Below, piece by piece: positions 1 through 64,000 of a DNA stretch of 64,000 bases (positions within the stretch are counted from its first letter, which is position 1; each line of letters opens with the position of its first letter). The DNA comes from a virus (Duplodnaviria; Caudoviricetes), in the IMG/VR virus record IMGVR_UViG_3300027759_000084, positions 1,743 through 65,742 of that record; one strand, written 5' to 3'. The position numbers and the translations under genes were made by a program. The notes under the pieces are model-generated. The model worked only from the letters and a program-made list of their open reading frames with translations. It was not told where the DNA came from and searched no databases.

Positions 1-1831
1 TGACTACTGGCGCTCCTGCGCTCCCCACGTTGACCGCCAAAGCGGTCGCAACTCCGGTGCCGAGGCCAGTGATGCTGCCAACAGCAGGGGTGATCGTGTT
101 CGTTGATACAGCCGTGACAAGCCCCTTGGCATTGACCGTCACCGCTGGTGCCGCCGTGGCGCTACCAAAGCTGCCGACGTTGGTGTTGACCGTAGCGAGC
201 GTGGTTGCGTTGTTGCCTGCCAACGCTGTCACATCACCAGTCAATGCTTCGCGCCGAAGATTCGCGCCATTCAGTTCTAAGCCACCGTCAATGCCGATTT
301 GCTGAATGCTACCACTGCCAGACGCATGTCTGCCGATTAAATGCGCCGTGCTGATGTGCTGCATTTTGGCAAAGGTCACTGCATCGTTTGCAATTGTCGT
401 TGCGAAAGTGCCTGTCCCGCTTCCAGTAACGTCGCCTGTTAGCTGGATAGTTTGGTCACCAGAATTTGTTCCACTCAATGTGCCTGATTCACCGTCCGCA
501 ATAGTAATACCTGAATCCTGAATAAGTTTACCCGTGGTTGAATCGAAACGGACAATCGCATTGTTTGTTGCCGATGATGGACCGAAGACATCTCCAGATG
601 GAGATGGCGATGGAGCATATAGAACTCCACCAGACAAAGTTAATCCGCCACCAATACTGATTTCTATTACTGGGTTATTTGGGTTTCCTGTCGAGTCTGC
701 TCCAAGCAAAACCCCAGGGTTAAGTGTTGCCATGTTAGACAATGGGAGATTGCCAGTAACATCTGCTGCCAAGTCAATAGAATCCAACGTAATTTCCTGT
801 CCTGAAATGGATAGATAATCCAAAGAACCAGCCAAAGTCACATCTCCTGTGTTAGTCCCGCTAAGGGTGCCACTTTCTCCATCTGCAATAGTTATGCCAG
901 AATCTTGAATCAACTTGCCAGTAGTCTGGTCGTATCTGGCAATCGCATTATCAGTTGCCGAAGCTGGACCAACTACATCACCTGAGCCACTGGCCGTCGA
1001 GTTAATCGTGATTGAATCCGTTGAGGCATTCGTAGTGATGGTAATATTGCTACCAGCTACAAGCGTGAGTGTATCACTGGTGGAATCTGCCACTACATTG
1101 CTTTGGCCTGCAACAGCAAACGTGCCGAAAAGGTTTTGATCACCTGTATTCGTGCCAGCTAGATTTAGCGTGGTCTTCATTGTGGCGGCATCAACACCAA
1201 GTTGAATACTTCCAGATGTCGTCACAGGTGATCCTGAATCAACCTGGATGCCATCTGTTCCAGTGATGCCAACACTTGTAACAGTTCCAGTTCCAGCAGA
1301 ACCATTGGCGGCAGATGTGATGCGCCCCTTGCTATCCACCGTGATGTTTGCCAGCGTGTATGCCCCTGGGGTTACAGCCGTTGATGTAAGCGTGGCAGCA
1401 GCAGAACCAGGGCCAGATGCAGTGACATCTCCAGTGAGTGTCGTGATGTAGTTGCCAGCAGGCTGCTTGCTGTTGAACGTGCTCCAATCAGTGGATGTCA
1501 ATGCGCCCGTGGTTGATGCGGAGGATGTTCCAAGGCTCAATGCCTGACCAGCAATGGACAAGCCGTTTGCGGTGCCAATCGTTACGTTGCCTGTATTCGT
1601 TCCTGAAAGCGTTCCGGTTGCACCATCAGCAATTGTGATTCCAGAGTTCTGGATGATCTTGCCGCTTGTCCCATCAAAACGAACAATCTGGTTATCTACC
1701 GAAGAGCTTGAGCTAGTCACATCTCCAGTTCCACTGACCGGATTTGCAACATTGATTACAATGCCTCCGTCACTTAGAACCTCAATCGTTGGACCAAGTG
1801 TGGAATTGACTGAAATGTTTGTCTGGCTCAT
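1..1831 (-). CDS. Tail fibre-like protein, partial (>610 aa, runs off the left end; absent from the ORF track)
   Basis: Manual translation from ATG at 1831 (overlaps upstream TGA): MSQTNISVNSTLGPTIEVLSDGG...; the segments I translated through to position 2 are open and in one frame. G/T/S-rich, with fibre-type motifs ITVDSKGRITSA and VTVNAKGLVTA and three copies of a DNxIxRxDxTxGKxIQxSGITIADG module. Confidence 0.85.
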   Translation of the reverse strand, partial: MSQTNISVNSTLGPTIEVLSDGGIVINVANPVSGTGDVTSSSSSVDNQIVRFDGTSGKIIQNSGITIADGATGTLSGTNTGNVTIGTANGLSIAGQALSLGTSSASTTGALTSTDWSTFNSKQPAGNYITTLTGDVTASGPGSAAATLTSTAVTPGAYTLANITVDSKGRITSAANGSAGTGTVTSVGITGTDGIQVDSGSPVTTSGSIQLGVDAATMKTTLNLAGTNTGDQNLFGTFAVAGQSNVVADSTSDTLTLVAGSNITITTNASTDSITINSTASGSGDVVGPASATDNAIARYDQTTGKLIQDSGITIADGESGTLSGTNTGDVTLAGSLDYLSISGQEITLDSIDLAADVTGNLPLSNMATLNPGVLLGADSTGNPNNPVIEISIGGGLTLSGGVLYAPSPSPSGDVFGPSSATNNAIVRFDSTTGKLIQDSGITIADGESGTLSGTNSGDQTIQLTGDVTGSGTGTFATTIANDAVTFAKMQHISTAHLIGRHASGSGSIQQIGIDGGLELNGANLRREALTGDVTALAGNNATTLATVNTNVGSFGSATAAPAVTVNAKGLVTAVSTNTITPAVGSITGLGTGVATALAVNVGSAGAPVV

Positions 1832-2199
1832 CAGGTTGTGGTCGTGTAGTTGGAGAGCACTTCTCCGATGCCTTCCATCAATGTTTCGACATAAGCTGGG
1901 GTGCTGTCGTCAGTCGTTTCAATCTGCCAGACATATTGCCCAATTGGCAATTCGTATCGACCTGGATTGATGGTGAATACCCAATTCACCGGATCACTAA
2001 TGGTGATGTCTGCATTGCCGCTGGTGAGTTCCAGCGTTGGCATTGTGCTCTTGGGGTTGAGCTTGAATGCCATCTTAACTGAGGCCAGATTTCCAGGCGC
2101 AATGCGATTTGACACGGTGATGGACGGAAATCCATTCCATGTGTCTCCGGCAACGAAGACAACCATTGCGTTTACTTCATCAGAAAATGCTGGCCTCAT
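1831..2199 (-). CDS. Fibre-associated beta-sandwich protein (BppU-N-like)
   Basis: GDTW...YVWQIET pattern; coupled to the fibre gene. Confidence 0.55.
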   Translation of the reverse strand: MRPAFSDEVNAMVVFVAGDTWNGFPSITVSNRIAPGNLASVKMAFKLNPKSTMPTLELTSGNADITISDPVNWVFTINPGRYELPIGQYVWQIETTDDSTPAYVETLMEGIGEVLSNYTTTT

Positions 2200-2211
2200 A
2201 AGATGAGATGT

Positions 2212-2490
2212 TTATTTGAAGACGCCCATTTTTTTAGCGCGATCCATCATGTCTTCTTCTTCAGACATTTCTTTTTTAGGCATCGTCACTTCGACTTCAA
2301 CTCCTTCATCTTCCATCTCCATCTCGTCGTCTTCCATCATTGGAATTTCGGTTCCATCAATGGCTGTCAGAGTGAGATTGCCGTCTTCATCGGCGAGGAA
2401 TGTTCCAACAGCTTGAAAAGGCTGTCCAGGTGTTGCGTCTTCTGGCATTTGCCAGCCTTCAGGTGAGGTAAAAGAGAGTTTCATAAGCAA
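2212..2490 (-). CDS. Small acidic hypothetical protein
   Basis: E/D/M-rich ORF co-oriented after the capsid gene. Confidence 0.6.
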   Translation of the reverse strand: MLMKLSFTSPEGWQMPEDATPGQPFQAVGTFLADEDGNLTLTAIDGTEIPMMEDDEMEMEDEGVEVEVTMPKKEMSEEEDMMDRAKKMGVFK

Positions 2491-2526
2491 TTAGCTATTA
2501 GCAGAGTTTTGGTGTGTATGCAAGAA

Positions 2527-2559
2527 AGGCGGGGCTAGTTTTTTAAACTAACCCCGCCT
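2527..2559 (-). terminator. Rho-independent terminator after capsid gene
   Basis: Minus strand aggcggggttagttt-aaa-aaactagccccgcct followed by ttctt, just after the stop at 2577. Confidence 0.75.
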
Positions 2560-2576
2560 CAAGTGGTTCTACTCAA

Positions 2577-3755
2577 TTAAGAGCAGGCGGTGTTCACAAC
2601 CCAGTTGGTTGGGCAGCGACGGAAGCGGAGGATTGCGCCGTATTCAGGAATCACTGGCTGAGCACCGTAGGCGAACTTGCCACGGAAGAAGCCAATGTTT
2701 TCATCAACGTTGCAAGTGCGGTCATACTTGTTGATCCAGTTGAATCGGCCAAGGTAGTCCTGAGGAGCGAATTTCATCTCCCCAGCGGCAAGCTGAGAAT
2801 CAGGAATCGCAAACTTCACAACCTGCTTGGTAGCGATGATCGCATCTTCGTATTGAGCCGTGAAGTAGGCTGGATTGACGTTCGCAGGATCACCCTTGTT
2901 GGTAGCAGGGAGCATGAAGGGAACGCGCACCCAAGCGCCACCGACAAGATTCCAGCGAGCAGCAGCGATGTCGATGGTCATCTTGAAGCCGTTGAGGCTG
3001 TCAAAGGAACCAGGGGCATTGTTGAGCGCACGGACCTTTTCGGAGTCCCAGCGGATGTTCTGGATGGTCACGCCATCGGTAGCAAGCGTCTGCTGAGCCT
3101 CATCGGAGAGGACGAGTGGCAGAAGAGGCTGACCCATCTTATTGACGGAGAGGCCGTTCTGAATGTCTGCTCCATTGCGGATGAGGCTGTAGCGGATGTA
3201 ATCAAGCATCTCGCGCTTCAGGGTGCCAATCGTTCCAGTGGCGAACGAAGCGGAGTTGACCGTAAGGCCAGCGTCAGCGACGTACTTGTTGGAGCAGATG
3301 GACGTGAACTGGTCGCGGCGCTGATTTTCCCACAGGTAGCGGGAGTATCCACGAAGGTTACGGATGAAGGCAGCAGCCTGCTGAACGATGTTGTAGCTCA
3401 TGCGAGCATCTTCGATACAGAAGGGAGGGCTTTCGACAGCCGCAATCTTGAGTTCCATCGAGCGGCGAGTCTGCGAAGGATAGATTGTGGACACAGGAGG
3501 CTGGCAAGAACCGCCTTCGTCACCGCTACCGCCGTCATTGAAGCCGTAGGTGGTGAACGTGACATCGGAACCGAACGGCATCGCACGCTCAAATGTCAGG
3601 AAGTTCGGGGTGTCGCCCATACCATTGGGCCAGCGGGAACGCGGAACGATGGAGTCGTTCTGCCAAGGATTGCTGATGAATTGCTTCTCGGAAGGATCGT
3701 CGACGATCCGGTTTGATTCCGACTCCAAGAATTGATTAATATCTGTACATGCCAT
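2577..3755 (-). CDS. Major capsid protein (putative)
   Basis: 392 aa; position after portal and scaffold; followed by a terminator. Confidence 0.8.
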   Translation of the reverse strand: MACTDINQFLESESNRIVDDPSEKQFISNPWQNDSIVPRSRWPNGMGDTPNFLTFERAMPFGSDVTFTTYGFNDGGSGDEGGSCQPPVSTIYPSQTRRSMELKIAAVESPPFCIEDARMSYNIVQQAAAFIRNLRGYSRYLWENQRRDQFTSICSNKYVADAGLTVNSASFATGTIGTLKREMLDYIRYSLIRNGADIQNGLSVNKMGQPLLPLVLSDEAQQTLATDGVTIQNIRWDSEKVRALNNAPGSFDSLNGFKMTIDIAAARWNLVGGAWVRVPFMLPATNKGDPANVNPAYFTAQYEDAIIATKQVVKFAIPDSQLAAGEMKFAPQDYLGRFNWINKYDRTCNVDENIGFFRGKFAYGAQPVIPEYGAILRFRRCPTNWVVNTACS

Positions 3756-4021
3756 AATCTTAAGTGAGTTTAGTTGTTTTGCCTATTAGGCGGGTGTTGG
3801 AACGGGTTGCTTGTTTGAACGAAATAGATCGTAGCGGAATGCCACGACACTTGTTCTGCTTCCATTCTTGAGCCTGGAATGCCCCATTGCTGGGTTTGCC
3901 CCGTATAGGGCGCTCAGTCACCATTTCACCTAGAGAGCCTCCTAGGAGCGTTGATACACGCTTTTTAGCTCATGGCGATGATGTCACCATAAGCTCAACA
4001 GTCAAGATTATTTTACTGAAA

Positions 4022-4948
4022 TTATACGGAGTGGGGCATTTTATCCCTTTTCTCTCTATTTTCCCACCACCACATTGGTTGCAAATTGGAAAAATGAGCA
4101 AGTCTTATCACATCCTCTTCCGTTTTTGCGGAAGAAATTGGAATGATATGATCAATCTCAACCATTGAGGTTCCGGTATAATTCTTCTCTTGAAATGATT
4201 CCCACGTCATTCCGTCATAAAATTGTGACTCAATATGAGCTTGGAGGGTTTCCCAATCACAACCAAGAATAATAGAAGTTTTGCAGTTCTTCTTAAATCC
4301 AAAACGAGAAATAGCATATAACGTTAATCGGCGCACCTTGCTGATCAGTGCATATTTTGGATCAGAAGCATATCTTGACCTCACCCATTCCCTTAAATTC
4401 TTCCGGCTTCGATCTTTGTTCGTTTCATAATACGCTCTCAAGTGCTCCTTGTTCCTCTCCCTCCAATCACGAGTCATCTGAAGGCGCTTCTCCCTATGTT
4501 TCTCCCTGCTGGCTCGATGAGACGCCTTAAATTTTTCAGGATTCTCCTCCTGCCATTTCTTCGTTCTCAATCTCTCAGCCTCCACATTCTCTTTGGCATA
4601 CTTCTTCCTAGCCTGATCCTGCTTATCACAACGGCGCTGAAACTCGTCAGCAGTAACCCAAACCTCATTGCCGACATTGGAATACGAGAAAAAGATCATT
4701 CCATCATCGCGCACATCCCCACGTTTCCGAGGATTCTCCGGTTTAACAGCTTTTGCCAACTTGCGTTTTCTGTAATCGTCATTGCGACGATCTGAATCTG
4801 CCTGCCGCTTCTTGGCAGTTTCCATGGGTAGCCATATTTCACGGCCATCTCCCCTCATTCCCCAGAATACCTTACCATCTTCGCGGGTGTCCCAACGCTT
4901 CTTCTTGACCTTATCGGCCCCATCAGTGATAATAATTTCATTCTGCAT
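4022..4948 (-). CDS. HNH endonuclease inserted between scaffold and capsid genes
   Basis: C-terminal HIESQF..GMTWE...EIDHIIP...HFSNLQPMW..EN..K; duplicated N-terminal KRxDxRxDGxxF motif. Confidence 0.8.
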   Translation of the reverse strand: MQNEIIITDGADKVKKKRWDTREDGKVFWGMRGDGREIWLPMETAKKRQADSDRRNDDYRKRKLAKAVKPENPRKRGDVRDDGMIFFSYSNVGNEVWVTADEFQRRCDKQDQARKKYAKENVEAERLRTKKWQEENPEKFKASHRASREKHREKRLQMTRDWRERNKEHLRAYYETNKDRSRKNLREWVRSRYASDPKYALISKVRRLTLYAISRFGFKKNCKTSIILGCDWETLQAHIESQFYDGMTWESFQEKNYTGTSMVEIDHIIPISSAKTEEDVIRLAHFSNLQPMWWWENREKRDKMPHSV

Positions 4949-5168
4949 GACTAGTTCTTTTAGTTGTGTTGATAGATGCCGCTAGGAACGCCAATTCCAG
5001 CGGCATTGCTTTTTTAACCCAGGATCGCTCTCTTTTCAAGAGGTTCTTGACGAATCCAAATCCATCTGCGATGTTTTCTCACGCACAAGGTTTTGTTTTC
5101 ATGTGTCCCTAGTGCTAGACGCCGTGGCGAGTTGGTTGCTCCCACGGCGTTGCCCATTTCAATCCTAT

Positions 5169-5468
5169 ATGACAACCCCATCCATCTACATCCGTATCGA
5201 CCAACTGCCAGTCGGCTCAAACTCCCGCTTCGAGGCACAACTCGTTATTGGCGACGACGAAACAGGCCAAGTGGCAGGCTTCAAATCTCCCGTATTTGAG
5301 TCAGAAGACGAGCATGAGCCATTCGTTGGCATGATGCAGCGAATCACGCAGGCGCTTCTTCAAGTGCGCGACTTCAAGAAGAGGGCAACTGTTGAAGACC
5401 TTCATATTCTCAACAAGCAAAGTCAGGAAGTTAAACCTGACGATACCTCGTTGATTATTATGCCGTAA
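5169..5468 (+). CDS. Hypothetical protein, opposite strand within head module
   Basis: MTTPSIYIRID...; fills the gap and ends 3 bp from the scaffold stop; start uncertain (track gives 5103). Confidence 0.5.
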   Translation: MTTPSIYIRIDQLPVGSNSRFEAQLVIGDDETGQVAGFKSPVFESEDEHEPFVGMMQRITQALLQVRDFKKRATVEDLHILNKQSQEVKPDDTSLIIMP

Positions 5469-5471
5469 GCA

Positions 5472-6632
5472 TCACCCTTGCCGCTGGTGCGCCTGGAATC
5501 GAGCCATAATCGAATCCACGTCGTAGCCAGTAGGCAGGTTATCATTCGTGCTCACAGGCGTAGAAGTGCTAGAAGGACGAGGTGAAGCCGCAATGCGCGA
5601 CTTCAGCGAAGTCTCAAGCTCAGAAATCTTGGCATTCCGTTCGTCAAGCTGACGCAACAAATGTGGAAGAATCACGCTTGCACGCGCTGCTACAGCCATG
5701 CTAGCAGGGTCTTTTCTGATCTCAGCCCTTGAGACTGCTTCCATAAGCTCCTTGTTATCTTTGAGAAAAGGAATTTTCTCTTGGAGCAGCTTATTTGCAG
5801 CTTCGGTGGCAGACGAAAATTGCTTGTCTTCATCCTCTTTGGCTCTGCGAGATTTCTCTTGCTCCATGAATGAAAGCTCCTGCTTAGCCCTGTCAGCATT
5901 CTCAAGCATGTCGGACGACTTCCTGAGAAGCGACTGAGTATTGCGGGCATGCTCCATGAGTTCAGCGGCATCTGTTGGGTGCCAGCCTTCAGTCACTTCG
6001 CGCAGTTTTTTACGCTGCTCGATAGGATCATTAATCTCCAAAACGCCTTGAAGCGTCTTTGCATCAACGTCATTTGCTCCTGCCAGAACTTCGATTGCCT
6101 GACCAATAGCGGCAGCAGGTTCGAGGATGGACTCATAGTAGGCGGTGGAGTTCTGAACATCATGGATAGAGCGAAACTGCTCATGCTCACCAAGTTTCGA
6201 CTCCATCTCGGAAATACGCCTCTCGTACGCGGAAATATCCTTACCTTCAAACTCAGCAATCTTCTTCCGCATCTCTTCGATTTCGATCATCTTCTCCTGA
6301 ACAGTCTTGTCCTTTTCAGGAAGCGTGTTCTTCAAGCTGTCGCGTTCTTCACGAAGCTGTTTCAACTCAGCCTTCATGTCCTTCCATGTGGAAATGGCTT
6401 CAGGAGTAGCTTTAGATCCCTTTGGAAGATCGTTTTCAGTGACTTCCTCAATCTTTTCCCCAGGCTCATCACGCTTCACATCATCCTTGGATGGCTCTGG
6501 ATCAGTGGGTGCAACTTTATCCTCAACCTTGGCTTCGTTCTCTGTAGGAAGGAACGATTGGGCGCGATCCCACATGGCTTGAGCTTCTGCGGTTGCGTCG
6601 TATTCTGGTGGCTGTGTGTTTTCGGTGTCCAT
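5472..6632 (-). CDS. Capsid scaffolding protein (putative)
   Basis: Acidic N-terminus, long coiled-coil character, between portal and capsid. Confidence 0.7.
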   Translation of the reverse strand: MDTENTQPPEYDATAEAQAMWDRAQSFLPTENEAKVEDKVAPTDPEPSKDDVKRDEPGEKIEEVTENDLPKGSKATPEAISTWKDMKAELKQLREERDSLKNTLPEKDKTVQEKMIEIEEMRKKIAEFEGKDISAYERRISEMESKLGEHEQFRSIHDVQNSTAYYESILEPAAAIGQAIEVLAGANDVDAKTLQGVLEINDPIEQRKKLREVTEGWHPTDAAELMEHARNTQSLLRKSSDMLENADRAKQELSFMEQEKSRRAKEDEDKQFSSATEAANKLLQEKIPFLKDNKELMEAVSRAEIRKDPASMAVAARASVILPHLLRQLDERNAKISELETSLKSRIAASPRPSSTSTPVSTNDNLPTGYDVDSIMARFQAHQRQG

Positions 6633-6637
6633 ATATT

Positions 6638-6991
6638 TTACTGATGGGTCTGTTCGAGATATTTTTCGTCAATGTGGCTGTACGCTTCAAGAGTGAATGC
6701 GTCCATGTGTTGGTTGTCAGCTTGAGGTCTAAATGCCAACGCTTTCAACAATCGCAACGTGCGACGAATACCAGCCTGTCCGGCGTGGATCATAGAGATA
6801 ACCATAGGAGCTTCTGCTTTGTAGTCGCGAACAAGGCCAGTCAGAATCGAATCGTTAGGCTCAGTCTTTTCTTCAATAATCGCTAGAGCTTCAATCATAA
6901 CTGGGTCTTTGAGCAGTGCAGAAAGACGCCCAGGACCATCTCCATCTCTGAATTTTTCGAGTCTCGTTTTTTGTGTATTTGCTGGTATCAT
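6638..6991 (-). CDS. Small head-module protein
   Basis: ATGA overlap with portal stop. Confidence 0.65.
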   Translation of the reverse strand: MIPANTQKTRLEKFRDGDGPGRLSALLKDPVMIEALAIIEEKTEPNDSILTGLVRDYKAEAPMVISMIHAGQAGIRRTLRLLKALAFRPQADNQHMDAFTLEAYSHIDEKYLEQTHQ

Positions 6992-9264
6992 AGAGAACTT
7001 CTAATGGATGCCTGTTGCGCTTGATATGAAGCGCCCTTCAAGGCAATAGCGGCAGCGGCAGCGGTATCTTTCAGAGCGCGAGCTTGAGCAGCATCAGCTT
7101 GGCGTTGTTCCATCTTCACACGGAACTCCTCGGATCGTTGATCCATTTTTGCACGCCACTCAGCCATCTTCATTTCAATCTCAGACGGTCCTTGATCTTC
7201 TTGAGGTTGACCAGATGCCTCCGCCTCCATCGCCTGCTGTTTCTGTAGGTGTCGCGAGCCGTTGACAATGATCTCATTGAACTGTTGAAGTTGCTGACGG
7301 AATTGAGGAGCTTCTGGACCAGTGAACTGCTCAAGAGTCTGAGCAGCATGATCAAAGATGTTTGACATTGGCGGAACAATCTGAGCATACATCTCAGGAT
7401 TCTGACCTGCTTGGTCAAACTGCTGATAAAACTCAGTCAGCTTGGCAATGTGGGTCTGCAAGTGAACGCTCTTGTTTTCGTTTGGCATAATTGCCTGAGT
7501 AGCGCCTTGAGCAAGAATTGCATTCTGAGCATCTGCAATAGCGGCATCAATTGGTGGGCGCTGATTGGCTCCAGCAGGAGTCGTAAGCTCATCAGCCATC
7601 TGCCAGCCAGCGATAGCGCCAGTGAAGTTGCGGATGAGAGTCTGCTTGCCGTATTCATCATAATACGGATACATCGGCATCAAGTTCTCGTATGCCAAAC
7701 GACGTGCTGAAGGACTACCAAAGCCAATGGAACGGCTGGCTCGCGTGTAGCGCAAGTCCATGTTCTTCAATGCTTCTTCTGGAATACCATCCTCAAGGCA
7801 CATTTGACGGAACTGCCAAACTTCCTCACCTCCAGGTTCACCACGTTGGTATCCAGGACGGAAGAAACGACGGCCAACTTCATTCATTAGGCGGTCAAAC
7901 GGCTGCATGAACAAGTTGATGGAAGTCACAGAGAGCTGTGATGCCATTTCCATGCGAGACATCGCCTCAAACTTGGAAAGCTCCCTGCCGGTATCGAGCG
8001 TTTTGCTGCTCGTGTATTGAGCAATGTTGGTATAGACTGTCTGGCGTAGGCTCTGAACTGCTGGCTCAATATTTTGAAGCATGTTCGGCTGCGGAGTGTG
8101 CTGAATCTCAGCCCCAGGAGTCATCAGATAGAATGCGCCATAAGGAACAATTCTAAAGTTCTCAATAGCCTCTTCACTCTCAACGCGAATAATAGGCTTT
8201 GCTGTATTGGCAATATTAACCTTCTCATTTTCAAGGCGCATTAATTGATTGAATGCATTGAACATATCAGAACCAAGGCCGCGAATGCCGTGATAATTAC
8301 CATTGGTGCCGATACCGCGAGTGAAGAAAGTAAACGCCTCGCTAGCATTGCGATAAAGGTGACGACGCTTGAAGAGAAAGTTCTCAGGAACGCCATCGGT
8401 AATCGGATAGCCATTCTCGGCAAAAGCGTACATGGAGTAGCTTCCATCAAGCTCCTGCACCCACATGTAAATCACTGAGATAGACGGACTCGTCTCGCCA
8501 TAGGTGATGTCATTGTCTTTCCAGCGAGCTTCCCATTCCATCCAGTTGAGCATGTCTGGAATCTGCTCAGAGGCGTTCATGATTGCCTTCTTGAGTTGAT
8601 CGCGATCCCATCCTTGCTCATCAGCAATATCGCCCATATTGATGTACTTCATCAAGTCAGCAGGATTTTCCAGCTTCTTGAGGCAGGCATATTGGATTTC
8701 AGCTTCGTTGGCGCGTGTCTGACGTGGAATCTTGAAGTAGGCAAGATTCGTCACGTCCCATTCCCAATTGAGAGGGTCTTGGAAGTAAGCAATACCAACA
8801 CCGTGGAGAACCATGTAGTGTGGGATGTAGCTGTACTTGAAGTTGAACTGAGGCCAGCGACGAATGACGCGGCTCATATTCAGGCTCATTTTCTGCGACC
8901 ATTCTTGACGCTCCTGTTCAGAACCATATTTAGTGCGAAGGTCAATCAGGCTCTCTGTGCCAGAGATAAGGTCATAGAATGCCGCGAGAGACGTATCCAG
9001 AACGGCTTTAGCATCGCCTGGATTGAAGTTGGACATGTATGCCAGACCCTGCTTGGCAAGCTGCATTTGGTCTAATGGAGGAGCGCCATCAACCATTGCC
9101 TGAACCTTTGCCATCTGCTGATTCGACTTCAAATCAGCCTGTTGAAGGCGGAACCAAAGGCTTCGAGCAGCGCCAACATCCTTGATTCGTTCGTCAAGGA
9201 ATTTACCCCGGTCATCTACGACGGGAGGATTATAGGACTCAAGGGTATTTGTGGCGTCTGACAT
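6988..9264 (-). CDS. Portal protein (putative, podovirus type)
   Basis: 758 aa, helical, Q-rich C-terminus, upstream of scaffold and capsid. Confidence 0.8.
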   Translation of the reverse strand: MSDATNTLESYNPPVVDDRGKFLDERIKDVGAARSLWFRLQQADLKSNQQMAKVQAMVDGAPPLDQMQLAKQGLAYMSNFNPGDAKAVLDTSLAAFYDLISGTESLIDLRTKYGSEQERQEWSQKMSLNMSRVIRRWPQFNFKYSYIPHYMVLHGVGIAYFQDPLNWEWDVTNLAYFKIPRQTRANEAEIQYACLKKLENPADLMKYINMGDIADEQGWDRDQLKKAIMNASEQIPDMLNWMEWEARWKDNDITYGETSPSISVIYMWVQELDGSYSMYAFAENGYPITDGVPENFLFKRRHLYRNASEAFTFFTRGIGTNGNYHGIRGLGSDMFNAFNQLMRLENEKVNIANTAKPIIRVESEEAIENFRIVPYGAFYLMTPGAEIQHTPQPNMLQNIEPAVQSLRQTVYTNIAQYTSSKTLDTGRELSKFEAMSRMEMASQLSVTSINLFMQPFDRLMNEVGRRFFRPGYQRGEPGGEEVWQFRQMCLEDGIPEEALKNMDLRYTRASRSIGFGSPSARRLAYENLMPMYPYYDEYGKQTLIRNFTGAIAGWQMADELTTPAGANQRPPIDAAIADAQNAILAQGATQAIMPNENKSVHLQTHIAKLTEFYQQFDQAGQNPEMYAQIVPPMSNIFDHAAQTLEQFTGPEAPQFRQQLQQFNEIIVNGSRHLQKQQAMEAEASGQPQEDQGPSEIEMKMAEWRAKMDQRSEEFRVKMEQRQADAAQARALKDTAAAAAIALKGASYQAQQASIRSSL

Positions 9265-9266
9265 AA

Positions 9267-10313
9267 TTAAACGAGGCTAACCCATTTAGGCGGTCCCGCA
9301 ACCTTCAATCCACTTCCAGTTTCGGAACATGCTGAAACGATTTCTTCGGTCTTGAGTCCAAGCTGCTCTGCAATCTTCTTGGCTGTTAGGCGATCTTTAC
9401 TAGCTTCCACAACTCCCTTGATACGGAAAGCTAGGAATCCAACAGATGGAAGCTGGCCCTCTTGTCCAGTAAGGCTTTTTGGCTCCTCAACCACCGTTTT
9501 TGGTTCAACTTTATTAGCTTCGGAAGCCTTAGTTGTAATTTTGTCAGCCAAAACCAGTTTCGCGAGACTGCCATCTTTGCAGCCGTGGATGACTACCGCA
9601 TGGCCGTCATAAGGCTTGGCATGGCTCAGGTTCACATCGCCAGAAAGATCATCACAGACAATTTGTCCATTTTCTACTCGGTAGTTGCCCGTGTTCCAGT
9701 TGTGCTGGATGAGAATCGTATTGTGAGCGTGTGGAACAACCTCATAACGAAGTCGGATGTCAAAAGGCTCAAGTGGGCCAGCCCAAGGCATAGAACGATC
9801 AAGTTGACCAATGTTTGGCGAAAGAGCGCCCATCGCATGATGGTAGATGCCAGTGCCAACCATGTGAGGATCGCCAAATGACGGCTTGAGTGATCCGTCC
9901 TGCATGATGGAAAATCCACGAGTTGGAACGATTGCCCCCATGTGAGCTTTACCAGATTCGTGATGCTCACGTTGGAGCTTACTCAGCCAGCCAATTTGAA
10001 TTGGCGTATTGTCCAACTCATAGAAATACCAAGGTCCAGCGGTATATTTCTCACTTACCGTCTGAGCAACAGCGCGGAAATGCTTAGCGGCAGCTTCCGT
10101 GGCTCCATTGGAGTGGAAGTCGATAATGTGAATGTCTAGGTTGGAGAATAAAGGCTTAATCTGCTCAGCAAATACGCGAGCTTCATTCTCAATTTCTAGG
10201 CGGGCAAAGATTGCACACTGGAAACCAGCATAAGGACCGAACTTCTTGAAGATTTCCGCCGTATGGGGCAGGTTTTTGGCGTCACTGGCACTAACAGGAA
10301 TAGCTAAGAGCAT
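9267..10313 (-). CDS. Glycosyltransferase-like (GT-A-like) protein with C-terminal HTH-like tail
   Basis: WYFYELDNTP..GWL...LIQH...IHGCKDGSL; paralogous to the N-domain of the adjacent ORF. Confidence 0.5.
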   Translation of the reverse strand: MLLAIPVSASDAKNLPHTAEIFKKFGPYAGFQCAIFARLEIENEARVFAEQIKPLFSNLDIHIIDFHSNGATEAAAKHFRAVAQTVSEKYTAGPWYFYELDNTPIQIGWLSKLQREHHESGKAHMGAIVPTRGFSIMQDGSLKPSFGDPHMVGTGIYHHAMGALSPNIGQLDRSMPWAGPLEPFDIRLRYEVVPHAHNTILIQHNWNTGNYRVENGQIVCDDLSGDVNLSHAKPYDGHAVVIHGCKDGSLAKLVLADKITTKASEANKVEPKTVVEEPKSLTGQEGQLPSVGFLAFRIKGVVEASKDRLTAKKIAEQLGLKTEEIVSACSETGSGLKVAGPPKWVSLV

Positions 10314-10361
10314 AAGATTTCTTGGTTATAAGGGTTTGATTGAAAGTGGTCAAATAGAATT

Positions 10362-12062
10362 TCAAAGCAAATCTCCAATATTTCCACTCGTTAGAGTAAA
10401 GATTGGATGATCTGTGTAGCTATTCTCACGAAGGGCATCCATTGCAGCCGCCATGTTTGACATGCGTAGATTGCCACTAAAAGAGTTTGGCGCGGCTTTT
10501 ACGGTAGCTTTAACAACCTCTGCTTCGGCTTGCTCATGGCTGATTCCAAGTAGCTTGGATACCTTGGATGCCACCTTTCTCACGGTGCCTTCTTGAATCC
10601 GAATGCCGCCATAGTCATAGATCCAACCGTATCCACGCCCAACTTTTGGCACAATCGTTGTGTCGAAGTTTGACCAATGAATGGCGTTAGACTTGAGGCT
10701 TTTTGCTGGAACATGAGCAACGGCTGGAAGAGTCACCGTTCCATCAAAGACATACTGAGCATTATACGCTTTTGGATAAATGCAGTCTGGAATGATGAGT
10801 GATCCCTCAAGGATTCGAGGGTGCTTCAATCCTTCGGCAATTGTCATGCACGAGCTTTGGTTGCCGATGAACAACTCACTTCCGGCAATCGCCTGTGCAA
10901 CTTCCAGCATATCGTGTGTGACGATGTAGCGAACCTTGCCAAAATGATACTCAAAATCAGCGTGCTCCTGCGGCAATCCAATGAAGCACAAAAGATTTCC
11001 ATAGTGTTCAACTACCTCTCTCCATGGAAAATGTGGATTATTGTAGCGAGGACTGCGATTGATGACTATGAGGCCGTTGAACTTCTTGTTTTGCTCAACT
11101 GTCAGCCACGGCTTGCTCATGTCTGGTAGCGTGTCGATGAAGTGCGTGTCAAGAGCATGCTGAGCATGGCAGGTAGCAAGATTACGTCTTCTGTCGTGCC
11201 AACTTGGCCTGAAGCCTTCTGATGCCCAAGCAATAGGCTCTCGCTTCCAGATTTTTACAGAGTTGATGTATGGTTGGGATTCGATCAGTGGCCTAATTAG
11301 CGGCAGTCTTGCAACAAAGCCCTTGGTTGATCCATTGTCGCGGGCGTAATAATCGAACGTGCCGCCGTGGTGATTGAGTGTTGCTAAGCTTACCACCGCA
11401 TCACCCAAATCACCAACTCCAGAGACTCCAATAATCTCATTACGCTTCATGGATGGCATGATGTGGTCGATTAAACTCTGAGCGTTATCTTTGTGGAAGA
11501 TCACAGAATCATCTCGCAGAATATGCAAATCACGCGGGAACTCGTGGAGTGTGACATCACCCCTAGAATCATAGAAGCCATACGAGTGTTGAATCAAATC
11601 AGTGAGTCCAATTTGATCTGGAAAATTGGTAGAAATCCACTCATCAAATCCGCCCGTAGTATATCCAACTGGAGCTTGCTCGTATGCGTCCGGTCCTTGT
11701 ACACCAATGCCCGTAAAATTATCAAATGGTGGATTGCGAGTCTTTGGATAAAGATACAGCTTGCCCTGCTTCACATACTCATCAGTGATCGCTTTGAGCC
11801 ATCCCTTCTTGATTGGAATAGAGTCGCACTCAATCCACATAAAAGCCTTACCACGCATCGCTTTGGCGCACTGCTTAAACGCTAAGTTTGCCACCTCTGG
11901 ATAACGCATACCAGGAGGGTCTTGAAACGACATCGTAATTACCTCGGTGCCATCTAGTTCCTTCAAATATTGTACCAAGCGTTCAGCCTGACGTTTTTCG
12001 TGAGGCGCTATGTTGAGGACTACTGGTAGCAGTGATGTCATATTTTCTGGTAAATAATGCAA
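10362..12062 (-). CDS. Two-domain glycosyltransferase: GT-A-like plus GT9 heptosyltransferase-like
   Basis: FMWIECDSIP..GWL; GDLGDAVVSL...FIG...LEVAQAIAGSELFIGNQSSCMTIAEGL resembles the GT9 C-terminal motif. Confidence 0.7.
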   Translation of the reverse strand: MHYLPENMTSLLPVVLNIAPHEKRQAERLVQYLKELDGTEVITMSFQDPPGMRYPEVANLAFKQCAKAMRGKAFMWIECDSIPIKKGWLKAITDEYVKQGKLYLYPKTRNPPFDNFTGIGVQGPDAYEQAPVGYTTGGFDEWISTNFPDQIGLTDLIQHSYGFYDSRGDVTLHEFPRDLHILRDDSVIFHKDNAQSLIDHIMPSMKRNEIIGVSGVGDLGDAVVSLATLNHHGGTFDYYARDNGSTKGFVARLPLIRPLIESQPYINSVKIWKREPIAWASEGFRPSWHDRRRNLATCHAQHALDTHFIDTLPDMSKPWLTVEQNKKFNGLIVINRSPRYNNPHFPWREVVEHYGNLLCFIGLPQEHADFEYHFGKVRYIVTHDMLEVAQAIAGSELFIGNQSSCMTIAEGLKHPRILEGSLIIPDCIYPKAYNAQYVFDGTVTLPAVAHVPAKSLKSNAIHWSNFDTTIVPKVGRGYGWIYDYGGIRIQEGTVRKVASKVSKLLGISHEQAEAEVVKATVKAAPNSFSGNLRMSNMAAAMDALRENSYTDHPIFTLTSGNIGDLL

Positions 12063-12631
12063 AGTTGAGCTAACCCATTGTGCATGGTCGAGTCAAAATC
12101 AGGATCATTCCACTTGTCCCAATGGAAGCCGTCTAGTTCCATACGCAGATCAACAAGGTGTAATCCAGCATCCTTGCCCATTTGCACGATGCGCTTGTAG
12201 TCGTAGTGATCGTGGTTCATCGGCTTGTCCACGCTAACAATATCCCATGATGTTTTGTGATCTGGATTAAAGCGTGCTTGATGAGAACTGCCAAAGCGGA
12301 AATCGCGGAACTTCTCATAAGCACTGTAGAGCGGAACTAGAATGTACACATATCCGCCCTCTTTGAGAACTCGGCTCCAGTTTTGAAGAGCTACTTCTGG
12401 ATCGTTCATGTGCTCCAGGCAATGGGCGCTCACTACACAATCAAACGATTTGTCAGCAACGCCAGTCAGATATTGCGCGTCTCCATCAGGCAAGTCCCAA
12501 CCTCGAACAGTTGATGGTGGATCAAGTTTGATGGCGTCTGGACCACAGCCAATATCAAGGACTAATCCTTTAATAAACTGATAGTCTCCATGCCTGACTC
12601 GGCACTTGTGGGATTTTGTCATTTCGTCCAT
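12038..12631 (-). CDS. Class I SAM-dependent methyltransferase
   Basis: VLDIGCG, FDCVVSAHCLEH, WSRVLKEGG. Confidence 0.9.
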   Translation of the reverse strand: MDEMTKSHKCRVRHGDYQFIKGLVLDIGCGPDAIKLDPPSTVRGWDLPDGDAQYLTGVADKSFDCVVSAHCLEHMNDPEVALQNWSRVLKEGGYVYILVPLYSAYEKFRDFRFGSSHQARFNPDHKTSWDIVSVDKPMNHDHYDYKRIVQMGKDAGLHLVDLRMELDGFHWDKWNDPDFDSTMHNGLAQLCIIYQKI

Positions 12632-12803
12632 ATTGATATTTTGAAATTAGCTGCCCGCCGCCGCAAGAGTCTCGATCCGAGGCTGAGCCTCTTCACATAA
12701 GTTGTGTGCTCTCTTGCGCTTTTCCACCACTACTTTCTCGTCGGTAATTACCAATCCGATTTGGCGATGTACTTCGGCTAGCACAGGCGCGGCGGGCAAA
12801 TTG

Positions 12804-13142
12804 TTACTTAGCTGCACTGACTTTAGCGCCCATGCCAACACGGGATTTCTCGCGCATCTTAGTCTGAACCTTATTGCGCCCTAATTCGCTAGCCGTTTTA
12901 GGCGTATCGGATGAAACTCGCTTCGTTGGTCGGCAATACTCGTTATCACCACCTGATCCGCAAGGCTTGCCAGTACGTTGGTCTTTCCAGTTCTCCTTCT
13001 CCCATCGCTTGAGATTGGAGCCAGCTTCAGTCTTGCGAACATTGCCGCTTTCTTTGCGGCACTTGGCAATGGCTTGAGAAGCGCGAGCCGATGGAAACAC
13101 GTCGTAGCTTGCTTTGACCTTTTTGTAGCAGGAGTCTTTCAT
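12804..13142 (-). CDS. Small basic viral protein (DUF5872-like)
   Basis: LKRWEKENWKD..GKPCG...YCRPTKRVSSDTPKT. Confidence 0.6.
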   Translation of the reverse strand: MKDSCYKKVKASYDVFPSARASQAIAKCRKESGNVRKTEAGSNLKRWEKENWKDQRTGKPCGSGGDNEYCRPTKRVSSDTPKTASELGRNKVQTKMREKSRVGMGAKVSAAK

Positions 13143-13237
13143 GGTAGATTGAGATTATGTTTTCCGATTTCAGTCAGGCATTTGACCAATAGAATGCAAA
13201 TGAGAATGACTGACATCCAGACTGTTTCAGTATTCAT
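13139..13237 (-). CDS. 32-aa hydrophobic peptide
   Basis: MNTETVWMSVILICILLVKCLTEIGKHNLNLP; ATGA overlap with next gene. Confidence 0.5.
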   Translation of the reverse strand: MNTETVWMSVILICILLVKCLTEIGKHNLNLP

Positions 13238-13661
13238 GGTGTTACTTCTTCTTCACGCTTTTATTAACTTTTTGTTTCAATTTCATCAAAAACGGCATTA
13301 ATGGTTACGATTCCAATGCTTTTATTTGGATTGGTTGCCTTATTGTAAATATTATTCCATTTTGCCTGAGTCGATATGATGCGTGATAATCCGTTCTTTT
13401 TTGCCTCAAGTGCAATAGCTCGACACATATCAATAACTAAATTCTCAAGGTTTTTTAAAATATGATCTCCGCAACATGTATCTTTTATGCAAAAAAAAGA
13501 AGAGATACTTGATGTAATTCCATCTGAATTATGAAGTGATGTGCCAACTGGAATACCAATACACTCAGTCAAATTGTATTGACCAAGGAGTTCTATAATT
13601 TGCTTCTCTACTTCAGTTAAATTTTCGGATTCCATGGTGTTACTTCTTCTTCACGCTTTTA
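13235..13661. repeat. Exact 29-bp direct repeat flanking an inserted gene
   Basis: catggtgttacttcttcttcacgctttta at 13235..13263 and 13633..13661. Confidence 0.95.
13264..13635 (-). CDS. AT-rich inserted hypothetical protein
   Basis: Fills the space between the 29-bp repeats; visibly lower GC than neighbours. Confidence 0.65.
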   Translation of the reverse strand: MESENLTEVEKQIIELLGQYNLTECIGIPVGTSLHNSDGITSSISSFFCIKDTCCGDHILKNLENLVIDMCRAIALEAKKNGLSRIISTQAKWNNIYNKATNPNKSIGIVTINAVFDEIETKS

Positions 13662-13936
13662 GATCCCGAACATCCCCATTTCCGACGAGACAAGGAATTG
13701 GGCGAATTGGAATCAGAGCGCCAATTGCCAGCGATGTTATTGCTGCGAGCACAATACGCATCAGCACGCTTGCTGCCAATAGGGCCAATTTTGCTGCCTT
13801 TTTGGCCGTATTTTACCGTCTTTTCACGGCCAGTATCAGGATTCTTGATCGTTTTAGAGAACTTCTTTTCCATATGGTTACAAAGTTTAGATCGTTTCTT
13901 GGATGGAGTCAACTGTGCCGTCGTTGGTTGAGCCAA
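13640..13936 (-). CDS. Small basic viral protein (DUF6321-like)
   Basis: VKYGQKG...KRADAYCARS...SPNSLSRRKWGC; probable start is the internal MEKKF. Confidence 0.55.
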   Translation of the reverse strand: MAQPTTAQLTPSKKRSKLCNHMEKKFSKTIKNPDTGREKTVKYGQKGSKIGPIGSKRADAYCARSNNIAGNWRSDSNSPNSLSRRKWGCSGSKSVKKK

Positions 13937-13957
13937 TTAAGAGGTGTTTTATGGAAA

Positions 13958-14608
13958 TTAAAGAATGGATAGTTTGATATTCGGGTTGGCAAGTTTAGCC
14001 ACTTCAAAAAAGCTCTTTTCAATTCTGGTTTCAACATCATTCCAGATTTCGTGCAGGCTCTTTTCTTCTTCTGTGATTGGCTTTCCCCTTGGAACAAAAC
14101 ATACGCGATGGATTCGTAATACATGCATTGAATCATCGACTGCATCGACAATCTGTCTCGTGCTGGCAATCTGCCGTAAGCCGATTTTAGGAATCGAATA
14201 CCTACGCTCGTGCCAGTCCTGCATATTTTCCCCCTTGGTTCCGATAATCAGATGCTTTGGGTTGGTGCAAATTTTGTTGTCGCAGCGATGACGAACGACC
14301 ATTCCATCCTCAATTTCTCCATGATGAAGGAAATACGACACTCGATGACCTGCGTACCATGCACCCTTTACCGGAATTGCGGCATAACCTCCGGTTCCAG
14401 ATGGCCCGTGCCATTCCCAGCATTGTGTAAGCCCTTTGTAATGCGGGTTGGACTGATCTGGCGCAAGCCCTCCTTCCTTATTAACAAAGGCGTCAAACAA
14501 TTGACGAAGTATTTTCGCGTGTGACAAATTAACGAGTTTCATACAGATTTCAGTTATTGAAGTTGAAACAGCGGTCCAAGTAAACGCTGAACGGTTCTGG
14601 CGCTCCAA
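13958..14608 (-). CDS. HNH endonuclease
   Basis: CWEWHG..GY..AGHRVSY...VVRHRCDNKICTNPKHL..GT..ENMQD; probable start MKLVNLS. Confidence 0.85.
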   Translation of the reverse strand: MERQNRSAFTWTAVSTSITEICMKLVNLSHAKILRQLFDAFVNKEGGLAPDQSNPHYKGLTQCWEWHGPSGTGGYAAIPVKGAWYAGHRVSYFLHHGEIEDGMVVRHRCDNKICTNPKHLIIGTKGENMQDWHERRYSIPKIGLRQIASTRQIVDAVDDSMHVLRIHRVCFVPRGKPITEEEKSLHEIWNDVETRIEKSFFEVAKLANPNIKLSIL

Positions 14609-14838
14609 TGGCGCTTCTTGCGCTCAAGGAGTGAGATGTACATGGCGCTCACACCCATAATGTTGGCAATCTGCTCTTGGGATAAGTCGTAATGCTTACG
14701 GAATAGTTTGAGAGCATCCGTCAAATCTCCATTGGCTTCAACCTGCTTAACCTCCAAGTCCGCCATTCTTTTCATAGCGCATTCGAGGCTAGATTTTACT
14801 TCGGTCCATTCGGACTCTTTTTCAGGGCAGTTATTCAT
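14554..14838 (-). CDS. XRE-family HTH regulator
   Basis: LSQEQIANIMGVSAMYISLLERKKR. Confidence 0.8.
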   Translation of the reverse strand: MNNCPEKESEWTEVKSSLECAMKRMADLEVKQVEANGDLTDALKLFRKHYDLSQEQIANIMGVSAMYISLLERKKRHWSARTVQRLLGPLFQLQ

Positions 14839-15640
14839 TGGTGTCTTCTTTTTTATTTGGTAGCAAGTTACTTTTCCACATTGGCGGCGGGTTGAGGTAG
14901 GCGCTTGTACCCAAAATTAAGTTGTTTAACTGAAGCTCAATTGATTCTTGCGTGAACCTTGAGACAAATTTAACCACCATCTCAATCATCAGTTCCGCTT
15001 GCTCCTTTGTCCAAGTCCATTGGACAGACTCGGTTCGGAGTCGGCATCGAAGCGCCATATTCTTCCTCCAATTGAAAACTTTGGTTAAAGACTCAAAAAC
15101 ACAAACTGGCAGCGTTTCGGGTATTTTCACTGTTTCTGCTACTGCCAATTCTTCCAGCATGCGAATCTTCCACAACTCTTCGTGGTGTCCATGATCCTCA
15201 TGTTTGATTCGTGGAGCATGACGAAAAATGCACTTTCTGGAAAAGAATGCCAAAAATGGCTCTGGATCATCAGCTTTTTCAGGTTGGCCCCACCATTTTG
15301 CAATAGCCTGCCAAATTGGCTTATGAGGTGGCGCTTTCCTACTCAGCGTGCCGCAGCACTGATTTTTCATGAATTGACTGAGCATCAACTGACACCCGCC
15401 GTCCATCCAAACAACATGATCAGGCCCCATAGCTTTTACGTCCAAACGGTTAAATTCTACACCGTCGCCAAGAACCTCGTGAATCTTATCCAAATCCCAA
15501 TCCACAACACCAGCCTTGTCAGCCAAGCATTCTAGCGCCATCAAGCATGCTCGGTGCTTAAAAGACAATGAGGCGAAATCAATATCACGCCAGCGGTTGG
15601 CGTTCACTCGAATCTCTCTGGATGATTTAGCTTTTCTCAC
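14831..15640 (-). CDS. Hypothetical protein
   Basis: 269-aa ORF in operon; weak resemblance to replication-organiser N-termini. Confidence 0.55.
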   Translation of the reverse strand: MRKAKSSREIRVNANRWRDIDFASLSFKHRACLMALECLADKAGVVDWDLDKIHEVLGDGVEFNRLDVKAMGPDHVVWMDGGCQLMLSQFMKNQCCGTLSRKAPPHKPIWQAIAKWWGQPEKADDPEPFLAFFSRKCIFRHAPRIKHEDHGHHEELWKIRMLEELAVAETVKIPETLPVCVFESLTKVFNWRKNMALRCRLRTESVQWTWTKEQAELMIEMVVKFVSRFTQESIELQLNNLILGTSAYLNPPPMWKSNLLPNKKEDTNE

Positions 15641-15768
15641 AATTCATCAATATAATCAAACTTGTTTGGAATGCAAACAAATTAAACAGATTTGTTGGTA
15701 CTAACCTAGTTCCTTAACCTCTTTCTTGTTCATGTGTGTAAAGGTTATGGTACTAACCTAGTACCAAC

Positions 15769-16324
15769 TCACCCAACCAGCCTCTCGTGCTCGTTGTTGA
15801 TGGCATCCTTCTCCTCCCAAAGTTTGGCATTAGGACCACACATATCAAACCCCCTCATTGTGCCGCACATCCTTGTTCGCTCAAAAATATCAATTTTTTC
15901 CCCTGTTACGAGATCAATACTGCTAGCTGCGCCTTTGCTAGCTATAGCATCTTGATGGGTGCACGCATATGCAGTTCCATGCTCAAAAGAACGCGACACA
16001 CACCACCGACAATCAACACAGAATTTAGGCGTATCCATATTATTTAGCTTTGTTAAGTTTATTTGGTTTATGCTTGTAGCAGGTCCAACGATATTTATGA
16101 TCCTCGCACGGCGATCCACAGTCTGCCTCTTGATAGCATCCAGGCTCATCACAGAGCATGATGAAGCAGTCGATAGACTTGCAATCTGGACATCCGTAGC
16201 ATTTCGCCGCACGCTCAAATGGATGATCTGCTTCAAGCCTCTCATTTCTGAGAAACTTGTGGTAGCACTCTTTGCATTGCAGTTTTTCGGTTTCCAGAAT
16301 CATTTCTTCAACTTTCCAGCGCAC
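15769..16324 (-). CDS. Two small Cys-rich proteins (about 15769..16039 and 16040..16303)
   Basis: CxxC motifs CVDCRWC, CKEC, CPDC in tightly packed ORFs; starts inferred. Confidence 0.5.
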
Positions 16325-16830
16325 TCGGCATATCCGATGATGTCAACCAAGGTGTCTCGCTTCTTGCTTGTCTTGGCTCGGCTGACTTTCAGCAGAATCA
16401 TCATTTGTGCCACATCCCAAGGTTCAATGGTAGAACCTGTGTAGGCACTCCACAGATTTGCGATGCGGGAGAAAGATTCGTTCACATCGCCGTAGTCGGC
16501 TTCGCGATCTCCAGCAACAATTGCTGCGGCCTCCTCGGAGATGGATTGCTCTGGAGTCGCATACCATGAAGAAAGATCTCCATAGTCAATTATTTCACCT
16601 GAACTTGCGTAAATAGATCCACCCCATATGTATTCATCGGTAAACACAAGCAATCTGGCATCAAATGGAGCTTTTAATTCAGCCCCCTTAACGAGTTTGA
16701 ATCCTGGAGGAGGCGTTGGTTTGTCGTGTTCTGTATTCATGATCATGTGATTATTAAGGTGGTATCGAAGAGAATGAATGGCGTATCGTTGAGATTCGTT
16801 AGTCATTGATGAACGGTTTGAGTTTGGCAA
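16300..16830 (-). CDS. DUF6378-like protein
   Basis: DREADYGD..ESFSRIANLWSAY...DVAQMMILLKVSR...DTLVDIIGY. Confidence 0.7.
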   Translation of the reverse strand: MPNSNRSSMTNESQRYAIHSLRYHLNNHMIMNTEHDKPTPPPGFKLVKGAELKAPFDARLLVFTDEYIWGGSIYASSGEIIDYGDLSSWYATPEQSISEEAAAIVAGDREADYGDVNESFSRIANLWSAYTGSTIEPWDVAQMMILLKVSRAKTSKKRDTLVDIIGYAECAGKLKK

Positions 16831-17140
16831 TTGCTGCTATCTGCACGTCATTGAGCATCCACGCTGAGTCACTGTAAGGATCGTCGGCAAACGAATTGAA
16901 AACCTTTTTGAGAGCTTCGCGCATTTTCGCCACTTGTCGCAAAACGTAATCATCGGCAGGCTCTAATCCGATTGTGTCATCATTGCCGAATCCCTCTTTG
17001 CAGATTCGGGCAAGTTGATCGCGTGCCTCGTCACGCTCGCGTTCAAGTTGACGTGCAAAATCTCCTTGGACCGCATCTTTGTTGCCATACCAAGCCATGC
17101 TTGCAGCATCCGTCTCAGGTGTTGGTTTATTCATGATCAT
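16799..17140 (-). CDS. Hypothetical protein with TPETDA/DFARQLERERDEAR motif
   Basis: Shares N-terminal motif with 29087..29551. Confidence 0.6.
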   Translation of the reverse strand: MIMNKPTPETDAASMAWYGNKDAVQGDFARQLERERDEARDQLARICKEGFGNDDTIGLEPADDYVLRQVAKMREALKKVFNSFADDPYSDSAWMLNDVQIAAIAKLKPFIND

Positions 17141-17361
17141 TACTTGGATTGTTTCTTGGAGCCAATCTTCCTTCCCTTTGGCAAGCAGCCACAGGACTGC
17201 ACACTACCAGAGGTGAGATTTTGATAATATACCTCGGTCTTGTTTCCGCACTCGCACTGGCACAGCCAGCGGCTATTACCATGGGTGTTGCGAGATACGA
17301 GTTCGACAACAATCAAGCTGCCGAAGGTTTCGTTGATGAGTGATTTTGGTGAGCGTCCCAT
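17140..17361 (-). CDS. Stand-alone WxCxCxCG...SCGC zinc-binding domain protein
   Basis: FGSLIV..WLCQCECG...SCGC, the N-terminal module usual in HNH/AP2 endonucleases. Confidence 0.7.
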   Translation of the reverse strand: MGRSPKSLINETFGSLIVVELVSRNTHGNSRWLCQCECGNKTEVYYQNLTSGSVQSCGCLPKGRKIGSKKQSK

Positions 17362-17606
17362 TAGAGTGTTAGGTTTGGATGATTGCTATCTGGCTCAATG
17401 AGGAACTCGCACTCGAAAGCGATGATAGCAGGCGGATGGATAAACGATATTAGCATCATGTCTCCACGTGGAGCGGTGCGGCGTAAACACGTCTCACAGC
17501 CTTCGCGCCAGTCCCAACTGCCGTTTTCATTGAAGCCTACGCCATCGCAACGGGCTACATCATTAGGAAGCCGAATCAAGTCGCTGTTGGTCTTCATAGG
17601 TTTCAT
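17361..17606 (-). CDS. Small Cys-rich hypothetical protein
   Basis: LPNDVARCDG...CETCLRRT. Confidence 0.55.
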   Translation of the reverse strand: MKPMKTNSDLIRLPNDVARCDGVGFNENGSWDWREGCETCLRRTAPRGDMMLISFIHPPAIIAFECEFLIEPDSNHPNLTL

Positions 17607-17630
17607 TTCAGGTTATTCATTTTTGTTACC

Positions 17631-18263
17631 TCAATAAGCCCACTTGGCGTCACCAAGGATTTCGTCCGAGTCAGACCACCATTCATCCCATTGGCTATTG
17701 GTAGCCACACTCCAGGGCGGAATAGTTGCGGCTGCGTCTCTGCCAGTCAATGAAACTGGCATCCACTTGATGCGGTTATTTGGATAGATTGCGATCTGCC
17801 CATTGATGAGCTTGATGACGTTGCCCTCCTTGTGCTCTTCAAGAAGCTCTGCATCACCCACGTCCAGGAGGCCGCTGGCTTGTCCTTCTGGCAGGTGGTC
17901 GATGGTGAACCAGTAGTGACCGCCGATGGGTGGCAATCCCTTGCCAAGGTTCACCAGCACCGGCACGTCGGAGAGTTGATCCTTGCGCCAGAGTTCAATT
18001 GAGCCTGAGAGGCATTCCCACATTTGAACCTTATGCAGAGGCAGCGGTTTGTGATCGTCTTCCGGCTCATACCAATAGACGCACTGCGGGGGAATTTTGT
18101 CGAAGCATGCAGCGTATTTCTCGACCCATGCCTGGAAGCAGAATGGACGGTTACGCATCGCTCGAACAGATACAAGCCAAGCGGGTTCAAATTCGTTTTC
18201 TGGACCACCGAAGGCATCGCATCGGATGAAGACTTTAGTTTTGGGTAGGTTGATGTTTCGCAT
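17631..18263 (-). CDS. Phage hypothetical protein
   Basis: 210-aa ORF in operon (QMWEC, YWFTID, NGQIAIYPNNRIKW). Confidence 0.65.
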   Translation of the reverse strand: MRNINLPKTKVFIRCDAFGGPENEFEPAWLVSVRAMRNRPFCFQAWVEKYAACFDKIPPQCVYWYEPEDDHKPLPLHKVQMWECLSGSIELWRKDQLSDVPVLVNLGKGLPPIGGHYWFTIDHLPEGQASGLLDVGDAELLEEHKEGNVIKLINGQIAIYPNNRIKWMPVSLTGRDAAATIPPWSVATNSQWDEWWSDSDEILGDAKWAY

Positions 18264-18266
18264 ATT

Positions 18267-18659
18267 TTACCAGAGTTTGAGGATTAAACCGATTGCTTCA
18301 GAGCGTTGGGCTGCGGTTGCTTGTAGTGCATCCGTAGCTTTCAGACTTCTATAACCATGCACAGGGTCAATGATTAAAGCCAAATGATCACAAAAATCGT
18401 CTCTAAGATTCCATTCCTTAGACCATGTTTGTTGCTCTAACTCATGCACCGCGTTAAGGTCGTTGAAGTAGTCGGGAATTTCCTCAAAACCAATATGTTT
18501 CGGGTGATTTTTATGCCCCCAGCATTTACGTCCATCTAGCCACGGCTCTTCTTGTATAAATCCAGCAGCCTCCGCCAGCTTAATTCGTTTTTCTTCTTGT
18601 GTGAGTTTCATATCGTCACCAACCATCGCACACCGATTCTGTCGATGCAACAAATACAA
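18267..18659 (-). CDS. Hypothetical protein
   Basis: IPDYFNDLNAVHELE...ATAAQRSEA; probable start MKLTQEE. Confidence 0.55.
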   Translation of the reverse strand: MYLLHRQNRCAMVGDDMKLTQEEKRIKLAEAAGFIQEEPWLDGRKCWGHKNHPKHIGFEEIPDYFNDLNAVHELEQQTWSKEWNLRDDFCDHLALIIDPVHGYRSLKATDALQATAAQRSEAIGLILKLW

Positions 18660-18677
18660 TAAGATATAATTGTTTAA

Positions 18678-19229
18678 TTAAGTTGTTAGCAGAGAGTAGT
18701 CGAGTTTCACTTCTCCAGTATAGCCGCGCTGGATATGAACAGCACCGAGGCTGAATCCAGTTTGAGGCCATGGTTTAGGCGGTGTTGGAACAAAGAGGAT
18801 TTCCTTCATTCCGAATCCAGCCTCCAACATGTCGGACTGACGCGCCCGCATAAAAAAAGCATTCACGAGACAGAGGAAGACAACATTGCTAGATACCTCC
18901 ATCGACTTTTGGAGAAATGTCCTGAGTTTTGACCAAGGCGGGTTGGTGATAGTCCAGCATACAGGTTCTTGCCAAGATTGGTTCAAGAAGTCAGCACCAG
19001 CGTCGATCTCATACCACTCCACAAACCCGTTTGTTGCGTATGGAAGCATGGCATCGTAGAAAGCTCCCTTTCCTCGGCATGGGTCAAGCAGCATACCGCT
19101 GGGGTTAAAGTGCTTCACAATCTGCTTCGCCAGTTCAGGTGGAGTATATACCCTGTCATTGCCGCCTTTTGGGGCCAGTGGTCGGTTGCTCATATTGGTA
19201 AGTGTAAGGTTTGAATTGCGCAAATACAA
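18678..19229 (-). CDS. Orphan DNA amino-methyltransferase (N6A-type)
   Basis: YTPP, LLDPCRGKGAF (SAM binding), ITNPPW (catalytic). Confidence 0.8.
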   Translation of the reverse strand: MYLRNSNLTLTNMSNRPLAPKGGNDRVYTPPELAKQIVKHFNPSGMLLDPCRGKGAFYDAMLPYATNGFVEWYEIDAGADFLNQSWQEPVCWTITNPPWSKLRTFLQKSMEVSSNVVFLCLVNAFFMRARQSDMLEAGFGMKEILFVPTPPKPWPQTGFSLGAVHIQRGYTGEVKLDYSLLTT

Positions 19230-19243
19230 ATACTATAAGATAT

Positions 19244-19720
19244 TTATCCTCTCAGCCAAATCGCAAGCTCATCCTTCATCGCTAGCTTGACGTAGAAATC
19301 CGTTGGCTTCTGGCCCTTGTAGGTGAGTCCTTTGACCCGGCAACGAGCGATACAGCGCCAGAGACGTTGATCGTTGAGGATGAGTTTTTTAGCTTCTGAT
19401 ACCACAGGCTTCTTGGAATCAGTCAGCATCGCCTCAAGCTCAGCCAAATCGCCAATAGGCTCTTCAACAGCAGTTGGGCTTTCTGGCTTCACATCCACTG
19501 CTTTACCGCGCAGTAGATCAGTTCTAAGGCATCCACAGGAAAGGGACTTGCCCGTTGTGAGAGCGGTGTAGAACACGTTCTGCTTGATGCGTCCACAATC
19601 GCACTGGCACCTCCAGGTTGAAGATCCTTTTCTACCCGTTGGAACATGGGAGAGAACCGTCCAGCGACCAAAGCGTTTGCCCGTGAGGTTTTTGAAGTTG
19701 GGATGGAATGATGAAATCAT
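19244..19720 (-). CDS. CxCxCG/SCGC domain protein lacking a nuclease domain
   Basis: NLTGKRFGRWTVL...WRCQCDCG...SLSCGC. Confidence 0.7.
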   Translation of the reverse strand: MISSFHPNFKNLTGKRFGRWTVLSHVPTGRKGSSTWRCQCDCGRIKQNVFYTALTTGKSLSCGCLRTDLLRGKAVDVKPESPTAVEEPIGDLAELEAMLTDSKKPVVSEAKKLILNDQRLWRCIARCRVKGLTYKGQKPTDFYVKLAMKDELAIWLRG

Positions 19721-19827
19721 CGTCAGAAACGATAGCTAAGTAAACGGACAGAATCAAATGGTATAAGAAATAATTTAGAGGGAGAAATTGTTGGGGATGA
19801 TTTTACAGAAAAGACCCCTGGGGTAGG

Positions 19828-20055
19828 CTAGTTTTCAGGAGAAGATGGGGTGGCCTTTGGCTTCCTACCCCTAGCGATGCAGCCACAGGAGTTGATCTTC
19901 AGCAGCTTGAGGTTCTGATACATCACCTCAACAGATCCTCCACAATCGCATTTACATAGCCATCGGCTATTTCCGTGTTGATTACGGGAGACAATTGAGG
20001 TGACGACTAGCTTACCGTAGCGGTTTCCGAGAAGAGAAATGGGTGATCTTGGCAT
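19828..20055 (-). CDS. Stand-alone CxCxCG/SCGC domain protein, paralog of 17140..17361
   Basis: Both contain VSRNxHGNSRWLCxCxCG..EVxYQNL..SCGC..GRK. Confidence 0.75.
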   Translation of the reverse strand: MPRSPISLLGNRYGKLVVTSIVSRNQHGNSRWLCKCDCGGSVEVMYQNLKLLKINSCGCIARGRKPKATPSSPEN

Positions 20056-20111
20056 ATTGTAGAAGTATTATTTGACTGATGTTGATAGATATTGTAGAAG
20101 ATTATTAATTT

Positions 20112-21404
20112 ATGCAAGCTAATAAATCACGCGCACTGCCAGAAGAGGTTTGGAATGAAATTAAAAGCAAGCACCTTGGCGGTGTCAGGCTTCGCTCATT
20201 GGCAAGAATGTATAAAGTGTCAGAGAGCACTGTCCTATCCCGTGCATTTCGTCATAGATGGAGCGATGAAGCTAGGATGTTCAAGAAGGTTTGCCGCGAT
20301 CACCATTGTAGGTACAAAGATTGCCCTACCAACTGCGGAATCGCATCACTTTGGAGAACCAACATAGATCAAGCCAAAAAGCGTCGAATCCAAAAGTCCA
20401 TGGCACGCCACAGGAAAGCAAAAAGATTGCAACAATTGCTAAACAGGCCAGCACCAAGGGTTAAGCTGTGCGCTTTTTGCCAAAAGGAAATGACATCGCT
20501 AAAGTATAAGTTTTGTTCCAGTATTTGCCAAAATGGTCACAGGCTTGCAAAAAAGCCACCGCCAAAGCCAAGAGAATTAAGGTTGAAGGGTGGCCCACCA
20601 AAGAAGCCGAATCCACCAAGGAAATGCCCGCGATGTGAGTGTGAGTTTACCTCCAGGCACCCATCATCAAAAACTCGTTTCTGCTCAAGAATATGCTCTG
20701 GAGTCAGAAGTAAAAAGGCAAAGCCGCCACCAATTGAGGGCAATTGCGTTATATGCTCCGCTCATATTGTATTCCCAAAGATCAAGTTTTGTTCCAGCGT
20801 GTGCCGTAAAAAGCATGAAAAAATCATGGATAAAAAGTTGGGCAGAAAAAGAAAAAAGAAGCCAAAACCAAGGAAGATAATTACGATCAAGCCATGTGGC
20901 ATCTGTGGCAATGAGTTTCAGCCAAAGTCGTTCAGGAATCTTTTTTGTTCCAACAAATGCCATAATAAAAACGACAGAAACAAAAGAAGAATCAAAGAGC
21001 GCGGAAAGAAAAGACCACCACATCAACGCATCAAGAACCGCCTATCTGGAAGGCTTCGTGAGCTTCTTCGTCGCAAAGGACAACAAAAGAAGAATGCCAT
21101 CAGTAGCTACATGGGTTGTACTCCAATGGAAATGCTACGACACGTTGAGTCTCAATTCACCAAGGGAATGACATGGGAGACGTATGGCGTCTTTGGATGG
21201 CACTTGGATCACATTATCCCATGCGAGCGATTTGATCTCACCAACGAAGATCATTGCCGAGTGTGCTTTAATTGGCGCAATATTAGGCCACTATGGGGTG
21301 AGGATAATTGGAATAGGCAAGAGATGCTAACCCTTGACGAGGCGCTAAATATCGACCCTGAGCTTGTGAGGATGGTTAAAGATATTGGAGTGAGGCTTTG
21401 GTAG
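20112..21404 (+). CDS. HNH endonuclease with N-terminal HTH and tandem CxxC...FCS..C zinc fingers
   Basis: Four CxxC-FCS-xxC repeats; HVESQF..GMTWE.YG..GWHLDHIIP...NWRNIRPLW..DN. Confidence 0.8.
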   Translation: MQANKSRALPEEVWNEIKSKHLGGVRLRSLARMYKVSESTVLSRAFRHRWSDEARMFKKVCRDHHCRYKDCPTNCGIASLWRTNIDQAKKRRIQKSMARHRKAKRLQQLLNRPAPRVKLCAFCQKEMTSLKYKFCSSICQNGHRLAKKPPPKPRELRLKGGPPKKPNPPRKCPRCECEFTSRHPSSKTRFCSRICSGVRSKKAKPPPIEGNCVICSAHIVFPKIKFCSSVCRKKHEKIMDKKLGRKRKKKPKPRKIITIKPCGICGNEFQPKSFRNLFCSNKCHNKNDRNKRRIKERGKKRPPHQRIKNRLSGRLRELLRRKGQQKKNAISSYMGCTPMEMLRHVESQFTKGMTWETYGVFGWHLDHIIPCERFDLTNEDHCRVCFNWRNIRPLWGEDNWNRQEMLTLDEALNIDPELVRMVKDIGVRLW

Positions 21405-21482
21405 AAGAATTAATACTGTGGGAGAATTGGTTAGAAACTAGAAGAATCAAGTGTGGATACTCCTGTGGTGGGAGTGAATTTA

Positions 21483-21611
21483 TACGCTACGCACGGGCCG
21501 ACCGCCCGGTGCCTACTGCTACCCGACCCGTGGCTACCGCTCTACGCTGCTGGCTACCGCTACCGCTCTACGCTGCTGCCGCTGGCTACCGCTGCCAGCT
21601 AGCGCGGTAGC
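21483..21611. repeat. GC-rich short-repeat tract downstream of the TerS-like gene
   Basis: Several gctaccgct and ctacgctgctg units in a gap between convergent genes. Confidence 0.65.
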
Positions 21612-21724
21612 AACCCCATGCCTTGCTGGAATCAAAGGGAAATCAGGCCGGGAATGGCGTGGTAAAGTTATAGGTTTGAACAATCCACATATATCCAAGT
21701 TGGACATCACTGATAATCAGTGCT

Positions 21725-22222
21725 TTACACATCATGCACCTTGTCAGTCTCAATAGCAGGATCAAAATGCGGTGAAAAATCCATCGGCTGAGAACTGAGC
21801 ACATTAACTTGCACGGCCTGCGCCTGATCCATGCCGCTGGCTTTAGCCACGATGTCCATCAGTGCCTTTACATCCTGCCACGATTGCACATCCGGCGGAG
21901 CAGCATTGGCCTGCTTTAGCCCTTTTCCTGCGATTTGAAGGGCTAGAAGGCGGTTATCCTCTCCTAGTCTGGCGATATTCTCCGACACGCTAGAGGCTGC
22001 TTTCTGTGCAATTGCAGTGATTTCGGGCGGGTTCTTACATTCACTTACAGCTTGAGCTTTTGCCTTGGTTACTGCCGACCATACCTCATCCCTGAATCTG
22101 CGTTGGTGAATGGCATTCTTTTCGATTCCGAATTGCTCCGCCAGTTCATTATCTGGCACGCCACGAATCGACGCTGCTTTGATTGCGTCCCATTCGGCTT
22201 GGCTCAATATTGCTTCAGGCAT
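21725..22222 (-). CDS. Terminase small subunit-like protein
   Basis: N-terminal HTH (WDAIK...ELAEQFGI..NAIHQRRFRDEVW), helical middle, VQVNVL tail. Confidence 0.55.
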   Translation of the reverse strand: MPEAILSQAEWDAIKAASIRGVPDNELAEQFGIEKNAIHQRRFRDEVWSAVTKAKAQAVSECKNPPEITAIAQKAASSVSENIARLGEDNRLLALQIAGKGLKQANAAPPDVQSWQDVKALMDIVAKASGMDQAQAVQVNVLSSQPMDFSPHFDPAIETDKVHDV

Positions 22223-22368
22223 GGTCTTATTTCTTCACTTTGTTACACAAAGCATTCCGCTAAAGCCCTCTTTTCTCAACTCTTTTTTCAATATGTCCGT
22301 TTTATCCCTTGCAATGTGTCCGCTTTATGTTATCTTCTTGTCGTTAGGAAAACCCACCGCAAAAAAAT

Positions 22369-23195
22369 ATGTCTCTCAAAAACTACACCTTCCTCCGTCT
22401 CCGCTCCCTTGGTTACTCTCCAAGGGAGGCTTTGCGCATCTTGCAAGTTGCTACCCGCTCCCGCTTGGAATGGGAAGAAAGCATAAACCTTTGCCTAGAG
22501 TGTCACGGCAAGGGGCCAATTTTCTATGTTCCGCAGAATTGCCTAGCATAGTTCACACGGGGGGCCGCGCATCTCACACGCGGAAACAAAACAAAAAACG
22601 CAACGCAATATGACAAAAAAAGAAATCATTCAAAAGATTCGTCAATTAATGGCGGAGAACCGCAGAATTTGGGTGCTTAATTCATGCTTTCGCGAACCGG
22701 CATTCATTAATGAGCAAGAAGCATACATGCTACGGATGGAGCTTGAGCGTCGTTTCGGGATGAACCGCGAAACAATCAATCAAGAAATCTTTGCATAAGA
22801 AAGCCAAAACACAATATGACACCGCACGAAACACCTGCCGCAATGATCGCCATGCTCCTAGCTTGGATTCTTGGAACCATAACCCTTTTCGCCGTAGCAA
22901 TAATGCTGTGGTACTAACCAGAAACCAAAAACGATAAAAATACACCATGAAAACAGAATTTGTGAAAATGACAGATAGAGAAGCCATGACAGCGGCAATA
23001 GAATCCGCAGAAAGGTGCGCGGCTCTTTTCGCACAAAGTCTCCAAACTTTGGCAGATTACACTTCAGTTAGAATGCGTAACATGCCAGAAACCAGCGGAA
23101 TATTGGACGACATAACCAAGGTTTCACCCAGTCTTCCAACTATGCTTAAAAGCCTGTCCGCCATTGATGTAAAAATGCGCAAAGTACTCCTATGA
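22369..23195 (+). CDS. Run of small early hypothetical genes (22369..22551, 22610..22798, 22947..23195)
   Basis: ATG ORFs mostly preceded by A/C-rich leaders; start of the plus-strand arm. Confidence 0.55.
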
Positions 23196-23519
23196 ATTCA
23201 TGAAAACAAAACTGAAAAAAGTCCGGCATTATGAAGGCATCGCATAGACCGCGCCAGCGCCCTCTCCTTTGCGGGGAGGGTGCAAGCGTGAGCTAACCGC
23301 CACGAACGAACCAAAAACAAAACATGAAAACAGAACCAAACAACCTACGCCTTCACTATCTAGCAGCCTCGCGACATCGCCAGCGGCAGCAATTCCATCG
23401 CCAAGTCATTCTGTGGCTTTGGCTTTTCGCTATCGCTGGCATTCTCGCCGGATGCGCTGCGTCTGCGCTGTGAAGATCAAGAAACCAAAACCAAAACCAA
23501 AAACGAAAGACAAAAACAC

Positions 23520-24068
23520 ATGAAATACCTGAAAACAAAAGAAGGCTCCATCATCGAAACCGATTCTATAGAATACTGGACTGAATGCGAAAAACTCACG
23601 CAAAAGGAGGGTAAACAGCTTTACCGTGAGCAACGGGCCGAGACTTTGCGTAAATGGATTAAGCCCGGTGACACGGTCTCTTGTATTCTTCGCAACGTTT
23701 CAAGCTCCGGCATGAGTCGCCGTATCAGCCTTGTAATCACAAACAAGGAAACGGGAGAAATTCAGGACATTAGCGGATTTGCCGCCACAGTTTTGGACTA
23801 TCGCCGGAATGATCGTGACGGCTCGCTTGTGGTGGGCGGCTGCGGAATGGATATGGGCTTCGCTTGCGTCTATAATCTTGGCAGGCGCTTGTTCCGTGAT
23901 GGATTCGGGGAGCTTGGAAGCAACGGCATAATCAAAGACCTACGGCCAGCAACAAAGGAAAAAGCGGCGGAAGCTGTGGCGGCTGGCTACACATTCAGGG
24001 GCCGCAATGGCAACGGCTCCGGCTGGGATAATGACGGCGGCTATGCCCTTAATTATCGCTGGCTTTGA
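23520..24068 (+). CDS. Phage early hypothetical protein
   Basis: ILRNVSSSGMSRRI...GGCGMDMGFACVYNL; A/C-rich leader. Confidence 0.7.
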   Translation: MKYLKTKEGSIIETDSIEYWTECEKLTQKEGKQLYREQRAETLRKWIKPGDTVSCILRNVSSSGMSRRISLVITNKETGEIQDISGFAATVLDYRRNDRDGSLVVGGCGMDMGFACVYNLGRRLFRDGFGELGSNGIIKDLRPATKEKAAEAVAAGYTFRGRNGNGSGWDNDGGYALNYRWL

Positions 24069-24190
24069 TTTGCTTCCTTGTCTTCCCTTTCCACACGAGA
24101 GGGAAGCAAAGGGCGCAAACCCTAGCCTTGCAAGGTTGCCCATCTTGCATGGACTCAAACCGGGCACCACATAACCAAAAACGAAAACAT

Positions 24191-24526
24191 ATGATCCTAA
24201 ATCACAACGCACAGGAATTCTGTGCTGTTAACAAAATAGTCGGCCTTGCCATCGACCGCTTGCCATCCGGTCAAGTAATCGCGTGCGAGGTCCGAAAAGA
24301 TGAAGCTGGCGAGCTTCGCGTGCCCATCGCTCGAATGAGTCTAGAAGACCTCTATGCCCTTGCCGCTCGCTTGCACTTGGAAATCTTGCCTTCCAAGTTC
24401 GCGAGCCGTCAAGAAATGGACAGCCACCGGGCGCACGTTCGCAGACTTGCGGAACGCTCAAACGAAGCGGCGGAGCTTCGCGGATCAAAGCAAACGCCAG
24501 CATGGGCCGTACCGGATAAAGCCTGA
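24191..24526 (+). CDS. Hypothetical protein
   Basis: Start MILNHNA after an aaccaaaaacgaaaacat leader (track start 24065). Confidence 0.5.
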   Translation: MILNHNAQEFCAVNKIVGLAIDRLPSGQVIACEVRKDEAGELRVPIARMSLEDLYALAARLHLEILPSKFASRQEMDSHRAHVRRLAERSNEAAELRGSKQTPAWAVPDKA

Positions 24527-24615
24527 ATCCTGCCCGCTTGCTATCTATGCGGCATCGCTAGCCGCCCAGATGGCAAGAGGGCGCGATTATGCGCCGATAA
24601 AACAAATAGAACACT

Positions 24616-25305
24616 ATGCCAAGAGAACCCATGGAAGAAGAGACGCCGAAAACTTTGCGCCGTTTATATTTAAGACTTCGCAAGAATGGCACAAGATTAG
24701 ATCGAGCAATAACGATGTCAGAGCTTTGGAATCAGGCCACGAATCCATCCATTCTACGGCTTGAATGTGAGCACAAGCAATGCTCTCGTGTTGCGAGAGT
24801 GTGCAAGGCCACAATCAAACGTTATAATCTGCCAGTACGAGAATTGAGCAATGGAACATTGCTTGCCATCGGATGAGTGACACCGACAAGCTCGCTGCTT
24901 TCTTCGCTCTCCTGGCACAACGCCAGCGGGAGCACGAAGCGCGACAGGCGCAGGAAAGACGCGAGGCCGAGGATCGCAAACTTGCCAAGCTAAAACCCTG
25001 GTGGCAGGAGCCGTGAAAATCATCTACTAGGGCCGAAAAACCATTTGCACAAAACGGACAATTAGACAAAAGTTAAGAACCATATGACAACCGAAGCAGA
25101 TTCAGAACTGGTGAAGACATTCACCGAACGATATGAACGAGCCGAAAAACTGCTCGAAACCATTCTTGAAAGTGCCGCAAAACAATACAAGGACGGCGCT
25201 TCTCGAAGAGTCGCCAAAATCGGCACCATGAAAGCCATCATCATGCGTTGGGCTGCTCGTGAACCTGAGTGCATGGAATCCCTCGAATACCTTTCAGTCC
25301 ACTAA
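24616..25305 (+). CDS. Small hypothetical genes (24616..24876 HTH-like; 25084..25305)
   Basis: Co-oriented ATG ORFs. Confidence 0.45.
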
Positions 25306-25306
25306 T

Positions 25307-25525
25307 ATGAACCTCGCAGCACTACTCAAAAAACACCTCGATGAAGGTCCGCACGGATCGGCAACTAAAATGGCTCGACTTATCGGCACTGATCGCCAGC
25401 GCCTTTACGAATGGGCCAGTGGCAAAGTGAAGCCGCGCAAAGAAACGGTGCCAACGATTGTGGAATACTTGCAATCGTTAAAAGCGCCGAAAAAGCAACT
25501 GGACAAAGCGGACAAATCAGACTAA
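25307..25525 (+). CDS. Cro/XRE-like HTH protein
   Basis: SATKMARLIGTDRQRLYEWASGKVKP. Confidence 0.7.
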   Translation: MNLAALLKKHLDEGPHGSATKMARLIGTDRQRLYEWASGKVKPRKETVPTIVEYLQSLKAPKKQLDKADKSD

Positions 25526-25549
25526 CATTACAACTCAACCCGATACAAT

Positions 25550-25900
25550 ATGAATACAAGAGACGCACTAAATGAACTGGCCGATGCAGCCTATAAAAAC
25601 GCATCAGACAAAGGATTCCATGACGCGGATTACGAATACTCTTCCGTCGAACTTTACTCCAAGTGGACAGCAAACCTGCATGGAGAAGTTAGCGAACTTT
25701 GGGAAGCGGCACGCAAGGGCCATCTTGAAAGCCAGTGCGACAAAGATTGCCCGCTTACCTGCGAAGAAGAGGAATTCGCAGACATTATTATCCGTGTTTT
25801 GGATTCGTCTAAAGCTCGTGGCATCGACATCGGAAGAGCCGTCGACGTGAAGATGGCCTACAACGCAGGCCGCGAATATATGCACGGAAAACTGGCATGA
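25550..25900 (+). CDS. MazG-like NTP pyrophosphohydrolase
   Basis: LHGEVSELWEA...EEEFADIIIRVLD...KMAYN..R..HGK. Confidence 0.8.
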   Translation: MNTRDALNELADAAYKNASDKGFHDADYEYSSVELYSKWTANLHGEVSELWEAARKGHLESQCDKDCPLTCEEEEFADIIIRVLDSSKARGIDIGRAVDVKMAYNAGREYMHGKLA

Positions 25901-26236
25901 AAATCGACCGCACTCCAGGCGTCATCGCCGCACTTGATTACCTTGGCATTGATGTTGGCACCATGCCAGTCATTGGCCGCACTAACCATCCATTTCCAAA
26001 GCGCAAACCGGATAACTGGAAGAGCATTATAGCAGCATTCAAACTTAGGTTCAGTTAATTTCTCACCCAATGAAAAAACTTTAGCAGTTCATCACAATAA
26101 AATGCAGCGAGAAAGCGATGCTGGGAAGACTACCTCCGTTTTACGGTGGAGATTGCAAGGCTAGTAAGTATCTAATAGATCGTCGATGGATAAGAAGCTG
26201 CACTGCTAATTAATTTCTCACCCACATACAAAACAC

Positions 26237-26971
26237 ATGAGCGACAACATAGAAACAAAACCAACGATTAAGCAGCCGACTCTTAAAGAGATGATCGGTG
26301 GAGAAAAGTTCCGCGAGCAAGTAGCTCTGGCATTGCCGAAGCACATGACTCCTGAGCGGTTCTCACGCATTGCTCTCACAGCATTGCAGCGAACTCCAAA
26401 GTTGCAGGATTGCACGCAGGCAAGCCTATTCAAATGCTTGCTAGACCTTTCTGCCGCAGGTCTTGAGCCAGATGGACGACGTGCTTATCTGATCCCATAC
26501 GGATCTGAATGCACTCTGATTCTTTCATATATGGGCATGATCGAGCTTGTTCGTCGCTCTGGCGATGTTGTTAGCATTCGCTCTGAACTCGTGTGCGAGA
26601 ATGACGAATTCACATGGGAGAATGGCAAGATCACGCACAAGGTAGAGTGGCGCAAACCTCGTGGAGAAATCCAGGCTGTGTACGCAGAAGCTGTGCTCAA
26701 GTCCGGTGAGACTCAAACCGCTACAATGACCAAGGATGAGGTGGATGCCATCCGCAAGCGTTCACGCTCTGGTAACTCTGGTCCATGGGTTACGGATTAC
26801 GGTGAGATGGCAAAGAAGACCACTTTGCGCCGACTGTGCAAACTGCTGCCGCTTGCTAGCGAGATCGCAGAGCACATCGAGAAAGATGGCGATGTCGTTC
26901 TTGAACGCGACATAACTCCAAAACCAACAGCAAGCCTTGCGCTTCCTTCAATGCAGGAGGTTGCGGAATGA
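26237..26971 (+). CDS. recT: RecT ssDNA-annealing recombinase
   Basis: ALPKHMTPERF, GLEPDG.RAYLIPYG, Y.GMIELVRRSG, SGPWVTDYGEMAKKT.LRRLCKLLP. Confidence 0.93.
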   Translation: MSDNIETKPTIKQPTLKEMIGGEKFREQVALALPKHMTPERFSRIALTALQRTPKLQDCTQASLFKCLLDLSAAGLEPDGRRAYLIPYGSECTLILSYMGMIELVRRSGDVVSIRSELVCENDEFTWENGKITHKVEWRKPRGEIQAVYAEAVLKSGETQTATMTKDEVDAIRKRSRSGNSGPWVTDYGEMAKKTTLRRLCKLLPLASEIAEHIEKDGDVVLERDITPKPTASLALPSMQEVAE

Positions 26972-27768
26972 TCATTAAAAACGACACAGAATACCGCGCT
27001 TATAACGCCCTCAACTTCTCTTCTATAAAGGGAATTTTGAATTCACCGCTGCATTACCAAACTGCTTTGAAAGCTCCCAAAAAAGAGCCATCAAAGTCTA
27101 TGTTTCTAGGAACGATGGTACATTCAAAAGTTCTTGAAAAGCGCGAAGAAAATTATGCAGTGATGCCACTTGATTTGGATGGCAGAACCACTGCTGGTAA
27201 GGCGTGGAAAGCAGCCAACGATAACAAAACTTGCATCACTCAAGACGATTACGCGCAATACAAGCGCATGGTTGGTGCCATTGAATCCAATGCTGATGTG
27301 CAATACCTGCTTTCAAAAGCTGTTGATTGCGAAATTGGAATCGTCCAGAAGTATCGAGATGCTTCAATCAAAGGTAAGATTGATTGTCTAATCAAAGATG
27401 AGTCTGGTAAATACTGCATCCTCGACCTTAAAACTACACAGAGTTGCGATCCTAACGAGTTCTCTCGTAGTGCATGCAGCTACAAGTATTTTATGCAGGC
27501 AGTCTGGTATCAGTCGCTTGTGGCGCTAGAATACGAACTCGATTATCAGGTGCCGTATTATTGGGTGTGCGTTGAGTCAACAGAGGCGGCTGATGTTTGC
27601 ATCTTCCAACCTCCTGCTGACGGTCTTGAGCTTGGTCAAAAGCAGATGGAAAAAGCGTTAGAACTTCACGCTGAATGCACAAAAACTGGCAAGTGGCCTG
27701 GATTTGGCGGCGGGATTATAGAGTTAGACATACCCATTTGGGAAAAACGGAAATACGGATTGATTTAA
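26968..27768 (+). CDS. RecE/exonuclease VIII-like PD-(D/E)xK nuclease (DUF3799-like)
   Basis: LGTMVHSKVLE, KGKIDC, ILDLKTT, YFMQAVWY; coupled to recT. Confidence 0.85.
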   Translation: MIIKNDTEYRAYNALNFSSIKGILNSPLHYQTALKAPKKEPSKSMFLGTMVHSKVLEKREENYAVMPLDLDGRTTAGKAWKAANDNKTCITQDDYAQYKRMVGAIESNADVQYLLSKAVDCEIGIVQKYRDASIKGKIDCLIKDESGKYCILDLKTTQSCDPNEFSRSACSYKYFMQAVWYQSLVALEYELDYQVPYYWVCVESTEAADVCIFQPPADGLELGQKQMEKALELHAECTKTGKWPGFGGGIIELDIPIWEKRKYGLI

Positions 27769-27795
27769 CAACAGGAAATTACTACACTTACTTTT

Positions 27796-28110
27796 ATGCC
27801 GACACCAATCATCGCAAAAATCGACGTTAAAAAAATCAACAAAGAGTGGCTTTTTGCTGGAGCAAAAGGAACCTACCTTGACACAGTGATCTACGAAAAT
27901 GACAACGTGGATCAATATGGAAACAGTCATGTGATTAAACAGAACCCGCCACAAGAAGCTCGTGCGCAAGGGGCAAAACCTGTCATCATTGGCAATTGCA
28001 AATGGATGCCGCAAAAAGGTGGTTCTCAGTCCGCACCAAGAACTGCTGTCCCAGCTAAGCAGCACCCACTGATGCAGGATAACGAACCCGACGAAACCAT
28101 TCCCTGGTAA
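27796..28110 (+). CDS. Putative ssDNA-binding protein
   Basis: Follows the recombination pair; acidic DETIPW C-terminus. Confidence 0.6.
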   Translation: MPTPIIAKIDVKKINKEWLFAGAKGTYLDTVIYENDNVDQYGNSHVIKQNPPQEARAQGAKPVIIGNCKWMPQKGGSQSAPRTAVPAKQHPLMQDNEPDETIPW

Positions 28111-28470
28111 TCTAAATCAACAAGCCCGTTGGCCGAGGGTTATATCGGCCACACTTTTTATATGAAACTTACTCTTGAACCAACAATCAATCCTCCGCGA
28201 GAAGGCATACCATCACCAACGATCTCAATCGAGATTCCAGATGATGACATGACATGCCGAGCCACAATTATGGACTTGGTGTTTCCATTGCTCAATGCTG
28301 CATATCCAAGCAGCAACGTGCGTAATTATTTCAACACAGACGAGATTGACGTATGAATCAAAACAAAGAAAAGATCGCACTGTTTGACGACGCAATCGTC
28401 TATCACTCCTGCAAAGAAGAAATCAGCAAGGCTGAATCCGAATGGATTGAGTGGGCCAGGATTCGCGTGA

Positions 28471-28842
28471 TTGAATTGGAAATGGAGGGGTAATGTGACT
28501 CTAAATTACCATGGAATCTTGCGACATTTCCCAAATGCCAGTCCCGATCTGCTCGCTTACAATTCCAAGCAAGTTACCATCATGGAACGAGATTCTAGGG
28601 ATGCACCATTGGGCAAGAAAAAAGTTCAAGGATCAACTAGCCAAAGAATTCTTGTCCGTGTTACGAGCGTCCGCAAGCGACTCATTGACGAAGACAATTT
28701 GTGCGAAAAATACCATGTCGATTTATGCAGATACGCTGGAATCATATCTGGCGACGAAGCAAGCAAAACAAAAATTGAGACAATCCAACGCAAGGCAGAA
28801 AAAGGCGAAGAAGAGCAAGTAATCATCGAGGTTTACCAATAA
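28471..28842 (+). CDS. RusA-like Holliday junction resolvase (catalytic portion)
   Basis: VRVTSVRKRLIDEDN..K..VD....GIISGD. Confidence 0.6.
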   Translation: MNWKWRGNVTLNYHGILRHFPNASPDLLAYNSKQVTIMERDSRDAPLGKKKVQGSTSQRILVRVTSVRKRLIDEDNLCEKYHVDLCRYAGIISGDEASKTKIETIQRKAEKGEEEQVIIEVYQ

Positions 28843-29551
28843 TGCCCAACTCAAAACAACCATCCGCAGAATGCCGCCTTCACAATCAACTGGCTCGCAC
28901 TCTTAATAACACGAAGGCATCTAGGGATGAAACTACCCAAGTCCTCATTCACCTGCTAGCCGTTCAAATCGCCAGCTACGATCCACTCACGCGCTATGCA
29001 ATCTGGGAATGTGCTGTCGATACACTGGACGACATGGTTGAGGACATCGCAGCAGAGATCGACGCACACTTTATCAATAACGGAATATGAATACACCAGA
29101 GACAGATGCGGCTGAGAAAATGGCTTTTGCCCAAGAATACATGGTTCCTACAGACTTCGCCCGTCAACTTGAACTAGAGCGCAATGAAGCACGTCGAGAG
29201 GCTGCCAAATGGAAGGCCAACCACGACAACCAAGTCGCGATCAAGTCTGTGCTTATCCAACGGCCAGACCTCGGTGATAGAGCGCAGCGGATCGAGGCTT
29301 TGATAAAGGAGAATGAAGCAATGCGCGAAACTCGCGCTGAACTAAACCAACGCCTTCAGGAGCGCCAGGAGAGCTTCCAAGCGCAACTGATCCGCATCGA
29401 GGATATATGGCGTGGGAAGCTGGCCGAATCGCGCAAGGATGCAGACAGGCTCTACAATTGCCTGCTTGAAGCTCAATTTGGCGAATCCTTGGACATTGCC
29501 TATGTGCAGAATGTGCTGGCTCAACACGAAGAACTAGCCGCGATTGGGTAG
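28842..29551 (+). CDS. Two hypothetical proteins (28842..29090; 29087..29551 coiled-coil)
   Basis: Overlapping start/stop codons. Confidence 0.6.
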
Positions 29552-29682
29552 TTTTTGTTGACTCTCTTGGCAACTTGGATCAAAGTTGTGTGTCGAATAC
29601 GACAAATCATTGTTGAGGCCAATGATTGCAGAAATAAATTTACCCCCTTCAAGCCACCTTTGTTCGCATTGGTGGGCCTCAC

Positions 29683-30360
29683 TTGAAGGGGGAATTTTAT
29701 GTCTGTATGCACAACTGGTACGCAAATCTCCTCCTTGATCACCGATGGCTAGCGAAGCGCAAAGAAGCACTCCATCATGATCAATATACCTGTCAGAATT
29801 GCGGCAGGAAAAACCCAGAAGTAACGCTTTGCGTCCACCATCTTGGATACGTTACTGGTTGGATGCCGTGGGATTACCCATTGACGCTTCTTCAAACACT
29901 GTGCCTCGGTTGTCATGATGAAGTTCACGCAGGACAGAAGCCGCATTATGTCATTTGTACCACTTGTGGAGGTCTAACGCCAGATTCAAAAGCCAACGGA
30001 AGAAATGACAAGCACGAGTGGATTTGCGAGGATTGCATACAAAAACAAGCAGTTGAAGAAATTGCCATGAAAACTGCATTTGTTTACCTTATGAAGAACA
30101 CTAGAAATGGTTTTATTAAAATTGGATTTAGTAAAAATCCTAAATTTAGAGAAAAAACTCTTCAGTCTGAGGAACCTGAAATTGAATTGCTGGCTTCTAT
30201 TGAGGGCACTATCGACCTTGAGAAGGAGCTACATGCTAGATTTTCAGCCTATCGAATCAGGGGAGAATGGTTCCGATTAAGCGAGTTTGAAATAGAAGAC
30301 GCTAAGCAATACGTCATTTTTCACCAGGGTAGTAGAAAGCCATCAGGAGGCAAATTATGA
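29683..30360 (+). CDS. HNH plus T5orf172/GIY-YIG fusion nuclease
   Basis: CQNCG..VHH..TLCLGCH then VYLM...IKIGFS.NP..R..LQ...EKELH..F...RGEWF. Confidence 0.8.
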   Translation: MKGEFYVCMHNWYANLLLDHRWLAKRKEALHHDQYTCQNCGRKNPEVTLCVHHLGYVTGWMPWDYPLTLLQTLCLGCHDEVHAGQKPHYVICTTCGGLTPDSKANGRNDKHEWICEDCIQKQAVEEIAMKTAFVYLMKNTRNGFIKIGFSKNPKFREKTLQSEEPEIELLASIEGTIDLEKELHARFSAYRIRGEWFRLSEFEIEDAKQYVIFHQGSRKPSGGKL

Positions 30361-31292
30361 GCCTTAAAGCCATCAATAAATTTAAGATGTGTAAGATGTC
30401 TCCAACTCAAAAATTGGTGATGCTTTGCCTGTGTGATTGCCACAATCAAGAGTCTGAGAGATGTGATCCAAGCGTGTCGCTCATCATGAGTTTTACAGGG
30501 CTTTCAAACCGGGCTGTAGCTACCGCTTTGAAGGATTTGGAACGTCTAAAACACATCAAGATTAACCGTGGAAACGGGTTTAAATCATCTTACAACATTG
30601 ACATAACCAGTGAACCTCCTGCGGTGGTTGATTTAGCCGAACCAGTGAACGTCGTTCCACAACCAGTGAACCTGCCGCACCCCCGCAGCACGTTCACTAG
30701 TGAACCTCCTGCCATAACCAGTGAACCTCCTGCTGGGGCACCAGTGAACCTCCTGCCTAAACCAGTGAACCTCGTTCACACAAACAGAGAAGAACAGAGA
30801 ATTAAACAGAGAATAACCGGAAGTACAGACAGGCTTGATTCGCCATTGTTTGAAGAAACCGACTCACACGACTTTCGATCAACCATGGCAGAATGGTTTG
30901 AGGACAAGTCACAACGCAAACAGCGTTACACGCATCGTGGATGGAGGGCGCTCTTGACCACCTGTCGGCAAAAACCAATCGGCGTGTTGCGATGCGCTGT
31001 GAACAAGGCCATGTCGGGAGGCTGGCAAGGCATCCATTTTGATAAAATATCAGCCGAAGATGCGGCTGCTTTCGAGCCAACTTCAACAATTGCATTTGCC
31101 GATCCAATCAAGGACAACCCTAATTTTATGGAATTTCAAGAGTGGTTTGAAAAGCTTCCTCCAGAGCCAGAATCGACCATAGATGTCGATTTCAACAAAG
31201 TTTTGGAATCATACCGTGAAAATAATTCACCAGATGCCTCTATTTCGCACACAGATGGCCCTCAGAGCGTCGAGGAGGTGTCAGTATGGTAA
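30357..31292 (+). CDS. Replication initiator (HTH N-terminus, lambda O-like layout)
   Basis: KLVMLCLCD...CDPSVSLI...GLSNRAV..ALKDLE; internal DNA repeats; upstream of helicase. Confidence 0.8.
   Translation: MSLKAINKFKMCKMSPTQKLVMLCLCDCHNQESERCDPSVSLIMSFTGLSNRAVATALKDLERLKHIKINRGNGFKSSYNIDITSEPPAVVDLAEPVNVVPQPVNLPHPRSTFTSEPPAITSEPPAGAPVNLLPKPVNLVHTNREEQRIKQRITGSTDRLDSPLFEETDSHDFRSTMAEWFEDKSQRKQRYTHRGWRALLTTCRQKPIGVLRCAVNKAMSGGWQGIHFDKISAEDAAAFEPTSTIAFADPIKDNPNFMEFQEWFEKLPPEPESTIDVDFNKVLESYRENNSPDASISHTDGPQSVEEVSVW
30605..30780 (+). repeat. Iteron array, probable replication origin
   Basis: Seven copies of c(c/t)agtgaac(c/g)t, several extending to aaccagtgaacctcctgc, followed by an A-rich stretch. 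Confidence 0.8.
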
Positions 31293-33031
31293 CGGTAGCT
31301 GATATTAGCCAAAAGCTCTCAAATAAGGCTTTAGAGGTCTGTAAGCTTCTTCTTCCTGGCGGCAAAGAAGATGGACAGTTTTGGGTGTGTGGAGACATTG
31401 CTGGATCGCCAGGAAAAAGCCTGAAGGTGGCTTTTGTTGGCAGTTACGTTGGAAACTGGCGAGATTGGGCTGATGATTCCAATAAAGGCGATCTTCTCGA
31501 TTTGTGGCGCATCACAAAAGGAATTACAGCGGCACAAGCCATCAAGGAGGCTAAACATTACCTTGGTATTAATGATCCAGTCGATGCAAAAAAGAAGGAT
31601 TACCGCAAGCCTGTAAATTCCATACCTGAACTTGCCACAGAGGGTAGAGGTGTTGTATATCTCACAGGTTCTAGGCATTTGAAGATTGACATCATACGGA
31701 AATTTAAGGTTGAGGGAGTCCGCGAAAGACAGGCTATTGTTTTTCCATGCTACGCGCCAGATGGCGAGTTGATCAATCGTTCATATCGTACTCTTACTGA
31801 ACCTAAGCAGGTGTGGCAGGAAAAAGATTGCGCCCCATGTATGTTTGGATGGCATGCACTCAATGAACAAGCATATAAGGATAAAACAGTTCTCATTTGC
31901 GAGGGTCAAATCGACTGCATGACGTGGACTCAATGGGGAGTCGATTCTATCTCTATTCCTAATGGCACCGGCACATCATGGGTTGAGTATGAGTGGGATA
32001 ATCTAGCTCCATTTGACACAATTTATCTGGCATTTGATCAAGACAAAGCCGGAAGAGAATTAACCGACAAGATCATCCAGCGTCTAGGTAAGCATCGTTG
32101 CATGATTGTCTCAATGCCCAAAAAGGATGCGAACGATTGTCTAAAATCTGGCTACACTCAAAAGGATGCTTTAGATTGGATTGGAAATGCCAAGATGGCT
32201 GCAATCCATAAATTCGTGCGTGGCGATGAGTTGGAGGAACGTGTTGTAGCTTCATACACCCCCAAGGAGGAAGCCTTTACATTGCCATTTTTTAAGGGCG
32301 ATTGGCATGAGGGTACTGGGTTTTATTTTCGACCAGGAGAATTGACAGTATGGGGCGGCTTAGCCTTTGCTGGCAAGAGTACTATGCTTAACTTTTTGAA
32401 GGCAAACGTAGTCAGTAAAAGGAGATATATTTTTGAGGCAACCATGGAGATGTTGGTTGAGAATCAAATCGGCAGGTTGGCAAAGGTTTGTATGGGTCAT
32501 GAGATCAACGAGCCGAAGTTGCGTCGATTCTGTCAAGAAATAGGTAGGTATCTTCTATTTGCTGATGTCGTTGGAAGTATAGCAATGGAAGAGTTGATGG
32601 AAATGCTATGGTTTGCCAATCGTAGATATGGATGCACAGATTTCATCATTGACTCAATGATGAGAATTAAAGGTCAAGCTGACATGGAAAAGCAGGCTGA
32701 AATCGTGAACACTCTGCAAAATTTTGTCAAGGAAAGCGGCAGTCATGTGCATCTCGTATGTCATTTTCGCAAGCCAGTTGAAGGCGAAAGACCAACAATG
32801 TATCACGTCAAGGGATCATCTGCACTCATCGACAATCCAGACAATGTTGCAATTATCATTAGAAATAAGGCGAAGGATGACGCTATCAAGGCTGGTAAAT
32901 CTCGCGAGATAATCGACGCTATGCACGACACTGAAGTGATTATTGAGAAGCAGCGCGTTAGTGGTTGGGTAGGAAGCTTCAAGTTGAAGTACCATAAAAA
33001 TACCTTTTCTTTTTCAGCGGCATCAAAATGA
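31286..33031 (+). CDS. Primase-helicase (TOPRIM plus SF4; T7 gp4/Twinkle-like)
   Basis: ICEGQIDC, AFDQDKAG, KDAND, Walker A GLAFAGKST, FIIDSM, HLVCH.RK, KGSS. Confidence 0.92.
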   Translation: MVTVADISQKLSNKALEVCKLLLPGGKEDGQFWVCGDIAGSPGKSLKVAFVGSYVGNWRDWADDSNKGDLLDLWRITKGITAAQAIKEAKHYLGINDPVDAKKKDYRKPVNSIPELATEGRGVVYLTGSRHLKIDIIRKFKVEGVRERQAIVFPCYAPDGELINRSYRTLTEPKQVWQEKDCAPCMFGWHALNEQAYKDKTVLICEGQIDCMTWTQWGVDSISIPNGTGTSWVEYEWDNLAPFDTIYLAFDQDKAGRELTDKIIQRLGKHRCMIVSMPKKDANDCLKSGYTQKDALDWIGNAKMAAIHKFVRGDELEERVVASYTPKEEAFTLPFFKGDWHEGTGFYFRPGELTVWGGLAFAGKSTMLNFLKANVVSKRRYIFEATMEMLVENQIGRLAKVCMGHEINEPKLRRFCQEIGRYLLFADVVGSIAMEELMEMLWFANRRYGCTDFIIDSMMRIKGQADMEKQAEIVNTLQNFVKESGSHVHLVCHFRKPVEGERPTMYHVKGSSALIDNPDNVAIIIRNKAKDDAIKAGKSREIIDAMHDTEVIIEKQRVSGWVGSFKLKYHKNTFSFSAASK

Positions 33032-33089
33032 AGTTTTGAAATCCCACTTGCATCTCAACCAAAAACGGACGTATAGTTAGATACAGAAT

Positions 33090-33577
33090 ATGAAAACCAT
33101 TGATGAACTGGAAAAGATGCTACTCGAACTCTCATGGGTTCCAGTTGATAAACGCCTGCCAACCATTGAAGACGCCAACAAATACGGCGACGTAGATTGG
33201 TCCGATGGCGATGACATCTGGGAAGGTGCGTATGACCGTGGATACGATCACGCAACGCATTGGAGAAAGATTATGCTTCCGAATGCTAAAGTAGAAGCTC
33301 ACCGCGAATGAATACAGAATCCAAAAACAATGTTGTCAGCGTTTCATCAGAAGCCTTGTTGGGCCGGATGCTTTTTGTCTATGCGCTTAACGGAGTGATT
33401 AAATGCTTATCCGCTGACGAAATCCGCCAGTTTGAATCTGCGATGTTGGATGTTGGATGGAAGCATACAGCAACCATTGACCCTGCGCGATGGATTGAAG
33501 CGATGGCAAACGGGAAGGCTGAACCTTCTGACATGCTGGATGAACTACAATTTTGTCCGACTGACAATCAAGCGTAG
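33090..33577 (+). CDS. Two small hypothetical genes (33090..33311, 33308..33577)
   Basis: WVPVDKRLP...THWR motif in the first; ATGA overlap. Confidence 0.6.
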
Positions 33578-33619
33578 GCTCCAGCGGAAGTTTAACTACT
33601 TCATCCAACAAGGATTTAA

Positions 33620-33648
33620 TTGACAAACCCGAACCGATACAGGATAAT
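33620..33648 (+). promoter_or_regulatory. Sigma70-like promoter
   Basis: TTGACA-17 nt-GATAAT. Confidence 0.55.
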
Positions 33649-34435
33649 GAAAAATGAACTCAAAAATCAACACGCCGTTCTCCTTGGAAGTCTTGGAGGC
33701 AAAGCAAGCTCAAAGGTTAGAAGCAAAAGAAAGACTGCGGCCTCACGCGAAAACGGTAAAAAGGGTGGGAGGCCAAGGAAAAATGTTTTGCCAGAATGAT
33801 TTTGAAGGCAAGCAATTTGGATTTTTAACTCCACTTGGAAGGTCTGAATCAAAATCAAAGTACGGAGTTGTGTGGAGATTCAAATGCAAATGTGGCAATG
33901 AGGTTGAGAAGATAGCTCACAGTGTTTTTTTTTCTGGAGGGGTGAGAAGCTGTGGCTGTTACGTAGCACCTATTAGGGAGGCTTAAAGCACGGCCTTCAT
34001 GGCCACTATCTATATAACCAATGGTGCGGTATTATAGGAAGATGCACCAATCCAAATAATTCAAGATGGGAGTCTTATGGAGGAAGAGGTATTTGCATCT
34101 CTCCAGAGTGGAGAAATGATCCTCAAAAGTTTTTAGACTACATGGGTCCAAGACCTTCCGTAAATCATTCTATCGACAGAATAGACAATGATAAGGGTTA
34201 CGAACCTGGGAATTTGAGATGGGCTGATAGAAAGACTCAGCAAAGAAATCGAAGAGCCAATGTTGTTATTGAATACAATGGTCAAAAAATGTGCGTAACT
34301 GAATGGGCTGAAAAAATAGGATTAGAATATAGCTGCTTGAGCGCAAGGCTCAAAAGAGGATGGAAACTTGAAAGGGCCATGTCATCAAAAAGTTATAAAT
34401 TTGAACAATGCAATCACCGCATCCAGCAAGGATGA
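33647..34435 (+). pseudogene. Frameshifted HNH endonuclease
   Basis: CKCG..SCGC domain (33654..33986) is out of frame with KHG...YGGRGI...SIDRIDNDKGYEPGNLRWA. Confidence 0.75.
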
Positions 34436-35064
34436 TCAGTTGGCCAAAGTGGCCTAAGTTCAGGCTCGTCCATATCCTTTTTTCTTATCCATATTTTCAT
34501 TGGCAGCAGGCAATGGCACACGGCGCAGTTCTTCAATAGCGGATCGCTAGGCGTATGCCGACTCGTCAAAAATGAGTTGATATGACCAACTAGACTCCTA
34601 GTTGAGCAAGATACGCAGAACTCCACAATCTTATCCGTGTTCTTCGGGCATGTCGCGCAAATAGCCGCTCTTCGATTCGCCTCCTCTTGATCCACAAGCT
34701 CGCCAGCCAAGTAAGGTTTTACGGCGGAGTTGTAGAATCGCTTCATCATCTGAAACGCTCCAATTTTAGCTTCGCTGTCAGGATCACGCTCGACACACAA
34801 GTCAGGACGATGCTGGCAAAATGCTTCCTGCATGATGAGGCCAAGATTCGCTGGAATCTCAATGCCATTTCCTTCCAGGTGCTCTTGAACTGACTTCGCT
34901 AGATCACGCCAGCCGTATCTGACGAACACCGTGTTTGTGGATTCGACGTGGTAGAAGAAGCCGTATGTATCGCCAGTGATGACAGCCGTTGGAAATAGCT
35001 CACGCAGCTTCGCGTGGTTAAATTCCTTTGGGATGGTGTTTTTGCGGATGAGTTCTTGCATCAC
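34414..35064 (-). CDS. Cys-rich protein coupled to the giant protein
   Basis: RAAICATCPKN..CVSC..CAVCHC..K..CW. Confidence 0.7.
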   Translation of the reverse strand: MMQELIRKNTIPKEFNHAKLRELFPTAVITGDTYGFFYHVESTNTVFVRYGWRDLAKSVQEHLEGNGIEIPANLGLIMQEAFCQHRPDLCVERDPDSEAKIGAFQMMKRFYNSAVKPYLAGELVDQEEANRRAAICATCPKNTDKIVEFCVSCSTRSLVGHINSFLTSRHTPSDPLLKNCAVCHCLLPMKIWIRKKDMDEPELRPLWPTDHPCWMR

Positions 35065-38000
35065 GTTGCAGGTTGATAGCCCCTATAGACCTTCTTGAGC
35101 GCCCTATCGCGCACTTCGTCAGCTTTGTCCAACAAGAATGCTCTAGCGCGTTCTGTGGGCATCTGGAGCGCACGCTGACCATATCGCAGAAGCATTTGCT
35201 TGTAGCCCTTGCCAGTTTCAAGGCTGTAGTTGTCGGCTTCTTCCTGCGTGAGTGAGCGACGACGAGCGCCCTTGCCAACCATGCGGTGTTCGGCATTGGC
35301 AGGAGTCAGCCAAATTCCACGGGAATTGAGAGCGCCAAGAACCTTGTAGGCAGGATCGGTTGGCTTCACCATGAACTCGCGGCTTCCAGGATACACATTG
35401 CGTTGGATTTGCTGCCCCAAGATGTCGTAGTACTCCTTGCCTTCGTAGCGACGGTAAACAGGGATGTGCGAGGCTGTTTTCTCCCATAGCGTTTCGTATT
35501 TACGCAGATTTGGATCTTGCGCGTAGTCGATGTCCTTCAAGAATCGAGGAACGAAGCCGCCAGCGTAGCTCGACATCACCTTGGCAAAACGCTCCATGCG
35601 TTTCTCGTTGGGGTCTTTGCTGGACAGGCTGTTGCCGAATAGCTCTTGGAACTGGGAAAGAGCAGGAATGTCAGCGGCAGCAGCAGCGCCAGACATTGCG
35701 GCACTTGCCATAATTTGAGCCACGTTTTTGTCATTCCATTGATCTGGGGAGAAGCGGATCAAGTCAGAAAGACTTCCGATAGCTGCAAGCGCAGATGAAA
35801 TAGGCCAGTTGGCGTAATTGAACACCTTGCCATTGATGCCGATAGTGTACTCTTTCTCGCCAGCGGCCAGCTTCTGCTGCTTCTTCTCAGGTGTGAGGTT
35901 ACCCCAGCTACCATTGATGAACCAACCACGCTTCTCGTCATCTGGCTCGTCTGCGATGGCCTTGAGGATTTGGTAGCCAGCAACGGATAGCATCACTCCA
36001 ATGAGCTGATTGCGCCGAATTGAGTCGATGAATGCTTCTTTTCCACTGATGCGATTAGGATCAAATTCAGCCTCAAATGCGCGAGCGAAACCAATGCCTG
36101 GAATGAAGCTCAGACCTTGGTTGAATTTGTTGCCAGCGAAACGTGCAAATCGAACACCGCCAAAGTTGGCTGCATTGTAAGCAGCGAACTGCATGAAGTA
36201 GGCGAATGCCAACTCAAGTCCAGAAAGAATCCTATCGCCATTCTGTGCTGAGTCATTCCATCCGCGTTGAGCTTGTTTCAGGAATCTATCAGCACCTGCT
36301 TCAGCATTGGTCACAAGCGATCTGATCGCACGATAGCCGACACCACCAAGTCCAGATGGATCAAGCGTCATGGCACCTTGTTGACCGAAGAAGTTGGCGT
36401 TCTCGGACACGTTGCCAAGTTTATCCAGTTCTGCCATCATGTCGGCCAGAGCGTAGGAATCAAGAATAGCCTTGTCGCGTGCAGACTTGGGAGGTGTTCC
36501 GCCGAAGTCTTTCTGAATAATGGTGTCCTTGTAAGGCTTCAAATTAGACTTCTTCTCCATTTCAGCAATCTTAGCTGGATCGAGTCCAATCTGGCGGAAT
36601 ACGATGGAAAGCGAGCCTTCCTTGGTGAGTCCACTATTGAATACGTCGAGAGCAGTCAGTAAACGGCTAACTGTCCGCATAAACAAGCCTGCGCTCTTGA
36701 CGAGAATCTTGTCAGACTTCGCCATTTGTTCTGCCAGCTTGTTGCTCTTGCCGATATTGCCCCATTGCATGTTCTCGGTCACATCGTTCATAGATGGATC
36801 AAGAAACACTGGATCACCACTAACAAGGTATTGCCACGCGATACGGGCTTGGCGTCCATAGGCACTCAGCAATCGAGCGAGTGTTTTGTATGCACCAGCA
36901 AGCTCAGATGGAAGCTGTTTTGGATTGGTGAATCCAGCGATGAACACGCGAGATAATGCCGTTGAAAGCTCGAATGCACCGCTGGCAACAGCAAGACCAA
37001 TTGAGACGATAGTATTTGGACCAGAGAGCACACTGGAAACCCAGAAGTCAGCGAGCATCTTTACCACTGGAATCTTGAGTTCGCCTTGCAGCACCTCAAG
37101 CAGCTTGTAGGCCGCAACTTGGCGCTTCACAGCGTTCAATCCTTCGTCTTGAAGAACCTCAATAAGCGAATTGATCTTCTCGCGCTCAGTCTCGGTGAAC
37201 TCGGACTTGATGCCGAATTTCTCTGCCATGCGCTTTGCCAGTTCATCGTTATCAAAGATGCCAAGATTGATGTCCTCAACGATACGCATCCGTTGCGCTT
37301 GAAGAGCTTTAGCGCCTTCTTTGCTGAGATTCTTCTTGGCCTCTTCTGCGCGAATCATACGCTCAAGCATACCATCTAGGATACGAGTGCGATTGGATTC
37401 CCATGCTTCCGCGAACAAGTCTGCGAGACGTGCCTTTTGCTCTGGCGTTGCGTTCTTGAGTTCTTCGTTGGCAGAGATGGCGTCAAAGATGCGCTGACGG
37501 TATTCTTCAACTGTTTTTGCGCTTTGGGAGAGAAGCTGACGCCAAGGGATAGGCGTCCTGAGAGGAATTTCCTCGCCACGGCGCATGTTATTGATCTCAT
37601 TGATCATTCGTCGCAGGGCTTTTGGGCCTTGCAGAATGTTGAATGCAGCCATTGCTTCGAGATCAGTCTTTTCGCGCTCAGCAGTCTTGAATAGGCGTTC
37701 AGCCACATCAGGCGAAACATCCAATTTAGCGAGGCGTTCAGCAAACTTTGATTTCTCAACTGGATCAGAAACTTGATCTTTGAAAGCCTTGTTAATGGAG
37801 TCACCAGATGTTGATTTTGATAGGTCTTTGGAACCTTGGCGCAACCTTTCCTCAGTAGAGTAAATAAGTCTGGATGCTTGTTTGTCGGCAATCTCAACTC
37901 GGCGCTTCTCGATTTTGAATTTCTTCATTCGAGCCAAGTCGGCACGCTCTCTGGATGCGGTTAGGAATAAGCGTTCAGAGACCTCTTCACCAACCTTGAG

Positions 38001-41000
38001 TGCGTCCAATCGTTCTGCGAATTGCTCAAATGATACAGGGTTTTTAACCTGATCTCTAAATGCTCGAATGATGGAGTCTTTTTGCTCCTTCTTTGACATT
38101 CCTTCAGGTGGATTCTTGAATCCTTGGCGATACAATTCCTCAAAGCGATAGACGATTTGAGATGCCTTGTTTTCGGCAATCTCAATTTCGTTGGCGATCT
38201 CTTCTGCTGTTGGCTCAATAGGTTGACCTTCTGCAACACGTTTCTCCACCGTGTCGATAATCTCCTTGCGCTTCTTGCGCTTTTTCTTCTCTGTTGGCGT
38301 ATCGTTTGGAGATTCCTCTCCAAGCAACTTGCCCATAATAGAGCGAAACTCAGCCAAGTCTTTTGCCTCCGCCGTCGCTGCTTCCTCATCCGACATTTGC
38401 AGAATGGCGTTAAGCTCGCTTCGCTCTGCATCTGTCATGGATGCCTTAGCATTTGCTACCTTCATATCCTTGCGACGTTTGTAGAAAGCAAATCTACGAA
38501 CCAGCATCTTTGCCCTTTCCCACAAGGTCTTATCTCCACCTTCAAATACCTGTTCACCTTCCTTGATCAATGCCCACTCATCATTATTGACGGCATCCTG
38601 AGCTATCTCATCCGCCGCCTGCTGATTGGCCTTATCAGAATTCTCATACGAGTTTTGCGTGAAGCTAGTCGCATTCTCACTTCCAAAGTTGGAAATAAGG
38701 ATATTAGTTCTAGCCTCCTTCATCACCTTCTCTGCGATTTCACGAATGAACATCCAGCTATAACGAGCCTTGTTCACAAGATAGCGTCGTTGTCCAAGGT
38801 GTTGACCTTTCTTGCTACCTACTCCTTGCCAGAATGCAGATAGGCGCTCGCTAAGTTTGGATAGTTGCTTCTTTCTGTCTGGAGACTTCGCCTTGCGTGC
38901 AGCATTGTCCACACGTTGACGGACTTCGATAGTCAGAGCGTCTTGGGCCATCAAGTCTTGCTCAATGCCAATGCTTTCAAGGAACACTGGCGAGATGACT
39001 GAGTTGGCAATATCATCAAGTGAAACGCCTTCCTTCTCAAGGTTGTTGACGTATTTTATGGCAGCGTCGCTGTATTCTTCAGCAGATTTTACCGCGCGAT
39101 CAATTGGCATGAAGTTTGTGAACTGAACACCTCCAAACGGAGCCTTAGCCTTTCCAGTGTTCGCGGCATCAACTTCCTTCCTGTAATCTTCCGTGGCCTG
39201 ACTATCCACAATAGACGCCATCGCTCTTGTCTGGAATCCAGACGGTGGCATAACGATGACAGAACCAGCGCGTTCGCCTTCGGTGGTAAAGGTAGCAAAT
39301 GGAGACTCACCTTCAATCAACAGCGCCCCACTGTCCTCATACAGCCCTTGCAAAATGCGGCTGAACTCGGTTTCCGTCACATCAGGCATCGACTGCTTCA
39401 CAATGCTGAAAAGCTCGTCTAGCGGCACCGATGGGCCATTTGTCTTTGGAGCAATATCGTATGCTGCACGAATAGTAGAACGCACTTCCTTGTCGCGTTC
39501 GTCGTAGTCAGTGTTGCGAGCTACTTCAGCGCCACTGTTGAATGCGGCATCGTTGGGGGAATCGTAGGTGACTTTGGATGCTTTTGCTTGGCTTGGTAAC
39601 TTGGTAACTATAGCGCCATTGGCTGCAATGTTTGCCTTAACTACCACAAACTCATCGCCCAATCTCTCTTTAAGATAATCAACAAGTTCGTTCCCATCGA
39701 AACCTTTTTGGAATGTGTCTCCTTGCTTCTTTTTGATAACGATAGACTTAGGCTCTACGCCAGTTTCTCCACTGGCGCGATCAACATCTCCACTCCACTT
39801 GCGAACGCCTATAATAGCCTTCCCACCATCATTTAAAAGTGATCCAATTTGATCTACAATTGCATCTCTGATATTCTTTGGGACGACGTTTAGTACGTTA
39901 AGGTTTACAATGCCGTCATACTTTTCCGTAATTTGACTGGAATCGGTAAATGTTGGCGGCTGATTTCCCTTCCATCTTTCAGGATTGACCTCAAACGAAT
40001 CAACATTGGCGATTTCTTCGCGCATGGCATCTGATCCAAGACCCAATCCAGCGCCATAATCAAGAACTCGGATGTTTGGCGACTTGTTAGCAAGGAGTAT
40101 ATTGGCCGCTTTTTGATACGATCCAACAGTTGTCGCAACTTGAGTGGTTCCAGACTGAGGCTCGTATGGAATGCTCGAAAGGCCAGCGTTTACAATTGCA
40201 TTTTGAACTTGGTTTCCACCAAGCATTACAATCGCATCCTCTTTAGATATATTTTCGCTTGAGTATGGTTCTATTGCCGCTCGTTGCTCTGGCGTAAATT
40301 TACGACGCGCCTCAACATCTCTAGCTTCAATTTCGCCAGCCAGTCGCTTATATTTAGCTGTTGGCTCATCCTTCTTGCCGTCGATATAGCTCTTCAGCAG
40401 TTCAGCGTCGATCTCATCGAGGTCTTTCTTTGTGCTACGCTTGGCGAGTTTGATCGCGGACTGAGCGAACTTTAGTTTGTAAGGAGGGCCAGCAAGGAAC
40501 CTAGCGGCAGCGTCAATATCTCCTTCAAACTGAAATGAAGCAGTGCGGAGTAGTGATCTAGCATCCGCCACTGCCTTACGCATAGCGTCCCGCTTCTTGA
40601 CCGAGTTCGCCTCTGTCTCAAACTGAGATGGAGAACCACCTTCAGCAAACCCTTCAATCTTTTGAATGGCGTGCTGTACTTCGTGCATGATCGTCCCAAC
40701 ACCTCCCCTAAACATGAAGAGTTCACTTCTAGGATCGACGTTAAAGTATCCTTGAGGATTAAATGAAGCGACATTTTGTGTCGGAAGTTTAGCTCCCCAA
40801 ACTTCACGATTCCTTAAATTAGGATATGCCTCAAACAGAGCGGGATGGTCGATGACTTCTCCAAGGGTTAGCTTCTTGCCGATTGCTGGAAGCCTGCGGA
40901 GTTTCGCCTCGTTATCAGGCACCTCAAACCGCATCTTCCCGTCATATTTGCCGGGGAACCAGCCAGTGACAGCGCGAATCTCTTCGCTCGTTTTGCCTGC

Positions 41001-44000
41001 TGCGGCCATCGCTTTAGCTGTATCCAACGAGTCGCGCATGAACTGACGACGCTCTTCGGGAAGATTTTCAATGGAGGTTTCGCCTGCATAACTCATCCGC
41101 ACGCCACCACCATTCACCAGCATGTCAGCATTAGCCTTCTCCGAATTCTTCAAGCTATTGCGAATCAAGCGGAAAACGTCTTTGTAGTCCTTCAAGGTAG
41201 GCTCACTCGTTTTGCCAGTGATCTTCTGCCAGATGCCACGCAGGAATTGCATAAACTCTGCCAAAATGCCATCACGCGGGATTTCAGTCATTGAGTCGAA
41301 GTCGCGAGTCATCGCTTCTTCAAGGATGCTGAAGTAGCTCACCTGATTCGTGCGCCAGTCTGCATACTCGCTGTAGGATTCAGCAAGCGAATCAAGCTCC
41401 TGTGGAGAATACATCCGGCGAAGGAACGCGAAGATCTGCATCTTCTCCTTCATCGACAAGAAGAACATGCCCTTGTGGATGTTCTCATGAAGGATGACGC
41501 GACGAACCGCTGCCACTTCTGGCGTAGTTCCTTGAAGATTGGCTAGCTTGCGATCAAGATCTGAAACGCCTACGTTGTCCGTGAAGACAATCGGCTGTCC
41601 ATTTTCCGACATGCCTTCGATTTTTGAGTTGGCGCTTACTGCTGCCCAAGTCTCAGGATAACGAACGCGATTAGCTGGATCAGCAAGGAAGTCCTTGGAT
41701 GTGCCAATCCAGGTGAAGAGCACGTTTGGAATCTCGCCCGAACGGTTGAGAATCGCGACAGCTTGATTGGCGTCAGTTGCCTTGACGGTGCCCTGAACGA
41801 CGTTCGTGCGCGTTTTCTGAATGAGCGAGTTGAGCGTTTTGAGGTTTAGCTCTTCGCGCTTCTTTTGTGCGGCCTCTGCTTTGGCTTGCTCCTTCTCGTC
41901 ACGCTCGATTTCTTTGGCGAGCTTAGCATCGGCTGCATCACGCTTAGCTTGAGCTTTAGCTGGTGATGATGCTGAAATAGAATCAAGCCATGATGCAAGT
42001 GTCTCGTTTGGTGAGAAACTACCACGAACCGAATCCCATAACTTTTTGAGCTTTTGTGCCAACTCAGAAAAGAAATTGTCAACTAGGCTCCTTGGAGCAT
42101 CCCTAGTTGCCGCCCATTTTGCCGTCTCATCACCAAACCATTCGCTAAACTTTGAGCGATATGCCTCCCATTGAGATACGCGCTGCTCTTGGGGGAATGG
42201 AGCGTTTGGGTTCATCCAGTCTGCATCAGTCATCCACTCCCATATACGGCGCTGGTCCGCCACAGATGGAATACCTTCTGATCCGTATTTACTATTGAAC
42301 CAATTTGTATATTCAGCCTCAATCGCTTTCTTTGTGGCTTCTGGAGCGTTTGCATATTCAAGCTCCATTATAGCGTGACCAATCTCATGCGCCATAGCAG
42401 ACGGTGTTGCTTTACTGCTGACAGCTATTGTTTTATCTGAGCGTGTCCAGATGCCACCGATATTACCACCTTCTAAAGCTGATTGCGTATTCTTCTTGTT
42501 TGCCATGTAAACAAGCTGATCAAGACGATTAGCTTTTCCAGATGCCACCTTCTTCTCCCACTCTGCATCAAGGCGCTCCATAGATTCCTCAATAGTGATA
42601 GCTTGAACTCCAGCTTTTTTGAGTGATGGGAATAATGCAATTAAGGCATTGCCATAGCCAATAGGGTCTAATACTGGCTGTTGATCTTTACTTGCGGCAT
42701 CTGCAATGTCCGCTTTTTCGTTTGACTCTATAGCAGTTGTAGCAGATTCTTGCTCAACAGCAGGGATCGACCCCTCTGCTGGTTGTTGAACAACACTGGC
42801 TACCGCCGCTTCCTTAGCCAAGGGAGCGGCGGTTTCTGTTGGTGTGGCTACCGTTGTGGTTTGGGGGGATGGAGCTAGGAAGGTCGCTTTCACGGCCTGT
42901 GCAGCAGAGGGCGCTGCCTTAACTGGTGTTGCATTAATGAGCCTGTCCAGTTCTGGCAGGGTTTCGTCCTGAAGGTATGTAACCACATCCTTGAGCCTTG
43001 CCGTTTCGCCTGACGGAAACTTCTTCTCAGTAGCTCTTTTCTGCGCCGGAGTCTTTGCTCCCATGGATGCGCGAGTGGATGCTCCAATACGCTCTTTAAC
43101 ATCCATTAGCAGGTTGTATGCCGCGTCAAACTTAGCTTGCGCTTCATCCTTACTGGTAGTGAAAATTGGTATGAGATTACGAAGCTCAGGATGTGGTGGT
43201 TCAAACTGAGGGTGACCAACAACAACATTGCTAAATGTCTGTCCAGAATCTACATTTTCACCTCTTTTGGCAGCTTCAATTCTGGCAATTCGACTTTCCA
43301 TTGCTGCGTCTGAACGACCAGACTCACGACGCATTTTAGCTATGTCCTTGAGCATCTCAAAGCCGTCATTATCCTGAATCAAAGGATCAACATCCCGCTC
43401 CATGGCGCTGCCTCCCGGCATGACCGTGCCTTCGGTAGCGGTCGTCGGCGTCCCTTGCGGGGTAATTGGTTTGGCTACTTCTTCTTGGATTTGACCTTCT
43501 GTGGCAACTTCTTGAGGCTGGGCGTTTCCTTGGCCCAGTCCTTGCAGTTCCATTTCGGGTCTTTCTTGGCGTAGCAAGCCTTCATCTGTGATTTGCTCTT
43601 GAATGGCATTTGGCGTTGTTTCTATGGGTTGATTTTGAATCGCCTCACCCGCCCCTGCACCTGCTTCCGCAGTTGGGGGCGGCACTGGCATTTCAATCTG
43701 CTCCATTGCTGGAGAAGGTGTTTTTGATCCAGTGTAGCGGTCTCCGTATTTGGCGACCAACTGCTTATTGATTCGCTCAATTTCTGGAGCGGCCTTTGCG
43801 GCAAACTGCTCTCGTGTTTTGGGAGCTTCACCAATGTTGTTGATAGCCTCCATGGCCGTCTCATCAAATGGAACGCCACTCATGCCAGCATAATTCCATG
43901 GAACATCTTTAATATTTCCAGTGCGTGCAATATCGAAACGCCCACCAACCTTGGCATTAAACTGAGCATCTTTTGCTGGACCGCTCTCGAATGGATTTAG

Positions 44001-45725
44001 GAGACTTCCAATTTCAGATTCAATCTTGGACGCAAGACTATTGGCGGCATCTTTATGACCAACATAAACAGTGAAATCAGACCCTTCTTCTGGTGATCCA
44101 CCGCTTAGAAGTTTATACTGACCTTTGTGGTTTTTATGCAACCACTCATCAACTGCCTGATAGTTCTCTGGAGTGACGGAAAGATGCAGCTTCCACCCTC
44201 CATTTTTAGCAAAATCATTGTTAGCAACTACGTCGGTAACACGAGGGCCGCTTGTTTTTCCATCTGGCTTCTGCTGTATGGCCGCCTGTAAACGCGGCAA
44301 ATTAACAGGTGTTTCTACGGTAGGAGCAACAGTTGGCTCCAGCAACTCAGCAGGCGCTTGTGGTTCTTGTGCAAGCGGTTGCTCTGGAGTGGGCGCTTCC
44401 AATTGTACTTGGCGTTCTGCGGCTGCTTTGGCTTGAGCGGCTTGTTCCTGAGCCAGCATTTGAGCGGCTTTATCAGCAGCACCTTCAGCTTGAGTTTTGA
44501 GCAGATTTTCATTAAGCTCCACGAAGGCAGTAGTTGAGCTTGAGACATTAGGAGATGTCGCGTTAGCTTTTACCACTAGCTCTTTGGGGATGACTTGGCT
44601 TGGTGGCTCTGGCGATGGTGGAGCAATAACCGCTGTTTTTCCCTGTGGATCAACCACTGTGGTTCCGCCAGCGTTCATATTGACGAGCTTTTCGTCGTCT
44701 GTCTGATCTGGGACTGTATCAACAGCATCCACATTATCTTCTGCAACGAACGCTTTTTGAATGTCAGTCTGCCTCTCTGGAGGAGTTCGGCCAAGTTTGT
44801 TGATCGCGCCAAACATTGCGCCACCAACACCCTCCCAAAGAGCAGCTTCACCAGCGCCCTCAAACAAACCTGGAGCTTCAACGCCAGTGGGAGCAGTAAG
44901 CAGAGTTGAGAGATTGCTGAGAACTTGCGTGGAACCGCCTTCAGCAGCTTCTTGGGCTGCGCTCATGCGGATACCTGGAATTACTCTGCCAGCAGCATCT
45001 TCAACACCTCCAAGCAAGCGACGGGCGGCAGACGTTTCAAGCGCAGAGCCGAATGGAAGCATTTCTGGAGCAAGTTCAGATATGCCACCGCCAAGAAGAT
45101 TCAAATACCCTTCAGCGCCAGTGATGCCAAGACGCTCATTTTCGGCAGCTTTAGCAGCAGCGCCTTGAGCAAACCCTGTGCCGTATAGGGCAGATTTAGC
45201 GCCAGCTTGAATGGCTTGATTTGTGAGAGCTTGCCTAGCGGCAGCAGAACCGGCAGCGGCGGCACGTTCAGCGCCTAGAGCTTTACCAGCAAGTCCACCA
45301 ACGCCACTTGTGCCGATGATGCTAGCCACATTACCAGCCACATTTGCCACTTTGGCAGGAATGCCTTGCTCGTAAATTGGATTGACTGGCGCGATGTATT
45401 CCAGCCCTTCGCGAGCAGATTCGCCAAGATTGCTGATTGGCTCGATGCCAGTCAGAGCACCAACGCCCTCCAATGTGCCTGGAACAATTTCACCGAATCC
45501 ACGGGCAGCACTTCCGAGTGTGGAGGTGACTATTCCTTGACCAGAATCGTCTGGAGTTTGCCAAAAGTCATCAAAAACAGCTTTTTGTGTCTGTGGCGAG
45601 AACGCTTTAAATTCAGGATCAGAAGATATTTCTCGTTCAAAAAATCCCTGCTTAACCAAAGCCCTTCCCTGTTCGGAAAGTTCTTGATATTCTGGATCGC
45701 GTGTAATCTCGTGCCAAGTAGCCAT
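35061..45725 (-). CDS. Giant polyvalent internal virion (ejection) protein, 3554 aa
   Basis: Gly/Ala-rich N-terminus; GWKLHLSV domain; HEIGH, HENIH, HEVQH; LPD23-like segment (TGWF..DGKMRFE, HPALFEAYP, RLAGEIEAR); SAM motif VLDYGAGLG. Confidence 0.85.
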   Translation of the reverse strand: MATWHEITRDPEYQELSEQGRALVKQGFFEREISSDPEFKAFSPQTQKAVFDDFWQTPDDSGQGIVTSTLGSAARGFGEIVPGTLEGVGALTGIEPISNLGESAREGLEYIAPVNPIYEQGIPAKVANVAGNVASIIGTSGVGGLAGKALGAERAAAAGSAAARQALTNQAIQAGAKSALYGTGFAQGAAAKAAENERLGITGAEGYLNLLGGGISELAPEMLPFGSALETSAARRLLGGVEDAAGRVIPGIRMSAAQEAAEGGSTQVLSNLSTLLTAPTGVEAPGLFEGAGEAALWEGVGGAMFGAINKLGRTPPERQTDIQKAFVAEDNVDAVDTVPDQTDDEKLVNMNAGGTTVVDPQGKTAVIAPPSPEPPSQVIPKELVVKANATSPNVSSSTTAFVELNENLLKTQAEGAADKAAQMLAQEQAAQAKAAAERQVQLEAPTPEQPLAQEPQAPAELLEPTVAPTVETPVNLPRLQAAIQQKPDGKTSGPRVTDVVANNDFAKNGGWKLHLSVTPENYQAVDEWLHKNHKGQYKLLSGGSPEEGSDFTVYVGHKDAANSLASKIESEIGSLLNPFESGPAKDAQFNAKVGGRFDIARTGNIKDVPWNYAGMSGVPFDETAMEAINNIGEAPKTREQFAAKAAPEIERINKQLVAKYGDRYTGSKTPSPAMEQIEMPVPPPTAEAGAGAGEAIQNQPIETTPNAIQEQITDEGLLRQERPEMELQGLGQGNAQPQEVATEGQIQEEVAKPITPQGTPTTATEGTVMPGGSAMERDVDPLIQDNDGFEMLKDIAKMRRESGRSDAAMESRIARIEAAKRGENVDSGQTFSNVVVGHPQFEPPHPELRNLIPIFTTSKDEAQAKFDAAYNLLMDVKERIGASTRASMGAKTPAQKRATEKKFPSGETARLKDVVTYLQDETLPELDRLINATPVKAAPSAAQAVKATFLAPSPQTTTVATPTETAAPLAKEAAVASVVQQPAEGSIPAVEQESATTAIESNEKADIADAASKDQQPVLDPIGYGNALIALFPSLKKAGVQAITIEESMERLDAEWEKKVASGKANRLDQLVYMANKKNTQSALEGGNIGGIWTRSDKTIAVSSKATPSAMAHEIGHAIMELEYANAPEATKKAIEAEYTNWFNSKYGSEGIPSVADQRRIWEWMTDADWMNPNAPFPQEQRVSQWEAYRSKFSEWFGDETAKWAATRDAPRSLVDNFFSELAQKLKKLWDSVRGSFSPNETLASWLDSISASSPAKAQAKRDAADAKLAKEIERDEKEQAKAEAAQKKREELNLKTLNSLIQKTRTNVVQGTVKATDANQAVAILNRSGEIPNVLFTWIGTSKDFLADPANRVRYPETWAAVSANSKIEGMSENGQPIVFTDNVGVSDLDRKLANLQGTTPEVAAVRRVILHENIHKGMFFLSMKEKMQIFAFLRRMYSPQELDSLAESYSEYADWRTNQVSYFSILEEAMTRDFDSMTEIPRDGILAEFMQFLRGIWQKITGKTSEPTLKDYKDVFRLIRNSLKNSEKANADMLVNGGGVRMSYAGETSIENLPEERRQFMRDSLDTAKAMAAAGKTSEEIRAVTGWFPGKYDGKMRFEVPDNEAKLRRLPAIGKKLTLGEVIDHPALFEAYPNLRNREVWGAKLPTQNVASFNPQGYFNVDPRSELFMFRGGVGTIMHEVQHAIQKIEGFAEGGSPSQFETEANSVKKRDAMRKAVADARSLLRTASFQFEGDIDAAARFLAGPPYKLKFAQSAIKLAKRSTKKDLDEIDAELLKSYIDGKKDEPTAKYKRLAGEIEARDVEARRKFTPEQRAAIEPYSSENISKEDAIVMLGGNQVQNAIVNAGLSSIPYEPQSGTTQVATTVGSYQKAANILLANKSPNIRVLDYGAGLGLGSDAMREEIANVDSFEVNPERWKGNQPPTFTDSSQITEKYDGIVNLNVLNVVPKNIRDAIVDQIGSLLNDGGKAIIGVRKWSGDVDRASGETGVEPKSIVIKKKQGDTFQKGFDGNELVDYLKERLGDEFVVVKANIAANGAIVTKLPSQAKASKVTYDSPNDAAFNSGAEVARNTDYDERDKEVRSTIRAAYDIAPKTNGPSVPLDELFSIVKQSMPDVTETEFSRILQGLYEDSGALLIEGESPFATFTTEGERAGSVIVMPPSGFQTRAMASIVDSQATEDYRKEVDAANTGKAKAPFGGVQFTNFMPIDRAVKSAEEYSDAAIKYVNNLEKEGVSLDDIANSVISPVFLESIGIEQDLMAQDALTIEVRQRVDNAARKAKSPDRKKQLSKLSERLSAFWQGVGSKKGQHLGQRRYLVNKARYSWMFIREIAEKVMKEARTNILISNFGSENATSFTQNSYENSDKANQQAADEIAQDAVNNDEWALIKEGEQVFEGGDKTLWERAKMLVRRFAFYKRRKDMKVANAKASMTDAERSELNAILQMSDEEAATAEAKDLAEFRSIMGKLLGEESPNDTPTEKKKRKKRKEIIDTVEKRVAEGQPIEPTAEEIANEIEIAENKASQIVYRFEELYRQGFKNPPEGMSKKEQKDSIIRAFRDQVKNPVSFEQFAERLDALKVGEEVSERLFLTASRERADLARMKKFKIEKRRVEIADKQASRLIYSTEERLRQGSKDLSKSTSGDSINKAFKDQVSDPVEKSKFAERLAKLDVSPDVAERLFKTAEREKTDLEAMAAFNILQGPKALRRMINEINNMRRGEEIPLRTPIPWRQLLSQSAKTVEEYRQRIFDAISANEELKNATPEQKARLADLFAEAWESNRTRILDGMLERMIRAEEAKKNLSKEGAKALQAQRMRIVEDINLGIFDNDELAKRMAEKFGIKSEFTETEREKINSLIEVLQDEGLNAVKRQVAAYKLLEVLQGELKIPVVKMLADFWVSSVLSGPNTIVSIGLAVASGAFELSTALSRVFIAGFTNPKQLPSELAGAYKTLARLLSAYGRQARIAWQYLVSGDPVFLDPSMNDVTENMQWGNIGKSNKLAEQMAKSDKILVKSAGLFMRTVSRLLTALDVFNSGLTKEGSLSIVFRQIGLDPAKIAEMEKKSNLKPYKDTIIQKDFGGTPPKSARDKAILDSYALADMMAELDKLGNVSENANFFGQQGAMTLDPSGLGGVGYRAIRSLVTNAEAGADRFLKQAQRGWNDSAQNGDRILSGLELAFAYFMQFAAYNAANFGGVRFARFAGNKFNQGLSFIPGIGFARAFEAEFDPNRISGKEAFIDSIRRNQLIGVMLSVAGYQILKAIADEPDDEKRGWFINGSWGNLTPEKKQQKLAAGEKEYTIGINGKVFNYANWPISSALAAIGSLSDLIRFSPDQWNDKNVAQIMASAAMSGAAAAADIPALSQFQELFGNSLSSKDPNEKRMERFAKVMSSYAGGFVPRFLKDIDYAQDPNLRKYETLWEKTASHIPVYRRYEGKEYYDILGQQIQRNVYPGSREFMVKPTDPAYKVLGALNSRGIWLTPANAEHRMVGKGARRRSLTQEEADNYSLETGKGYKQMLLRYGQRALQMPTERARAFLLDKADEVRDRALKKVYRGYQPAT

Positions 45726-45728
45726 AAC

Positions 45729-47282
45729 CTACTGTGGCACCGGAACTTTCTTGTTCAAGAAGTTTACAGCTTTATCAACCTCTTCACGCGGAACATTGGC
45801 GTTGTTCTGAACGGTTGTTTGAACCACGCCTCTTTTGCTTAAAAAATCTTTTGCCCATTCTTCAAGAAGCTCTCGATAACCAACTTGCTGGGTTCCCAAA
45901 AATCCAAGTAAGCGGCGATTCTCTCCAGGCTCCCTGAAAACTGTTCGATTGGTCATCATTTCACCAATTGGAATGCCAGCTTTTTGCAAAACTTCCCAAG
46001 TAGCTGGAATGGTTCCATACTCAGGATTATTGATGATGTTTTCGCTTGGTTTGAGGACGGCTTTGGCAAAAGACTCCAATTGATTGACTGATGTGCCTGG
46101 ATAAACCTTATCTGGAACCACTTTTGCAATCTTGCTTCCAATATCTTGTTTGGCATTTTCCCAAGCAGGAGCAATGGCTTTATTGGAAGCCTCCCGAGCT
46201 TGTGCCTCTTGAATAAACTGCTGCTGTTGAGAATATGGAATATTAGCAAGCTGCGTGTTGAAATCTGGAACGCTTGGAGCGGTTGGCTGCTGAACTGGAG
46301 CCTGAGCCTGTGGCAACGTGCTAGCCAATATCGAAGCTGGCAATGCTGCTGGCGAGAATGGAGTTGCGGCAGATGCCATGCCAGTAAGTGCCGAACTTGC
46401 GGCTGCGGCAGATGGACTCACCTGCTGCTGAGTGGCCGGTGCGGCTGGAACTCCTTTAGACTCCATGAAATTGAAGTAATCATTATTAGCCTTTTCCCAA
46501 GCAGCCTCAGCATCAAGATATTTTTTGCTTTCAGGGTCTAATCCTTGAGCATCATACTGTTTAAGTTGATTCTCGCGAGCTTCCTTGATCTTCTCAAAGC
46601 GGCGTTCTTCTTCGGAAATGGCACCGCTACGAGTTCCGGTTCCGCGAGTTCCTTTGCCAGCCATTCTAACCTTGCCTTCCTCAATCGAAATTTGTTCCCG
46701 AGTCGAATTGCGAGGAAGTTTTTCAGGAGGAACACCAAAAGCTATTGCTCGATTTCTGGCGTCAATGATTTCTTGAGCAGCCCTCGCTTCAGCTTCCATG
46801 CGAGCCTTAGCAGCAATCGCTTCAGCTTCAGCTCTCTGCTGCTTCGCCTGCTGATAACCCTTGTATTGATTTTCATACAGTCCAGCCACAGTGCTAAATC
46901 GATGATCGCTAAATGCCAAAGGATTGCGAGTCGCCAGATCGCGATATTTCACCGCAAAATCATCGCTCTCAGGGTTGAGATTGCCGCCAGCTAGTTCGCT
47001 TGCCGCACGTTCAACCTGCGCCTCAATCTCCTGCTTCTTTCGCAGGTCGTTGGCTTTTTGCGCGATGTCGTCGTAGGCAAGTTGAGCTTTTTGAGCTTCA
47101 AATACTGGAGCTTGGCGTTGTAGGCTACGAAGCTGATCTATTGCTGCCGCACCCTTGTAAAAATCCTCAACCTCACGATCAAGTGATGCCACGCCGGTAG
47201 ATTTCCGAGTTTGGTTAAAAACTGGATTGGCGGGTGCCTGAGCAGGCATTCCAATGTAGTCGGCAAGGTCAATGACTGGCAT
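45729..47282 (-). CDS. Putative internal virion protein
   Basis: A/Q-rich helical ORF directly upstream of the giant protein. Confidence 0.6.
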   Translation of the reverse strand: MPVIDLADYIGMPAQAPANPVFNQTRKSTGVASLDREVEDFYKGAAAIDQLRSLQRQAPVFEAQKAQLAYDDIAQKANDLRKKQEIEAQVERAASELAGGNLNPESDDFAVKYRDLATRNPLAFSDHRFSTVAGLYENQYKGYQQAKQQRAEAEAIAAKARMEAEARAAQEIIDARNRAIAFGVPPEKLPRNSTREQISIEEGKVRMAGKGTRGTGTRSGAISEEERRFEKIKEARENQLKQYDAQGLDPESKKYLDAEAAWEKANNDYFNFMESKGVPAAPATQQQVSPSAAAASSALTGMASAATPFSPAALPASILASTLPQAQAPVQQPTAPSVPDFNTQLANIPYSQQQQFIQEAQAREASNKAIAPAWENAKQDIGSKIAKVVPDKVYPGTSVNQLESFAKAVLKPSENIINNPEYGTIPATWEVLQKAGIPIGEMMTNRTVFREPGENRRLLGFLGTQQVGYRELLEEWAKDFLSKRGVVQTTVQNNANVPREEVDKAVNFLNKKVPVPQ

Positions 47283-47285
47283 AAA

Positions 47286-48415
47286 TTAAGCAGATGTGCG
47301 TTCTTTCCAGAGAGCTTCAGCGGCTTTTCTCGCTTCATACTCATCCATTTGACGCGGTGGCATTGGAAGGCCATTCTTCATAGCCTCAAAGACTCGTTCC
47401 GTGCCTGCGTCTGAGCCTTTCGGAATGGCCTTGGCGGCTTGTATCCGAATACCCCTGGCATCAGTCTTTCCAGTGTCTAATACATACGCATACTTGTTGT
47501 CCTTACCTTGACGGACGGCGGCAGAACCGAAAAACTGATCTTTTGTTCTGCCATCGAAGGTTGCAGGTTTGCGATCACCAGTTGGAATAACTGCGCTTCC
47601 AGTTCCGTAGCGGCTGGTAACAACGCGCTGTTGAGGACCGTAGGAGGCAATGACTCCTCCGGTTGGACGCTGTTGAAGCTGAGTTAGTCCAGTGTCCGTG
47701 AATGAATCTGAAACTGGCATTGGGATACCCAATTCAGACGCCCTAGTCCTCAATTTGTCATTTGCGTCCCACTCATCAGCAGGCACATACGAACGCACAC
47801 CTTGTTCCTCCTGCTCACGCATCTTCATTCGAGCAGCGCCACCAGCATTAATCAACCTTTCACGAGCGGCCTGTAGAAGCTGTCCAGCGGTTGAGATTTG
47901 TGGCTTCCTGAATCCTTCTGGAACTAATACTTGAGATGGTACTTCTGCGGGAGAAGATCCTCGCATTACCGTTGATAAAACGTTTTTAATTTGAGATAGA
48001 TTCATTAGCGGTAAATTGTAAAGGATGGGTTTTGGTTGAACGCTGGATTTATCGGAGCCATAGGCATCGCGCCAACTTGTGGCTGCATCGCTCCAAAAAC
48101 TGAATTGCGGGCCATCTGTTGAGGCTGAGAGAGTCCTTTAGACTGCATATCAGATTGAGCAAATGGAGAAAGAGCTTGGTCAACCTTGCGTGATTCAAGG
48201 CGAAGCTGTCGCTCAGCGATGCGGTCAGGAGAGTTACGAGAGCGTCCAACTGGCGTTGAGCGTTGCAGCGATGGCGGCAGCAGCTCATTGTAATTTTGCT
48301 GCATGTTTGCCAACTCACCCTTACTAGCTTGTCCTGTATTGAGACTGTATGCTGATGGAAGAGTTTGCTTCTTCTTGAAATCATTAAGACCTGATCTGAG
48401 TGGTTCGTATGCCAT
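47286..48415 (-). CDS. Two putative virion proteins (47286..48005, 48005..48415)
   Basis: Tightly packed in the virion operon. Confidence 0.55.
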
Positions 48416-48417
48416 AA

Positions 48418-49383
48418 TTATCGAGTTTGTGGAGTTTGTCCGGCTGAGAAGGACCAGTCCATTGCCATTTTAGGACGGATAGCTCCTCGGTTTTGTTTCA
48501 GCCCTTGGTTAAGAACTTCGTAGCACTTCTGCCAGAAAAGCTGCGACTGTTGAAGCTCTGTGGCTCCACTGTCTTCAAGCTGAATCGCCTTCATTGCAAA
48601 TTTCAGCGCACCAATGTTATCCGGCCAGATCAAATCAGTTTCTTGAATGAGTCGAACAAAACGACGCTTACAAAGGCATCGAAGCACTGGCTTATTGTCT
48701 GGACTAGCCTCGATTGTGCCAACCTTGTAACGACGATAAATAGGATTCGTTTCACTTGGCTCATAGACGGAAAGCTCAGTCGGAGTGCCAGAAACAACAA
48801 CCGACAGCGTGACGTTGCCGGTAGTGAGAGGCTTGACCACCTGAGTAACGAACATCTGAACAGCAGTTGTAGCCGTTGGATTTGCGAGCGTTAGGTCAAT
48901 ACCCTCAACACCGTTAGCATCGAAAATGGTGTTGCCGTTTGCATCGTGACCATATAGTCGCACCACTTGACCAACATCGTTTGCGTCAGCGATAGTGAGG
49001 CGGATCAATCCTGCGTCAGCTTGATACTCCTGCGTGCAAACATCGCCTTGATCCAAGATGATGCGAAGATCTCTCGTCGTCTCGTCAATGTAGCCAGGGC
49101 CAGAAGTCATGAACTCCTGCATGCGTGAGAATGGCATCGTTGGCCAATTGACGCGAGTGACGCCAACAATGGACTCGTAGCGCCTTGGAAGGGTAATGTA
49201 GCCAGTAGTGGACGGATAATCCACTTGGCCGTACATATTCTTCCACAAACCAGAGTTGATGATCCTCTCGACTCCCTGATTGAGAATCGGTAGGAAAAGC
49301 TCTGAATTAGGATTGCCAGGGAAGATGGCGTTGCCAATCATTGACCTGACATCCGCAACTGTTAGGCCGGTAGACATCTCCAC
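48418..49383 (-). CDS. Head-tail adaptor/tail tubular-like protein (putative)
   Basis: Helix-beta-helix layout (LTVADVR..LNQGVERII..ITLPRRYESI..GALKFAM); position in virion operon. Confidence 0.5.
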   Translation of the reverse strand: MEMSTGLTVADVRSMIGNAIFPGNPNSELFLPILNQGVERIINSGLWKNMYGQVDYPSTTGYITLPRRYESIVGVTRVNWPTMPFSRMQEFMTSGPGYIDETTRDLRIILDQGDVCTQEYQADAGLIRLTIADANDVGQVVRLYGHDANGNTIFDANGVEGIDLTLANPTATTAVQMFVTQVVKPLTTGNVTLSVVVSGTPTELSVYEPSETNPIYRRYKVGTIEASPDNKPVLRCLCKRRFVRLIQETDLIWPDNIGALKFAMKAIQLEDSGATELQQSQLFWQKCYEVLNQGLKQNRGAIRPKMAMDWSFSAGQTPQTR

Positions 49384-49479
49384 CGATTCTAACCGTTATG
49401 GCTGGATGGGCAAGGGGGATTTTTCGATACTATTCAATCCACTTCCCAGCCTGGCATTTTTCTGTTTTCAGCCACCATT

Positions 49480-50350
49480 TTAACTTGGCGGATTTGTGGG
49501 CAGCGTAAACGCATTACCAAGAACGGCTTTGAAAATAGCCAGCTTGACCACATCCTCACCAAGCTCAGAAATCCAATGCTGTGTCATTTCTACCATCATC
49601 GGGTGGTTGATGTTGCGGTAAATCTCCAGCCAACCTGTATAGTAGTTGTGCAGCTTGTCATCAATCGTGAGTGGGAAAGTTCGCTTCGGCCAGTTGAAAC
49701 GGTGATTCCATCCCATCTTTGGATGGCAGATAACCTTACCGCCATTGTGACGAACCATCTCAGCCATATACCATTCCTCGCCACCAAAGCCTCGGAATCC
49801 TTGATTGATTACAGGAGCGTTGGCACGGATAAACGAAAAGCATCCCATTCCTTGGGCTGGAATCTCAAAAGGCTCGCCTGACTTCAAGCCTTCCTTATTG
49901 TCGCCCCAAATGCCAAAGTCGTGACCTCGCCACACTGGGTCGATTTGCTCACTTGTGGCTTTCAGACTGTCGTATAGAAGTGGCCCCGTAAGCATGTTTT
50001 TTGAGTCTGGATTCTGCGACCAGTATTCCATCATGGCAGCGATGAATCCAGGTTGTAGCAGAACATGGCAATCAAGACCAAGGATCACATCACCAGTAGC
50101 AAGATTAAATGCGTCATATTTTACGAAGCTACTTTGACGATCCGTGACATCAACAACCCGCATGTTTGGAACATCTTTAGCGAAGTGCTTGATTTGCCTT
50201 CCATGATCACTGTCAGGATTATTGTCGAGAATCAGAAATTCAGTGTTCTCTGGAAGGTCTTGGTATATTCGGAGTGATTGAACGGAAAAAAAAAATTCCA
50301 TCGAAATCATCGAAGGTTGCCATTGATATAGTTAGTTTTAATTGATTCAT
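49480..50350 (-). pseudogene. GT2-like glycosyltransferase, frameshifted at a T10 tract
   Basis: ATG at 50350 gives MNQLKLTISMATFDDFDGIFF; A10 at 50286..50295 shifts the frame from SVQSLR..LILDN..GLDCHVLL..FRGFGGEE. Confidence 0.8.
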
Positions 50351-50877
50351 ATTTTTGTAAAGACCATCCCAGTGTTTCTCATAAACTCACGCCTCATAGT
50401 TGAGTTTTCTCGAATCTGTTGAGTGAGTTCGATGTCCAACTCGTATCCGCATGACGTTATTTTGTCAATCCAGTATTCAGAAGGCTGGCAATTAACATGA
50501 TGAAATCCTTTCTTTCCTGGCAACGCATGAGTCATGCAGATAGCCTTTTTAGCCAACTTGAATGCAGCTAAGATATTCGGAACATGCTGTTCATCAACGT
50601 GCTCCACGAACTCAACGGACCATACTAAATCTCGGTGATGTGTCATTAACGGCCCTTTTGTGAAGTCGTGAGTTATCACATTTTCATTTGAGCAGGATTG
50701 GTCCCCGTCAACTCTAGTCCATGACACACCAATTAGCTCACACACCTTTTTCATTCCGCCTGGACCACAACCAATATCTAGAATGGATTTAATGTCTAAT
50801 CTTTGCTTTAACAAAGCTAAAGACCCATCATCAACATGAGTTATATTACAATGCCCTCCAAGATGATTTTGATTCAA
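50347..50877 (-). CDS. Class I SAM methyltransferase (glycan-associated type)
   Basis: ILDIGCGPG, DLVWSVEFVEH, HHVNCQPSEYW. Confidence 0.85.
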   Translation of the reverse strand: MNQNHLGGHCNITHVDDGSLALLKQRLDIKSILDIGCGPGGMKKVCELIGVSWTRVDGDQSCSNENVITHDFTKGPLMTHHRDLVWSVEFVEHVDEQHVPNILAAFKLAKKAICMTHALPGKKGFHHVNCQPSEYWIDKITSCGYELDIELTQQIRENSTMRREFMRNTGMVFTKI

Positions 50878-51794
50878 TTTAATATCCTCCCAAGGACAAA
50901 TGAAGCAAAGCTAAGTTCATCAGGCAATGGGAAAAGTTCTTTTGATGACGCGAAAACCTTTACAATATCAGCAATTTTACCCAAGTTTGTCATCTTGTGA
51001 AAGCAATATTTCCACACAAGGAAGTCGAGAAATTTTGATTTGTATGATTTGTCGCATTCCTGAATTCGCGATGGTATTAATCGCCCCGTGTATTGTGTTA
51101 CTCCAGACTGCCAAAAGTAACCTGGAGCATATTGCACAACATGTTTACCTGCTGCAATGGCATCTACAACGAATGTTGAGTTATAAACCAAGACAAATTC
51201 AGCCTTATCAACGATAGAAATATCCACATGGCCGCACTGGCTTCCGTGTTTATTTGCTATACCTCGAACTATTTCAAGTTCAGACGCATTACCCATCACC
51301 ACCGGATGAAGTTTTATAAATGCTTTACCCTTGTAGTATGAGCAAGCCTCATCCAAGAATTTGTGATAATCCCCAGTTGATCCAGCATTCCAAATACTTC
51401 TATCGCCAGGATGTTGCGCGGCAATTACAATACCATCCCATTCGACTTTCTCATGAGACTGTCTAAACTTGGACATAGTTAATCCTCTTTTCTGCATTTC
51501 AGAAAAAGAAACTTTGGCATCGTATGATTCAATAATTCCGCGAGCCATTGGAAAATTGAATGAAGCCTTCTCGTAAAGTCCCATTGAGTCGATGTGAATT
51601 CCATCCCAAAAGAAACCAGTCTCAATCATCGCGCATCTGGTTTGATGAACTGAATCACCCCAAGAGATAACGAAATTTTCTGGATTATTTCTAACTTCAC
51701 TACTTGTTTTTGAAATAGTGATTCCAAATTCCGCCATCTTTGAGTAGTCTTGACTCTTCAGAAAGTTAGGCCAAAGTTGATCTACAATTATCAT
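50874..51794 (-). CDS. Capsule-synthesis (KpsC/KpsS-like) glycosyltransferase
   Basis: IETG, QHPGDRSI, FIKLHP, VYNSTFVVDAIAAGKHV. Confidence 0.65.
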   Translation of the reverse strand: MIIVDQLWPNFLKSQDYSKMAEFGITISKTSSEVRNNPENFVISWGDSVHQTRCAMIETGFFWDGIHIDSMGLYEKASFNFPMARGIIESYDAKVSFSEMQKRGLTMSKFRQSHEKVEWDGIVIAAQHPGDRSIWNAGSTGDYHKFLDEACSYYKGKAFIKLHPVVMGNASELEIVRGIANKHGSQCGHVDISIVDKAEFVLVYNSTFVVDAIAAGKHVVQYAPGYFWQSGVTQYTGRLIPSRIQECDKSYKSKFLDFLVWKYCFHKMTNLGKIADIVKVFASSKELFPLPDELSFASFVLGRILN

Positions 51795-52378
51795 GGCGGC
51801 GTCGTTGTCGTCGTCGTCAACGGTGGCTGAGTCGTCGATGTTGAGCTTGTAGAGGTGGAACTCGTTGAAGTTGAACTACTTGTAGTCGAACTCGTCGTCG
51901 TCGGTGGCGCAGTAGTTGTGGTCGAGCTTGAAGTCGTGCTGCTTGAAGTCGTGCTGCTTGAAGTCGTGCTGCTTGAAGTCGTGCTGCTTGAAGTCGTGCT
52001 GCTTGAAGTCGTGCTGCTTGAAGTCGTCGAAGAGGTCGTCGAAGAGGTTGTGCTGGAAGTCGTCGAGGTAGGCGGCTGAGTCGTCGTCGTGCTGCTCGTC
52101 GGCGTAGGTGGAGGGTTCGATCCAATGTAAATAACAGTTCCAGTAAATACCCCACCAGAAAAAGCTCCCGCTAGCTGGATATTTGATCCGGCATCAAATG
52201 GTGGACCTGAGTTATTGATACTCTCCATCTGCACATTCGACCTTGGCAGATTTGCAATCACCGTAGAGGTGCCATCTCGGCTAACATTCGAGCCAATTCC
52301 AGACATTCCCCATACCCAATTACGTTGAGCAAATGGGCCGTTCTCAGATGCAAATTCTCCGTTGCCAGTATTAATCAT
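51791..52378 (-). CDS. Ser/Thr-rich mucin-like protein
   Basis: Start MINTGNG by ATGA overlap; C-terminal half almost only S/T/P. Confidence 0.75.
   Translation of the reverse strand: MINTGNGEFASENGPFAQRNWVWGMSGIGSNVSRDGTSTVIANLPRSNVQMESINNSGPPFDAGSNIQLAGAFSGGVFTGTVIYIGSNPPPTPTSSTTTTQPPTSTTSSTTSSTTSSTTSSSTTSSSTTSSSTTSSSTTSSSTTSSSTTSSSTTTTAPPTTTSSTTSSSTSTSSTSTSSTSTTQPPLTTTTTTPP
51926..52027. repeat. Perfect 15-bp tandem repeat encoding STTSS
   Basis: gcttgaagtcgtgct x6 plus a 12-bp partial copy. Confidence 0.95.
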
Positions 52379-53855
52379 TGGATCACATCGTCTGGGGGTG
52401 GTGGAGGATAGATTGTGATCCGCTCCCTCAACCAAAGACCGTTAGTGTTCTGTTGGCGGTCCTCAATTATGAACGGTGCCCAATCTAGGAAATTTGTCGC
52501 TGGAAAAATCTGCGTAAAAGAATTACGATTTGTGGGCGCTGGATATACGCCGACACCTAAAACTGGCGTTTCTGGCTGAACCTTTAAAAACACGCAGGTT
52601 GGATGCAAGCAACGCTCAAATTTCATGCTCAAACCAATGTAATTACCATCAACATCTGTTGGAACAGGCTGGATGTGGGTCAATTCACCGGCTGAATAGG
52701 CTACATCTGACAAAAACTGCTCAACCAAGATAGTGCTATTATACGAGATTCCAGGACGGTAACGATACCTTGGCAGAAGCCTGTCAGCCGTCTCTGTATT
52801 TGCTCCATTGTTCACCACTTGCGGGAATCCAACTGCTCTAGCTGCGAACAAGTCTTCAAGCACAGAAGGCCAAGTGTATTGCCTTGTGTCGTAGTAGAAA
52901 TTAAACGGAACTCTGCGTTGCGCTGGAGTTCTTGGCCTGCCAAAAAACAACGTAACATGGTCCGCATCAGGCTTGTCAGATTTGAGATAGACGTAGTTGC
53001 CGTAAGATGGAAACTTTGAAAGCATCTCGCGTCCAACCGTCCACCCGCACTGATTAAATGAAGTTGGACGCGCACCAACAAGTGAGGCGCTTTGAGCAGA
53101 AATCAGCGTTGATCCATCTGGGAAAACCAATTCAGGACCAATGTAGTCCTGCGGCACTCGTACAGAGAACATGAACTCCTCTTCGTGCGGAGTTGGTAAC
53201 AGTTGAAAATTGCTAGCCATTAGACCGTTTCAGGTGGTTCATTGGAGATTTGATCGCCATCTGCCCATGTAGCATACAAATATGTTGGTGTGGCGCTATT
53301 AGCCTGACGGAATCTCCAATGAGTCTTTTTGAGAACGGATTGGCGAAGATCTTCGTGCGACACTTCATCGCTAGTGGTTGAAGTGACAGATGATGGAATA
53401 ACACTTACGTTCGTGCCGAATATCTTCGTACCAGCGGTTGCGGAATAAGTTCCACTTACAGTCTGTACCGTAAGAGGATCAACCGGAATCAGACCAGCCT
53501 TAAAGTCCAATTTTTCAGAATTAACCGTTGTTATTGTTGTAGATCCACCGCCTTGAGGTGGGGGAGTAACCGTCAAACTACCTGGCGCTGAATAAAGAGA
53601 TGTTGAAGTATCAAACAGATCTCGATACTCGCTAGACCAGACGTTCATGTCTGGCTCAGAATCACCAGTTAGAACAATCTCATCAATTTTGGAGAATTTC
53701 TGCCAGCGGCGGTCTTTTCGGAATAGATAAACGTCTGAAGCCATATTTTTTACCATATCCGCTTGACGGAATGATGCAAGTGGGATTATGGTTATCACAG
53801 CTTGAAAAAGCTGGCTTCGGGTGCAACTGGAGCAATCCACGGTAATCCGAAGCAA
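52375..53855 (-). CDS. Two putative virion proteins (52375..53220; 53220..about 53756)
   Basis: Head of the minus-strand virion operon, overlapping stop/start. Confidence 0.6.
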
Positions 53856-53895
53856 AAGCCCGAATTTCCGCCTGCACCCCGGTATTCGGGCTTTT
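53854..53895. terminator. Terminator-like hairpin (possibly bidirectional)
   Basis: aaaagcccgaat...attcgggctttt. Confidence 0.6.
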
Positions 53896-54181
53896 TCATG
53901 TTCTGATTTTTAGCCTACTCAGCAAAAGAGGCTACTCAAACCGAGAGGAATGAAACGCTCGACATGCAGGCCGTGAGAACGTCATGTGCTCCCCGTAGCG
54001 CCAAAACGGGGGATTTCGTGGGGGTCTAGCTCAAAATGAGTAATCATCAGAGTTGGCGGTGCGAATCAAAACAAGACTGCCGGGTTGCCCTCCCATACCT
54101 AACCATTGCCTTGTGCATGGGGAGGTGGGAGGGGTTGTGCCTGAGAGAGAATTCCCAAGTGATACTGAAGCCAATCCTGTT

Positions 54182-54406
54182 ATGATCCTGACCAAGAAAA
54201 CCATTGAAGCCCTTTTTAACTGTGGATCGCCTAATTCACGCCAGCTAGCAACACTGAGAATACGCCAAACAAAGGGCTGGATGCAGCGCCTTATCGGAAT
54301 AGAAATCAGCGAGGCTCTTTATGCTGAACTGATTGCCTGCAAAGGTCGAAGGCCATCAGGATTGCCAAAAGCCCAATGGAAAAAGCCATGTATCCCAACT
54401 GAATAA
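54182..54406 (+). CDS. Small hypothetical protein
   Basis: MILTKKTIEAL...KGWMQRLIG; start inferred. Confidence 0.5.
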   Translation: MILTKKTIEALFNCGSPNSRQLATLRIRQTKGWMQRLIGIEISEALYAELIACKGRRPSGLPKAQWKKPCIPTE

Positions 54407-54623
54407 ATGATGATCCGCTACTACCGCCTCCACAACGGTTCAATCTTTCGCTATCACGGCGTCATGATGCTCAAGAAGTCTGTATTCAAGGCGGTGACGC
54501 ATTCATTCGCACTTGGGAAGAATAAGACCATCAGCGTCCTCATGCTTCCATTCGTTAAAGTTGAAGTAGTGAAAACGAAATAATTTGCATCGCGTTAAAT
54601 AACGTGATAAGATTGATGACTAT

Positions 54624-54881
54624 ATGAAACCAATACAAGTAAAAACCACGCAAGGTCAACGCTATCGTATCCTCCGAGAGGTCAACTGCTTGAGTCAGCA
54701 GGCAGTGAATGAGCACATGGGACGTGCTTCCAGTTGGTGCTCGCAGCTAGAAAAAGACTGCTTTGAACTGACTGTGGATGCCGCATTAAAAATAGCAAGG
54801 ATGTATAAAGTAACTCTTGATCAGCTTATTGGAGAAGAGCAGATAGATGTTGTGCTGATGCCAAAAGTGAACGGATTTTGA
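54624..54881 (+). CDS. XRE-family HTH regulator
   Basis: LRE...LSQQAV...SQLEK...LKIARMYKVTLDQLIG. Confidence 0.8.
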   Translation: MKPIQVKTTQGQRYRILREVNCLSQQAVNEHMGRASSWCSQLEKDCFELTVDAALKIARMYKVTLDQLIGEEQIDVVLMPKVNGF

Positions 54882-54996
54882 TTAAAAAAATGAACAACAA
54901 AACAGAATTGATCGAGGCAATCATTCAGGCACACGCTTGAGGCTTTTGGATATTAATATGAAACGGATTTTCTAACCATCCACCATGAGAATGACT

Positions 54997-55039
54997 AATG
55001 ACACCAATGACACCAATGACACCAATGACACCAATGACA
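54997..55039 (+). repeat. 9-bp tandem repeat at an ORF start
   Basis: aatgacacc x4 plus aatgaca. Confidence 0.9.
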
Positions 55040-55247
55040 GACGAGAAACTAAAGGAAATCCGAGAACTGGCTTACGGCATGTCCGTGGCAAATATGAACC
55101 TGGACGATGTTGCCGACTACATGGCAATCGCCTCGGCGTGCGCACGCATGGAAAGCCGCCGCGCCAACCAGACAGCCACCGCATCAGGAGAACTTATTCC
55201 GAATACCTGACAACATTCGCTAGACATGGGGCGCGTGTTCTGTGTCC

Positions 55248-55561
55248 GGCGAACCGATAAGCACAGCAACCAAGGGAGCGAAATATGAGCGCCGAAGAAC
55301 ACGATCAAATGCCCGCCGCGACCGCAGGTTGCGCTGCTGCGGCTGGGTATGCCGGGGCGCTCAAAGCTCTAGCGGAAATGAGCCGCAACGAAGGAATGCT
55401 GTCTATGCAAGCCGGACTTGCGGACGATACACTGGCCAGACTGAACCATAAACAGAATGAAGTTGCACTAGCCTACGCGCATTTGAGACTCAAACGGCAT
55501 ACCCAAAAGATCAGCGACGGCTGAGCCTTGGCGAAGAAGTTGGCTGCATCGGACGTTCGGC
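55248..55561 (+). mobile_element. Integron-like gene cassette between two attC-like palindromes, containing ORF 55285..55524
   Basis: gggtatgccg (55345..55354) and cggcataccc (55495..55504) are exact complements; outer ends ggcgaac and gttcggc; imperfect inner arms. Confidence 0.55.
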
Positions 55562-57369
55562 TAAGTAGCCCACAAGCCAGCCAACTGCTTGAATCTCTTC
55601 TGCAATGGATTTGGTTTGCCGGGATTGTGATTTCCAGGCTTATCAATACTTGAGAGGCCATGCTTCTCACGGCAAAGTTCAATTAGAACGCAGGCGCTAT
55701 CATAAACGTCTGGCGACTTACCTGTTCTACGCTTCATATCGACTTTGGACTCAACCTTAATTCTTGACCCTCCATCAAGCGCCTTATTGTCTTTGTACTT
55801 ACGAACCGTCATCTCGTCAGCCATCTCCTTTGTGATGTTGCGTAGTTGATCGCAGCGAATCAGTTCTTTGCCACACCCCCAAAGTTCGCTAACCCTGTTA
55901 GCATACCTTACACTTGATTTCTCACGATCAGCAGCAGACACAGGACGATCTGAAGCCTTGCCACCGAAGTCCACACGCAAGAAGGTGTTACCCCACTTGC
56001 TCCACATGGCATCAGCGAAGGTCTTGCCACCACCAGCAGACGCATCAATTGCCACATCCTTGATGTCGATTCCATCCTTCTTGCAGATGTCTTTAATCTG
56101 GTCAATAAGCTGCGTAGTGCGGTCAACGTCGCGTTTGCTAGCATCGTCATTGAGAAGGATATGGCGCTCAAACTTGAGTCGTTTCTTGCCATCAGTGCAG
56201 ATGCCAATGGAGCCAATCGTCATCACTGTTTTGTCGCCACCACTGGTATATGAAAGGTCGATGCCGCATACCTTTGTTGGAATCCCCTGCCACACGCAAT
56301 CCTTGGGCGTCTTGATAATTTCAGCGGGCGAATAAATATTGTCATCGTCTCCATCAAGCAAGAACGCACCAAGAACACCACGCCAGTAAGCTCTTGTATG
56401 CTGGCCCAGCTTCTCTCGTTTTTCTTCCAACATCTCGCGAGTCATCAAGAACGGGTAGATCACCTTGCCCTCAATGATGTTTGGCGATGTCTCGTTATTG
56501 ATTCGGATGACGTGAGCGCCTTTCCCTTTCCACTCGTCCCAATCTGGGTTGTAGCTGTCCCATCCTCCAGGAATAGGCTCACAAAGCTGCCCAAAGGTAT
56601 CAAATGGCGAATTGGCGTTGGCTAGCGCGATAAGCTGGACATTTGGATTCTGCGTCAAGTTTTCCTCGAACGTATTGATAATGGATGGCGAAAGTTCAGC
56701 GCACTCATCCAGAACAACAATGAGCTTACCGCCAGGGCCATGCTTCTGACCTCGAATGGCGCGTGAGGATTCAGCGGCTTTGCTTTGCTCACCTGGAAAC
56801 AAGCGGATGCCGTACTCATCCATTACAACGCCAGTGTTCAGATCCATCGACTTGATACAGTGCGAGGATTCTACCAGCTTGCCAGGAGGTGCTCCAGCCA
56901 TGCCATTGAAGTAACGAGTGATCTGGCCCCAAATACGTCCCATCGAGTCCTTAATAGTCGTAGTGTTGACGAGAACGACGTTCTTGTATGGATTTGCCAA
57001 CCACCAAACGAGACAGTAAACGGCGAACAAACCAGTCTTGCCGCCAGAACCACCAGATGAGATCGCGAGACGCTTGTTTTCAAATGCGGCCTTTGCCATC
57101 TTGATCGCCCAAGGATGCCACATGAACGGAGTCCTACTTCCTGGGTAGTTCCAGATGAGGTTCACTGCGTTTACAAAATGAATCCACGCAGGCTTTCCTT
57201 GTGGGTTTTTATCGCCCTTCCAACCGAATAACGAACCCGTTGGACACTTGAGGAAGATCAACTCGACATCCAGTTGATTGCCAAATTGATGATCAAACTT
57301 GATGCCGTATGTCTCGATTGGTCCTCGCGTTAGTTGGACGACGCGAGATTTTTGGGGCTTCTGCTTCAT
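55561..57369 (-). CDS. terL: Terminase large subunit
   Basis: Walker A GGSGGKT, Walker B VVLDE, LANAN coupling motif, GIDLS..GGD, KSPDVYD. Confidence 0.9.
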   Translation of the reverse strand: MKQKPQKSRVVQLTRGPIETYGIKFDHQFGNQLDVELIFLKCPTGSLFGWKGDKNPQGKPAWIHFVNAVNLIWNYPGSRTPFMWHPWAIKMAKAAFENKRLAISSGGSGGKTGLFAVYCLVWWLANPYKNVVLVNTTTIKDSMGRIWGQITRYFNGMAGAPPGKLVESSHCIKSMDLNTGVVMDEYGIRLFPGEQSKAAESSRAIRGQKHGPGGKLIVVLDECAELSPSIINTFEENLTQNPNVQLIALANANSPFDTFGQLCEPIPGGWDSYNPDWDEWKGKGAHVIRINNETSPNIIEGKVIYPFLMTREMLEEKREKLGQHTRAYWRGVLGAFLLDGDDDNIYSPAEIIKTPKDCVWQGIPTKVCGIDLSYTSGGDKTVMTIGSIGICTDGKKRLKFERHILLNDDASKRDVDRTTQLIDQIKDICKKDGIDIKDVAIDASAGGGKTFADAMWSKWGNTFLRVDFGGKASDRPVSAADREKSSVRYANRVSELWGCGKELIRCDQLRNITKEMADEMTVRKYKDNKALDGGSRIKVESKVDMKRRTGKSPDVYDSACVLIELCREKHGLSSIDKPGNHNPGKPNPLQKRFKQLAGLWAT

Positions 57370-57667
57370 ATCTGTTGAATGGGTAGTTCAGAACTGGTAA
57401 GTTTCAAGATTATATGTTCTATGAACATCTGCCAAACTTGTTATAAAAACGGGCGATCTCTGTGGCAAGGTTGTTGTCTATGCAGCAAAGATGTGATGAC
57501 ATCCAGCCAATTCCATGCTTGGAACGCAACTCGCAGGGTTCATCATGATATACCTCAACCAAAGATTGAGGTGAAGCAGGTGGTCTTTAGAAAGCCAAGG
57601 CCGGTCTTTGGGCAGAGGTTGCAGAAGTGACTTGCGATAAGTCAATTTACGATGTCATATCTGAAAT

Positions 57668-57895
57668 ATGATAAACCATGAAGTTGAGACTATTGAGGAT
57701 GCGCTGACGATGTTGCAAGCGACTGTATTTGAGCCAGAGTTTGCCGCTCCTTTGATCAGGCGAAATTTGGAGCATGGGTTATGCTCTAGCTACGAGGTTC
57801 AGTTTTTTAAGGGAACGAATGGCGTATGTATGTCAGCAAAGATGACTCCAACTTACAAAAGTAAGTACCTCGGAAAATATGACGGTTTGGAGTGA
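57668..57895 (+). CDS. Hypothetical protein
   Basis: ATG ORF in gap. Confidence 0.45.
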   Translation: MINHEVETIEDALTMLQATVFEPEFAAPLIRRNLEHGLCSSYEVQFFKGTNGVCMSAKMTPTYKSKYLGKYDGLE

Positions 57896-57917
57896 TGATC
57901 ATCCAATTCTCTTTGAG

Positions 57918-57946
57918 TTGACAATTATAGAATGATTTGCAATAAT
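57918..57946 (+). promoter_or_regulatory. Sigma70-like promoter of the HNH gene
   Basis: TTGACA-17 nt-AATAAT. Confidence 0.55.
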
Positions 57947-58583
57947 GTCGAGCCATCGCGGAGTTTCAGTCTCCGCAACGGCTCTAACGAACTCACATAC
58001 TACTATTATGCAAATCGCTAATGCAATGGTGCCACGCGCACAGAAAGAAATCAAGTTCACACCGGAACAAGAGCAAAAATTTTGGTCAAAAGTTGATAAA
58101 TCTGGAGGTAATGATGCCTGTTGGCTTTGGACCGCTGGTAAAGTAAACGGTGGTTATGGACAATTTTCGCTCAATGGTGAAGTCGCTCTGTCGCACCGTG
58201 CTGCATGGATTATCACGAATGGTCAAATACCAAACGACGTAAGCAATGGTAGAATTTTAGTCTGTCATCGGTGTGATGTTCCAACATGCTGCAACCCCAA
58301 TCATTTGTTTCTCGGAACATACAGCGATAACGCTAGAGACAGAGAAAATAAAAATCGAGGCAACCACGCTAAAGGTGATTCTAATGGTTCTCGTAAATAT
58401 CCTGAGCGATTGAGGCGCGGCGAATCGCATGGTCGAGCTAAGCTTTCCGCAACTCAAGTCATTGAAATTCGCACTCGATATGCAGCTGGCGGAATATTTC
58501 ATCGTGAACTTGCCGCATATTTTGGCGTATCTACACCGCTAATAACTGATATAATCAAACGAAGGCGCTGGAAACATATATAA
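57945..58583 (+). CDS. HNH endonuclease with C-terminal HTH
   Basis: FWSKVDK..CWLWT..GYGQF..SHRAAW..VCHRCDVPTCCNPNHLFLGT..DN..D; probable start at MQIANA. Confidence 0.9.
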   Translation: MSSHRGVSVSATALTNSHTTIMQIANAMVPRAQKEIKFTPEQEQKFWSKVDKSGGNDACWLWTAGKVNGGYGQFSLNGEVALSHRAAWIITNGQIPNDVSNGRILVCHRCDVPTCCNPNHLFLGTYSDNARDRENKNRGNHAKGDSNGSRKYPERLRRGESHGRAKLSATQVIEIRTRYAAGGIFHRELAAYFGVSTPLITDIIKRRRWKHI

Positions 58584-58811
58584 ATATTCAATAAATATGA
58601 AAATACCAAGCTTCAAGGTTTTACTCAAACTTCTCTACCCACTCGGCTAGAAAACGGCTAAGTGGAATGCCATCTCCATCTGCTGTCATGCACTTGCAGC
58701 CTTCTGGCTTGCATTCAATCCAGGTGCAGCCGTCGTGATTGATCTTTGGCGAGTTGCCATGACGGCACTTAGCGCGTGACTCAAACTGGTTTTTAATGAC
58801 TTCAAAGTCAG

Positions 58812-59306
58812 TCATACCATGATGCGGATTCGACTGCGAATCTTTGAGATATGGCGAGTCTTTTTGAGAACAGCGCCACCTTCACGGCTTCCAGCACCAT
58901 CTGTATTCCCCTCAATACTTTTGATGTTGCCATTTTTGTCAGGAGATGAGAGAGCAATTCCAATGTGGCTGAATGTAAAAATAACGATGTCACCAGCTTG
59001 AATGTCACTTTTATGCGGCTTCTTCGTGTGTGTTGATTCGTCTTGTTCAAGACTCCAATTCTCGAAGTCCCATGCTCCTGCTGTCCTTGGACGCTTAAAT
59101 GTCTTGGTTTCCTTGATTCCAGCTAGCGCCAGAGCCTCACGGAAGCACCAACAAACGTAAGCTGCACACCACGGCCAACCAACCTTAGGATTAAGCCAAG
59201 TGGACGCCTTGTACTCATCAACGCGAGGTCCGCAGTTTGTGCCATTGACCTCTGTGACTCCGACTTCTTTGAGTGCTACTTGAACGAGTGCTTCTGATAG
59301 TTTCAT
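58812..59306 (-). CDS. CHAP-domain endolysin
   Basis: N.GPRV..Y, PWCAAYV, GDIVIF..SHIGI, SIEGNT. Confidence 0.85.
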   Translation of the reverse strand: MKLSEALVQVALKEVGVTEVNGTNCGPRVDEYKASTWLNPKVGWPWCAAYVCWCFREALALAGIKETKTFKRPRTAGAWDFENWSLEQDESTHTKKPHKSDIQAGDIVIFTFSHIGIALSSPDKNGNIKSIEGNTDGAGSREGGAVLKKTRHISKIRSRIRIMV

Positions 59307-59404
59307 ACTTTTGGAGAGCTAACAATAATGATGCCCCAAACAAGCAGGCAGATGGCGGTTATCGCAAGAATGGAAACTTGCGCGATAGAGAAATCTTGGA
59401 TCAT
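59303..59404 (-). CDS. 33-aa single-TM peptide, holin-like candidate (not in track)
   Basis: MIQDFSIAQVSILAITAICLLVWGIIIVSSPKV; ATGA overlaps on both sides. Confidence 0.5.
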   Translation of the reverse strand: MIQDFSIAQVSILAITAICLLVWGIIIVSSPKV

Positions 59405-59658
59405 GGATATTTGTCTTCCTCAATCATACGGGCGTTGTGCTTGTGAAGGAATTTAGCCAGATCACTGCTGAGTTTATCAACAACTTCCTCTGGCAGAATC
59501 CATTCCCACTCATGGAGGAATTCATGGATGAGGATGCGGAGATGATGCTGTCCGCATAAACGCTCGTCAATCTCAATATTACCGTTGCCGTAAGCAAGAC
59601 CTAAAGCCTTGTGACGACCCAGCTTTCGCTTTTTAACGGTTATTGAAGTAACCTTCAC
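59401..59658 (-). CDS. Minimal zincin-like HExxH protein
   Basis: GLA...IEID...LIHEFLH...EE. Confidence 0.7.
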   Translation of the reverse strand: MKVTSITVKKRKLGRHKALGLAYGNGNIEIDERLCGQHHLRILIHEFLHEWEWILPEEVVDKLSSDLAKFLHKHNARMIEEDKYP

Positions 59659-60023
59659 TGTTTTTGGCGGATGCTATCAACCATTGCTATGGTGGCCCCA
59701 CGAATATTGTTTTTGATTTGATAGCTTGTTTTATTCGGGTTGCGAGCAAGGGAAGCCTTAATTCGATCTTCAAGTGAAGAATCAGCATTGGTTTCTTCTT
59801 TCTGTCGATAACAACGAACGCGAGTTGTCATGCGACGTTTAGTATCCCAAACTGGGAAGTCTTGGGACTCAAATGCTCCAGATGAGACACCGCTTTTCAG
59901 CATGTCATGTACTCTTTCTGGAGAGCATTGAAGTTCATCGGCAATATGCTCCTTGGTATCCCAACCATGGGGAATGCAATACTTTTCAGCGTTGATCTTG
60001 TCGATAGCCTTTTGCCATTTCAT
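59655..60023 (-). CDS. Hypothetical HTH-like protein
   Basis: IP.GW.TKEHIADELQCS. Confidence 0.55.
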   Translation of the reverse strand: MKWQKAIDKINAEKYCIPHGWDTKEHIADELQCSPERVHDMLKSGVSSGAFESQDFPVWDTKRRMTTRVRCYRQKEETNADSSLEDRIKASLARNPNKTSYQIKNNIRGATIAMVDSIRQKQ

Positions 60024-60043
60024 TTGGTTTTGTGGTATGGTTG

Positions 60044-61042
60044 TTAATCAACAAAGATTGGGAACGTGACCGTTCTTCCGTATCGCTTGTCAAAGATAAA
60101 GCCAGTCTGTGATGGTGGCTCGTAAGGTGCCTTGATGGCGATGGAGTAAGCATTGAATCCAATCAAGCTCCCGTTACACACCCACTTTGGATTCTGCTGG
60201 CTTTGATGCCAATGACCAAAAATGTCTAGGTCTGCTGGAACACCTTTGTTCCACGAAGAAATAGCCTTCTCAACTGGGATGGTCAACCCACCAACGCCAC
60301 CTTGGTATTGTAAGCCGTCTCCGTGATGAATGCGGAGCGTCTTGCCATAGAGGTCCAGAAGCAAATGATAGCCGTCAGAAACGTGCCAAGAAGCCTTGTC
60401 GGCAAGATGCTTCGCCATTGTTTTGTAAAGCATCCACTCATAGCTGTTGGCAGCGCCTGTGGCATGACGTGGCTTGCGAGTGTTGCGTCCGTGATTCCCG
60501 TAGCAACATGGAATCACAATTTCTCCAAAGTGCTTAGAAAGTAATTCAACCCCACTGGCGATCTGATCTTGAAGCCACAACACTGTCTGCGTTGGAGACA
60601 AAGCGTTATTCTCCAACAGTTCCTCATGGATGTAGCCGGTCATTAAATCGCCGCCCAAAATCAATACAAGGCGATCAATTTTAGCACCATGGCGTTGAAT
60701 CTTCGCCATGCGAATAATCGAGTTCCAAAAGCGATTGATGCGCTGTTCAGCAATATCAAGATTGAACTCGTTGAGGTTGTTGATGGTTTTTCCTTCAACT
60801 GTCTCTTCGACATGCCAATCTGATGCGACGGCTACAAAAGTTGCTTCGGAGTCAAAATCGCTGACCGCATTGATCTTGGATGCAACAGGCTTAACGCCAC
60901 CGATTCCAAGTGCGATATTAAGCTGATTGTCCTTTTCTGAAATGACGTTGAGCAGCTTTTTACGCTCACTCTCAAAGTCAGCCACAGTCTTCTTGTGGCG
61001 AATCTCTTGGGTTTCATGAACAGCAGTGGACCAGTTTTTCAT
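60044..61042 (-). CDS. Calcineurin-like metallophosphoesterase
   Basis: SDWH, GGDL, GNHG, HHGD, GHWH, NGS. Confidence 0.85.
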   Translation of the reverse strand: MKNWSTAVHETQEIRHKKTVADFESERKKLLNVISEKDNQLNIALGIGGVKPVASKINAVSDFDSEATFVAVASDWHVEETVEGKTINNLNEFNLDIAEQRINRFWNSIIRMAKIQRHGAKIDRLVLILGGDLMTGYIHEELLENNALSPTQTVLWLQDQIASGVELLSKHFGEIVIPCCYGNHGRNTRKPRHATGAANSYEWMLYKTMAKHLADKASWHVSDGYHLLLDLYGKTLRIHHGDGLQYQGGVGGLTIPVEKAISSWNKGVPADLDIFGHWHQSQQNPKWVCNGSLIGFNAYSIAIKAPYEPPSQTGFIFDKRYGRTVTFPIFVD

Positions 61043-61288
61043 ATCGCGAGGATAGGTGTTGATGGTTTACTTCTTCATTCCTTTGGGGATCTTCCCGTAT
61101 GGGATTCCAAGGAAGGATAGTGTATCTTTGCCCTGTGTTTTGACGGCTTTCTTGACTGTTTTGGATGGCTTTGTTGGTTTTTTCATTTGGAATATTTTAT
61201 GGTTTTACTGAAACTATTAGCGCCCAGACTGATATGGATACCACTGCAAAACTGAATCCTATAAACTCATTAGCGGTTAAATATAAAC

Positions 61289-61483
61289 TCATGGTTGAAT
61301 ATTGCGAGGAGATTTTGCGCTGGTTCTGCCAAACTCAGCAGTGGCAGCGGAAATAGCGCCAGCTTGACCTCCAGTGAGATAACCAACTCCTCCAGCCACA
61401 GCAATGCGTTTTACGTTGGATGAGTCTGTAATCGAGCAGGAAGACAGTGTTGAGACGACAAGGATAAGTGAGAGGTATTTCAT
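61289..61483 (-). CDS. Small lipoprotein candidate
   Basis: MKYLSLILVVSTLSSC lipobox; ATGA overlap with upstream gene. Confidence 0.55.
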   Translation of the reverse strand: MKYLSLILVVSTLSSCSITDSSNVKRIAVAGGVGYLTGGQAGAISAATAEFGRTSAKSPRNIQP

Positions 61484-61959
61484 GGTGCGGCAACTTGAAC
61501 AAGTAGTGGTGAAATGCCCAAGTGGGCAGGAGAAACTTCTGCTGAAGGAATGCGAAGAAGGAGACGAGTTCCAGCATCCGCTAGCATCTTGTGAACTGCC
61601 TCGGAGCAGAACCATTTGCCATTCTCTCGTGCTGGTTTTTTGGTGACGAATCGAGCAACGCTCCAGTAGTCGTATGGCATTCCAAGCTGGCCCAAGAATA
61701 GGCTAATGGCATGATTGTAATCCTCATCACTCATGCTTGGGATGGCAAACCAGTCGATCAGCCGGTTATCTGATTCGTCCAGAGTGTGGAGTCTGACGCC
61801 CTTGAACTCGCGCGATTCAATGATGCGATTTGTGGTGCCTGGAATAAGCATCGCCGCATGTGAATACTTTGAGCGAGTCTGCTTTTTGATAAGCCAGGAT
61901 ACCACTCCATCGCCATTGAATAGGGCAATGCGAGGCTTCATGTTTGGTTCCATATTCAT
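61480..61959 (-). CDS. Permuted papain-like NlpC/P60 (YiiX/YaeF-like) enzyme
   Basis: YSHAAM precedes G.PYD and WFCSE. Confidence 0.8.
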   Translation of the reverse strand: MNMEPNMKPRIALFNGDGVVSWLIKKQTRSKYSHAAMLIPGTTNRIIESREFKGVRLHTLDESDNRLIDWFAIPSMSDEDYNHAISLFLGQLGMPYDYWSVARFVTKKPARENGKWFCSEAVHKMLADAGTRLLLRIPSAEVSPAHLGISPLLVQVAAP

Positions 61960-62408
61960 GTCAGTGCGTAATCAACGCCAGAGAGGTCAGGCACATCTGC
62001 CCAGTCGTCGGCAGTTGGGTCGAACAAGGTAAATTGCAAGCCTTCTGGCAAATCAAGGATAGCCCAAACGAACACATGGAGATCGTGGCTTGAGCCTTCA
62101 GATGCATTTGCACGCAGCGTTCCAACAGCCCAAGAACAACCTTCCTTGGCGGCGAGTAGTTGCGCGTGATGCACTACTGCACGAGCTTGATCTTCGCACT
62201 CCCACAATTCACTTTGCCAAGGTCTATAGGCTTGGTCAGCAGCCTTACGCAGCATTGGCTTAGACGGGCAAGCCATGACTCCCTTCTGCATGAGGAATCT
62301 GAAATTAGATAGCGTTTTTCCCTCAAGTGCTCGCACTACTAGCGAATTAACCGTGGCCCCGTTTAGGCAGCGAAGTTGTCGCTTAGGTTTTGAGGTGAAA
62401 GGCCACAT
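61956..62408 (-). CDS. Papain/transglutaminase-like fold protein
   Basis: WECEDQA...HVFVW...FDP (Cys-His-Asp order). Confidence 0.5.
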   Translation of the reverse strand: MWPFTSKPKRQLRCLNGATVNSLVVRALEGKTLSNFRFLMQKGVMACPSKPMLRKAADQAYRPWQSELWECEDQARAVVHHAQLLAAKEGCSWAVGTLRANASEGSSHDLHVFVWAILDLPEGLQFTLFDPTADDWADVPDLSGVDYALT

Positions 62409-62411
62409 AAG

Positions 62412-62723
62412 TTAAGGTTTTTTCATGGACTCCTTAATCTCGGTTACTGCTTCTCGAATGTATTGCAAGTCGCGACTCTGAACGGCTGAATCTTTTTGGA
62501 TGGCATTGATGATGGATGAATGCGCCCTCAGTTCTCCTCGCATTTCAGAGCGGTCTGTGCTGGAGATTTTGTCCGCCTCAGCAAGACTGGAGATCCGGCC
62601 TTCTTGAGTTGCTACCCATCCGCCTACGCCAGCGGCACCACTCAAAAGTCCAATGACACCACCAATGAGCCATCGGATGGTTTTGCGAAGTTCGTCAATG
62701 GCGAGAGATTCGTCGTGGCTCAT
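62412..62723 (-). CDS. TM plus coiled-coil protein
   Basis: WLIGGVIGLLSGAAGVGGWV then heptad pattern. Confidence 0.6.
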   Translation of the reverse strand: MSHDESLAIDELRKTIRWLIGGVIGLLSGAAGVGGWVATQEGRISSLAEADKISSTDRSEMRGELRAHSSIINAIQKDSAVQSRDLQYIREAVTEIKESMKKP

Positions 62724-62777
62724 GGTTTGTTAATTAGTTTTGTTCCGCAAGTAATCTGGGGTCACATTCATAAAAAT

Positions 62778-63425
62778 TTACCAAACTGTAATTGGTCCAC
62801 CTCCTGATGGAAGAGTGACGTTAGTTCCAGCAGTCATGTTAGCGACATTGAAAACTGATGTAGCAGTGATTGATCCTGTGCCGCCACCGATGTTGCCGAT
62901 AAGCCCAACTGTGCCGTTGTTGGTGGTGACTGTCCCAGAATTAGATGAGACTGTTGCACCGCTTTCGTTGGTGGTGACCGTGGCGTTGTTGGTGGTGACC
63001 GTGGCGTTGTTGGTGGTGACCGTGCCGTAGTTGTTGGTGACCGTGGAGTTGTTGGTGGTGACCGTGCCGTTGTTGTCTGTGACCGTGCCGTTGTTGTCTG
63101 TGACCGTTTCTACGTTGGTGACGATTGTGCCGCCGCTGGAGTTGGTGATGATTGTGCCTCCGTTGAGGTTGGTCGTGCTGTTGTTGATGGTGACCGTGCC
63201 GACGTTGGTGTTGACCGTTCCGTTGTTGGTGGTGACCGTTCCATAATTGATGACAGTGTTATATCCGCTTGAAGGAATTTCATCAACCATGTTACCAGCA
63301 TTGATTTCGCAATCATCGCTTCCAGTTGGAACAGCATTATTTGGAGTAGTTCCACCTTGGTCTTGAAACCAGTTAGCAGAATCGTTCCAAAGTCCAGAAC
63401 CTTGATCTATGTAGTAAAGATTCAT
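62778..63425 (-). CDS. Thr/Asn heptapeptide-repeat beta-solenoid-like protein
   Basis: About 15 TVTTNNG-like units after a W...NW...P...DD cap. Confidence 0.75.
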   Translation of the reverse strand: MNLYYIDQGSGLWNDSANWFQDQGGTTPNNAVPTGSDDCEINAGNMVDEIPSSGYNTVINYGTVTTNNGTVNTNVGTVTINNSTTNLNGGTIITNSSGGTIVTNVETVTDNNGTVTDNNGTVTTNNSTVTNNYGTVTTNNATVTTNNATVTTNESGATVSSNSGTVTTNNGTVGLIGNIGGGTGSITATSVFNVANMTAGTNVTLPSGGGPITVW

Positions 63426-63832
63426 GCTGTAAATTCTTGGTTACGGACTACCCACCATTTTGAACCACTGTAAATCATCTGAAGGAGTCGAGTGCTACCA
63501 GATGCAACTGCGCCACTAAACGTGGTGTTAGTAGGTGTGACAATGTTAGTTCCTAGAGTGACGGTTCTGATAGCTCCAGAAGCAATCAAACGAATCTGCC
63601 AAGTGCTGCCGTTTGAACCGCCAGTAGGACCGTTAAGGGTCAAATTTCCCGTCATGGCAATTTGACGATTCTGACCATCAGTAAAAACTGGAGTTACTGC
63701 TACAGCGTAGGGAATGCTTGTTGGTGCTGTATCTGCACCGCCACCAGATGCAGCAGCAAGTCTAATGGCATTAAGCAATGTCGGAACACTAACAGGAGGC
63801 GGAACTGGCAATGTTTGAGGTATTCCAGGCAT
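63422..63832 (-). CDS. Fibre-associated beta-domain protein
   Basis: TGNLTL..P..G..G..I.....G..RTVT...YSGSKWW. Confidence 0.55.
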   Translation of the reverse strand: MPGIPQTLPVPPPVSVPTLLNAIRLAAASGGGADTAPTSIPYAVAVTPVFTDGQNRQIAMTGNLTLNGPTGGSNGSTWQIRLIASGAIRTVTLGTNIVTPTNTTFSGAVASGSTRLLQMIYSGSKWWVVRNQEFTA

Positions 63833-63837
63833 AATAG

Positions 63838-64000
63838 TCAGGATTGAAGCTGTCCTTGTGTGGCAAGAAGTGTCGCGTAGATCAAAGTTGGAATGCTAAC
63901 AGGTGGCGCTGGAACAATAAGTGCATTTGTTGAAATGGCACCAGAATAATTGCGATTCACAAACGCAATGCGGATAGAGTTCCATAGCTGAGCTTCTGAC
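63838..64000 (-). CDS. Partial gene (C-terminus only)
   Basis: ...SEAQLWNSIRIAFVNRNYSGAISTNALIVPAPPVSIPTLIYATLLATQGQLQS*. Confidence 0.6.
   Translation of the reverse strand, partial: SEAQLWNSIRIAFVNRNYSGAISTNALIVPAPPVSIPTLIYATLLATQGQLQS

Follow-up and report, generated by a model that had tools for sequence, protein, structure and literature searches.

The stretch of DNA analysed here, which we call the window, covers 64 kb of a 65.7 kb lake phage record in IMG/VR that CheckV rates as complete. A megablast search of positions 54000-58000 against cultured phages found no close relative. In this window, an island of small plus-strand ORFs sits between a block of large minus-strand ORFs, which are apparently structural genes, and a minus-strand ORF of 602 aa (Table 1). 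A single ORF of 3554 aa (35061-45725, minus strand) lies inside the block. The island contains an HTH regulator gene, a thyX remnant, and two small ORFs that we refer to as ORF1 and ORF2. The 602-aa ORF had been named terL in the initial annotation. This label is weak, and we keep it as putative: the best sequence match in the PDB is the large terminase 8dkr_B (E = 0.098), Pfam and PHROG gave no match, and tblastn against cultured phages returned one match of 22%. An HNH endonuclease gene is located just upstream of putative terL on the opposite strand (57945-58583, plus strand; HNH_3, 4.9e-8; phrog_1872, 7.8e-29). Two relatives, L017 and L018, carry about 690 bp inserted in the 3′ part of putative terL, at the equivalent of window position ~55630; the terL match in these contigs spans 2491 nt, versus 1806 nt, and an intron, an intein or the insertion of a homing endonuclease could account for the extra length.

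Table 1. Features of the island and its right flank, in window coordinates
Feature	Position	Strand	Remarks
HTH (XRE-like) small regulator ORF	54624..54881	+	phrog_7241, 1.6e-7; HTH_31, 0.0033
thyX remnant	54890..54956	+	Internal deletion, premature stop
Leader and ORF1 region	54957..55247	+	ORF1 at 54998..55210, 70 aa
Site A, A-type attC-like element, 107 nt	55248..55354	+	From its sequence and from copies elsewhere
Putative mobile cassette, 248 nt	55254..55501	+	C, site A hairpin, ORF2 body, ...GGCATA
ORF2, 79 aa	55285..55524	+	N-terminus supplied by site A; last 7 codons and stop supplied by site B
Site B, B-type attC-like element, 66 nt, putative resident site	55496..55561	+	Conserved next to the terL stop
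Putative large terminase (terL), 602 aa	55561..57369	-	Conserved right flank

The HTH ORF forms the conserved left flank of a variable region, and homology to relatives stops between 54868 and 55010. The thyX remnant retains only the first and last codons of the gene, joined at an ATCG microhomology. An intact ORF of 225 aa occupies this position in seven relatives, and the copy in L004 (2084-2758, minus strand) matches Thy1 (PF02511) with 111 bits. The remnant, with its internal deletion between ATCG microhomologies, is found in the window and in about 14 others. The leader (54957-55010) is common to three different ORFs in relatives. ORF1 has no family match in Pfam or PHROG. It opens with a 9-nt tandem repeat (ATGACACCA-like, 54985-55036) present in about five copies in the window versus about two in L006 and L048, and the copy number shifts which ATG, and which frame, opens the ORF. 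An Rfam scan of 53800-55800 gave chance-level matches only (E 1.3-9.3).

Two attC-like sites and the ORF between them

The initial annotation described sites A and B as attC-like sites bounding an integron-type cassette, and its details of the sites, their boxes and arms, and the complementarity of their inner and outer ends were all correct on re-reading. In site A, the 5′ box GGCGAAC (55248-55254) precedes the arms GCACAGCAACC (55261-55271) and GGTTGCGCTGCTGC (55327-55340), which are 83% complementary over 12 nt. GGTATGC follows, and the 3′ box is GTATGCCG (55347-55354). The loop holds a ribosome-binding site (AAGGGAG, 55272-55278) and, downstream of it, the start codon of ORF2. Site B has the 5′ box GGCATAC (GCATACC from 55497 in the earlier register), the arms GATCAGCGAC (55509-55518) and GTTGGCTGCATC (55539-55550) and, on its 3′ side, the spacer GGAC followed by the 3′ box GTTCGGC (55555-55561). 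The claim that ORF2 starts inside one site and stops inside the other was confirmed, with the ATG at 55285 in the loop of site A and the TGA at 55522-55524 in the 20-nt loop of site B. Site B had also been said to abut the terL stop; the contact stands, since the last base of the site overlaps the stop of the 602-aa ORF, but the name of that ORF does not stand equally well.

Against the consensus 3′ arm of B-type elements, G[T]TCGCTG[C]ATC, the arm GATCAGCGAC leaves, by inspection, two bulges 6 bp apart, the distal one being a T. In the window, site B carries a G instead of the consensus C at 55542, which breaks one stem pair. This window-specific G weakens the site B stem and improves an alternative pairing with the 3′ end of terL, and a 13-nt inverted repeat (92%) spans the terL stop (55534-55546 with 55578-55590).

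The inner ends of the two sites are perfect complements over 11 nt (55344-55354 with 55495-55505), and the outer ends, ggcgaac and gttcggc, are complementary except at one mismatch. The outer box of site A ends in AAC and that of site B begins with GTT. The boxes of the cassette itself are GTA/TAC, or GGT/ACC in the earlier register; this core, previously singled out as unusual, recurs in A-type copies of other contigs. ORF2 has no Pfam or PHROG match, and its ten homologous clusters are all unnamed. Inspection by eye showed no sigma-70-like promoter in either site. By eye only, possible degenerate box remnants can be seen further upstream, at 55188-55194 (GGAGAAC) and 55235-55242 (GTTCTGTG).

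The swapped repeat that the initial annotation took as evidence is present in the window, but by itself it lies within chance, because perfect 11-mer inverted-repeat seeds at most 200 nt apart number 6 in the window, versus 3.24 ± 2.29 in 50 shuffles. Folding of the bottom strands had been proposed as a check and gave no support: as single-stranded DNA, both sites on both strands folded no better than shuffled sequences (z = -0.29, +1.12, +0.63 and +0.86). The significance of the sites therefore comes from related sequences only.

A family of hairpin elements in uncultured phages

Starting from seeds found by arm patterns, we recognized a family of hairpin elements of 65-110 nt that separate small ORFs in one-strand arrays on many uncultured phage contigs. 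Pattern scans combined with inspection gave 64 distinct elements of three related types (A, B and C). The scans were noisy, and about 14 of 31 distinct A-pattern matches and about half of the 70 distinct C-pattern matches were judged genuine, by eye, from the conservation of their flanks. On the ORF-sense strand, the layout is xxxxAAC, spacer, 5′ arm, loop, 3′ arm with extra bases, spacer, and GTTxxxx. The spacers measure 4-9 nt across elements, and the loop, of 10-60 nt, encloses the upstream stop together with a ribosome-binding site, an ATG and 10-25 initial codons of the ORF that follows. It is the nucleotide sequence that is conserved: its reading frame varies (KISDG-stop versus QHQATASK-stop), and the 3′ arm is non-coding in B and coding in A.

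To describe the stem, we aligned C-type copies (n = 34), in which 88.1% of cells are paired, compared with 83.7 ± 0.7 in column shuffles (a level reached by 0 of 500) and 30-45% in slid controls; eleven pairs are changed on both sides. A covariance model built from these 34 copies gave 20 and 138 matches in two locus sets, leaving 85 non-overlapping elements after antisense overlaps were dropped, with one orientation per locus and at most 8 elements per locus. In 50 distinct non-seed elements, aligned by fitting to the model in a way that favours structure, the inner stem is 91.2% paired versus 64.8 ± 1.1 when shuffled, with many compensatory pair types. Applied to the entire window with its filters off, the same C-type model missed both A and B, and its best match lay elsewhere (11.2 bits, E = 0.61). 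The assignment of A and B to the family is based on their shared architecture, the similarity of their arms, their co-occurrence in the same arrays with model-detected elements, and the A-type copies located beside intI genes.

The elements resemble attC sites as described by Nivina et al. (2016, PMC5027507). In that account, the bottom strand of attC carries a first box, 5′-RYYYAAC, that is cut between A and C; extrahelical bases lie 6 bp apart on the L′′ (3′) arm, the distal one being T; the unpaired spacer is 5-6 nt long; and the total length is 57-141 nt. Site A, at 107 nt, and site B, at 66 nt, agree with these lengths and spacers. In the family, 79 of 84 elements have extra bases on the 3′ arm, in the form of a conserved bulged C. 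The proximal bulge is a C rather than a G, and the T is paired as G.T in C-type copies. The CG, AU and AU core pairs of the AAC/GTT boxes are found in 29-33 of the 34 C-type copies. Most boxes read nnnGAAC/GTTCnnn and a minority TAAC/GTTA, and the extended attC consensus RYYYAAC/GTTRRRY is not followed, position 4 being C/G rather than R/Y.

The AAC box is in frame as a codon of the upstream ORF in 84 of 92 elements, and 2-27 codons then lead to a stop in the next element. Thus, any cassette placed before any site would end properly. Stops inside elements (87% versus 51% in a mechanical control) and starts inside elements (79% versus 68%) are only mildly above expectation. All cassette ORFs lie on the attC bottom strand, co-directional with intI, and start inside the loop. 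This includes the methylases, which account for four of the 10 largest cassette ORFs and were confirmed with Pfam. One array in L117 (1945-5319, minus strand) has neighbouring cassettes for three DNA methylases of different kinds (N6_N4_Mtase, MT-A70 and Dam). At the nucleotide level, one of these genes shares 85% identity with a gene of a Stenotrophomonas phage, a possible clue to the host; blastn of this array against cultured phages matched the methylase genes only. In 185,579 bacterial genomes, one exact A-type motif gave 10 matches, all of them chance matches in GC-rich genomes with no upstream arm.

Complementary boxes across each cassette

The swapped pairing of the ends had been read as the signature of integron cassette insertion, and the family as a whole upholds this claim. 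Between neighbouring elements, the 3′ box of the first is perfectly complementary to the 5′ box of the second over at least 8 nt in 29 of 51 distinct adjacent pairs, versus 1.6-4.6% in controls. The controls comprised the two boxes of the same hairpin (5/108), the outer boxes (1/51) and random pairs (1.6% of 19,568), and the difference was significant (Mann-Whitney p = 5e-8 and 1.6e-13). The window pair and an A-A pair in L051 entered this count as non-matching, their box registration being off by 1-3 nt; their true runs are 8 nt. In L117, the match extends over 8-12 nt in six of seven consecutive pairs and over a run of 5 in the remaining one. The R box of the same hairpin shows no covariation (68.7% versus 67.0%), as expected if the two halves of an element belong to different cassettes. 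Box complementarity across each ORF is the signature of an integron cassette.

Integron integrases beside the arrays

We searched 25 element-bearing viral records with PF00589 and with TIGR02249, for which the NCBIfam cut-off is 265 bits. Five records scored above this cut-off (G006, G008, G009, G015 and G020; 280-355 bits) and two just below it (G018 and G019; 247-250 bits). An integron integrase is therefore present in 7 of the 25 records, and 18 have no intI; none of the 14 control genomes passed the cut-off. The protein of G009 aligns over its full length to IntI4 (PDB 2a3v, E = 1e-63), and the seven phage proteins are 28-78% identical in pairwise comparison. G015 is a complete genome of 39 kb with direct terminal repeats. 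Each of the seven records has an element on the same strand as intI, 0.24-2.6 kb upstream of it, and in G018, G019 and G020 an A-type copy lies upstream of intI. Elements are found both upstream and downstream of intI in G006 (~31.5-35.2 kb) and G009 (8.3-14.1 kb). In G006, 9 of 12 positions match between the boxes on either side of the stretch with intI, as though the gene were part of the array. A second array, on the opposite strand, is located at the left end of the contig in G009 and G015.

Canonical integrons encode intI on the bottom strand of attC, with the array upstream of the 5′ end of the gene. The same arrangement in the seven phage integrons is independent support for identifying the ORF-sense strand with the bottom strand. 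Canonical integrons have cassette genes divergent from intI; unlike in sedentary chromosomal integrons, the cassette genes here are co-oriented with it. Overall, a sequence family linked to IntI is well supported, with recombination at its sites being putative.

The initial annotation found no integrase in the phage, and no tyrosine recombinase was detected with PF00589 across the 65.7 kb genome. Five relatives, four of them complete, likewise gave no IntI. An intI gene beside the array, which defines a complete integron, is thus present in the five records above the cut-off, nearly so in G018 and G019, and absent from the window phage and its five relatives. Because the window phage and the four complete relatives have no intI, the array in this lineage is of the CALIN type and would depend on a recombinase supplied in trans.

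Variation of the locus among relatives

A search with putative terL returned 47 related viral loci with 84-100% amino acid identity. In 30 relatives with both flanks anchored, the stretch between the HTH ORF and terL falls into 10 length classes from 202 to 1393 nt. The content of the window occurs in none of these 30, and 55011-55496 is absent from all 47 loci. The variable contents in relatives include intact thyX, a DNA methylase and various small ORFs, and nearly all variable ORFs end in element B. Of the 33 relatives in which both flanks are present, 19 have site B beside the terL stop; the cargo before it consists of nothing, small ORFs, two tandem cassettes or a DNA methylase. In 12 relatives (7 with intact thyX and 5 with the remnant), thyX is joined directly to the terL stop, without B. 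Homology between the window and its relatives restarts at 55562 or at 55497-55505, the inner edge of B. In four lake and freshwater runs, assembled contigs repeat the IMG/VR variants, and several variants occur within one run; this comparison used assembled contigs, in which the window part 55037-55505 has no cover.

Site A together with the ORF2 body (55257-55499) was found again, at 88.5% identity, in L049, a contig of 46 kb that has nothing else in common with the window. The match ends at 55499, and the ORF ends in ...KRHTQKISDG-stop in the window and in ...KRHDQHQATASK-stop in L049. Site A alone (55259-55352) precedes unrelated ORF bodies in L050 and L051. Unrelated ORF bodies follow copies at 84-90% identity in L049-L054, L057 and L083; those of L061, L063, L070, L077 and L080 are more diverged. 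Site A is thus a discrete module of at least 13 other contigs, and ORF2 travels with site A and not with the downstream site.

The initial annotation placed the crossover at G/GT of the 3′ box, and proposed that related genomes be aligned for insertions and replacements. The relatives point instead to AA/C of the 5′ box. L006 equals L048 plus one unit of hairpin and methylase, placed between ...CAGAAC and B, that is, at ...GAA/C. In L077 and L080, divergence starts immediately 5′ of AAC. These junctions place the crossover to within the AAC, which is shared. The alignments therefore show presence, absence and replacement exactly at the boxes, as predicted, but several variants have other origins. 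In L021, the ORF of L017 has been lost through a microhomology deletion flanked by GCAC. The switch between L090 and L105 lies within the 5′ stem of the hairpin core, and the outer stems are unpaired in L090, L117_1887 and L138. These core-internal junctions and microhomology deletions indicate that homologous and illegitimate recombination also act at the locus.

Such junctions raise the question of whether the hairpins are conserved linkers, that is, PeSL-like patches of homology for ordinary homologous recombination between co-infecting phages, with no site-specific enzyme in this lineage. The hairpin cores are nearly identical between cassettes, and the switch within the L090/L105 stem and the unpaired outer stems are what one would see under such exchange, as are the lack of intI in the window phage and four complete relatives and the co-occurrence of several variants in single lake metagenome runs. 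However, exchange by homology does not explain boxes of 8-12 nt that are cassette-specific and complementary around each ORF; furthermore, the stems keep their pairing through compensatory changes, and integron integrases stand beside the arrays in a fixed geometry. We consider this explanation unlikely, though it is the strongest competitor of the integron reading.

A putative integron cassette and its mechanism

In the reading that we favour, A and B are attC-type sites of a phage-borne integron family, and the window contains a two-site CALIN-type array between the thyX remnant and putative terL; we regard this as probable. The proposal of an integron-type cassette with attC-like sites thus appears to be largely borne out, by comparative data only: the complementarity of the boxes, the covariation of the stems, the variation among relatives, the copy in L049 and the presence of IntI in 7 of 25 records all support it. 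A CALIN has been defined as a set of two or more attC sites on the same strand, spaced by less than 4 kb and with no nearby intI (Cury et al. 2016, PMC4889954). Both sites of the window lie on the plus strand, about 140 nt apart, and the array would be a CALIN under this definition provided that A and B are attC sites.

Since the ORF-sense strand has the layout of an attC bottom strand and the crossover maps to the 5′ box, the cassette of the window would extend from 55254 to 55501, with crossovers between 55253 and 55254 in site A and between 55501 and 55502 in site B, and site B would be the resident site. Its ends, GTATGCCG and CGGCATAC, are complementary over 8 nt, or 11 nt with the inner extension. 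In general, a cassette would start with the C of the AAC box, continue through the hairpin and the GTTxxxx box into the ORF body, and end with xxxxAA. Cleavage of the folded single strand by the integron integrase would fall between A and C, and the excised cassette would form a circle in which its two complementary boxes are paired, ready to re-insert at another such site. For the window cassette, the circle would join 55501 to 55254 and leave the empty form ...GGCGAA/CCCAAAAG... We infer that IntI moves these cassettes and that, in the lineage without intI, the enzyme comes from a co-infecting phage or from the host.

The position of the elements also suggests a function in RNA. The elements could act mainly as mRNA hairpins that frame the ribosome-binding site and start codon and couple or regulate translation or processing, with recombination being incidental. 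They always lie on the ORF-sense strand with stop, ribosome-binding site and ATG in the loop, and their AAC box is in frame, as noted above. In addition, one G.U pair is kept in all 34 of the 34 C-type copies, and G.U pairs outnumber A.C. On the other hand, an RNA function predicts neither the complementary boxes across the ORF, nor the breakpoints at AAC, nor the linkage to IntI; no Rfam family was matched, and no ORF that they could regulate lies downstream of terminal copies such as site B. As the main role of the elements it is therefore very improbable, although the elements may have a dual role in RNA and in recombination. That the window repeats are chance inverted repeats in a mosaic phage region would agree with the lack of excess fold stability and with an 11-nt repeat within the shuffle range, but the comparative data contradict it so clearly, with site A in at least 13 other contigs, site B beside terL in 19 relatives and both fitting a family with covariation, arrays and linked integrases, that we give it almost no weight. 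A transposon or MITE with terminal inverted repeats was also considered and dropped, since beyond GTTC the repeats vary from one cassette to another and there is no linked transposase.

Relation to known systems

With the integron reading as the favoured one, the closest described systems include the integrons and CALINs of phages. Qi et al. (2023, PMC9892861) report 3 complete integrons, 1 In0 and 17 CALINs (21 in all) in 10,705 NCBI phage genomes. They describe integron components in phages as infrequent, and those treated in detail are captured fragments of bacterial integrons; one CALIN has the structure of a typical bacterial array. Five of six tested phage attC sites work with IntI1, and methylase cassettes are noted. 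Their data imply that attC clusters in phages without intI were already known. As in the systems they describe, the arrays here are of the attC type with single-ORF cassettes, occur in phages that include virulent ones and ones lacking intI, carry methylases, and have an integrase expected in trans. Unlike those systems as described, the sites here form a sequence family of their own, found in no cultured phage by blastn, their boxes are GAAC/GTTC, and the ORFs, with starts internal to the loop, run on the bottom strand of attC. In the literature compared, with the site sequences of PMC9892861 outside the comparison, nothing closer was found on phage-encoded integrons in viral contigs, loop-internal starts or inverted cassettes.

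The sites also share features with those of sedentary chromosomal integrons such as the Vibrio cholerae superintegron, as far as these are described (PMC5027507). In both, the attC sites are highly similar across many unrelated cassettes, the 5′ box of the folded bottom strand contains AAC, the 3′ arm carries extrahelical bases, the spacer is unpaired, the loop is long and variable, and the crossover is placed between A and C; the integrases belong to the same IntI family. The phage elements differ in that the replicon is a phage, translation starts within attC, the first bulge is C rather than G, and position 4 of the box is C/G rather than R/Y.

A further likeness is to the PeSL motifs of T4-type phages. 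In a PeSL, an early promoter is joined to a terminator-like stem-loop, and homologous recombination is the mode of action; PeSLs are not known to have complementary, cassette-specific end boxes or a linked tyrosine recombinase. They have been described as short conserved stem-loops that flank small novel ORFs in hyperplastic regions (PMC2839356, PMC4122927). Like the elements here, they are associated there with insertion, deletion and replacement of the flanked small ORFs.

These observations lead to a broader proposal, for which we see the arguments as evenly balanced. Freshwater phages would possess an integron class of their own, with IntI encoded in complete phage genomes. In this class, attC would be remodelled into a gene start, its loop supplying ribosome-binding site, ATG and N-terminus, and a universal gene end, with AA/C in a fixed codon phase and the stop in the next loop, and the bottom-strand cassettes would be co-directional with intI and with the phage operon. 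Lineages without intI would share a pool of methylases and small orphan genes through the integrases of co-infecting phages or hosts.

If the family works as proposed, integron recombination would be a native tool with which uncultured phages shuffle accessory genes such as those for DNA methylases. A recombination site, a translation start and a translation end would be fused in one element, so that every shuffle would yield a complete ORF. This would bear on how cassettes and attC sites originate and on how arrays without intI, the CALINs, stay mobile, and the family supplies concrete substrates and enzymes with which these ideas can be tested.
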